Position numbers and translations under genes: made by a program
Notes under the pieces: generated by a model
Told to the model about the DNA's origin: nothing
The model's database searches: none
The model's input: the letters and a program-made list of their open reading frames with translations, nothing else
Part shown: positions 1 through 44,896 of the stretch, piece by piece
How the letters are laid out: each line of letters opens with the position of its first letter
Position numbering within the stretch: the first letter of the stretch is position 1
Assembly (NCBI GenBank): GCA_020029545.1
Contig: JAIBJL010000024.1
Span: 1 to 44,896 of the forward strand
DNA: 44,896 nucleotides
Direction: 5' to 3'
Source of the DNA: Gammaproteobacteria bacterium
Lineage (GTDB): Bacteria > Pseudomonadota > Gammaproteobacteria > Steroidobacterales > Steroidobacteraceae

Positions 1-251
1 TCCATCGAGAAGGGTGGCGCCGAGGTGCGCGCACCGCCTGGACCACCGAAGCCCTGACCACGAAATACCTGCAGCAAGTTGGTACCGAGCTTCTGGATGT
101 CTGCCTGGATCTGCGCGGTCGCGCCGTCGCCAATCGTGACCATCGTGATGACCGCGGCGACGCCGATCACGATGCCCAGAATCGTCAACGAGGAACGCAG
201 CACATTGCGACGTACCTCGCGTAGTGCCAGCAGAATCGCGTTCCAGAACAT
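1..251 (-). CDS. ABC transporter permease, MacB/FtsX family (N-terminal part; runs off the window edge)
   Basis: Manual translation from ATG at 251: [43 protein letters not shown], the typical MacB-permease N-terminus; abuts the stop of the upstream ATPase. Confidence 0.9.
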
Positions 252-998
252 TCAATGGCCTCCACGGACCGGCTCATTCGCCAGGTCGGATTCGATGCTG
301 CCGTCGTGAAAACGTACGATGCGCCGCGTCCATGCAGCGATGTCGGGTTCATGCGTCACCATGGCGATCGTGATGCCGCGCTGCTCGTTCAGCGCAGTTA
401 ACAGGCGCATGATTTCGAAGCTCGTGACGCTATCAAGATTGCCTGTCGGTTCGTCGGCAAACAGTACGCGCGGCTGCGTTACGATGGCGCGCGCGATGGC
501 GACGCGCTGTTGCTGTCCGCCGGACAGTTCGCTTGGCACATGATGCTCGCGGCCCGACAGGCCGACTTCCTGGAGTGCACGACGGGCCCGCTCATGGCGC
601 TCGGCGGCCGGAATATGCCGATAGATCATCGGCAGTTCGACATTCTCCAGGGCGGTCGTGCGGCTCAGCAGATTGAAGCCCTGAAACACGAAGCCCAGAT
701 AGTTTCGTCGTAGCAAGGCGCGCTGATCGGCGCTCATGGAACCGACCGATACGCCGAGAAAGCGGTATTCGCCGTGGGTGGGTGTGTCGAGACAGCCAAG
801 CAGGTTCATGCAGGTGGACTTGCCCGAACCACTGGGCCCCATGACCGCAATGAATTCACCGGCCTCGATGCGCAGGTCGATACCGCGTAACGCGCGTACC
901 TGCGCCTCACCCTTGCCATAGATCTTGCTGACCTGCGATAGCTCGATGACCGCCTGCCCGACGGTGGGTTGCGTTGCGGCCGGCGGCATGCGCGTCAT
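252..998 (-). CDS. ABC transporter ATP-binding protein (MacB/LolD family)
   Basis: Walker A GPSGSGKST, signature LSGGQQQRV, Walker B and D-loop LFADEPTGNLD, H-loop VTHE. Confidence 0.95.
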   Translation of the reverse strand: MTRMPPAATQPTVGQAVIELSQVSKIYGKGEAQVRALRGIDLRIEAGEFIAVMGPSGSGKSTCMNLLGCLDTPTHGEYRFLGVSVGSMSADQRALLRRNYLGFVFQGFNLLSRTTALENVELPMIYRHIPAAERHERARRALQEVGLSGREHHVPSELSGGQQQRVAIARAIVTQPRVLFADEPTGNLDSVTSFEIMRLLTALNEQRGITIAMVTHEPDIAAWTRRIVRFHDGSIESDLANEPVRGGH

Positions 999-2425
999 TT
1001 CTTGACCGGCGTTACGGCATCGACGATGACCGGCGTGCCGGCATCCAGCTTGCGTGCCCGGGCTTGCTCCATGCGTGCGGCGGCTTCCGGCGGCAGGCGA
1101 TTCGATGGCGGCATTTTCATCGTATCCAGCGGCAGTATCTGAGTATTGCGTCCATCGGTGGCGCCTGGCTTGAACATCGCCATGGCAGGTTTGCCGTTTT
1201 CGAGAATCCAGGCGCGTGCCACGCGTCGCCCGCCCGCTCCTTGTTGTCCGCCGCCCGCGCTGGCAAATCGAGGAGGCCCCATCCGCGGCATGATTGCAGA
1301 CAGGGCGCCGCCGCTGTTCGGCGGCGCCATTCCCATCCCCTCGCCTTCCGGCGTGAAACGCAGCGCCGCATTGGGAATCAGCAACGCATCGCTGATGCTG
1401 GTCGTCACGATCTCCGCCGTTGCCGTCATCCCAGGACGCAGCAACAGTTCGGAATTGTCGACTTCCAGCACGGTTTCGTAGGTCACGACACCGGTGGAGG
1501 TGGCGCTGGCGGCCGAGCTGGTCGATGAACTGGTCGACTTCTGGGTATTGTTCGAAGCGAAATGCACCTGCGTGATGCGGGCTGAGAAGCGGCGGTTAGG
1601 GAACGCATCGACGGTGAATGTCGCGTTCTGCCCCACCTCCACCGAACCCACGTCGGCTTCGTCGACAGAAACGTGCAGCTCCATTTTCTTCAGGTCTTCG
1701 GCCAGCGTAAACAGCACCGGCGCCTGCAGCGATGCCGCCACGGTCTGGCCCAGTTCCACCGAACGCACTAGCACGACGCCATTGATCGGTGAAGTGATCT
1801 TCGTCTTGCTCAGGTCGGTGCGCACCGCATCGAGGCTGGCACGCGCCTGCGCGACGGCTGCCTTCGCTGCCGCAGTATCTCCATCGGCCCGGGCGAGCGT
1901 CGCCTCAGCCACATCCATGTCCTGCTGCGACGGCACCTTGTTGCCGCTGAGTTCGCGAACTTTCAGCAGCCGCTGATAGTTGGCGCGCGACTCCCTGGCG
2001 CTCGCTTCGCTTTGCAACACGCGGGCTTCTGCCGACGCCAGCGAACTCTGCGCCTGCAGCACCTGCGCATTCAGCCGACTGGTATCGAGAACGGCCAGCA
2101 CCTGGCCAGCTTTCACCTCATCGTTGACGTCGACATTCACCTGGCGCAGCGTGCCCGACAGCTCGCTGCCGATATCCACCTGGTTGCGTGGTTCGAGATT
2201 GCCGGTCGCCGTTACCGTCACGGTGATATCACCGCGCTTCACCGGCTGCGTTGTGTAGGTCGTGGCCGTGACGCCGTCGCGCCCGAACCAGAAATACAGC
2301 ACCGCCGCAGCGATGAGCGCGATCACGACCCATTTGATCGCGCGTCGCCAGGGCGCCAATGCCGATGCGCCCTGCAAGTTCAGCGTGCTGGCGACGTCCT
2401 GCGGGGTTCTGGTTTCGGTATCCAT
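995..2425 (-). CDS. Efflux periplasmic adaptor (MacA-like membrane fusion protein)
   Basis: N-terminal TM anchor, ATGNLEP, GSELSG, SPINGVV, VDEADVG and LRPGMTA motifs; start moved to ATG 2425 (MDTETRT) to avoid overlap with the upstream gene. Confidence 0.92.
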   Translation of the reverse strand: MDTETRTPQDVASTLNLQGASALAPWRRAIKWVVIALIAAAVLYFWFGRDGVTATTYTTQPVKRGDITVTVTATGNLEPRNQVDIGSELSGTLRQVNVDVNDEVKAGQVLAVLDTSRLNAQVLQAQSSLASAEARVLQSEASARESRANYQRLLKVRELSGNKVPSQQDMDVAEATLARADGDTAAAKAAVAQARASLDAVRTDLSKTKITSPINGVVLVRSVELGQTVAASLQAPVLFTLAEDLKKMELHVSVDEADVGSVEVGQNATFTVDAFPNRRFSARITQVHFASNNTQKSTSSSTSSAASATSTGVVTYETVLEVDNSELLLRPGMTATAEIVTTSISDALLIPNAALRFTPEGEGMGMAPPNSGGALSAIMPRMGPPRFASAGGGQQGAGGRRVARAWILENGKPAMAMFKPGATDGRNTQILPLDTMKMPPSNRLPPEAAARMEQARARKLDAGTPVIVDAVTPVKK

Positions 2426-2444
2426 AGTGATATCAATTTGCTGT

Positions 2445-3902
2445 TCAGGGCGTGCCGGCAGCAGCCGTCGTGGATGCCGGGAACACCGACCAGCCACCGC
2501 CGAACGCTTTGTAGAGCCGGATGAGATTCGATGCGACTTCGCCATCGCTCACGGCGAGAGCATCTTCCGTGGAAATCAGCTGCCGATCGGCGGTCAGGAC
2601 GGTCTGGAAATCGACCAGGCCTGCGTTGTATTGCGCGAGCGCAAGCTCGCGGGCAATGCGCGCGCTACTGGCGGATTCGGCCAGTGCCGTGCGACGCGTC
2701 TGTTCATTGACCCATTGCGTGAGACCGTTCTCGACTTCTTCGAACACACCGAGCACGGTCGCTTCGTAGCTGGCGATCGCCTGATCGACCAGTGCGTTCT
2801 GCGCCTTGATGTTCTGACGCAACGCCCCGCCGCGAAAGATCGGGATGCTGAGACCCACGCCGAGACGGTTGGTCTGCAGGCCATCCGACAACAATTTGCT
2901 GCCGCTGGAGGAAGTGACGCCTACCGAGCCGCTCAATGTCAGGCTCGGATACAACGCGGCCGTCGCCACGCCAACCTGTGCTGTTTGCGCAGCGACGCGC
3001 CGTTCGGCAGCGCGTACATCCGGACGCCGGCGCACGACATCGGCCGGCACGCTGGAAACGAACTCCAGCGGCACGACGGGCAGCGGCTTGGGCTCTCCCA
3101 AACTACGTTGCAAGGCGCCGGGCTGCTGCCCGGTCAACACGGCGAGTCGATTCAGCGCCGCCTGAATCGCAGACTCCAGCGACGGCAGTGTCGCACGTGT
3201 CTGGGCATAGCTCGATCTGGCCTGCTCCACGTCAAGTGTGGTCGCAAGGCCGGCAGTCGCACGCCAGCCGGCGATATCCAGCACTTCGCGCTGCGATGCC
3301 AGGTTGCGTTCCGCGAAGGCGAGTCGCGCCTGTGTAGTGCGCACCTCCACGTAAGACAACGCCACATCGCCCAGCAGCGTCACGAGGACGTCGCGCAACT
3401 CGGCCTCAGTCGCAACCAGCTGCGCGGTTGACGACTCAAGCGAACGGCGCTGTCCACCGAACAGGTCGATCTCCCAACCTGCATCGATACTGGCGCTGTA
3501 ACTCTCGCGACTGGTCGAAAAACTTGCGGGGTTTTCGCTGAGTCCCTGCGTAGTGTCGCTGTCACTCCGGCTCGCGCTGGCGGACCCATCGAGGGAGGGG
3601 AATAGTCCCGCCGCCGTTATGCCGCGACGCGCCCGGGCTTCGACCACGCTCGCGACCGCCTGACGTACCGACCGATTGTCGCTGAGTGCCCGCTCGATCA
3701 GCTGGTTGAGCTGCGGGTCATTGAAGCTTTGCCACCAGCTGGCCAGTGTGGCCGAATCCCCGCCTTCATCGCGTGCGCCGACCCCAGGCGGCGATGACCA
3801 GCTTGCCGGTACCGGAAACTCCGGCGGGTGATAGTCCGGACCGACAGCGCAGGCGCTCAGCGCCGCGGCGGCAACCAGGGTCCCGACTCTGAAACATCGC
3901 AT
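2445..3902 (-). CDS. Outer membrane efflux lipoprotein (NodT/OprM/TolC family)
   Basis: Lipobox LSAC followed by AVGPDY; WWQSFNDPQL, WEIDLFG, RRPDVRAAE, LYKAFGGGW motifs. Confidence 0.95.
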   Translation of the reverse strand: MRCFRVGTLVAAAALSACAVGPDYHPPEFPVPASWSSPPGVGARDEGGDSATLASWWQSFNDPQLNQLIERALSDNRSVRQAVASVVEARARRGITAAGLFPSLDGSASASRSDSDTTQGLSENPASFSTSRESYSASIDAGWEIDLFGGQRRSLESSTAQLVATEAELRDVLVTLLGDVALSYVEVRTTQARLAFAERNLASQREVLDIAGWRATAGLATTLDVEQARSSYAQTRATLPSLESAIQAALNRLAVLTGQQPGALQRSLGEPKPLPVVPLEFVSSVPADVVRRRPDVRAAERRVAAQTAQVGVATAALYPSLTLSGSVGVTSSSGSKLLSDGLQTNRLGVGLSIPIFRGGALRQNIKAQNALVDQAIASYEATVLGVFEEVENGLTQWVNEQTRRTALAESASSARIARELALAQYNAGLVDFQTVLTADRQLISTEDALAVSDGEVASNLIRLYKAFGGGWSVFPASTTAAAGTP

Positions 3903-3986
3903 ACTGGGCTTCTTGCAGGGCGCTCAAGGACAGTGACGTCACTGGCCCTGCGTGGTCAGAGCCCGATCAACACCTTAGTGCGGCGC

Positions 3987-4039
3987 ATAATGAACAAGTT
4001 CGCGACCTGGGGTCAAAAATAAGTGTTACGAGAAGTAAC
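3987..4039 (-). promoter_or_regulatory. Putative sigma70 promoter of the efflux operon with an upstream GTTAC-N5-GTAAC palindrome
   Basis: Minus strand TTGACC (4016-4011), 18 nt, CATTAT (3992-3987); palindrome at 4025-4039. Confidence 0.35.
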
Positions 4040-4099
4040 CATCTGTATCTGAAATTGCCGCGACTGGGTTCGGCAATCTTGCGTCGAAGCGCCCGTTGG

Positions 4100-4687
4100 C
4101 TACAGCGCCGAGACACTAGCGGTGCCGGCCGCAGCCGCCGCGTTGGCAGCGGCAACTCGCAGGAAAATCTGTGCGCCTCGCGTCGTCCCGTCACGGGCAG
4201 GCAGCAGGCTGGCAAATCGCATCGGATATTCGCCGGCCGCGGAAGGGGTCACGCAGATATCGTTCCGCTCCCGAGTCAACGTGAGCTTCTGCTTCTGATC
4301 CTGCCGAACCGAAATCGACAACGGGGCACTTTCCAACGCAGCTCCCTCATCGCCGTAAGCCTTGATATTCAGCGAGGACACACAGAGCCGTACTCCTGCG
4401 GTGATCTCGGTCACTGCCGGCGATACGTCGATGCGGGAAACCTTCACATTCTTCATGGAAAACGTCATGAGTTCCGAAGCCATGAATAAATGGCGCCCCG
4501 CACGTGGCGGCCGATCGCCGACATTGGCCTCCGCCTCGCCAACGACCACCCACACAATCTGAAAACTCTGCGCTGCGAGGCGCGCGCAGACGCAAGTCAT
4601 CAGTGCCGCGCCACATAGCATCACCAGCCAGGTCCTCGAGTGCCGGGATCTCACTTGCGTCCCATCATTAGTGCAAGACTGATTCAT
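4100..4687 (-). CDS. Hypothetical exported protein
   Basis: 3' part of the 444-aa ORF; signal-peptide-like segment (TWLVMLCGAALMTCVCARLAAQ) then a beta-rich domain; the 5' part of that ORF is only the antisense of leuA; start uncertain. Confidence 0.55.
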   Translation of the reverse strand: MNQSCTNDGTQVRSRHSRTWLVMLCGAALMTCVCARLAAQSFQIVWVVVGEAEANVGDRPPRAGRHLFMASELMTFSMKNVKVSRIDVSPAVTEITAGVRLCVSSLNIKAYGDEGAALESAPLSISVRQDQKQKLTLTRERNDICVTPSAAGEYPMRFASLLPARDGTTRGAQIFLRVAAANAAAAAGTASVSAL

Positions 4688-4828
4688 GCGAGACCAACCC
4701 ATTGGCGACCGGCAGGGTTCCGCCGTTTTACCTGCGCTTTCCCCTATTCCGCAGAGACTTACACAAGTCTTCGCGAGGTGACAATGATGGTTATACCGAG
4801 CATCGGCTTGCGCAGCGCGTCGATCTGC

Positions 4829-4837
4829 TGTTAGATT
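4829..4837 (+). promoter_or_regulatory. Extended -10 promoter (TGnTAGATT) for the leu leader/leuA transcript
   Basis: TG-T-TAGATT at 4829-4837, possible -35 TTGCGC at 4808-4813; the leader ATG begins 7 nt after the -10, which fits a leaderless start. Confidence 0.5.
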
Positions 4838-4843
4838 CGGCCC

Positions 4844-4924
4844 ATGCGCAACCACCAGCAACAACGAGCTCTGCCAATTCTCGGCGGCCGGCTGCTGGGT
4901 GCGCGCCTGCACCTGCGCCGCTAG
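4844..4924 (+). CDS. Putative leucine leader peptide MRNHQQQRALPILGGRLLGARLHLRR
   Basis: 26-codon ORF upstream of leuA with 6 Leu codons in its last 17 codons; its stop lies in the 3' arm of a GGTGCGCGCCT/AGGCGCACGCACT hairpin. Confidence 0.65.
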   Translation: MRNHQQQRALPILGGRLLGARLHLRR

Positions 4925-5002
4925 GCGCACGCACTCTCTTCCCAGGCGCCAGGACGGCGCCCAATTAAGACCCAGTCTGATTGAATTCCGCTTCGAGCCT
5001 AA

Positions 5003-6754
<1,752 letters not shown>

Positions 6755-6792
6755 CCGCTAAGCACGGCTCAGCAGTCGGAGACGCTTCCGCA

Positions 6793-6821
6793 CTTCCCTT
6801 CCCCCTTCAGGGGAAGGGAAG
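6793..6821. terminator. Hairpin between convergent genes (terminator or REP-like palindrome)
   Basis: CTTCCCTTCCCC-cttca-GGGGAAGGGAAG perfect 12-bp stem; no U-tract. Confidence 0.45.
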
Positions 6822-6890
6822 ATGAGGGCAGCGGCTTCAGAACTCGTCAGCTGGACTTGAGCTAAGGACAGCGGATGCCCCCGGCAAGGG

Positions 6891-7181
6891 CTAGAGACTA
6901 TTCAGCACTTGGCGCTCGGCCATCAGCCAGTCATCTACCTCATTGCCTGGCGCGAAGTTACGTTCCGCGGCAATGTAATACGCCGCGGTGGCGATCATGA
7001 CGGTCAATTGCTCGGAACTGACCGCTACGCCGCTGCTCACCGGCATCGACCCATCTGACGAATCTGGTTTCTTGCGTGTGCGAATGGTTTTCGTCGCAGC
7101 AGCCGCTTTTTCTTTCGGAACAGAAGCAGGCGATTTGCTGCGAACACGTTTTGTGGTGGAAGTTGTCGGGGTAAGGTCCAT
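6891..7181 (-). CDS. DUF2934 domain protein
   Basis: Basic low-complexity N-terminus plus MIATAAYYIAAERNFAPGNEVDDWLMAE; GGAGGA 8 nt before the ATG. Confidence 0.88.
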   Translation of the reverse strand: MDLTPTTSTTKRVRSKSPASVPKEKAAAATKTIRTRKKPDSSDGSMPVSSGVAVSSEQLTVMIATAAYYIAAERNFAPGNEVDDWLMAERQVLNSL

Positions 7182-7215
7182 GAGCCATTTCCTCCATCAA
7201 AGTACATTGGTCACA

Positions 7216-7231
7216 AGCACGGACCATGCCA
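7216..7231 (-). promoter_or_regulatory. Putative sigma54 (-24/-12) promoter of the DUF2934 gene
   Basis: TGGCATGGTCCGTGCT on the minus strand with correct GG-N10-GC spacing, ~35 nt before the start. Confidence 0.55.
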
Positions 7232-7553
7232 GCGAGATCGGGATGAGATCATAAGGCAAGGGCGTGACAGCCCGATGAACCGACGTCCAGAATCCCGGGC
7301 AAACGTAGCCTCAAACGACGTTGTATCCGTCACTGGTCGTTGTCCGTCGGAAATAGCCGACATCTTCAGCGAATCAGGCGCATGCACAGGATGGTGCATA
7401 CGAGCCCGGAGCGCACACCCACAGTGCGCCAAAACTCAAACAAGGGAAAGACTGACTGATCGAGGCCATCCAATGCCGTTGTCCTGCGAAGTTCCTTCCG
7501 GACGAATGGTGCTTACTTAGCAGCGGGCGCCACAATGGACGCTACCAATAGGA

Positions 7554-7630
7554 CCTGGGGCGTGGGGCCCGGGTAGGAGACTCGAATGTGCCAGCGTGTA
7601 CCCTGGTCCGTTTCCTACCCACGCCCCAGG
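7554..7630. other. Long intergenic stem-loop of unknown function
   Basis: CCTGGGGCGTGGG pairs with CCCACGCCCCAGG, and GGGTAGGAGAC with GTTTCCTACCC; inner CCAG/CTGG stem. Confidence 0.5.
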
Positions 7631-7770
7631 CCCTTGCGCCAAGGCAGTCGGTTTGAGTCGAGTCACGGGGGCAAACATTTCTAAGTCAGCGCCATTGCCT
7701 TCCGGACCATTCCAGTGGATGCGCGGTAAAGAACCCGCGAGGCAGACCGGTGAACCGGATCAGCGATCCT

Positions 7771-7806
7771 GGCTCAATAGTGGGCTCAATGGTGGGCTCA
7801 ATGGTG
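7771..7806. repeat. Three tandem 12-bp units covering the slyD stop codon
   Basis: GGCTCAATAGTG GGCTCAATGGTG GGCTCAATGGTG. Confidence 0.85.
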
Positions 7807-8283
7807 ATGGTGCCCACCGGGACCGTGCACGTGGCCGTGCGCCAGCTCTTCTTCGCTGGGTGCCCGCACTTCGACGACTTCCACGTCGAAATTCAGGTTC
7901 TTGCCGGCCAGCGGATGATTCCCATCGACCGTCACCATGTCACCCGCAACACTGGTCACAGTGACCGATCGCGGACCCTGTTCCGACTGTACCTGGAACT
8001 GCATACCCGGTCGCACATCGGCAACGCCTTTGAAGGAGCGTCGTGGCACTCGCTGCACGAGTCCCTTGTCGTAATCACCATAGCCCTCGGCCGGCAAAAT
8101 TTTCACGCTGACCTTGTCGCCTGCCCGCTTGCCCTCGAGCGCGTTCTCAAGCCCGGGAACCAGGTTGCCATTGCCATGAATGTAGGCCAGCGGATCGCCA
8201 CCGTCGGAAGTATCAACGGTTGCTCCGGCGTCATCCTTGAGCGTGTAGTGAATGACGACGACAGTGTCCTGTGCAATCTGCAT
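7798..8283 (-). CDS. slyD: FKBP-type peptidyl-prolyl isomerase SlyD
   Basis: PLAYIHGNGNLVPGLENALEG, DGNHPLAGKNLNFDVEV, His-rich tail HGHVHGPGGHHHH. Confidence 0.96.
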   Translation of the reverse strand: MQIAQDTVVVIHYTLKDDAGATVDTSDGGDPLAYIHGNGNLVPGLENALEGKRAGDKVSVKILPAEGYGDYDKGLVQRVPRRSFKGVADVRPGMQFQVQSEQGPRSVTVTSVAGDMVTVDGNHPLAGKNLNFDVEVVEVRAPSEEELAHGHVHGPGGHHHH

Positions 8284-8409
8284 GAGCGAACCCTTGATCT
8301 ATGCGTGGCGGCAACCGACCTTACAGTTGCACTAAAGGACGGCATTATTGCCCATCGAAGGACGCGATTGGCAAAAAAACTCTTCCGTGTAACGGAATTC
8401 CGTCGGTCA

Positions 8410-8506
8410 ATAAAGCCTTCCCGTTCATGTCGACTGATAAGGTATATCTTATATTACGCATTTATAAGCCTTACCTACTATCTTGTAGTTATAAGCCACA
8501 GCTTCT
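8410..8506. promoter_or_regulatory. Array of putative HipB operators (ATAAG-N6-CTTAT-like) at 27-bp period
   Basis: ATAA(G/A) starts at 8410, 8437, 8464 and 8491; the 8437 copy is a perfect ATAAG-gtatat-CTTAT; AT-rich patch directly before hipB. Confidence 0.6.
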
Positions 8507-8509
8507 ACA

Positions 8510-8794
8510 ATGAAAGAGGTGGACACCCTGCATTTACACAGCCCCTCGCAGCTTTCCCTGCATCTGAAGTCACTACGCAAATCGCGCAAGCTGACTCAGG
8601 CCGACCTGGCCAAACGTTTACAGATCACGCAGGAACGCTACTCCCAAATCGAGCGCAATCCTGAACTGATCGCCACCGGACGGCTGCTCGAGATTCTCGC
8701 CGTCCTCGGCGTGGATGTGCAGCTCAAATTGCGCCCACCCGAGAGTGCTCGCACAGCCACGCCAACGCCGACGCGCCGAGGTGAGGATTGGTGA
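8510..8794 (+). CDS. hipB: HipB-like XRE/HTH antitoxin
   Basis: LKSLRKSRKLTQADLAKRLQITQERYSQIERNP helix-turn-helix; ends in W; GTGA overlap with hipA. Confidence 0.88.
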   Translation: MKEVDTLHLHSPSQLSLHLKSLRKSRKLTQADLAKRLQITQERYSQIERNPELIATGRLLEILAVLGVDVQLKLRPPESARTATPTPTRRGEDW

Positions 8795-10155
8795 GCACGC
8801 TCGGTGTGTGGATGAACGGCCGCTACGTCGGCGCCTGGCAGCAGGTGCGCGGGGGGCGGGACCGTTTCCGCTATGACAAAGGTTGGATCTCCGATCCGCA
8901 AAGTCGAGCTCTTTCGCTGTCATTGCCGATGACCTCCGATGCTGCGATCACGAGCGCTGCGGTCGGGTACTACTTCGACAACCTTCTGCCGGACAGTCAG
9001 GGAATTCGGGATCGACTTCAGGCGCGATTCCACACGCGCTCAGCGAACACGTTCGATCTGCTCGAAGCCATCGGGCGCGACTGCGTCGGCGCCGTGCAGC
9101 TGCTACCCGAAGGAGAGGCGCCCAAGGGCTGGGACACGCTCAATCTGCAGCGCCTGAAACCCAAAGAGGTCGAGGCGATTCTGCGGGCGGTACCGACGGT
9201 TTCAGCACCGCTCTTGAACGGCACCGATGAGGGGGATGATTTGCGCATCTCACTCGCCGGTGCGCAGGAGAAGACCGCGCTGACCAAGATCGGCCGACAT
9301 TGGTACAGGCCGTTGGGCTCTACGCCGACGACGCACATTCTGAAACTCCCGCTGGGACTGGTCGGCAACCGCAGACTCGATCTTTCGCATTCCGTCGACA
9401 ACGAGTGGCTGTGCGCAGCGTTGCTGAAAGAGCTTGGATTGTCAGTCTCGAACACGGACATGGGTCAATTCGGCGATCAGCGCGCACTCATTGTGGAGCG
9501 CTTCGATCGTCGCTGGCAGAACGTCGGTGACGGTGATCCGCGCGCGGCCAACTTCGAGCCGCTCAAGGACACATGGATCGCGCGGCTGCCTCAGGAAGAT
9601 TTCTGTCAGGTCTCCGGGCGTCCTCACACTGCAAAGTACGAGAACGAAGGGGGACCTTCGATGCGCGATATTCTGAATGAGCTCGCGCGCGCCGAGCACC
9701 CCGCTGCAGATCAGCAACACTTCATCCTGTCGCAGTTGGTATTCTGGATGCTCGCGGCGACCGATGGACACGCAAAAAACTTCTCGATCTACCACCGTCG
9801 CGGAGGTGGCTTCGGCCTGACGCCGCTCTACGACGTCTTGTCGACCTGGCCAGTGATCGGAAAGCGTGCCGATCAACTCGACATTCGCGAGCTGAAACTT
9901 GCGATGGCCCTTCGCGGCAAGAACGCCCACTACAGAATCGTTGAGATCCAGCCGCGACACTTCCAGGCACTCGCGGATAACTATGCGGGCGCAGAGGCCT
10001 GGCCGGCGATGATCGAACTGGCGGGTCGCGTCGAGGGGGCGATTAAGGCGGTGGAGAAGCGACTACCGAAGGGATTCGCGGAATCCGTATGGGCACCCAC
10101 GTCCAAAGGGATGCTTGAGCAGGCGAAGTCGTTTCTCTCTTATGCGAAAGCGTAA
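8791..10155 (+). CDS. hipA: HipA family Ser/Thr kinase toxin
   Basis: YFDNLLPD, GRDCVGAVQL, ISLAGAQEKTAL, THILKLP, RLPQEDFCQ, ATDGHAKNFS, LTPLYDV. Confidence 0.95.
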   Translation: MSTLGVWMNGRYVGAWQQVRGGRDRFRYDKGWISDPQSRALSLSLPMTSDAAITSAAVGYYFDNLLPDSQGIRDRLQARFHTRSANTFDLLEAIGRDCVGAVQLLPEGEAPKGWDTLNLQRLKPKEVEAILRAVPTVSAPLLNGTDEGDDLRISLAGAQEKTALTKIGRHWYRPLGSTPTTHILKLPLGLVGNRRLDLSHSVDNEWLCAALLKELGLSVSNTDMGQFGDQRALIVERFDRRWQNVGDGDPRAANFEPLKDTWIARLPQEDFCQVSGRPHTAKYENEGGPSMRDILNELARAEHPAADQQHFILSQLVFWMLAATDGHAKNFSIYHRRGGGFGLTPLYDVLSTWPVIGKRADQLDIRELKLAMALRGKNAHYRIVEIQPRHFQALADNYAGAEAWPAMIELAGRVEGAIKAVEKRLPKGFAESVWAPTSKGMLEQAKSFLSYAKA

Positions 10156-10272
10156 AGAGTCACCCCGCACGATGCGCAGGAGATCAATTCCAAAGAGTGG
10201 CGCACAGATCGTGACCCATCGAACGACAATTTGTCCGAGACGCGACTCTATTGTTCGTTTCTACTGGTCGCG

Positions 10273-12108
10273 CTATTCGACCGTGACGGATTTAGCCAGG
10301 TTACGCGGCTGATCCACGTCGGTGCCGCGCAGTATCGCGCAATGATACGCCAGCAGCTGCAGGGGAATACTGTACACGGCGGAGGCCTGAAAGTGGCTAA
10401 CGTGCTTCGGCATGGTAATGACCGTAACCCCCTCTGAGGATTGCATGCCTGAGTCGGGATCGGCAAACACGATCAGCTCACCACCGCGGGCCCGCACTTC
10501 CTGCAAGTTCGACTTCAGCTTCTCGAGCAGGTCGTTGTTCGGTGCGATCGTGATCACCGGCATATCGGCATCGACGAGTGCCAGGGGCCCGTGCTTGAGT
10601 TCGCCGGCCGCATACGCCTCGGCGTGGATGTAGGAAATCTCCTTGAGTTTGAGTGCCCCTTCCATGGCGATCGGATACATCTGACCGCGACCCAGGAACA
10701 GCGCGTGGTGCTTGTCCGCAAAGCGTTTGGCGAGTTCCTTGATGATGCCATCGAGTTGCAAGGTCTTCTCCACCAAGCCCGGAATTTCCAGCAGACGCTG
10801 CACCAAGCCGCGTTCGCGTTCGGCATCGGCTGCGTTGAACTTGGCGAGTGCGACCACCAGCATGCCTAAGGCCACGAGTTGAGTCGTGAATGCCTTCGTC
10901 GAAGCGACGCCGATTTCCGGACCCGCGCGTGTCAACAGCACCAGCTCCGATTCACGGACTAGAGAACTTTCTGGAACATTGCAGATCGCCAGCGACGACA
11001 GATAGCCCGACTGCTTCGCCATGCGCAATGCCGCGAGCGTGTCGGCCGTCTCGCCCGACTGTGAAATCGTGACGAACAGCGTGTTCTTCGGCACGACCGG
11101 ACTGCGGTAGCGATACTCGCTGGCAATTTCGACCCAGCAGGGTAGTCGTGCAATCTGTTCGATGTAGTACTTGGCCACGGCGCCGGCGTGGAAGCTGGTT
11201 CCACAAGCCACGATCTGCACAGCTTCGGTCCGGCTGAAGATTTCCGAGGCCAGCGGACCGAATGCGGCTTCGAGCAGCTTGCCGCCGGCGACGCGCTCTT
11301 CGAGCGTTTGCGCAATGGCGCGCGGCTGCTCGAAAATCTCTTTGAGCATGAAATGGGCAAACTCGCCTTTCTCGGCGGCATCCGCCGACAGCGAACTGAT
11401 GCGTACCGGCCGCTGCGCGCTGTTGCCTTCGGCATCGATAACGCGCACGCCGTCGCGCCGCAACTCCGCAACATCGCCCTCTTCCAGGAAAATGAAATTT
11501 CGCGTGACGGGTAACAACGCCGCGACATCCGATGCTACGAAATTTTCTCCTTGCCCGATGCCGATCACGACCGGACAGCCGGCACGAGCGACGATGATGC
11601 TATCCGGATTGTCTTCGGACACGATGGCCAGCGCGTACGCGCCTTCGAGTTCGGCAACCGTGGCACGCACCGAACGGAAAATGTCATTCAGCTTCTGCTT
11701 GTGGAAGTGAATGCGATGCACGATCACTTCCGTGTCGGTCTCGGAAGTAAATACATAGCCGAGGCGTATCAGTTCATCGCGCAGTTCGTCGTGATTTTCG
11801 ATGATACCGTTGTGGACGATGGCGAGGCCGTCACGCGAGATGTGCGGATGCGCATTACGCTCCGATGGCACGCCATGAGTAGCCCAGCGCGTGTGCGCGA
11901 TGCCGAGCTTGCCCTCGGTCGGTGTTTCTTCCAGCGAGTCCTGCAGTTTGCGAACCTTGCCGACTGCACGCAGCCGGCTGAGATGACCGTTGGGACCGAG
12001 CACCGCCACGCCCGCCGAGTCGTAGCCACGATATTCCAGCCGTCGCAAGCCTTCGATCAGAATAGGAACGACATCACGTTCAGCGATTGCACCGACGATT
12101 CCACACAT
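10273..12108 (-). CDS. glmS: Glutamine--fructose-6-phosphate aminotransferase
   Basis: MCGIVG start, LEYRGYDSAG, HTRWATHG, SQSGETADT, C-terminal DQPRNLAKSVTVE. Confidence 0.98.
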   Translation of the reverse strand: MCGIVGAIAERDVVPILIEGLRRLEYRGYDSAGVAVLGPNGHLSRLRAVGKVRKLQDSLEETPTEGKLGIAHTRWATHGVPSERNAHPHISRDGLAIVHNGIIENHDELRDELIRLGYVFTSETDTEVIVHRIHFHKQKLNDIFRSVRATVAELEGAYALAIVSEDNPDSIIVARAGCPVVIGIGQGENFVASDVAALLPVTRNFIFLEEGDVAELRRDGVRVIDAEGNSAQRPVRISSLSADAAEKGEFAHFMLKEIFEQPRAIAQTLEERVAGGKLLEAAFGPLASEIFSRTEAVQIVACGTSFHAGAVAKYYIEQIARLPCWVEIASEYRYRSPVVPKNTLFVTISQSGETADTLAALRMAKQSGYLSSLAICNVPESSLVRESELVLLTRAGPEIGVASTKAFTTQLVALGMLVVALAKFNAADAERERGLVQRLLEIPGLVEKTLQLDGIIKELAKRFADKHHALFLGRGQMYPIAMEGALKLKEISYIHAEAYAAGELKHGPLALVDADMPVITIAPNNDLLEKLKSNLQEVRARGGELIVFADPDSGMQSSEGVTVITMPKHVSHFQASAVYSIPLQLLAYHCAILRGTDVDQPRNLAKSVTVE

Positions 12109-12285
12109 GGCAGACAGATCCTTGAGGTCAAAGCCCGATGGGACCAAATTCAGATTCTAGCGGACCGTATCATCCATAAACTGGCCTGGCTCACATTTCG
12201 TCGTCAGCGAGTTCCTGGCAACGCCACGAAATCCAACAGCCAGCAGCATGCAAACGTTGCGAGCACCTGGCCGCAGAGCAGCGGT

Positions 12286-13575
12286 TTAACTGCGTTTCTT
12301 TTGCGGACGTTGCCACCCCTCGATAGTGACCTGGCGCGCGCGAGCCAAGGTCAATTTGCCCTCGGGGGCGTCCTGCGTGATGGTCGACCCCGCCCCAGTA
12401 TTCGCACCGGAACCGATTTTCACTGGCGCGATCAGCATCGAACCGGAACCGACGAAGGCGTTGTCGCCGATCTCAGTGCGCCACTTGTTCGCGCCGTCAT
12501 AGTTGACCGTGATCGTGCCAGCACCGACATTGACCTTTCTGCCGACGGTCGCATCCCCCAGATACGTCAGGTGATTGGCCTTGCTGCCCGCGCCGATTTC
12601 GCTTTTTTTGACTTCGACGAAGTTGCCAATGTGCACGTCCTCGTGCAGCACGCTGTCAGGCCGCAGCCGGGCAAACGGGCCGATCACATTGCGAGGGCCG
12701 ACCTCAGCCTGATCGATCACGCAATTCGGATGGACTTCGGTGTCCGCATCGATGCGGCAATCCTTCAGGTAGCAGTTCGGACCAATGCGGACCCGGTCAC
12801 CGAGAAATACCTTGCCCACCATGACGACATTGACATCGATGAATACATCGCGACCGACCTCCACGAGGGCGGCTTCGAGAAAGGCCAGTTGAATCTTATC
12901 GTTGACGCCCAGTACTTCGGTTTCTGCGGGGGCGACGACCGCGTTCACTTTCAGCCCCTCGCGCACCGCCATGACTATGACATCGGTGAGGTAATACTCA
13001 CCCTGCGCGTTGTCGTTCTTCAACGCGGCGAGCCATCCGCGCAAGGACTTTGCCGGGACTGTCAGCAGGCCGGTATTGATCTCATTGATGGCTCGCTCTT
13101 TGGTGTTCGCATCCTTCTGCTCGACGATACGCACGACGTTGCCGGCGCCATCGCGAACGATGCGGCCGTAGCCAGTCGGATCGGAAGCAATGACCGTCAG
13201 TACGCTGATGGCGCGGTCATTGCTTTCGCGCAGCAACGCTTCCAGGGTTGCCTTGCGCACCAAGGGCACATCGCCAAACAGAATCAGTACTTGATGATCG
13301 TCGGGAATCGCCGGCATTGCCTGCGCGACTGCATGCCCGGTGCCTAGCTGTTGCGCCTGCAATGCCCATTGCACCGGTTGTTGCGCCATGCATGTCCGGA
13401 CCTGTTCGCCGCCGTGGCCGTACACGACGTGAATGCCGTCGGCATGGAGCGCCTTTGCGGTTTCGATCACGTGACCGAGGATGGGCTGCCCGGCGAGCGG
13501 CTGCAGCACTTTGGGCAGATCCGACTTCATTCGCTTGCCCTGGCCGGCAGCGAGAATCACGATGGAAAGGGGCAT
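12286..13575 (-). CDS. glmU: Bifunctional GlmU with an apparent in-frame internal deletion (~26 aa)
   Basis: LAAGQGKRMKS, QLGTGHA, NAQGEYYLTD, GPFARLRP, GNFVEVKK, NYDGANK; only 429 aa. Confidence 0.93.
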   Translation of the reverse strand: MPLSIVILAAGQGKRMKSDLPKVLQPLAGQPILGHVIETAKALHADGIHVVYGHGGEQVRTCMAQQPVQWALQAQQLGTGHAVAQAMPAIPDDHQVLILFGDVPLVRKATLEALLRESNDRAISVLTVIASDPTGYGRIVRDGAGNVVRIVEQKDANTKERAINEINTGLLTVPAKSLRGWLAALKNDNAQGEYYLTDVIVMAVREGLKVNAVVAPAETEVLGVNDKIQLAFLEAALVEVGRDVFIDVNVVMVGKVFLGDRVRIGPNCYLKDCRIDADTEVHPNCVIDQAEVGPRNVIGPFARLRPDSVLHEDVHIGNFVEVKKSEIGAGSKANHLTYLGDATVGRKVNVGAGTITVNYDGANKWRTEIGDNAFVGSGSMLIAPVKIGSGANTGAGSTITQDAPEGKLTLARARQVTIEGWQRPQKKRS

Positions 13576-13605
13576 AGAGCTTCGATGGCAACAGATTGAC
13601 GGGCT

Positions 13606-13687
13606 ATGACCAAAGGGCAGCGGGGCCCTGCGGAAATCCCCAGGGGATGACCAAAAGGAGGAAGCGGGAGTCCTTGCGGAAATCCCC
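13606..13687. repeat. Imperfect ~40-bp tandem duplication upstream of glmU
   Basis: ATGACCAAA..GCGGG..CC(T)TGCGGAAATCCCC at 13606-13641 and 13647-13687. Confidence 0.6.
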
Positions 13688-13693
13688 CGCGGA

Positions 13694-13740
13694 CAGGCTA
13701 CAGGCTACAGCCAGAATGGAGCAGCGACAACGCCGTAGCC
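13694..13740. repeat. Degenerate heptamer-array element (CAGGCTA x2 + CAGCCAGA)
   Basis: Same unit and inner boundary as the elements at 15810, 16817 and 25681; right arm reduced to CGTAGCC. Confidence 0.55.
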
Positions 13741-13795
13741 TCAAAGCACGGCAATTCCTGGAGGCGACACCGCATCAAGCTCAGTCCAACCCATA

Positions 13796-13820
13796 GAAAA
13801 AGGCGCCGCGAGGGCGCCTT
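13796..13820 (-). terminator. Rho-independent terminator of the atp operon
   Basis: Minus strand AAGGCGCC-ctcgc-GGCGCCTT then TTT, ~40 nt after the atpC stop. Confidence 0.75.
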
Positions 13821-13862
13821 GCTTCTCTGGCTAACCCGTCCGGCTGGGGGCAGCCCGGAGTC

Positions 13863-14282
13863 TCAGCTCTTCAGCTTTCGCAGCTTTTCGATGGCGCGGA
13901 TCTGTGCCACGGCTTGGGCGAGCTGTGCCTGCAATTCCGCTGCCTCGACCGTGCCGGCGCGGTTTTTGAGTGCCTCTTCGGCGCGCTGCTTGGCCTGCAA
14001 CGCGGCAGCTTCATCCAGATCCTTCGCACGCAGCGCGGTGTCGGCCAGCACGGTGACCAGGTGCGGCTGAATTTCGAGTGCACCGCCGGAGACAAAAAAG
14101 AATTGCTCTTCCTTGCCTGGCGCTTGCACACGAACTTCGCCGGCCTTCAGGGTGGTCAGCAAGGGCGCGTGACGCGGCGCGATACCAATTTCGCCCATGG
14201 CAGCCGGCGCGAACACCATCGAGGCCTCGCCCGAAAAGATTTCGCCTTCGGCGCTGACGATATCGACGTGTAAGGTGGCCAT
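13863..14282 (-). CDS. atpC: F1 ATP synthase epsilon subunit
   Basis: [38 protein letters not shown]; operon position. Confidence 0.97.
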
Positions 14283-14293
14283 AGCTGCTTCGC

Positions 14294-14368
14294 GTGAGTG
14301 GTGAGTGGTGAGTGGTGAGTGGCAAGATTGGAGTCTGACTATTCACGACTCACGACTCGCCACTCACT
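14294..14368. repeat. Inverted heptamer arrays (GTGAGTG x4 versus TCACGAC/TCGCCAC-type units)
   Basis: Tandem 7-mers followed by degenerate reverse-complement 7-mers, filling the atpD-atpC spacer. Confidence 0.85.
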
Positions 14369-14374
14369 CTGCTC

Positions 14375-15940
<1,566 letters not shown>

Positions 15941-15944
15941 TTTG

Positions 15945-16808
15945 CTAGACCGCCGCCGCTCCGCCGACGATCTCGCTGATCTCTTTCGTGATCGCCGCCT
16001 GACGTGCCTTGTTGTAGATCAACTGCAACTCCTCGATGAGCTTGCCGGCATTGTCGGTTGCGCTCTTCATCGCCACCATGCGGGCCGCCATTTCGCTGGC
16101 GACGTTCTCCACGGCGCCCTGGTACACCTGGCTTTCGATGTACCGCATCAGCATGCCTTCGAGCAGTTCGGCTGCGGACGGTTCATAGATATAGTCCCAG
16201 TGCTTCTGCAGCTGGCTTTCATCTTCGGTGATCACGGGCAGCAGCTGACTGATCGTCGGGCGCTGCGACATCGTATTCACGAAGACATTGTTCACCAGGA
16301 ACAACCGGTCGAGCTTGCCTTCCTGGTACTGATCCAGCATCACCTTCACGGTGCCGATCAGGTCCGCAACATGCGGACGATCACCGAGGTGGGTCACGGT
16401 CGCGACGGTCTGGACATTGCTCAGGCGGCGGAAGAACTGCACACCCTTCGAACCGATCAGACACAGCGATACGGTCGCGCCTTGCTTCTGCCAGTCGCGC
16501 ATCGCGGCCAGTGTGGCCTTGAACAGGTTGACGTTGAGTCCGCCGGCCAGACCGCGATCGGTGGTGATGATGATGAACCCCACCGACTTCGCCTCACGTT
16601 CGAGCATGAACGGATGCTTGTATTCCGGATTGGCGAGGCGCAGATGTCCGATGACGCGACGAATCCTTTCGGCGTACGGTCGCGAAGCGCGCATGCGTTC
16701 CTGCGCCTTGCGCATCTTGCTCGCGGCCACCATTTCCATGGCCTTGGTAATCTTCTGCGTGCTTTTGAAGCTCGCAATCTTGACGCGGATTTCTTTTACG
16801 CCGGGCAT
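15945..16808 (-). CDS. atpG: F1 ATP synthase gamma subunit
   Basis: [41 protein letters not shown]. Confidence 0.98.
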
Positions 16809-16816
16809 GAGCTTCG

Positions 16817-16988
16817 CTGGCTACGGGCTACGGGCTACGGGCTACAGCCAGATACCGCTACGCGGTGATCCGGAATTGCCTTTTGCTTGCGCCTTTAAGC
16901 CCCTCCTCGAATCGTTAGTCCGCAACGTCCACTGCTTCGAGCTGCAGTCTTTTTCTGACCGTAGCCCGTCGCCTGTAGCGCGTCGCCC
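16817..16988. repeat. Inverted heptamer-array element in the atpA-atpG spacer
   Basis: CTGGCTA (CGGGCTA)x3 CAGCCAGA ... TCTGACCG TAGCCCG TCGCCTG TAGCGCG TCGCCC. Confidence 0.85.
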
Positions 16989-16990
16989 AA

Positions 16991-18532
16991 TCAGTACGTT
17001 CCCGTCGCGACGAACTCTTCGCAGAGCTTTTTCAGACCCGCTTCGACGTCCTTCGACAGCTCCGGCTTGGCTTCGATGCCGTCCATCAACTGCTTGTAGT
17101 TCGTCTTCGCGAAGGACTGCAGCGCCGCTTCGAAGTCGCCGATCTTCTTGCGCTCGACCTTGTCCATGAAGCCGTTGTTGACGGCGTAAATCGACAGCGC
17201 CATTTCGGCCACCGACATCGGTGCGAACTGCTTCTGCTTCATCAGTTCCGTAGTACGCTGGCCACGCTCCAGCTGGCGGCGAGTCGCTTCGTCGAGATCC
17301 GAGGCGAACTGCGAGAAGGCCGCCAGCTCGCGATACTGTGCGAGTGCCAGACGAATACCGCCGCCAAGCTTCTTGATGATGCCGGTCTGGGCGGCGCCAC
17401 CGACGCGCGACACCGAAACGCCGGCGTTCATCGCCGGACGCTGACCCGCATTGAACAAGTCGCCTTCCAGGAAGATCTGACCATCGGTGATCGAAATCAC
17501 GTTCGTCGGCACGAATGCCGTCACGTCGCCGGCCTGGGTCTCGATGACCGGCAATCCGGTAAGCGAGCCCGTCTTGCCCTTTACGCGGCCGCCGGTCTTC
17601 TTCTCGACGTAGTCTTCGCTCACGCGAGCCGCGCGCTCGAGCAGACGAGAGTGCAGATAGAACACGTCGCCGGGATAGGCTTCGCGGCCCGGAGGACGAC
17701 GCAGCAACAGCGAGATCTGGCGATACGCCCAAGCCTGTTTGGTCAAGTCGTCATAAATGATCAGCGCATCTTCACCCTGATCCATGAAGTACTCGCCCAT
17801 CGCGCAACCTGAGTACGGCGCGAGGTACTGCATGGCTGCCGGTGTCGAAGCCGACGCCGCCACGATAATCGTGTGCTTCAGCGCATCGTGTTCTTCGAGC
17901 TTGCGCACGACGTTGGCAATCGACGACTGCTTCTGGCCGATCGCAACGTAAACACATTTGATGCCGCTGGACTTCTGATTGATGATGGTATCGATCGCGA
18001 GCGCCGTCTTGCCGGTCTGGCGATCGCCGATGATGAGTTCGCGCTGACCGCGGCCAATCGGCACCATGGAGTCGATGGCCTTGTAACCGGTCTGCACCGG
18101 CTGGCTGACTGACTTACGATGCAACACGCCGGGGGCTACGCGCTCGATCGGCGCATTGCGTACCGCCTTGATCGGACCCTTGCCGTCGATCGGATTGCCG
18201 AGGCCATCCACGACGCGACCGAGCAGTGCTTCGCCCACGGGCACTTCGAGAATGCGCCCGGTCGTCTTGACGGTGTTGCCTTCGACGATGTGCTTGTATT
18301 CGCCCAGCACCACGGCACCGACCGAATCCTGCTCGAGATTCAGCGCCAAACCGAAGCTGCCGCCGGGAAACTCCAGCATTTCGCCGTATTTCACGTCGGC
18401 GAGACCGTGCACGCGCACGATACCGTCGGTGACCGTCACAACCGTGCCGACATTGCGGTCGTCAGTCGCACTCGAGAACTTCTCGATGCGCGCCTTGATC
18501 AGATCGCTGATTTCCGATGCCTTGATGGACAT
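16991..18532 (-). CDS. atpA: F1 ATP synthase alpha subunit
   Basis: [41 protein letters not shown]. Confidence 0.99.
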
Positions 18533-18616
18533 TTCCCGCTACCTCTTTAGAGAAGCGGATGAGTTCATCCGCGACTCTGACGTTTCCGTTGGGCGACGTA
18601 AGCGTCACCAGTATTT

Positions 18617-19153
18617 TCAGTGTGCCAACTCGGCCGACAGCCGTTCCAGCCGTCCCTTGAGCGAGCCGTCGATAATGAGATCGCCAGACCGGACAATCGC
18701 GCCGCCAACCAGCGAGGCATCGATGTCGCAATGCAGCCGTACATCGCGCTTCATGCGCTTCTTCAATGCCGATGACAGACGCAGACGCTGGCTTTCATCC
18801 AATGCCACCGCCGAAGTGACCTGCACGTCGACCACGTTCTCCACATCAGCGCGCAGCACTTCATACAGGGAAGCGATTTCCGGCAGCACCCGCAGGCGGC
18901 GGTTCTCCGCCAGCGTCGCAAAGAAGTTCCTGCCATTCGGGTCTTCACCCACGCCAATGGCATCGCCAATCAGCGAGGTCAGCTCCTGTGCAGTCACTTT
19001 CGGACTGGTCAGCAGACCCGCCACTTTCGGGTGCTGAACCAAGGCGGCAGCGGCAGCCAGCAGCTCCGACCAGCGTGCCAGCACCTTGTGCTCGTTTGCA
19101 TAGGCAAACGCGGCGCGGGCATAGGGTCGGGCGATCGTGATGTTCTCTGCCAT
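18617..19153 (-). CDS. atpH: F1 ATP synthase delta subunit
   Basis: TIARPYARAAF, LAENRRL, IIDGSLKGRL. Confidence 0.96.
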   Translation of the reverse strand: MAENITIARPYARAAFAYANEHKVLARWSELLAAAAALVQHPKVAGLLTSPKVTAQELTSLIGDAIGVGEDPNGRNFFATLAENRRLRVLPEIASLYEVLRADVENVVDVQVTSAVALDESQRLRLSSALKKRMKRDVRLHCDIDASLVGGAIVRSGDLIIDGSLKGRLERLSAELAH

Positions 19154-19162
19154 GAGTTCGCC

Positions 19163-19642
19163 CTAGCCCCGTTCGATCTCGTTGGCGAGGTTGTTGAGCA
19201 GATCCGCATGCGTCCGCGCATCGACTTCACGGCCCAACAGCTTGGAGGCGGCAGCGACTGCGAGCGATGCGGCTTCGCGACGCAGTTGCTCACGCGCGCG
19301 TGTCGATTCCAGAGCCACTTCCTGTCGGGCGTCGGCGATCAGCCGCTGACCTTCGACCACGGCATTGCCGCGCGCTTCTTCGACCAGCTCGTTCGAATGG
19401 CGATTGGCTTGATCGACGATCTTGGTGGCCTGCCCGCGCGCTTCCTTGACGATGTCATTCGCAGCGGTCTTTGCTGCCGCGAGCTCCTTCTCGCCACGCT
19501 CGCTGGCGGCCAGACCCTGAGCGATCTTTTTCTGTCGTTCTTCGATGGCCGCCAGGATCGGCGGCCAGCCATAGCGCATCACCAGCCAGGCGACGGCCAT
19601 GAAAGCCACGATCTGGATGATCAGCGTGAGATTGGGAAGCAT
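19163..19642 (-). CDS. atpF: F0 ATP synthase subunit b
   Basis: N-terminal TM helix, WPPILAAIEERQKKI, long coiled coil. Confidence 0.96.
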   Translation of the reverse strand: MLPNLTLIIQIVAFMAVAWLVMRYGWPPILAAIEERQKKIAQGLAASERGEKELAAAKTAANDIVKEARGQATKIVDQANRHSNELVEEARGNAVVEGQRLIADARQEVALESTRAREQLRREAASLAVAAASKLLGREVDARTHADLLNNLANEIERG

Positions 19643-19682
19643 GCCTGCGCTCCGGATCTATGAGGTCGTGCGATGCGTTCGC

Positions 19683-19985
<303 letters not shown>

Positions 19986-20032
19986 CTAAAAGTAACAGTG
20001 GCGGTAAATCAAACGACTCAATGCATGCGACT

Positions 20033-21269
<1,237 letters not shown>

Positions 21270-21329
21270 ATCGCATTAAAAACCTACGAATTCCAGCTGA
21301 AAATCAGCGCCCGGCCGTGAGGGCGGCGC

Positions 21330-21358
21330 ATTATACGCAGCGTTTTGCAGTGCTTCAA
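21330..21358 (-). promoter_or_regulatory. sigma70 promoter of the atp operon
   Basis: TTGAAG (21358-21353), 17 nt, TATAAT (21335-21330), then a GC-rich discriminator GCGCCGCC. Confidence 0.75.
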
Positions 21359-21450
21359 ATCGAAACTACGTTGTTGAACAGAACAAGGGGCGGGTATCCG
21401 GCCAGACTACGGACCGAAGACCCAAAAAAGCAGGGGCGGGACACTGCTAG

Positions 21451-23733
21451 CTAAAGCCGGTGACGGATCTTGATCAGAAACTGATCCGCGTCGCGGACCT
21501 CGGACATGTCCGTAAACAGCCCGTCGACGCCGCGATCATCGTCTAGCCGCAATGCCATGCCGCCCCGGCCGTAGACGACGAACAGCTCCGACTGCGGACC
21601 CATCTCGAAACGATAGCGAATCTGCAACCCGAGATTGCTAGCCGTAAACGTCGGTATGGGCTCGGCGACCGGCAGCAAATCGCCCCGCGCGTTGGTACGG
21701 TAGACTTGGCGAGTCTCGGCGTCGATGCCGATCCATTGCCATTTGACGCGCAGCTCATGACGGGGCACGGGAATCCAGTCGAGCCGAAAATCGAAGTCCA
21801 GTCGCCGCGCCCGGTACGTGGCAAAGCGGTTGTCGTTTTCCCACAGTAGCCAGTCATCGCTCCACTGCGGTTGCAGCGTCAGGCGCAAAGTCAGGTTCTC
21901 ATGCGGATACCAGGCTGCGGTGGCAAACACCCAGGCAGCGTAGTCCCGCACGCCTTGCTGGAACAGATAGCCGCCCAGGATGTAGACCCAGTCGCCGAAT
22001 CGTGGCGAGTTCAAATCGGCATAGGCACCGATCCGCTGGTCCAGACGCACCGATCCGTGACCGCGCGAGATCACATCGTCCACGCCGGAAGGGATATAGC
22101 GCACCTCTTCGAACGCGCGCCACGCGCTGCGATACTGTACATCGCGCGACATGAGCACGCGCGATTGCAAGCGCTCGCCGTCGAGATTCTCGCGATACTG
22201 CAGGTGCAGGCGTTGAGTCTCGCCACTTACCCGGCTGGTATTGCTGGCTGCTGCCACGCGCCGAAACGTCTCCCACTCGGCCTGCTGCAGCGAGCTGCGC
22301 TCCATGTAACCCATGTCGTTCATGTCGAACCGCCGATCGATATGCAGCAGTTTCAGTGAGTGGGTGAGCGGCGCGGTGCGATTGAAATCCGCCTGTAACC
22401 AACCTTCGTAGCCATCGGTTCGCGTGTTCTCTACATCGATGTCCGAGCGCACCACCTGACCTGCCAGCCGCCACCACTCACTGGGCGTGATCTCGAAATC
22501 CAGGGAATTGACCAAGGCATCGCGCGCGAGCTGCGGCCGTTCGGTCCAGGTCGCCAGGTGCCCAACTCTCACGCGCTCGAAAGGCAGCAGCAGGCGCGTG
22601 GCAGCGAAGCGCCTTCCTGCATCGCGATCGAAATCATTCTCCTGTGCAACGAATGCGCCGTACGCCAGCGAGCCAGTGCTGCCGGTCAGCTTGATGGCGG
22701 CATCGATGTCCGAAGAACCGGTGGTGGCACCGTCGCGTGCAGCGCCGATGCGGCGGGTATAGATAAGTTGACCGTTGGCCGGCGTACGCAGATCGAACAG
22801 TCCTTGGTTCTCGGTGAAAAACGGGCGTTTGTCGGTGTAGACGGTTTCAATAGCCGAGAAGTCCACGACCAGTTCATCGCTTTCCACCTGCCCGAAATCA
22901 GGATTCAGGGCCGCTGCCAGCGACAGGTTTGGCGAAGGTCGCCAGTTGATGTCCGCCCCGACCTTGAACTGGTTGCTGTCGGAAATCTGGTCGGAGATCA
23001 GCGATGCATAGGGCACGAAATCGAGACTGGCATCAGCCGCGTGCTGCGAGATCTCGATACGCTGAAAGTCCGACAGGAAGACAGCCGATTCAGGATCCAG
23101 CCCGGGACATGCATAGCGTTCATTGCGCTCAAACAAGTAGCGTGACGCGTACATCCCGATCGTGCGCTGCGCCTCAGGCGAACGACGCATGCTGACGGTC
23201 GACCACGGAATGAGCATCTCGACGAACCATTGATCGTCCGTTTCGCGCACGGCGTGCTGCCATACACCATCCCAGTCGCGATCGAATTCGTTCTGATTGG
23301 TGATCAGGCCATCGCGAACACCGCCGCCGAGACCGACCGAAAATTCATAGGCAATCTGGCCGGTCGCATCGAAATCCAGCATCAGACTGACCGAATCGCC
23401 GGTGAGCGTTTCCGAATCGCGCGGCGTACGCGGTTTCATGCGACGCTCGCCGGCAGGCTGATCGATCGTGAAGGCTGCCGCCAGTCCCTGCGGCGTCGCT
23501 ATCACACGCACTTCGTTGCGGTAGCGGGGTGTATCGAGTGCAAACGGTAGTGTGCGCCGCCACTCCGGACAGCTGACGGCAGCCTGCCACTCAGCTTCGT
23601 CGATCAATCCATCAACGACAATGTCAGCGCGGACCACACCCGTGCTGCACACCGTATACAGTGCGAACAGGACGCAGAGACGGCGACAAACTTGGCCAAA
23701 GAACGTCGCGTTCAGTTCCGGCACCTGATCCAT
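21451..23733 (-). CDS. DUF5916/CBM9-like outer membrane protein
   Basis: Signal peptide; VDGLIDEAEW, DWDGVW, VEMLIPW (CBM9-like); LNPDFGQVESD, DKRPFFTEN, YTRRIG; C-terminal barrel strand. Confidence 0.85.
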   Translation of the reverse strand: MDQVPELNATFFGQVCRRLCVLFALYTVCSTGVVRADIVVDGLIDEAEWQAAVSCPEWRRTLPFALDTPRYRNEVRVIATPQGLAAAFTIDQPAGERRMKPRTPRDSETLTGDSVSLMLDFDATGQIAYEFSVGLGGGVRDGLITNQNEFDRDWDGVWQHAVRETDDQWFVEMLIPWSTVSMRRSPEAQRTIGMYASRYLFERNERYACPGLDPESAVFLSDFQRIEISQHAADASLDFVPYASLISDQISDSNQFKVGADINWRPSPNLSLAAALNPDFGQVESDELVVDFSAIETVYTDKRPFFTENQGLFDLRTPANGQLIYTRRIGAARDGATTGSSDIDAAIKLTGSTGSLAYGAFVAQENDFDRDAGRRFAATRLLLPFERVRVGHLATWTERPQLARDALVNSLDFEITPSEWWRLAGQVVRSDIDVENTRTDGYEGWLQADFNRTAPLTHSLKLLHIDRRFDMNDMGYMERSSLQQAEWETFRRVAAASNTSRVSGETQRLHLQYRENLDGERLQSRVLMSRDVQYRSAWRAFEEVRYIPSGVDDVISRGHGSVRLDQRIGAYADLNSPRFGDWVYILGGYLFQQGVRDYAAWVFATAAWYPHENLTLRLTLQPQWSDDWLLWENDNRFATYRARRLDFDFRLDWIPVPRHELRVKWQWIGIDAETRQVYRTNARGDLLPVAEPIPTFTASNLGLQIRYRFEMGPQSELFVVYGRGGMALRLDDDRGVDGLFTDMSEVRDADQFLIKIRHRL

Positions 23734-23789
23734 GCTCCGTCCGCATCCATGGCAGACCTCATCGTCCTGATGTTCACTGCCGTGTCGCT

Positions 23790-24692
23790 CTAGTGAATGT
23801 GCTCGAGAATGCCGTCGAGTTCTTCCAGCGTGTGATAGTTGATCACGAGCTTCCCCTTGCCGGAAGTGGCGTGCTGGACCTGCACCTTGGCGCCCAGCTT
23901 GTCGCTCAGATCGCTCTCGAGTTGGCGAATGTTCGGATCGGGGCGCCGCGCCACTTCGTCCACCGGCGCGGGCGGTGACTGCATGCGCCGCACCAGCGCT
24001 TCGGTCTCGCGTACCGACAGCTTTTTCTTGGCGACGAGCGCGCCGACCTCCACTTGCTGGCGCTTTGATGTCAGGCCGAGCAGGGCGCGCGCATGCCCCA
24101 TCTCGATCTCGCGATGCTCCACCAGTGTTTTCACCTCATCTGCCAGCTCCAGCAGCCGCAGCAGATTCGACACCGCAGCGCGCGAGCGCCCGACGGCTTC
24201 GGCTGCGGTCGCATGTGTCATGGCAAATTCGCCAATGAGCCGCTCCAACGCGCGCGCTTCTTCCAACGGGTTGAGATTTTCGCGCTGAATGTTTTCGATG
24301 AGCGCCATGGCCACGGCGGCTTCATCGTCCACGCGACGCACCAGCGCGGGGATCTCGTGCAGCCCGGCGAGTTGGGCGGCACGCCAGCGACGTTCGCCAG
24401 CGATGATTTCATAACGACGCGGTTGGCCCTCGTTTGGCCCGTCTTCCAGCAAGCGCACGACGATCGGTTGAATAATGCCCTGCGCGCGAATGGAGTCGGC
24501 CAGCTCCTGCAGGCTTTCCGTGCGCATGTCGATACGCGGCTGGTACTTCCCACGCTGCAGCAGATCGACCGGCAGCTTCAGCAGGTCCTCATCGGGTCGC
24601 GCGACCGGCGCCGCCACGGGTTGCTCGACCGCAACCGGCTGTCCGAGCAGTGCTCCCAATCCGCGTCCGAGGCTGGGTCGTTTTGTCGACAT
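23790..24692 (-). CDS. parB: Chromosome partitioning protein ParB
   Basis: LGRGLGALL, QPR, GIIQPIVVR, IIAGERRWRAA, ALIENIQRENL; start at ATG 24692. Confidence 0.97.
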   Translation of the reverse strand: MSTKRPSLGRGLGALLGQPVAVEQPVAAPVARPDEDLLKLPVDLLQRGKYQPRIDMRTESLQELADSIRAQGIIQPIVVRLLEDGPNEGQPRRYEIIAGERRWRAAQLAGLHEIPALVRRVDDEAAVAMALIENIQRENLNPLEEARALERLIGEFAMTHATAAEAVGRSRAAVSNLLRLLELADEVKTLVEHREIEMGHARALLGLTSKRQQVEVGALVAKKKLSVRETEALVRRMQSPPAPVDEVARRPDPNIRQLESDLSDKLGAKVQVQHATSGKGKLVINYHTLEELDGILEHIH

Positions 24693-24866
24693 GATGGCTG
24701 GACAGAAAATTCCGCGACAGATGTTAGTAAAGCAAAGCACCGAACACACTAAGGCCGATGCTCAATGTGCAAGGCGGTAACAGTTTCCGGTTCGTCCGGC
24801 TCGTAACGAGGTCAACCGTTGCAGCCGCATCGGCAGCTACAACCAGCCGGCTGGCAACTAGGTCGT

Positions 24867-25673
24867 TCAGCCGCCTGCGGCATTGGCGGCCGGCGCGAGT
24901 TCGTAGTCCCCTTCCTCGCGTCGGATCATTTCGCCCGCCAGCGCAAGATACGCCAGCGCGCCGCGCGATTCCCGATCGTAATGCAGCGCCGCCTTGCCAT
25001 GGCTGGGCGCCTCGGCCAGGCGCACATTGCGCGGAATAATGGTGCGAAACACCTTGTCCTCAAAATGCTGAATCAGCTGGGCGGACACTTCATTTGCCAG
25101 GTTATTGCGCGGATCGTACATGGTGCGCAGGATACCTTCGATTTCCAGTTGCGGATTCGGCCCTGCCTTGATCTGCTCGATCGTGTTGATCAGGGCGGTC
25201 AACCCTTCCAGTGCATAATATTCACACTGCATCGGGATCAGCGCGCCGTCCGATGCCACCAGCGCATTCACCGTCAGCATATTCAAGGCCGGCGGGCAGT
25301 CGATCAAGACGACATCGAACTTATCGCGCACCGGATGCAGCGCCTCACGAAGCCGAAATTCGCAACCGGGCTTGCCCATGAGTTCCACTTCGGCAGCCAC
25401 CAGATCCTGATTACCCGGCATCAGCATGAAGTTCGCGCTCTCCACGAGCACGAACGATGCAGCCGCATCGCAGTCGCCCAGCAACACATCCGTCGTGGTG
25501 TGTTGCACCGTGCGCTTGTCGATACCGCAACCCATGGTGGCGTTGCCTTGCGAATCGATGTCGATCAACAGCACGCGACGCTTCGTCGCCGCCAGCGACG
25601 CCGCCAGATTGACGCTGGTCGTCGTCTTGCCGACGCCGCCTTTCTGATTGGTCACAGCGAGAATGCGGTGCAT
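24867..25673 (-). CDS. parA: Chromosome partitioning ATPase ParA/Soj
   Basis: NQKGGVGKTT, IDCPP, QCEYYALEG, PRNVRLAEAPSHG. Confidence 0.97.
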   Translation of the reverse strand: MHRILAVTNQKGGVGKTTTSVNLAASLAATKRRVLLIDIDSQGNATMGCGIDKRTVQHTTTDVLLGDCDAAASFVLVESANFMLMPGNQDLVAAEVELMGKPGCEFRLREALHPVRDKFDVVLIDCPPALNMLTVNALVASDGALIPMQCEYYALEGLTALINTIEQIKAGPNPQLEIEGILRTMYDPRNNLANEVSAQLIQHFEDKVFRTIIPRNVRLAEAPSHGKAALHYDRESRGALAYLALAGEMIRREEGDYELAPAANAAGG

Positions 25674-25680
25674 ATCTTCC

Positions 25681-25825
25681 TGGGCTACGGGCTACGGGCG
25701 ACAGGCTGCAGGCGACAGCCAGAAAAAAGGGGAGACCACGCCATCATCAACTTCCTACCCGAAACTCGCCAGCATTCATATTGAATCACTCTGGCCGTCG
25801 CCTGTCGCGCATTCGCCTGGCCGCG
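25681..25825. repeat. Inverted heptamer-array element in the rsmG-parA spacer
   Basis: TGGGCTA CGGGCTA CGGGCGA CAGGCTG CAGGCGA CAGCCAGA ... TCTGGCCG TCGCCTG TCGCGCA TTCGCCTG. Confidence 0.8.
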
Positions 25826-25832
25826 TTTCACA

Positions 25833-26465
25833 CTATATTCGATCGTGCGATCGACAAATCTCGACGATGTGCCGTTCCTCATCCAGCCCCGGCACCATCA
25901 CCCTGTGCATTGCCACGAGTTTCCAGCCGCTGGGAAGCGCGCTGAGCTCAGCCTGAGGCTCGCGCCCTTTCATTGCCAGTAGTCGCCCACCGCCGACACA
26001 TAGATGGCCGGACCACTCAACGAAACGGCCGATCGCTCCGACTGCGCGCGAGGTAACCACGTCGAACCGCCAGGGTGTCGAAAAGCTTTCGGCACGAGCG
26101 TGTACGGTCGTGATGTTGGTCAGTCGCAGCAATTGCGCGACATGTTCGACGAACTTCAGCTTTTTCGCGGTGGAGTCGAGCAAGGTAAATTCGCGCTCGG
26201 GATTCGCGATCGCGAGCGGAATGCCAGGAAAACCGGCACCGGTGCCGATGTCGATAACGCGTGAGCCCTGCAGAAAGGGCTGCACCGACAGGCTGTCCAG
26301 CAGGTGCTTGGTCACTTGCTGCGACCGCTCGCGAATCGCCGTCAGGTTGATCCGCTGATTCCAGTCGTCGAGCTCGTCGAGCAGCCGCAGCATCTGCGTG
26401 GCCTGAACCGACGACAGCGTCAGGCCGAACTGCGCCGCACCTGCCATGAGAATCTCTTGGGTCAT
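25833..26465 (-). CDS. rsmG: 16S rRNA m7G527 methyltransferase
   Basis: WNQRINLTAIR, HLLDSL, DIGTGAGFPGIPLA, VTSRAV, AMKG. Confidence 0.97.
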   Translation of the reverse strand: MTQEILMAGAAQFGLTLSSVQATQMLRLLDELDDWNQRINLTAIRERSQQVTKHLLDSLSVQPFLQGSRVIDIGTGAGFPGIPLAIANPEREFTLLDSTAKKLKFVEHVAQLLRLTNITTVHARAESFSTPWRFDVVTSRAVGAIGRFVEWSGHLCVGGGRLLAMKGREPQAELSALPSGWKLVAMHRVMVPGLDEERHIVEICRSHDRI

Positions 26466-26632
26466 GTCGGCCTGGAATTGCAGCGGGGATCACGGGGACA
26501 CGGCAATGAAGATGCTTCAGGGAATGAATCGAATGACTGGATGAGGATGCAATCCAATTTGCGCTGCTGCCAGCACGAGTCGTCGACGCTGGCAGAGGTC
26601 GGCCGCCGGAGCGCGACCGGACGGCGACGGAA

Positions 26633-27259
26633 TCAGCGGCACTTGCCTTGCTTGGCAATCAGGTCGTTGCCGCACAGGCCGTTCTGTTGCGAGAAGAACT
26701 GCGCGATTGCCGGGAACTCCTTTTCATCCACACCGGGCATGATGCCGGCCATCACGGGATTCTTGCGCTTGCCGCTCTTGTAGTCCTTGAGTGCCTGTAC
26801 GATGTAGTCAGCCTTCTGGCCTGCGAGAATCGGATAGTCCTCCATGATGGTCTTGGCGCCGTCGGCGCCATGACAACCGGCGCAGACCTGCGTCGCAGGC
26901 GGCGGCGACCCGACGGTTTCCTTGCTGACCGGCAACGGCGCGCCATGTAGGTAGGCTGCAATGTCGACACGGTCCTGATCGTTCATCGACGACGCGTGTG
27001 CATGCATCGTGGCATGGCCCCGTTCGCCGCCGGCATATTGCTTCAGGGCAATCTCCAGATACTTGGCATGTTGGCCGCCGAGGCGCGGGACGCTGTAGGC
27101 TGGATAAGCATTCCTGTAGTTCGGCACACCGTGGCAACCCATGCAGGTGTAAGCGAGCACCTTGCCCCTCGCCACATCACTATCGGCACTTGCCGTCAGG
27201 CTAGTCGCAGTCGCAAGGACGCCGAGGCCGAGCGCCAGGAGGGTCGGTCGAAACTTCAT
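26633..27259 (-). CDS. Diheme cytochrome c (c4/c553 family)
   Basis: Signal peptide, two CxxCH motifs (CMGCH, CAGCH), PRLGGQ and PILAGQ, axial Met in each domain. Confidence 0.93.
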   Translation of the reverse strand: MKFRPTLLALGLGVLATATSLTASADSDVARGKVLAYTCMGCHGVPNYRNAYPAYSVPRLGGQHAKYLEIALKQYAGGERGHATMHAHASSMNDQDRVDIAAYLHGAPLPVSKETVGSPPPATQVCAGCHGADGAKTIMEDYPILAGQKADYIVQALKDYKSGKRKNPVMAGIMPGVDEKEFPAIAQFFSQQNGLCGNDLIAKQGKCR

Positions 27260-27557
27260 GCCAGAGATCTCCGCAAATAACGTTGGCCGACTTGGATCGG
27301 GTACGGTGCCAACGGGGGGCGCAATGGTAACGGAAATAATGGCCTACTGGGCAGAGCTTCCGTGCGTAGCTAGGCCGCGCCCGTGCTGCCGCGTGGCCGG
27401 CGGGCATTCGTGATCCATTTCGCGACCTGGCAGATCAATGGGGCGGATCAATGGCTGGCCGGTCGACTCGATTGCGGCAGAAACCGGGAATTCGGGCCGG
27501 CGCGCGCTATACTGGGTACATCCTTTTTTGTCCACAGATTGTGTTGCTGAGGATTCC

Positions 27558-27836
27558 ATGGCCCGTATTACCGTCGAAGATTGCCTGCAAAATGTGCCGA
27601 ACCTTTTCCAACTAGTCATGGTTGCGTCCAAACGCGCCCGTAAGCTGGCGAATGGCGCCGAGGCCACGGTCGACTGGGAGAACGACAAGATGACGGTCGT
27701 CGCCCTGCGCGAAATTGCCGCCGGCCATATCGGCGCGGAAATTCTTGAGGAAGTCGACCGCCCGACACAGGACATCCTGCCCGAGCCGGAAATGTCCGGC
27801 GAACTGCGCGCACCGCATCTGGGCCTGGGTGACTAG
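27558..27836 (+). CDS. rpoZ: RNA polymerase omega subunit
   Basis: [32 protein letters not shown]; GAGGA RBS before ATG 27558. Confidence 0.97.
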
Positions 27837-27860
27837 TCGACGACAACTGCTCGTTTCGAT

Positions 27861-30020
27861 ATGGACTATGCGTCTTCGCTGCTGAGTTGGTTGCCAACCG
27901 GAAGACGCTCTATCGGGGTCACCCAGCTGCTCAACAAGCTGGAATCCTACCTGCCGCCGGCGCAGGTCGATCGAGTCCGTGAAGCGTATGAGTTCGGCGC
28001 ACAGGCGCACGAAGGGCAGAAGCGCTTAAGCGGCGAACCCTACATTGCGCATCCGGTCGCGGTCGCCGATATCCTCGCCGACCTGCACCTGGATGCGCAG
28101 ACCATTGTTGCAGCCATCCTGCACGATGTGATCGAGGACACCGCGACGGCGAAAGACGAGATTGCCGAACGCTTCGGCCCCGAAGTCGCCGAACTGGTCG
28201 ACGGCGTCTCCAAGCTCGATCAGATCCAGTTTCGCAGTCGCGCCGAAGCGCAGGCGGAATCCTTCCGCAAGATGCTGCTCGCCATGGTGCGCGATATCCG
28301 CGTGGTCATGGTGAAACTCGCCGATCGCACGCACAACATGCGCACGCTCGGCTCGATGCCGCCGGCGAAGCGCCGCACGATCGCCCGCGAAACCCTCGAG
28401 ATCTACGCGCCGATCGCCAATCGCCTCGGCATCAATATGGTGAAGTCGGAACTCGAGGAACTGGGATTCAAGGCCCTGTATCCGGGCCGCTACCGCATCA
28501 TCGAGAAAGCGCTCAAGCGCGCGCGCGGCAATCAGAAGCAGTTCGTCGGCAAAATTGCCGACAATCTCGGCGCCGCCATCAAGAAAGCCGGTATCGACGC
28601 GCGGGTGGAAGGCCGCGAAAAGCATCTCTACAGCGTCTATCAGAAGATGCGCCGCAAGCGCGTGCCGCTCGCGTCCATCGTCGATGTATTCGGTTTTCGC
28701 ATCATCGTCGATTCGATCGACACCTGTTATCGCGTGCTGGGCATGGTACACGGGCTGTATCGGCCGATGCCTGGCCGTTTCAAGGACTACATCGCGATCC
28801 CACGCGTGAACGGCTATCAATCGCTGCACACGACCCTGTTCGGCCCGAACGGCATGCCCATCGAGGTGCAGATCCGCACCGAAGACATGAATCGCGTCGC
28901 TGAGTCGGGCATCGCTGCGCATTGGCAGTACAAGGCGGGCGACACTCAGGGACATTCGTATCGCGATCGAGCCAGCGAGTGGCTGCAGAATCTGATGGAG
29001 ATGCAGCACGGCGGCAACTCAGAGGAATTCATGGAGAGCGTCAAGCTCGATCTGTTCCCTGACAAAGTCTATGTATTCACACCGCGTGGTGAGATCCGGC
29101 GACTGCCGCGCAACGCGACCGCCGTCGATTTTGCCTATGACGTACATACCGACATCGGCAATCACTGTGTTGCCGCGAAGGTGGATCGGCGCCTTGTGCC
29201 CTTGCGCACGCCGCTGCGCAATGGCCAGACCGTGGAGATCATTACGGCGAAAGGCGCGACGCCCAATCCCGGCTGGGTGAACTTCGTCGTGACTGCGAAG
29301 GCGCGCGCGTCGATCCGGCACTATTTGAAGAGTCTCAAGCACTCCGAGGCGGTCGAGCTTGGCAAGCGGTTGCTGAATCAGGCGCTGGCGGATTTGGCGC
29401 TCGCCCTCAAGAAGATTCCGGAAGAGCGTATCCAGGCGGCGGCCATCGACTTGGGGCTGAAAACACCGGAGGAATTGTTCGAAGGCATTGGTCTTGGCGA
29501 GCGGCTCGCGCCGCTGGTCGCGCGGCGCTTGCTACCCAGCGATGCCGAGCCGCAACCGGAAGTCACGCCTTCGTCCGGTCCGCTGGCGATTGCCGGCACC
29601 GAGGGCATGGTCGTCAGCTATGCGCGTTGCTGCTTTCCGATTCCGAACGATCCCATCATGGCGTACCTGTCGAGCGGCCGCGGCGTCGTCATCCATCGCG
29701 AGGCCTGCGGCAATCTGCGCAACTACCGCAAGCAGCCGGACAAATGGTTGTCGGTCACCTGGCAGCCGAGTGTCGATCGCCTGTTCAATGTCGAAGTGCG
29801 CATCGATGTCACCAATCGCATGGGCGTGCTGGCCGCCATTGCCTCGAACATCGCCACCACCGACACCAACATCGAGCATGTCGGTGTCGATGAGCGCGAC
29901 GGCGACGCCTCCACGCTGGTCTTCGACCTGCAGGTCCGCGACCGCAAGCATCTGGCCGCGGTCATCAAGAATCTGCGCCGGATGCCGGAAGTGTTGAAGG
30001 TGACGAGGGTGCTCGCGTAA
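27861..30020 (+). CDS. spoT: Bifunctional (p)ppGpp synthetase/hydrolase SpoT
   Basis: Intact HD motif (ILHDVIEDT), KLADRTHNMRT, RFKDY, YQSLHT, TGS and ACT domains; follows rpoZ. Confidence 0.97.
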   Translation: MDYASSLLSWLPTGRRSIGVTQLLNKLESYLPPAQVDRVREAYEFGAQAHEGQKRLSGEPYIAHPVAVADILADLHLDAQTIVAAILHDVIEDTATAKDEIAERFGPEVAELVDGVSKLDQIQFRSRAEAQAESFRKMLLAMVRDIRVVMVKLADRTHNMRTLGSMPPAKRRTIARETLEIYAPIANRLGINMVKSELEELGFKALYPGRYRIIEKALKRARGNQKQFVGKIADNLGAAIKKAGIDARVEGREKHLYSVYQKMRRKRVPLASIVDVFGFRIIVDSIDTCYRVLGMVHGLYRPMPGRFKDYIAIPRVNGYQSLHTTLFGPNGMPIEVQIRTEDMNRVAESGIAAHWQYKAGDTQGHSYRDRASEWLQNLMEMQHGGNSEEFMESVKLDLFPDKVYVFTPRGEIRRLPRNATAVDFAYDVHTDIGNHCVAAKVDRRLVPLRTPLRNGQTVEIITAKGATPNPGWVNFVVTAKARASIRHYLKSLKHSEAVELGKRLLNQALADLALALKKIPEERIQAAAIDLGLKTPEELFEGIGLGERLAPLVARRLLPSDAEPQPEVTPSSGPLAIAGTEGMVVSYARCCFPIPNDPIMAYLSSGRGVVIHREACGNLRNYRKQPDKWLSVTWQPSVDRLFNVEVRIDVTNRMGVLAAIASNIATTDTNIEHVGVDERDGDASTLVFDLQVRDRKHLAAVIKNLRRMPEVLKVTRVLA

Positions 30021-30163
30021 CGCACGCACCCGGCCAGAGCGAGCAGACGCTCTCGGTAAGCTGGTCAACTGGCAAGCTGAGCTATCGCCGCAAGGTCGAT
30101 CAGATGCCGATCTGCAAGCAATCCTCAGCAACCGGTCGAGGCCTACCGAGCAGAGTCGTGCTC

Positions 30164-30625
30164 TCAGCTGCCTGGATAGATGGCCTTGATGGTGATGCTC
30201 GTGTCGGCAGAGATGTCTAGACCCGCCGACTTGAAGCTCGGCGGCTTCATCGACACTTTGGGATTGTTGCTGAGCCCGACTGCAGACGTGGGAATGCCCA
30301 GGAAATTGGCTTGCGGATGACCATCGCCATCGTCGTCCTGTCCGTAGGACACGGCATATTTTCCGGGCGTCAGCCCCATAAATGTCACGACTGGATCGGT
30401 CGCGGGCGCTGTCAGTTTCGCCGCCGGTTTGCCCTTCTCGCAGGTCGGAAAGCCCTGAACTGCGGATTCGCGCCACAGACAGAAAATGACTTGGCCCTTG
30501 GTACTGCGCAAGCCTTCAGCATGGACATTCAGGGAGACGGTCTCTTGCGCCACGGCGCCCGGCGACCAGGCGGCCATGAGAATCATCGCCGGCACGAAGG
30601 CCTGAGGCTTGACTAGTTTTCGCAT
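30164..30625 (-). CDS. DUF2141 domain exported protein
   Basis: Signal peptide; GLRSTKGQVIFCL, PGKYAVS, DDDGDG, FLGIP..GLSNNP, PPSF. Confidence 0.85.
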   Translation of the reverse strand: MRKLVKPQAFVPAMILMAAWSPGAVAQETVSLNVHAEGLRSTKGQVIFCLWRESAVQGFPTCEKGKPAAKLTAPATDPVVTFMGLTPGKYAVSYGQDDDGDGHPQANFLGIPTSAVGLSNNPKVSMKPPSFKSAGLDISADTSITIKAIYPGS

Positions 30626-30824
30626 GACATTCCTGCCGGGGAAGCGTACCGGGCCGGGGGTTAGTGGTTTCTGGCCACGCGCATGAATCGCTCATCAGAC
30701 GACGGTCGGAGCGAATCGCCCCCACTCTTCCACGGGGCACCTGCGGCAACAAGATGAGCCAGTCTGCGCGAATGCGTCAATGAAATCACGCGTAAACCCC
30801 GAACCCCCGGCACGGCGGCACTCT

Positions 30825-31090
30825 CCCGTGACTCCACTGTTCCGCTTTTCCTCGGAAGCCGAAGCGCTCGCGTTGGCCAACGACACGCCGTTCGGCCTTG
30901 CGGCGTATATGTTCAGCCAGAGCGCGTCGCTCCCGCGCTGGAAACTGGCATGCTGGGCATCAACTGCGGCCTTATCTCCAATGAAGTGGCACCTTTTGGC
31001 GGCGTCAAGCAGAGCGCTCTGGGGCGTGAAGGATCGAACTACGGCATCGAGGAGTTCCTGGAGAGCAAGTATCTGTGCTGGCAGTCCTAG
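30825..31090 (+). pseudogene. C-terminal remnant of a GabD-like aldehyde dehydrogenase, frameshifted
   Basis: [32 protein letters not shown], then a shifted frame [50 protein letters not shown]; no N-terminal part. Confidence 0.88.
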
Positions 31091-31212
31091 GTACTCGAAT
31101 TGAACCCCGTAGGTTCGCGGTCGAATGACGGTGCTGAATGCCGGGGCAAACGCAACATCTGCTGCGGCAACCCGCGGCGGACCCTTCCCCGGCCGCCGCG
31201 AGACGCTGTCGA

Positions 31213-34072
31213 TTAGAAGTTGACTCGGAAACGCAGACCATACTGCCGAGGCGGACGCAGCGTGGCCGCGATGATGCCGGACTGGTTCACCCCCGGCTCC
31301 GCCACATCGAGGGTCACGTCGTCTTCGATGTTGCGGATGTAGGCCGTCACGCTCCACTGGTCCTCGGGAGCGTTGTAGCTCAGCGTCGCATTGCTGCGGT
31401 GTTGCGACTCGACCCGTGAATAGAGGAAGTAGCTGGTGTTGAGTTCACGTTCGTCTTCCCAGCGGGTGTCGATCTGGGCGGCGATGCTGCCGCCGTTCGC
31501 CAGCGGAAAGTTCTGCTCCACTCCGAGGTTCACCGTCCACTCAGGCGCGTTGACCATCTGTTGCCCAGAGCAGTCGTTGGCGAAAGCCGCGCCCGGGTAA
31601 CGGCTGTTGACCGCCGGCGTGCAGCGCGAAGCCGCGTTGCCCGAGGCTCCCAGGAAGGCATTGGGAATCAGAAAGCTGTCGTAAACGGCGTCGAGGTATT
31701 GAATGTCGGCGCTCAGCCGGGTGTTCTCCCATGGGAGGAACGCGGTTTCCAGCTCCACGCCCCGGATGGTTGACGTACCGGCGTTGACTGTCGCGCCGAT
31801 CCTCAAACCCGCCGAGTTGAACAGGATGCTGCCGACCTGCTGGTCGTCGTAGTCATACTGAAACAGCTCCAGGTTCACGCGCAGGCGGTTGTCGATGAAC
31901 TCGTTCTTCGACCCCAATGTGTAGGCGATGACTTTTTCCGGGTCATAGCTGATGCCCAGAGGATCGGCCGGGTTGTTGCCGAAGAAGCCGCCGGACTTGA
32001 AGCCGGTGGCCACCGTCGCATAGAGCAGAGCATCCTCGCGCCAGTCCCATTCAGCGCCGACCCGATAACTGGTGTTGTCCCAATCCTTCGAGCCCACGGC
32101 CACGAAGCCGCCGGTCGCGCGCGCATCGGCCGGAGTAATGTCGGGCACGTCGCTGGCCCAGGTGCGAGTTGTCCCCACGTAGGGAGAGCGTGAGCCCGCT
32201 GCATCGTAGATGGCGGACAGGCTGTCGGTTTCCTTCTTCTCGGTGGTGTAGCGCAGGCCGGCGGACAGGCGGAAGGTGTCGGTGAGCGCCCAGGTCAGAT
32301 TGCCGAACACAGCCCAGGAGGTGTCATCGTTGTGCAGCTCCTGGTTGGTGATCGTATTGTTGCTGGATGGTGTGCCGGCGGGAACGCCGAGAGCAACGTT
32401 CGACGGCGTGCTGAAAGGGGTCAGGTAGGAGCGCCGGTCGTAAGTAGCGCCACCATCCTGTGTATCGTCGAAATAAAAAGCCCCAACGACGTAGCGGATC
32501 GACTGAGTCTGATCCGATGCGAATCTCACTTCAAAGGTGTACTGGTCATGGTCGACCTGTTCACGAACGTTGAAGCCGTTTGCAAACATGTAATCGATCG
32601 TGTCGTGGTGATAGGCCGGAATGGCCGTCAGGACGCCACCGAATACCTGCCAGTTCAGCTCCGCGCTGGCCGAGTAATATTCGTTGTGCCCGAAGGCACC
32701 CACTAGGCCCGGCGTGCCGCCCGGACCGTTCGGATAGTAGGGGTTGATGAGCGGCTGCTGATCGACCGTGCTGGTCCAAGGATCGCCGAAGAGACGGCCG
32801 GTGGCGGGGCAGCCCGAGTAGGAGGGCAGAGCGGTCACCGGTGCGCCGGCGCAATAGCCGGTGGAGCCGACGCCATGATTGTCGTCCTTGGTGTAGTCGG
32901 CGCGCACGATCAGGTCCACCGTATCGGAAGCCGCCCAGCGCAGCTGGCCGCGCACGCCCTGAGTGTCGGCGTCGCTCGAATCGTTGGAGAAGAAGCCGTC
33001 GCGCTGTTCCGACTGGAAAGCCACACGGGCAGCCAGACTGTCGGCCAGCCCCAGATTGATCGCGCCGTTGACGATCAGCTGGTCGTAGTTGCCGCGGTCG
33101 AGGCCCAGGTAACCGCTGTACTCACCCAGGATGGGTGCCGCGGTGATGATGTTGATGGCGCCACCGGTAGCGTTGCGGCCGTAGAGAATGCCTTGCGGCC
33201 CTTTGACGACTTCGACTCGGGCGAGATCGAAGAACTGCCCGAACGCGCCGACCGCGCGAGCCTGGTAGACCTGATCGACGTTGACCGCGATGGCCGGGTC
33301 GCCGAACTGGTTCCCGACCGTGGACGAGATGCCGCGCAGGCGCAGGCTGGTATAGGGGCCGGAATTGCGGGAAACCTGCAGCGCGGGCGCCATGCCGGCG
33401 AGATTCGCCAGCTCGGTGACGCCCTGTCGTTCCAGCGTTTCGCCGCTGACGGCAGTGATGGCGACCGCGGCCTGCTGGAGATTTTCCTGCGTGCGTTGAG
33501 CCGTGACCACGACTTCCTCGAGCGCAGCCTTGTTCTCTGCCGCGTCTGTCGACGAAGGAGAGTCTCGGCCTTCGGCCTGCGCTAACCTTATCCCGCGTCG
33601 TGATCTCCCCCATCTTCCCGCTGTCGTGAAATTCTTTCGCTGTCGTTCCGGAAAAAGAGTCGTCGCTTGCGCTGGCCTGCGCTCCGCGGACCTCTGCGTT
33701 GACCTCATCGTTCCGTTGTGCCGGCTCATCCTTCTCCGCGCCGCGCAGAGGGATGACTGCGGAACCGCGAGGCAGGATGCTGATGGTGTGGTCGTCGATG
33801 GGTTTGTAGGTCAGTTCTGTGTCGTTGAGAAGTTGCCGGAGGGCTTCTTCGAGCGTGAGGTCTCCGACTGCGCCGGATGTGCGGCGTCCTGCAACGTCCT
33901 CGGAGACAAAGATCAGGTGAATTTCGCGATCGGCCGCGAGCGTGCGAAGGGCGGGGGCGAGTCCTTGCGCCGGGATGCTGGTCTCTTTCTTGATGGATGC
34001 TTTGACATCGGCGGCGTGTGAGATGCTGATGATCGTCAGGCACGCCACGGCCGCAGCAACTGTTGTGCGCAT
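31213..34072 (-). pseudogene. TonB-dependent receptor with N-terminal STN signalling domain, split by a +1 frameshift near 33590-33730
   Basis: Frame A (ATG 34072, GGGGA RBS): signal peptide plus STN (IPAQGLAPAL, LEEALRQLL). Frame B: LEEVVVTAQR, VEVVKGPQGILYGRNATGGAINI, barrel ending PRQYGLRFRVNF. Could also be a sequencing error. Confidence 0.8.
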
Positions 34073-34149
34073 GAGGAGTTCCCCTGTAGTTATCGACTCA
34101 TTCCCCGCTTTCGTGGGGACGACGGTTGTTGCCGCCGGTTTCATGGGTG

Positions 34150-35517
34150 TTAGAGCGATTCCGTGAGTGAAAGGAAACTGGTCGTCAAATTTCTTTGGGA
34201 ACCCGTGGAGGACTCGCTCGCGGGCTGGTTGGTAAATTCGATCGCGCCGCCGTTCCTGCTGGGGGTCACGCCGAAGCGTTGGCGGAGGAATTCGACGATT
34301 CGGGTGGGGTCGGTCGAGGGGAATTCTCCGCTGATGTGGATGTCGTCTAGCGCGTGGTCTTTGATTGTGAGCTGACGGCGGTTGTAGCGGTTGAATTCTT
34401 CGAAGACTTCACCCAAGGGCGTGGCGTCGAAGATCAGCTTGCGATCAGTCCAGGCGGTAGCGGCGGCGACGTTGGCAAGTTCCGGGAGGGAGACCGCAAT
34501 CGGTGTGATCGTTACGTGTTGGCCGGCGATGAGAAATACCTCGCGTGTGATCTGCGCCACGCGGGCTGCTCCTTCTCCGGTGCTTCGCATACGTTCGTGA
34601 GCGAGTGTCGATGAAGGCGTCGAGGCTTGCGGTGCTGCTGAATTGTCTCGCTGCAGCGGTGGTCCAGAGCCTGCGTTTCCCGGGTCCTGCGGGCGATCCG
34701 TCAACCTCTCGCCGGCTAGTTCACCTTCGGGGGCGCGGGACAGTCCTGCAACTTTCGACTTCGGCACTACAGCCACCTTGCCTTCGATGACGGTGACGAT
34801 GGTGCCGGACGGTTTGCGGTATACGTCGAACTGGGTGCCGACGGCACGAACGGTTGCGCTGGCGCTTTGAACGATGAATGGGCGCAGGGGGTTTTTGGCG
34901 ACACTGAAGAGTGCTTGGCCCTGCAGCAGTTGGACTCTTCGTTCGTGTTCGGTGTAGTTGACCCGCAGGCGGGTGCGGGAGTTGAGCTGTACGGTGGAGC
35001 CGTCTTCGAGAACGATGGAACGTTGTTCGCCGATGTCGGTCGCGTAGATGTTGCGTTGGGTGTAGTGCCAGGTTCCGAAGCAAGTACCGATGACGAATAG
35101 CAGGCTTGCGGCGAGGGCGATGAATTTCCGACGGCGGGCCGTGTGTGCGGATTCGTGCTCGTGCGAGACGGAGCAGGCCTGGGTCTTGGCAGGATCTTGG
35201 CTCGGGGTCGAAGCCTGTTCCCGCTGCGCGGGTCCGGCCGTGTGGCAATAGGGCAAGTCCGGCGTCAATGAAACGACATTCGATTCGGCGTGGGCGATGA
35301 GTGCTTCGATGTCGGTGTGCGTGTGTTTGAGGTTGGCTGCGTCCTCCCAGAATGCGGTGACTTGCAGGTACGCCTGTATGTGTTGGGGGGAGTGGCGCAG
35401 CCAGGCAATGAATTCTTCACGGCCTGGCGTGCCGACTTCTCCTTCGGTGAAGTCGATGAACCAGGAGGAGGCTTCCTCGAGGACTTGGGTGCTGAGGGGC
35501 AGGCTGCGTTTCTCCAT
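34150..35517 (-). CDS. FecR-family anti-sigma factor/transmembrane sensor
   Basis: EEASSWF, WLRHSPQH, TM helix, TDIGEQRSIVLEDGS, VRAVGTQFDV, EEFNRYN, ISGEF; start at ATG 35517. Confidence 0.93.
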   Translation of the reverse strand: MEKRSLPLSTQVLEEASSWFIDFTEGEVGTPGREEFIAWLRHSPQHIQAYLQVTAFWEDAANLKHTHTDIEALIAHAESNVVSLTPDLPYCHTAGPAQREQASTPSQDPAKTQACSVSHEHESAHTARRRKFIALAASLLFVIGTCFGTWHYTQRNIYATDIGEQRSIVLEDGSTVQLNSRTRLRVNYTEHERRVQLLQGQALFSVAKNPLRPFIVQSASATVRAVGTQFDVYRKPSGTIVTVIEGKVAVVPKSKVAGLSRAPEGELAGERLTDRPQDPGNAGSGPPLQRDNSAAPQASTPSSTLAHERMRSTGEGAARVAQITREVFLIAGQHVTITPIAVSLPELANVAAATAWTDRKLIFDATPLGEVFEEFNRYNRRQLTIKDHALDDIHISGEFPSTDPTRIVEFLRQRFGVTPSRNGGAIEFTNQPASESSTGSQRNLTTSFLSLTESL

Positions 35518-35522
35518 GTGCC

Positions 35523-36083
35523 CTATTCCGTGCTTTGCATGTGTTGCTGGCAGTAGGTCATGGCTTTGATCAGATATTTCTTGGCCATGACGCGGGTGAC
35601 GCCGAAGCGGTTGCCGATTTGCTCGAGTGTCAGCCCTTCGCATCGATACATGAGCAGGGTGGCGTAGGCGCGTGGCGAGTATTGTTGCAGTCCTATGCCG
35701 AGCGCCTCGAACTTCTGTTGGAGCTGAACTTGGGTGTAAGGGTCGGTGTCGAAGCTGGCTTCAAGCGCGGTGGCGATGTCGTCGGGTTCGATGGGTATGG
35801 CGGTGACGGCTTGTTTGAGTGCGTGTTGGTGGAGGACGTGGCTTGCGACGGTGTGCAGGTAGGCCTCGGGGTTGCGGATGGCTTCGGTATCGGGAATGCG
35901 CAGGAGTCGTAAATAGACTTCTTGCATCAGGTCCTGGAGGTCCGCGGATGCCTGTGGAAGGCGTCGGGCGAGGAAGCGTCGAAGCTTGCGGCCGTGGGTC
36001 TTTTCGAGACCTGCGACGAAGGTGCGGCTAGCTTTCGCGATTGGAATTGGCTCTTTGGGAAGCACGTTGCTTCTCGAAAACAC
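35523..36083 (-). CDS. ECF sigma factor (FecI-like)
   Basis: LRRFLARR, DLMQEVYLRLL, NPEAYLHTVA, EGLTLEQIG HTH; upstream of fecR; start uncertain. Confidence 0.92.
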   Translation of the reverse strand: MFSRSNVLPKEPIPIAKASRTFVAGLEKTHGRKLRRFLARRLPQASADLQDLMQEVYLRLLRIPDTEAIRNPEAYLHTVASHVLHQHALKQAVTAIPIEPDDIATALEASFDTDPYTQVQLQQKFEALGIGLQQYSPRAYATLLMYRCEGLTLEQIGNRFGVTRVMAKKYLIKAMTYCQQHMQSTE

Positions 36084-36172
36084 CCGTCATGGAAGGATTA
36101 GAGTGTTTTGGAAGCGAAAAGGAAACCGGGGGAACGCTTATCTGCGCGTGAAGCGCGGTCGAATAGCCTCGG

Positions 36173-36200
36173 TGCGATAGGGATATTGCGATAGGGATAT
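36173..36200. repeat. Perfect 14-bp tandem repeat in the divergent promoter region
   Basis: TGCGATAGGGATAT at 36173-36186 and 36187-36200. Confidence 0.85.
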
Positions 36201-36274
36201 GCAGATCTTGACTCCTGCGGGCATCGAAGGGGTGCGACTTTGGCTCGATTGCCACTGGCGCGGGCGCCAGTCTT

Positions 36275-36283
36275 TGTTAGACT
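36275..36283 (+). promoter_or_regulatory. Extended -10 promoter (TGnTAGACT), probably leaderless, for the metal-uptake operon
   Basis: The ATG at 36290 begins 7 nt after TAGACT; no SD visible. Confidence 0.5.
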
Positions 36284-36289
36284 CAGCCC

Positions 36290-36586
36290 ATGTCTTTTAC
36301 ACGGCTCCCTAAGCAGCAACGCTGGATACTGTCCTTCGTGGCAGCATTGTTCCTCGTTGCGCAGTTAGGGATCGCGACGCACTCGCTGCATCTGGACGGT
36401 GGCGGCAAGACCGAGGTGGTTTGCGGCTTCTGCGTCACTTCGCATGCGTCGATGGACGGACTGGCTCACGCTCCGACGCTGAGGTTTTCTTTCGCGCCCT
36501 CCGAAGTTTTGAGCGATGGCATAACTGTCATCGCGTCATTCGAGTTTCCTTCCTCCGCGCGCGTCCGCGCGCCTCCTGCCTGCTGA
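36290..36586 (+). CDS. DUF2946/CruR/CutF-like leader protein (signal anchor, HxxH, CxxC, C-terminal RAPP)
   Basis: Hydrophobic residues 12-29, H31/H34, C45-G-F-C48, H52, RAPP at 93-96 of 98 aa; first gene of a metal uptake operon. Confidence 0.8.
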   Translation: MSFTRLPKQQRWILSFVAALFLVAQLGIATHSLHLDGGGKTEVVCGFCVTSHASMDGLAHAPTLRFSFAPSEVLSDGITVIASFEFPSSARVRAPPAC

Positions 36587-36679
36587 CACCGCTGTTGCCG
36601 TGCGCTTGCCATTGAGGCAATGCGCTCGTTTGCGTCGTACCGCCGCGTCGACGCGTGTCATTCATGCTGGAGATCTTCA

Positions 36680-37897
36680 ATGCACCGTTTCTCTCACGCC
36701 GGCCGTCGCGCCGCGCATCTCACGATGTTCACCTGTTTGTTGTCATGCGTCACCGCAATCGCGCCGCGACCTGTAGCGGCGCAGGGCGCGATTACGAGTA
36801 ATGCTTTCAATCCCGCGCTCAGTCTGATTCTGGACGGCAAGTACACCAACTACTCGCGCGATCCACGCGACTATCAGATCTCCGGTGTGCTGCTGGGCGA
36901 GGAAGCAGGGCTGCCGTCCCGCGGACTCTCCCTGGGTGAAACGGAACTGGCGGCAAGCGCCAACGTTGACGACAAGTTCTACGGTCAGGTCACACTGTCG
37001 ATCTCCGACAACGACGAAAAAACCGACCTCAATGTCGAGGAAGCTTTCGTTCAGACCACAACCTTGCCCCAGGGCCTCACCGCGCGTGCCGGCAAGTTCC
37101 TCTCCGACATCGGGTATCAGAATTCAAAGCATTCGCATACCTGGGATTTCGCAGATCAGCCGCTCGTCTACCGGGCTCTGCTCGGCGAACAGTTTGGCGA
37201 TACCGGCGTGCAACTCAAATGGGTCGCACCGACCGCGTTGTTCGTCGAGTTGGGCGGCGAAGCATTTCGTGGCAGCGAATTTCCCGCCAGCGGAGCGGGG
37301 CACGATGGTGTCGGTGCTTACACCGCGTTCGCCCACCTCGGCGGCGACGTGGGCGACACCCATTCCTGGCGTGCAGGTGTCAGCTATCTCGATACCGACG
37401 CAGTCAATCGGGAAAGCACGCTGCCCAGCGACGATATCGTGGCATTCACCGGCCAGAGTCGGGTGTGGATCGCGGATGCAATCTGGAAATGGGCGGATCA
37501 TGGCAATCCCAAGACGCGCAACTTCGTACTGCAAGGCGAATATCTGCGTCGCAAGGAATCGGGAAATCTCGCAACGCGTCTGGCGACGGCTGCGTACGAC
37601 GGCACGCAGAGCGGTTTCTACGTGCAAGGGGTTTATCAGTTCATGCCGCGCTGGCGAGCCGGCGTGCGCTATGACCGCCTGAGTGCAGACAACACGGTCG
37701 GGCCGCTGCCGATTGCGACACCCCTCAGCGACGACCGCGACCCATCGCGCGTTACCGCGATGGTCGACTTCTCCAACAGCGAGTTCAGTCGCCTACGCTT
37801 GCAGCTCGCCGACGATCGCTCACGCGCGCGCAGCGACCGGCAATTGATCCTGCAATACGTCTTCAGTCTGGGGGCCCACGGCGCGCACCAGTTCTGA
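36680..37897 (+). CDS. Outer membrane beta-barrel protein associated with Zn/metal ABC uptake
   Basis: Signal peptide; NAFNPALSLILDG, VEEAF, HSHTWDFADQP, SEFSRLRLQ, C-terminal SLGAHGAHQF; GGAG RBS before ATG 36680. Confidence 0.85.
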   Translation: MHRFSHAGRRAAHLTMFTCLLSCVTAIAPRPVAAQGAITSNAFNPALSLILDGKYTNYSRDPRDYQISGVLLGEEAGLPSRGLSLGETELAASANVDDKFYGQVTLSISDNDEKTDLNVEEAFVQTTTLPQGLTARAGKFLSDIGYQNSKHSHTWDFADQPLVYRALLGEQFGDTGVQLKWVAPTALFVELGGEAFRGSEFPASGAGHDGVGAYTAFAHLGGDVGDTHSWRAGVSYLDTDAVNRESTLPSDDIVAFTGQSRVWIADAIWKWADHGNPKTRNFVLQGEYLRRKESGNLATRLATAAYDGTQSGFYVQGVYQFMPRWRAGVRYDRLSADNTVGPLPIATPLSDDRDPSRVTAMVDFSNSEFSRLRLQLADDRSRARSDRQLILQYVFSLGAHGAHQF

Positions 37898-37928
37898 GCC
37901 AGCGGTAAACTTTTAAAGAGAGCAGGTC

Positions 37929-38828
37929 ATGCAAAAAATATATTTTCTGATGCTCCTCGGCATTGTGTTCAATGTCCCGGCGAATGCCGCGTTACGTATC
38001 TTTTCCTGCGAGCCCGAATGGGCGGCGCTGGCAAAGGAAATCGGCAACGACAAAGTCGATGTCACGTCCGCCACCACGCCCGATCAGGATGTGCACTACA
38101 TTCAGGCACGCCCCAGCCTGATCGCACAGATGCGTCGTGCCGATCTCGTGGTGTGCACCGGCGCAGATCTCGAGGTCGGTTGGTTGCCGGTGCTGCTGCG
38201 GCAAGGCGGCAATGCGAAGGTGCAGCCCGGGCAGGATGGATTTTTCGATGCATCCTCCGCGGTGCAATTGCTCGAAGTGCCCACATCGGTGGATCGGTCC
38301 ATGGGCGATGTGCATCCTTACGGCAATCCCCATTTGCAGCTCGACCCGCACAACATCGCGAAGGTCGCGGCAGCGCTTGCAGCGCGCATGGAGAAACTTG
38401 ACGCAGCAGACGCCTCACTCTTTCAGCAGCGGTCGACCGATTTTCTGCTGCGCTGGAACCAAGCCATCGACAAGTGGACGCAGGACGGCGCAGGTCTCAA
38501 AGGTATGCAGATCGTCACGCATCATCGCAGCTACGTGTATCTCGACCATTGGCTCGGGCTTGAAGAGATCGGCAGTCTCGAACCCAAGCCCGGCATCGAG
38601 CCGACCACCGGGCATCTTGCGCAACTGCTCGATCAGGTGAAGAACAAGCACGTCAAGGCAATCGTGCGCTCTTCCTATCAGGACAGTCGCGCGTCGGACT
38701 GGTTGTCGAGCCGCACCGGCATCAAAGCCATCGTATTGCCGCACACAGCGGGCAGCGTACCGGAAGCGAAGGATCTGTTTGCAATGTTCGACGTGATCAT
38801 CGCGCGTCTGAACGAGGCGAACAAATGA
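37929..38828 (+). CDS. Metal ABC transporter substrate-binding protein (ZnuA/TroA cluster A-I)
   Basis: DVHYIQARPS, GADLEVGWL, DVHPYGNPH, THHRSY, EPKPGIEP. Confidence 0.92.
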   Translation: MQKIYFLMLLGIVFNVPANAALRIFSCEPEWAALAKEIGNDKVDVTSATTPDQDVHYIQARPSLIAQMRRADLVVCTGADLEVGWLPVLLRQGGNAKVQPGQDGFFDASSAVQLLEVPTSVDRSMGDVHPYGNPHLQLDPHNIAKVAAALAARMEKLDAADASLFQQRSTDFLLRWNQAIDKWTQDGAGLKGMQIVTHHRSYVYLDHWLGLEEIGSLEPKPGIEPTTGHLAQLLDQVKNKHVKAIVRSSYQDSRASDWLSSRTGIKAIVLPHTAGSVPEAKDLFAMFDVIIARLNEANK

Positions 38829-39616
38829 ATACCGATGCGCTCGACGTCAGTATTCTCGGCCCGGCGTTGCTCGCTGGAGTACTGGTGCTGGCGAGCCACG
38901 TGCCGCTCGGTCGCCAGGTGCTCAAGCGCGGGATTATCTTCATCGATCTCGCCATCGCCCAGGCGGCGGGCCTGGGAGTCATCGCTGCAGGAGTATTTGG
39001 CTGGGATCCGCATGGACTCTCCGCACAGGCTGCAGCCGTCCTGGCCGCACTGCTGGGAGCGTCGTTGCTGGCATGGACCGATTCGAAGTTTGGCGAAGTG
39101 CAGGAAGCAATCATCGGTGTGTTCTTTGCTTTGTGTGCAACGGGCGGGCTGATCCTGCTCGCCAACAATCCGCATGGCGGCGAGGAGCTGAAAGATCTGC
39201 TGGTCGGACAGATCTTGTGGGTGGATATTCACAACCTGCTGCCGGCAGCCATTGTGAGTGTGATCGTACTCATTGCGTGGTTCGGATTTCGCGCCAGCCT
39301 CGGCCGGCCGGGCTTCTATCTGGTCTTTGCGCTGAGCGTAACGGTATCCGTGCAGTTGGTGGGTGTTTATCTGGTGTTTGCCAGTCTCATCGTGCCTGCA
39401 TTGGCCACACGTCAATTGAATGACCGCGGCGGACTCCTCTGGGCGTACTCGATCGGGTTTGTCGCGTATTGTGTCGGCCTCGCGGCTTCGGCATTGTTCG
39501 ATCTGCCGACCGGCGCAGTAATCGTGTGGAGTCTTGCGGCTGTTGGAATGATCGCTCGCGGTGCGATGAGCAAGCGGCAGCTGGCGTTGGATCACCAGAC
39601 CTCATCTCGGAATTGA
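38825..39616 (+). CDS. Metal ABC transporter permease (ZnuB-like)
   Basis: Multiple TM helices; VLKRGIIFIDLAIAQ, LLVGQILWV, GVYLVFASLIVPA, FDLPTG; ATGA overlap with the SBP gene. Confidence 0.92.
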   Translation: MNTDALDVSILGPALLAGVLVLASHVPLGRQVLKRGIIFIDLAIAQAAGLGVIAAGVFGWDPHGLSAQAAAVLAALLGASLLAWTDSKFGEVQEAIIGVFFALCATGGLILLANNPHGGEELKDLLVGQILWVDIHNLLPAAIVSVIVLIAWFGFRASLGRPGFYLVFALSVTVSVQLVGVYLVFASLIVPALATRQLNDRGGLLWAYSIGFVAYCVGLAASALFDLPTGAVIVWSLAAVGMIARGAMSKRQLALDHQTSSRN

Positions 39617-39877
39617 TGAGCGGGCGCAACACCGCGGTCGCCGTCATCTGCGCGGGCATGACGAAAAGGGAAAGTGGCGCTGATGTTTCGACACGTTCGG
39701 AATCAGAGAACTGGAGTCGATCGATGGATTCATCCCGGCTGCGTCAGAATATCGAAGCTGTCTGGCAGGCGGATAGGAAGAATAAACACCCTTTTCCGCT
39801 GACACGACGCATCGAAGTCCCTAGCGAGGGACATCGCGTTCCTTGCTCATGCATCAATGCGGGTGGGTAGCGCACGG

Positions 39878-39941
39878 CCTTACCGGGGGCGCACGCGCCT
39901 GCCGCTCAAGGGGTTCGAGTATTCGATAGATTGTTGCTTGA
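39878..39941. repeat. 64-bp direct repeat, copy 1
   Basis: 59/64 identical to 41451-41514 by manual alignment. Confidence 0.9.
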
Positions 39942-40179
39942 TTGGGATTGCATTCGACGAGTGGGGAGGCTGCCGATTCCACTCGCGGCTCATGCATGAA
40001 GCGATGATAGGCCTCGATGGCACGCTCGCGATCAGCGTGAAACATGGGTAGTGCCAAGTCCGTCGTTACCCAGTCATCGACGGGTAGTTGGGCTTGAAGA
40101 AGATATTCTGACGATGATTGTCCCGCAGCGTGACGTGATACACGGTGCCGTGCGCATGCAGGCGAAGTGGCCTTCGCCG
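39942..40179 (-). pseudogene. Internally deleted REP-associated (Y1/RAYT-like) transposase remnant
   Basis: N-terminal RPLRLHAHGTVYHVTLRDNHRQNIFF joined in another frame to DWVTTDLALPMFHADRERAIEAYHRFM..SPLVECNPN; HUH motif and catalytic Tyr missing. Confidence 0.7.
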
Positions 40180-40247
40180 AACGCTTCCGCTCGCCACTGC
40201 GTGCAGATGTCCTTCCAAGCACGGTGCATCATCCGCCTGCGTCATCC

Positions 40248-40661
40248 TCAAGGCGCTGGCAGACCCTGGAGCGCGTAGGCTGGGCCAACAGTTGCCTTCT
40301 CGCGCATCGGTCGGATAGCGGCGTATTCCGGCGAATTCCACCAGTCCTTCAGGTTCTTCATGCTCGGGAACTGGACAATGATGATGCTGCCCTTGGGCGG
40401 TGCGGAACGGGGCATATCGATCGGCAAGGGAACGCCCGCGGCAACGACATGGGAGCCATAGCGTGCTCCGGCCTTGCCGGCTGCCTCCTGGTACTGCCTG
40501 AACAGCTCGGCGTCGAGCACTTCCTGAACGTTGCCCACAAAAAAAGCCGGTGCCGTCGCGGTCTGCGCATGTAGCGCGCCGACGCCAGCGGCGCCCAGAA
40601 CAATGCCGACGAAGCCGGCCGCCGTGATGTGAACCAACTTCGTTCGATATTGTGATTTCAT
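40248..40661 (-). CDS. DUF1330 domain protein with signal peptide
   Basis: GAAGVGALHAQ signal; IIVQFPSM..WWNSPEYAAIRPMR motif; start at ATG 40661. Confidence 0.88.
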   Translation of the reverse strand: MKSQYRTKLVHITAAGFVGIVLGAAGVGALHAQTATAPAFFVGNVQEVLDAELFRQYQEAAGKAGARYGSHVVAAGVPLPIDMPRSAPPKGSIIIVQFPSMKNLKDWWNSPEYAAIRPMREKATVGPAYALQGLPAP

Positions 40662-40713
40662 GCTGCCCCCTGCAGTGGATGTCCGGGGAAGACTACCGCC
40701 GGTAAGCTGATTG

Positions 40714-41328
40714 TCAGGCACTCAAGCCGACTTTGATACGCGGTATGGGCACGTACCCCGGCAGCGCCTCGATGCGGCCCAACCAGGCACGGATGCTGGG
40801 ATAGTCATCGAGCGACACATTGCCTTCGGGTGCAGTCGCCGTGTACGAATAGATCGCCAGATCGGCAATGGTCGGCTTTTCACCAGTGAGAAAAGGGGTC
40901 TTGCTCAGGATCGCTTCGATGACCCTGAACAGGTTGTGAGCCTGCGCGATGAGCGCCCCGTCGAGCGGTTGCTTGAACACGTTTGCACGCCGTGCGGCCG
41001 CCGGATAGAAAGCAAGCGGTCCGGCAGCGACTGATAGCCAGCGCTGAATAGCTGCCTTGCCCGCCGGGTCCCGTGCATACCAGCTTTCGGGCGCATGGCG
41101 CTCCGCGAGATAGACCAGAATGGCGTTCGAATCCGTGATGACGAGTTCGCCATCCTCGAGCACTGGCACCTGACCGAAGGGATTGAGGCGCAGGAATTCC
41201 GGCGTCTTGTGCGCGCCCGCCCGTAAATCGACGGGAATCACCGTGTGCGGCAGATCCAGCAACGACAGGAACAATCGCACGCGATAGCAGTGTCCGGACA
41301 TGGCGAAGTCGTGCAGTTTCAAACTCAT
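40714..41328 (-). CDS. Glutathione S-transferase
   Basis: SGHCYRVRL, LNPFGQVPVL, DSNAILVYL, TIADLAIY; GGAGG RBS before ATG 41328. Confidence 0.95.
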   Translation of the reverse strand: MSLKLHDFAMSGHCYRVRLFLSLLDLPHTVIPVDLRAGAHKTPEFLRLNPFGQVPVLEDGELVITDSNAILVYLAERHAPESWYARDPAGKAAIQRWLSVAAGPLAFYPAAARRANVFKQPLDGALIAQAHNLFRVIEAILSKTPFLTGEKPTIADLAIYSYTATAPEGNVSLDDYPSIRAWLGRIEALPGYVPIPRIKVGLSA

Positions 41329-41450
41329 TTTTCTCGCGCCTCCATTTTTGACGTCGGTCTGCGGATAGGAAGAATAAACGCCCCTTTGCGCAGCAGCCAG
41401 CCTAATAACGTACGGCTGGCTGCATTCCAGCACCGCATCCTCGCGGGCGA

Positions 41451-41514
41451 CCTTACCGGTGGCGCACGCGCTTGCCGCTCAAGGTGTTCGAGTATTCGAT
41501 GGATCGTTGCTTGA
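41451..41514. repeat. 64-bp direct repeat, copy 2
   Basis: 59/64 identical to 39878-39941. Confidence 0.9.
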
Positions 41515-41906
41515 GCTTCGATGCGGGTGCCGCGCATGGACGCACCAATGCCGCGAGCGCAACACGCCAAATATCGGCTCTCTGTTTTTTTGCACGATCG
41601 CATCGTTCCGTCCCGAACATATCGGGAGGCTGGACTGCTGATGCGTTGTCCCGGTTTCCCGGCGGCACCGTTCGTCGCGCTACAAGCCCGCTCTGCAGAA
41701 GCAACATATATCGACCGATGTTCGTATACCGACCCCGCTTGCGCATGCAGGCAGTGGCGCAGAGGTGCCGGCCTTGAGAGAATCCCGGCCCGGCGCTACG
41801 CTCCGGGCGTTTTTCCTTGGCCGCCGACGTTTCGCTCATGCACCGCTGCTTCGCGCACGCGGCGGCACGACAAGGCACATGCAACTACCTTCCTTCGAGG
41901 TTTGAA

Positions 41907-43454
41907 ATGAAAGCACCACATTTTCCGAACCTGCCGCTCTATCAGGGCTGGGGACGGCCCATGCGGGTGGAATCGAGCGTCGATTCACTGGTGCTGCTCG
42001 ATGGAACGCCGCCGGAGGGGCTCAATGGCTCCTGGTACAAGGTTGGGCCGGATCGGCAGTACCCCCCCCGGCACGGCGACGATGTCTTCATCGACGGCGA
42101 AGGCATGGCCCACGTGTTTCACTTCGATCGCGGCACCGTCAGCTATCGCAGCCGCTGGATCCGCAATGCCCGGTTCCTGGCGCAGGAAAAAGCCGGCCGT
42201 TCCCTGTTCGGCGAATATCGCAACCCCTTCGACAAGGATCCCTCGGCGCGCGACATCAGCGGCGGCACCGCCAACACCAACGCCGTCCTGTGCGGCGACC
42301 AGATCCTGATCCTCAAAGAGGACGATCTTCCCTACGCGGTGCATCCGAAGACCCTGGAAACCATTGGCCGGTTCGACTACGGCGGCAAGGTGAAGGCGCA
42401 GCGACTCTCGGCCCACCCCAAGATCGATCCGGTGGCCGACAGCGTCCTCAATTACGGCAATCAGGCCAAGGGCGACGGCACGCTGGACATGGCCTTTTAC
42501 GAGTTCGACCAGGAAGGCAACATCCGCGACGAAATCTGGTTCGACGCGCCCTTCGCCGGGCACGTGCACGACTTCTGCTTCACCAAGAACTACGTGGTGT
42601 TCGCGTTCCATCCGCTGGTCACCGACCTGGAAACGGTCAAGCGAACCGGTTTCTTCTTCCAGTGGCGGCCGCAGCACGGCATGAAGATCGCGGTACTGAA
42701 GCGGCGCGGGACCGCGGCCGACATCCGCTGGTTCGACGGCCCGCCGGTCAGCTTCGGCCATACGGTGAATGCCTTCGAAGAAGGCTCGACCCTCTGTTTC
42801 GATCTGCTGATGTCGCAGAGCAACGTTTTTTCCTTCCACTTCACGGCGGAGGACGGCAAGCGCTCGATGCCCGATCCGCAGAAGTTGCGGCGTATCAAGA
42901 TCGACCTCGCGGGCAACGGCGCGACCTACCAGATCACTCCGGAGATCGGCCCGATCTGCGAACTGGCGCGGATCGACGATCGCTACCTGGGATATCCCTA
43001 TCGCTACATCTGGACGCTGTTCGGAGGTCCGCCTTCAAGCCCGGAAGCCGGTGCGGCTCAAGGCGCGATGGCCGGTGTGACCGGCGGCGGCACCGATGGA
43101 TTCATCGACATCTTCAATGGCGAGGCGGATGTGGGGAGCATCGATCGGCACACCGGCGCCATCGATAAGTATTCGTTCGGCCCGCGTACGAATGTGCATG
43201 AATCGCAGTTCGTTCCGCGCACACCCGACAGCCCCGAGGGCGATGGCTGGCTGCTGACGATCGTCAACCGTCTCGAAGAGCACCGCTCGGAGCTGGCCAT
43301 TTTCGATGCGCTGAAGTTGTCTGCCGGCCCTCTCGCGCTATACGACATCGGTGTGCGCGTGCGATCGACTTTCCACGGCAACTGGGTGCCTGAAGAGACG
43401 TTCCGCACGCATCGCTACGCCATGAGCCGCAAGGTGTCGGTGAGCGGCGTATGA
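41907..43454 (+). CDS. Carotenoid oxygenase family protein (lignostilbene dioxygenase-like)
   Basis: FIDGEGM, LFGEYRNPF, TANTN, LKED; four iron-binding His (SAHPK, VHDF, GHTVN, FHGNW); EGDGWLL; start at ATG 41907. Confidence 0.93.
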   Translation: MKAPHFPNLPLYQGWGRPMRVESSVDSLVLLDGTPPEGLNGSWYKVGPDRQYPPRHGDDVFIDGEGMAHVFHFDRGTVSYRSRWIRNARFLAQEKAGRSLFGEYRNPFDKDPSARDISGGTANTNAVLCGDQILILKEDDLPYAVHPKTLETIGRFDYGGKVKAQRLSAHPKIDPVADSVLNYGNQAKGDGTLDMAFYEFDQEGNIRDEIWFDAPFAGHVHDFCFTKNYVVFAFHPLVTDLETVKRTGFFFQWRPQHGMKIAVLKRRGTAADIRWFDGPPVSFGHTVNAFEEGSTLCFDLLMSQSNVFSFHFTAEDGKRSMPDPQKLRRIKIDLAGNGATYQITPEIGPICELARIDDRYLGYPYRYIWTLFGGPPSSPEAGAAQGAMAGVTGGGTDGFIDIFNGEADVGSIDRHTGAIDKYSFGPRTNVHESQFVPRTPDSPEGDGWLLTIVNRLEEHRSELAIFDALKLSAGPLALYDIGVRVRSTFHGNWVPEETFRTHRYAMSRKVSVSGV

Positions 43455-44329
43455 CGAGCAAATCTCTTCGCGAAGAGATCCGCGGCCTGGGCACGACGCT
43501 CAACCCGCCGATGATCGCCGCGTGCATGGCGATCTACGCGCGCGCACTGCCTGACCCCGCGGGTTCAAGCCGTATCCAGCGCGACATCGCCTATGGCCCG
43601 CACGAGCGGCACAGACTCGACATCTTCACCGGTGCGGATGGCACTGACCTGCCGGTGCTCGTTTATGTCCATGGCGGGGGCTTCGTGGGCGGCGACAAGA
43701 GCCATCCGGACACGCCGTTCTACACCAACATCGGAGCCTGGGCCGTGCGGCAAGGCTTTGTCGGTGTCACGATGACCTATCGACTGGCGCCCACGCATCC
43801 TTGGCCCGCGGGCGCCGAGGACGTGGCTGCGGTAGTCGCCTGGTTGCGGCGGAACATTGCGAACTACGGCGGCTCGCCGCGGCGCATTTTCGTATCGGGG
43901 CAGTCAGCGGGCGCCACGCACGTCGCGAGCTACCTCGCGATGAACGAACTGCACGACGCGAAACCGCCGGTGGCCGGCGCGCTGATGTTCTCCGGCCTTT
44001 ACGATGTGCCGTTGATCCAGAAGGGACCGCCGGAGCTTCACTATTACGGCAGCGACGCCGGCCAGGCAGAACGGCAATCGTCGCTGCCGGGACTGATTGC
44101 CAGCGACGTGCCGCAGCTGTTCACGATCTCCGAACACGATCCGTGGAATTTCCAGGCACAGGCCGCCCGTCTCGTCGAGCGCTGGTTTGCGGCCAAGCGG
44201 ACGCTGCCACGGCTGCTGTATCTCCCGGACGCCAATCACATGAGCGCCGCGCTGGGCATCGGTGGCAGCGATGAATTCCTGGCCCCGGAAATCAGGGCCT
44301 TCATCGAACGCTTCTCTGCGGCCGCGTAG
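43451..44329 (+). CDS. Alpha/beta hydrolase (HSL-like esterase)
   Basis: VHGGGF oxyanion motif, YRLAP, GQSAG nucleophile elbow, NHMS; ATGA overlap with the oxygenase gene. Confidence 0.93.
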   Translation: MTSKSLREEIRGLGTTLNPPMIAACMAIYARALPDPAGSSRIQRDIAYGPHERHRLDIFTGADGTDLPVLVYVHGGGFVGGDKSHPDTPFYTNIGAWAVRQGFVGVTMTYRLAPTHPWPAGAEDVAAVVAWLRRNIANYGGSPRRIFVSGQSAGATHVASYLAMNELHDAKPPVAGALMFSGLYDVPLIQKGPPELHYYGSDAGQAERQSSLPGLIASDVPQLFTISEHDPWNFQAQAARLVERWFAAKRTLPRLLYLPDANHMSAALGIGGSDEFLAPEIRAFIERFSAAA

Positions 44330-44377
44330 CGGATTCCGGCGGAACCCGCTCGCGGTTACGGACTTCGCCACGCCGCA

Positions 44378-44584
44378 TCAAGCGCGGCGGCGCGATTTTT
44401 CCAGCTCGGCCGCCGGCATCCACCAGCCGTGGATCTGCCCCTTCTGCTTCAACGGGATCTGCACGCGGCACACCGGGCCTTGGGCGACCTGCCCGGCGTC
44501 GACGATCCACAGCTCGGATTCGTACTCGCCGGCCGAAGCGTCACCGGTAGCGCGATCCACCCCCGCCAACAATCCCCCCTCAGC
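44378..44584 (-). pseudogene. C-terminal remnant of a second carotenoid oxygenase
   Basis: LLAGVDR..YESELWIVDA..GPVCRVQIPL..QIHGWWMP matches the family C-terminus (compare SELAIFDA..GPLA..FHGNWVP in the intact gene); upstream sequence is unrelated. Confidence 0.8.
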
Positions 44585-44810
44585 GTTCGAGCAGGCAATG
44601 CCGTTGTGCTGTGGTCGACGCGGGTACACGGTGTAAGCGTAAGAGATTAGGAAACGCTCACCCACCGGCGTTTCCGCACCGCATTCCTCGCCACGCACAC
44701 CCGGAAATCCAGAAGCTCCTGTGATGAGCATCAGCGCTAGTGTGCCTGCTGCTAAACTGGTATTCATTCGACTCTTACCAGCCCGCCAGTGAAGCGGCCA
44801 GGAGGCTTCC

Positions 44811-44896
44811 TTGTCCCGCACCATCATCTCTACCGCCCATGCGCCCAAGGCAGTCGGCACTTATTCGCAGGCCGTCAAAGTCGGCAAGACGGTGTA
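44811..44896 (+). CDS. ridA: RidA family enamine/imine deaminase (N-terminus; runs off the window edge)
   Basis: AGGAGG RBS, TTG start, manual translation MSRTIISTAHAPKAVGTYSQAVKVGKTV. Confidence 0.88.
   Translation, partial: MSRTIISTAHAPKAVGTYSQAVKVGKTV

Follow-up and report, generated by a model that had tools for sequence, protein, structure and literature searches.

In a Steroidobacteraceae genome, an open reading frame (ORF) of 98 codons stands directly ahead of genes for an outer membrane barrel, a metal-binding protein and a permease. What does so small a gene do at the head of what looks like a zinc uptake operon? A first-pass annotation of this stretch of DNA (here called the window; 44,896 nucleotides) read it as a leader peptide of the CruR/CutF type, i.e., an exported nascent chain whose metal site controls ribosome arrest at a C-terminal RAPP motif and thereby the downstream genes. 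It proposed Zn (or Co/Ni) as the signal and regarded the pairing with a ZnuA/ZnuB-like system as uncharacterised. Metal-gated arrest has so far been shown for copper alone, and no zinc riboswitch has been described, according to Roy et al. (PMC9426467); a zinc version, if true, would be a post-transcriptional zinc switch.

The pairing is indeed uncharacterised, yet already on record. The source data of Fujiwara et al. 2025 (PMC12992588) list leader-porin pairs, including the leader of one of our loci (L018; row 4219), and the 'carbohydrate porin' class is enriched there, with 54 RAPP versus 5 AAPP peptides among the matches listed. The leader family is tabulated by annotation only ('carbohydrate porin', 'zinc-regulated TonB-dependent receptor'), without comment; the terms zinc, ZnuA and porin are absent from the main text, which does not connect the family with Zur or zinc. 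They are also absent from three supplementary files each of PMC9426467 and PMC9973294, although the neighbour table of the latter (File S1), which is not one of these files, may include the neighbourhood. Searches of the literature available without subscription found no paper on a zinc-sensing arrest leader.

The leader and its conservation

The leader gene contains the following elements:

36290..36586, plus strand: leader ORF, 98 aa, a predicted metal-sensing arrest peptide (ORF, family profile, spacing)
36323..36379, plus strand: hydrophobic export signal or anchor, residues 12-30, behind a basic N-terminus (mean Kyte-Doolittle 2.06)
36380..36433, plus strand: predicted His2-Cys2 metal site, H31, H34, C45 and C48 (column conservation)
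36566..36577, plus strand: predicted RAPP arrest motif, residues 93-96 (conserved tail motif)

Every residue that the annotation had singled out (H31, H34, C45xxC48, H52 and RAPP at 93-96) is present at 36290-36586. The gene order was confirmed as well: 93 nt separate the leader stop codon from the ATG at 36680, where the barrel gene begins, and genes for a cluster A-I binding protein and a permease follow. Between CxxC and RAPP lie 44 residues, close to the claimed spacing of about 45 and to the 45 of CruR; two more residues precede the stop codon. The export signal was called by hydropathy only, and profile searches of Pfam and NCBIfam placed the leader in no family.

The annotation had also suggested a survey of motifs and neighbouring genes across genomes, and this bore it out in two samples. 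For the first set, we took the best 80 of 190 barrel relatives from a genome scan with the window barrel; the closest named ones are labelled Steroidobacteraceae and Povalibacter. A frame ending in R[AGS]PP lies immediately 5' of the barrel gene in 63 of the 80 loci, against a chance level of 29 in 1615 control windows (1.8%). These 63 seed leaders were picked by tail motif and hydrophobicity only, without selection on His or Cys. A leader profile adds five with RDPP, QAPP or RPPP tails and unchanged spacing (L012, L053, L076, L030 and L040), which brings the leader to 68/80 loci; it is absent from 12, one of these for lack of DNA. The binding protein follows in 77/80 and the permease in 73/80 loci, with the misses at contig ends.

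The second sample consisted of 400 genomes drawn evenly over Gammaproteobacteria. The barrel occurs in 95 of the 400 (a tally that includes one unpublished genome, G039, which enters no other result), and 89 barrel loci were examined, 4 of them shared with the first set. A leader is present at 72/89 loci and absent at 13, and 4 loci are cut off upstream. Among these 72 leaders, 63 end in RAPP and 6 in RGPP, 70 have a Cys at 47-50 residues from the Arg, and 53 have the full CxxC. The leader profile matches 9,167 clusters at E<=0.001, a count that may include other CruR-like leaders.

In the alignment of 69 leaders (68 from the first set plus that of the window), the proposed His/Cys site held for its core: H31 and C45 are invariant (69/69), C48 is found in 63, and a second His in 62, spaced HxxxH in 59 (the family norm) and HxxH in 3. 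H52 was ruled out as a metal ligand, as its column holds His in only 5/69 members. The ligand order His-x3-His...Cys-x2-Cys resembles the zinc-binding HHCC motif of integrases. Some leaders (L023, L025, L033, L036, L038 and L060) lack a second Cys in its usual place (CxxH, Cx5C, single Cys); therefore, the metal site can swap Cys for His. The tail motif (RAPP in 42 leaders, RGPP in 21, RDPP in 3, others in 3) stands 1-9 residues before the stop in all 69, and the columns of the signal segment are Leu-rich, with Q25 in 51/69.

The His-to-Cys distance varies from 8 to 33, and the first Cys lies 47-50 residues upstream of the Arg in 69/69 leaders. Because C45 is fixed in this way, the metal site should lie outside the tunnel and channel by the time the ribosome reaches RAPP. 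Such a fixed distance would be unexpected, given an unconserved linker (mean column identity, 23%), if the stall were not gated by metal and the peptide served as a metal chaperone in the periplasm or, like SecM, monitored the capacity for export; so would invariant ligands and enrichment in genomes without detected Zur (see below). RAPP peptides do stall intrinsically, and translocation force releases the Sec/YidC monitors (PMC12992588); all three downstream proteins require export or membrane insertion, and the leader-like protein ZrgD is itself Zur-controlled (PMC9817125), all of which would suit a chaperone or monitor. On balance we consider such a role highly unlikely. Arrest-based control by the leader is, on these sequence comparisons, very probable.

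The uptake cassette and the candidate metal

Three genes follow the leader:

36680..37897, plus strand: predicted 16-stranded, plugless porin (alignment-based model, pLDDT 93; fold match OprP, E 3.5e-12)
37929..38828, plus strand: cluster A-I binding protein with four invariant His (56, 129, 135, 199) (Pfam ZnuA, E 3e-44)
38825..39616, plus strand: ZnuB-like permease without 16-18 residues at the ATPase coupling helix (ABC-3, E 2e-22; alignment)

Homologues of the first protein carry the annotations 'zinc-regulated TonB-dependent receptor' or 'carbohydrate porin'. Sequence search found no solved relative of the barrel, and Pfam gave only a weak match to BBP2 (E 0.004) and none to Plug or the TonB barrel. 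The best fold matches of the model are OprP, OmpT and chitoporin. It predicts 16 long strands and no plug, versus 22 strands and a plug in TonB-dependent receptors, and we rejected the latter label on this basis. The protein has a conserved H151-x-H153 and a C-terminal H400-x-x-H403. A start at ATG 36620 was discarded: it has no Shine-Dalgarno, whereas ATG 36680 has GGAG and a signal-like N-terminus. If our reading of the locus is true, the members of this barrel family (>7,800 matches), now labelled TonB receptors or sugar porins, would be corrected to probable zinc porins.

The four His of the binding protein are invariant (160/160), and its top solved relatives are YcdH and AdcAII-type proteins. 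In the permease, only 10 residues take the place of 28 in E. coli ZnuB (ZnuB 144-171), a region that includes the ATPase coupling helix of ZnuB (154-162; PMC12236471). The shortened segment (44-49 residues) recurs in 107/112 cassette permeases, versus 64 residues in the canonical permease of the same genome. No ATPase gene was found in the window cassette, nor one co-oriented after the permease in the 80 first-set loci (59 with at least 1.5 kb downstream); 8/89 loci of the class sample, with more distant barrels, do include one. The label of a canonical ZnuABC system was dropped, as both the ATPase gene and the coupling helix are missing. Because of these two absences, the cassette may import independently of ATP, although its components are of ABC type, and the permease without a coupling helix raises the question of its energy source. 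On contig C340 of the same genome (4048-8379, minus strand) lies a further, complete cluster A-I ABC operon, which includes genes for two binding proteins and several exported ones; its ATPase could be borrowed in principle. C340 yielded no leader of the window type and no Zur-type box at <=1 mismatch.

Other features of the window surround this operon. Two similar, non-genic-looking stretches (39850-40340 and 41450-41560) flank DUF1330 and glutathione S-transferase genes, and their frames read like what we take to be remnants of REP-associated transposases. Divergent from the leader operon (31213-36083, minus strand) are genes for a FecI-like sigma factor, a FecR-like anti-sigma factor and a TonB-dependent receptor. 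The N-terminal signalling part of this receptor (33122-34144) and its body (31213-33729) are in different frames, which suggests a frameshift or an assembly error. A HipA-family kinase gene (8788-10155, plus strand) adjoins glmS-glmU, the ATP synthase operon and parAB-gidB.

Evidence on the metal comes largely from related cassettes. A Vibrio campbellii record holds homologues of all three genes (35% identity for the barrel, 44% for the binding protein and 37% for the permease, all computed with the V. campbellii sequences); it lacks the leader and has a Zur-type box that matches perfectly. This omr-znuA2-znuB2 cluster was named in V. campbellii by PMC9817125, where the V. parahaemolyticus cluster is reported to be induced 283- to 1034-fold by zinc limitation. 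The ZnuA of the Vibrio cluster supports growth in TPEN via His69/His148 (PMC3794297); the V. campbellii binding protein has, by our own count, His68 and His147.

Zur-type boxes were scored at <=2 mismatches with a pattern drawn in part from sites printed in PMC4176598. In the first set, such a box lies upstream of 7/11 leaderless loci (largely Xanthomonadales, so not independent) versus 1/68 leader loci. In the class sample, it was found at 10/13 leaderless loci (6 directly and 4 at the heads of longer operons, which hold COG0523, AztD-like or TonB-receptor genes) versus 10/72 leader loci; of the three leaderless loci without a box, one is cut by a contig end and one has a split barrel gene. 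Zur itself was detected in the genomes of 13/13 leaderless cassettes (those with enough upstream DNA; from 9 families, with kin not independent) versus 20/72 leader-bearing ones, the background being 143/400. Leader and Zur are not mutually exclusive, since 10/72 leader loci have a box and 20/72 are in Zur-positive genomes. Loci L193-L195 are leaderless cassettes with COG0523 GTPase and AztD-like genes and Zur-type boxes, and two of the genomes with such cassettes (G011 and G230) also hold a leader-type one.

No Zur was detected in the window genome (a 91% complete assembly; the Zur model may miss divergent Zur), which encodes Fur and an Irr-like protein. The best Zur-type site upstream of the window leader has 3 mismatches, and none of the four one-mismatch sites genome-wide is at an obvious zinc gene. 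The only other small ORF of this genome with the leader spacing (C478:5060-5371) has HxxxH, CxxC, a spacing of 44 and RAPP. It precedes a gene for a ZnuD-like TonB-dependent receptor (PDB ZnuD, E 1e-39; next family, 9e-8) and has, at its stop, a 9-base complement to the Shine-Dalgarno of its target.

Could the same arrest switch respond to another signal, i.e., a metal other than zinc (Cu, Co, Ni, Mn) or the redox state of CxxC? In CruR, CxxC is a proven copper-specific site (PMC9426467). PMC9973294 already proposes Ni/Co variants of CutF-like proteins, and His-only or His-rich ones precede HupE/UreJ Ni/Co genes. The window binding protein also matches Mn-type models, and its four invariant His are one more than in ZnuA-type sites. 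Against this stand the Zur boxes of homologous cassettes and the zur, AztD-like and COG0523 genes next to them, the induction of the Vibrio cluster by zinc starvation (PMC9817125), and the second leader ahead of a ZnuD-like gene; in addition, no copper gene recurs among the neighbours of the 80 first-set loci. Another signal is therefore unlikely in our estimate. Of the metals first proposed, zinc is the best supported by comparison and is probably the one sensed, with Co/Ni, like Cu, less favoured. In many lineages the leader would do Zur's job. If true, it is a candidate answer to how zinc uptake is rationed in genomes without detected Zur, which make up 257/400 of the sampled Gammaproteobacteria.

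Predicted output of the leader

Two further elements concern expression of the operon:

36275..36283, plus strand: TG-n-TAGACT, which resembles an extended -10 element and ends 6 nt upstream of the leader ATG (hexamer survey)
36573..36672, plus strand: predicted RNA switch, in which 36573-36589 pairs with 36655-36672 (pair probabilities 0.91-1.0)

A -10-like hexamer stands 5-8 nt before the ATG of 17/61 leaders versus 201/8712 arbitrary ATGs (2.3%) and 0/79 barrel starts, a placement that suggests a leaderless mRNA for the leader gene. A stricter scan for a two-hexamer consensus promoter found none upstream, and a terminator-like hairpin at 36254-36271 is at chance level (6 found, 3.5 expected).

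The 5' arm of the switch consists of the Pro-Pro, tail and stop codons, and the 3' arm contains the porin Shine-Dalgarno (GGAG, 36669-36672). Given the predicted pairing of these codons with the Shine-Dalgarno, a ribosome stalled on the leader likely means that the importer is ON. Folding had been proposed in the first-pass annotation as a check for occlusion of the ribosome-binding site, and the outcome at the window is divided. The Shine-Dalgarno is predicted to pair with the probabilities given above, whereas the fold of the whole region is no better than that of shuffles (z -0.03). A short duplex test showed no gain over recoded tails (-10.6 vs -11.5), and masking lowers the mean unpairing of the Shine-Dalgarno from 0.42 to 0.31, which argues against the switch.

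Further evidence comes from 61 loci with gaps of 30-140 nt. Their complementarity to the Shine-Dalgarno region is maximal between +3 and +30 relative to the Arg codon. The tail codons are biased to CTC, TCC and GCC, with Leu encoded by CTC in 62% of 48 codons versus 20-25% elsewhere. Own pairing exceeds cross-locus pairing in 53/61 loci and synonymous recoding in 49/61. The predicted cost of opening the start site is 12.0 kcal/mol when the leader is free, 6.7 with a ribosome stalled at RAPP and 11.6 with one stalled 30 nt earlier; the values for the window are 9.7, 6.4 and 8.6.

The same leaders could also act on zinc through Rho-dependent termination as the main output, with Shine-Dalgarno pairing secondary. 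CruR operates in this way (PMC9426467), and the C/G ratio over the final 120 nt of the leader is >1.5 in 40/69 loci versus 1/79 stretches inside the barrel gene. Such C-richness is, however, also expected from Pro-rich codons and an anti-Shine-Dalgarno, and the ratio in the window is only 1.43. The locus-specific complementarity (53/61) points to selection on pairing, and the gaps between leader and barrel are mostly 45-100 nt versus 162 nt in CruR. We judge this alternative to be quite unlikely.

Our full model, in which the leader works as a zinc-sensing ribosome-arrest switch that keeps the porin ribosome-binding site open, has in our view a somewhat better than even chance. The nascent leader would enter the Sec channel via residues 12-30, and the ribosome would stall at RAPP, its P and A sites occupied by the two Pro codons, as in CruR (PMC12992588). 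From the geometry, the His2-Cys2 site would at this length be clear of the tunnel and the channel. With no zinc, the stall would persist over 36573-36589, leaving the Shine-Dalgarno free, according to the predicted folding, and the importer would be made. With zinc bound, the site would fold and pull the chain free, and the ribosome would terminate two codons later. The tail would then pair with the Shine-Dalgarno and shut the operon, perhaps with Rho termination next. That zinc means OFF is suggested by the polarity of CruR and by the controlled genes, which encode an importer.

Comparison with known systems

The Vibrio omr-znuA2(vpa1307)-znuB2 cassette has the same three genes as the window, no ATPase and the same shortened permease (V. 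campbellii), but it has a Zur box in place of the leader.

A closer parallel to the leader itself is zrgD, the first gene of the Zur-repressed Vibrio zrg operon (zrgDABCE), which encodes a DUF2607 protein of unknown function (PMC9817125) and is listed as hypothetical in PMC6103462. Four DUF2607 genes of one genus (L189-L192) look like arrest leaders: all of them precede zrgA, lie directly behind a perfect Zur-type box and have RAPP or RSPP at the end; Pfam ZrgA was confirmed in both downstream genes scanned, of the four. In a local search of small size, the leader profile matches all four proteins at E 4e-10 to 3e-5. Conversely, the window leader has no match to DUF2607 (PF10795), two of the 69 family members match weakly (best E 0.0026), and the class sample contains DUF2607 in only 2/401. 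Like the window leader, ZrgD is about 97 aa long and His-rich, with a hydrophobic N-terminus and a RAPP/RSPP end, and heads a zinc-uptake operon. It differs in having a single Cys 45 residues before the Arg and extra His in place of CxxC, in being additionally under a Zur box, and in preceding zrgA.

More broadly, a widespread family of His-x3-His...Cys-x2-Cys RAPP sensors, acting as nascent chains, might be the main regulator of zinc uptake in many Zur-less Gammaproteobacteria, reused before porin-ZnuA-ZnuB, ZnuD and ZrgA, with ZrgD a member and the cassette an ATPase-free importer. We offer this proposal tentatively, at slightly less than an even chance; if true, it would give ZrgD a testable role.

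CruR (Bp2923) of Bordetella pertussis is a DUF2946 (PF11162) protein (PMC9426467) whose arrest was demonstrated in PMC12992588. An HMM search against DUF2946, suggested in the first-pass annotation, did not place the window leader in this family: it has no match at E<=1 in the Pfam profile search. Weak matches at E<=1 were found for 38/69 members of the leader family (best E 1.4e-4), and the C478 leader reaches 19.5 bits, short of the 23.7 cut-off. The reading as an arrest leader of the CruR/CutF type nevertheless fits in its export signal, Cys site, fixed spacing, C-terminal RAPP and first position in the operon. Judged from its sequence, the small conserved gene is a real leader of the CruR/CutF kind, which heads a zinc-type uptake cassette and falls outside the DUF2946 profile.

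With CruR, the window leader shares the N-terminal hydrophobic export signal, a CxxC 44-45 residues before a near-terminal RAPP (44 here, within the CruR-like range of 45 +/- 2), a place at the head of a metal-import operon, and the predicted polarity, in which stall is ON and metal is OFF. It is smaller (98 vs 145 aa) and, unlike CruR, has an invariant His pair directly behind the hydrophobic segment. CruR-like proteins head copper-gene operons, and the targets of CruR are a TonB receptor and PepSY; here, the leader is also first, but its targets are zinc-type uptake genes, namely a plugless porin and ZnuA-type and ZnuB-type proteins. The output would be Shine-Dalgarno pairing, compared with Rho termination, shown for CruR, and the metal would be zinc instead of copper.

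CutF of Rhodobacter capsulatus (PMC9973294; bioRxiv 10.1101/2025.02.05.636593) likewise carries its sensor on an exported nascent chain, at a distance of about 45 residues from the Pro-rich end, and exerts control via a stem-loop that covers the Shine-Dalgarno of the next gene. The CutF-like rule set of PMC9973294 asks for <150 aa, a signal peptide, PP among the final 15 residues, a co-oriented gene at a distance of up to 1000 nt and a Cys/His site. The window leader conforms to it, with 98 aa, PP at 95-96, a co-oriented gene after 93 nt, a Cys/His site and a signal called by hydropathy. CutF needs its signal, whereas sensing without the signal is possible in CruR. CutF also differs from the window leader in having CxxxC and in its EF-P dependence. 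In CutF, copper binding leads to a stall that turns a detoxifying oxidase ON; the importer in the window would need the opposite polarity.
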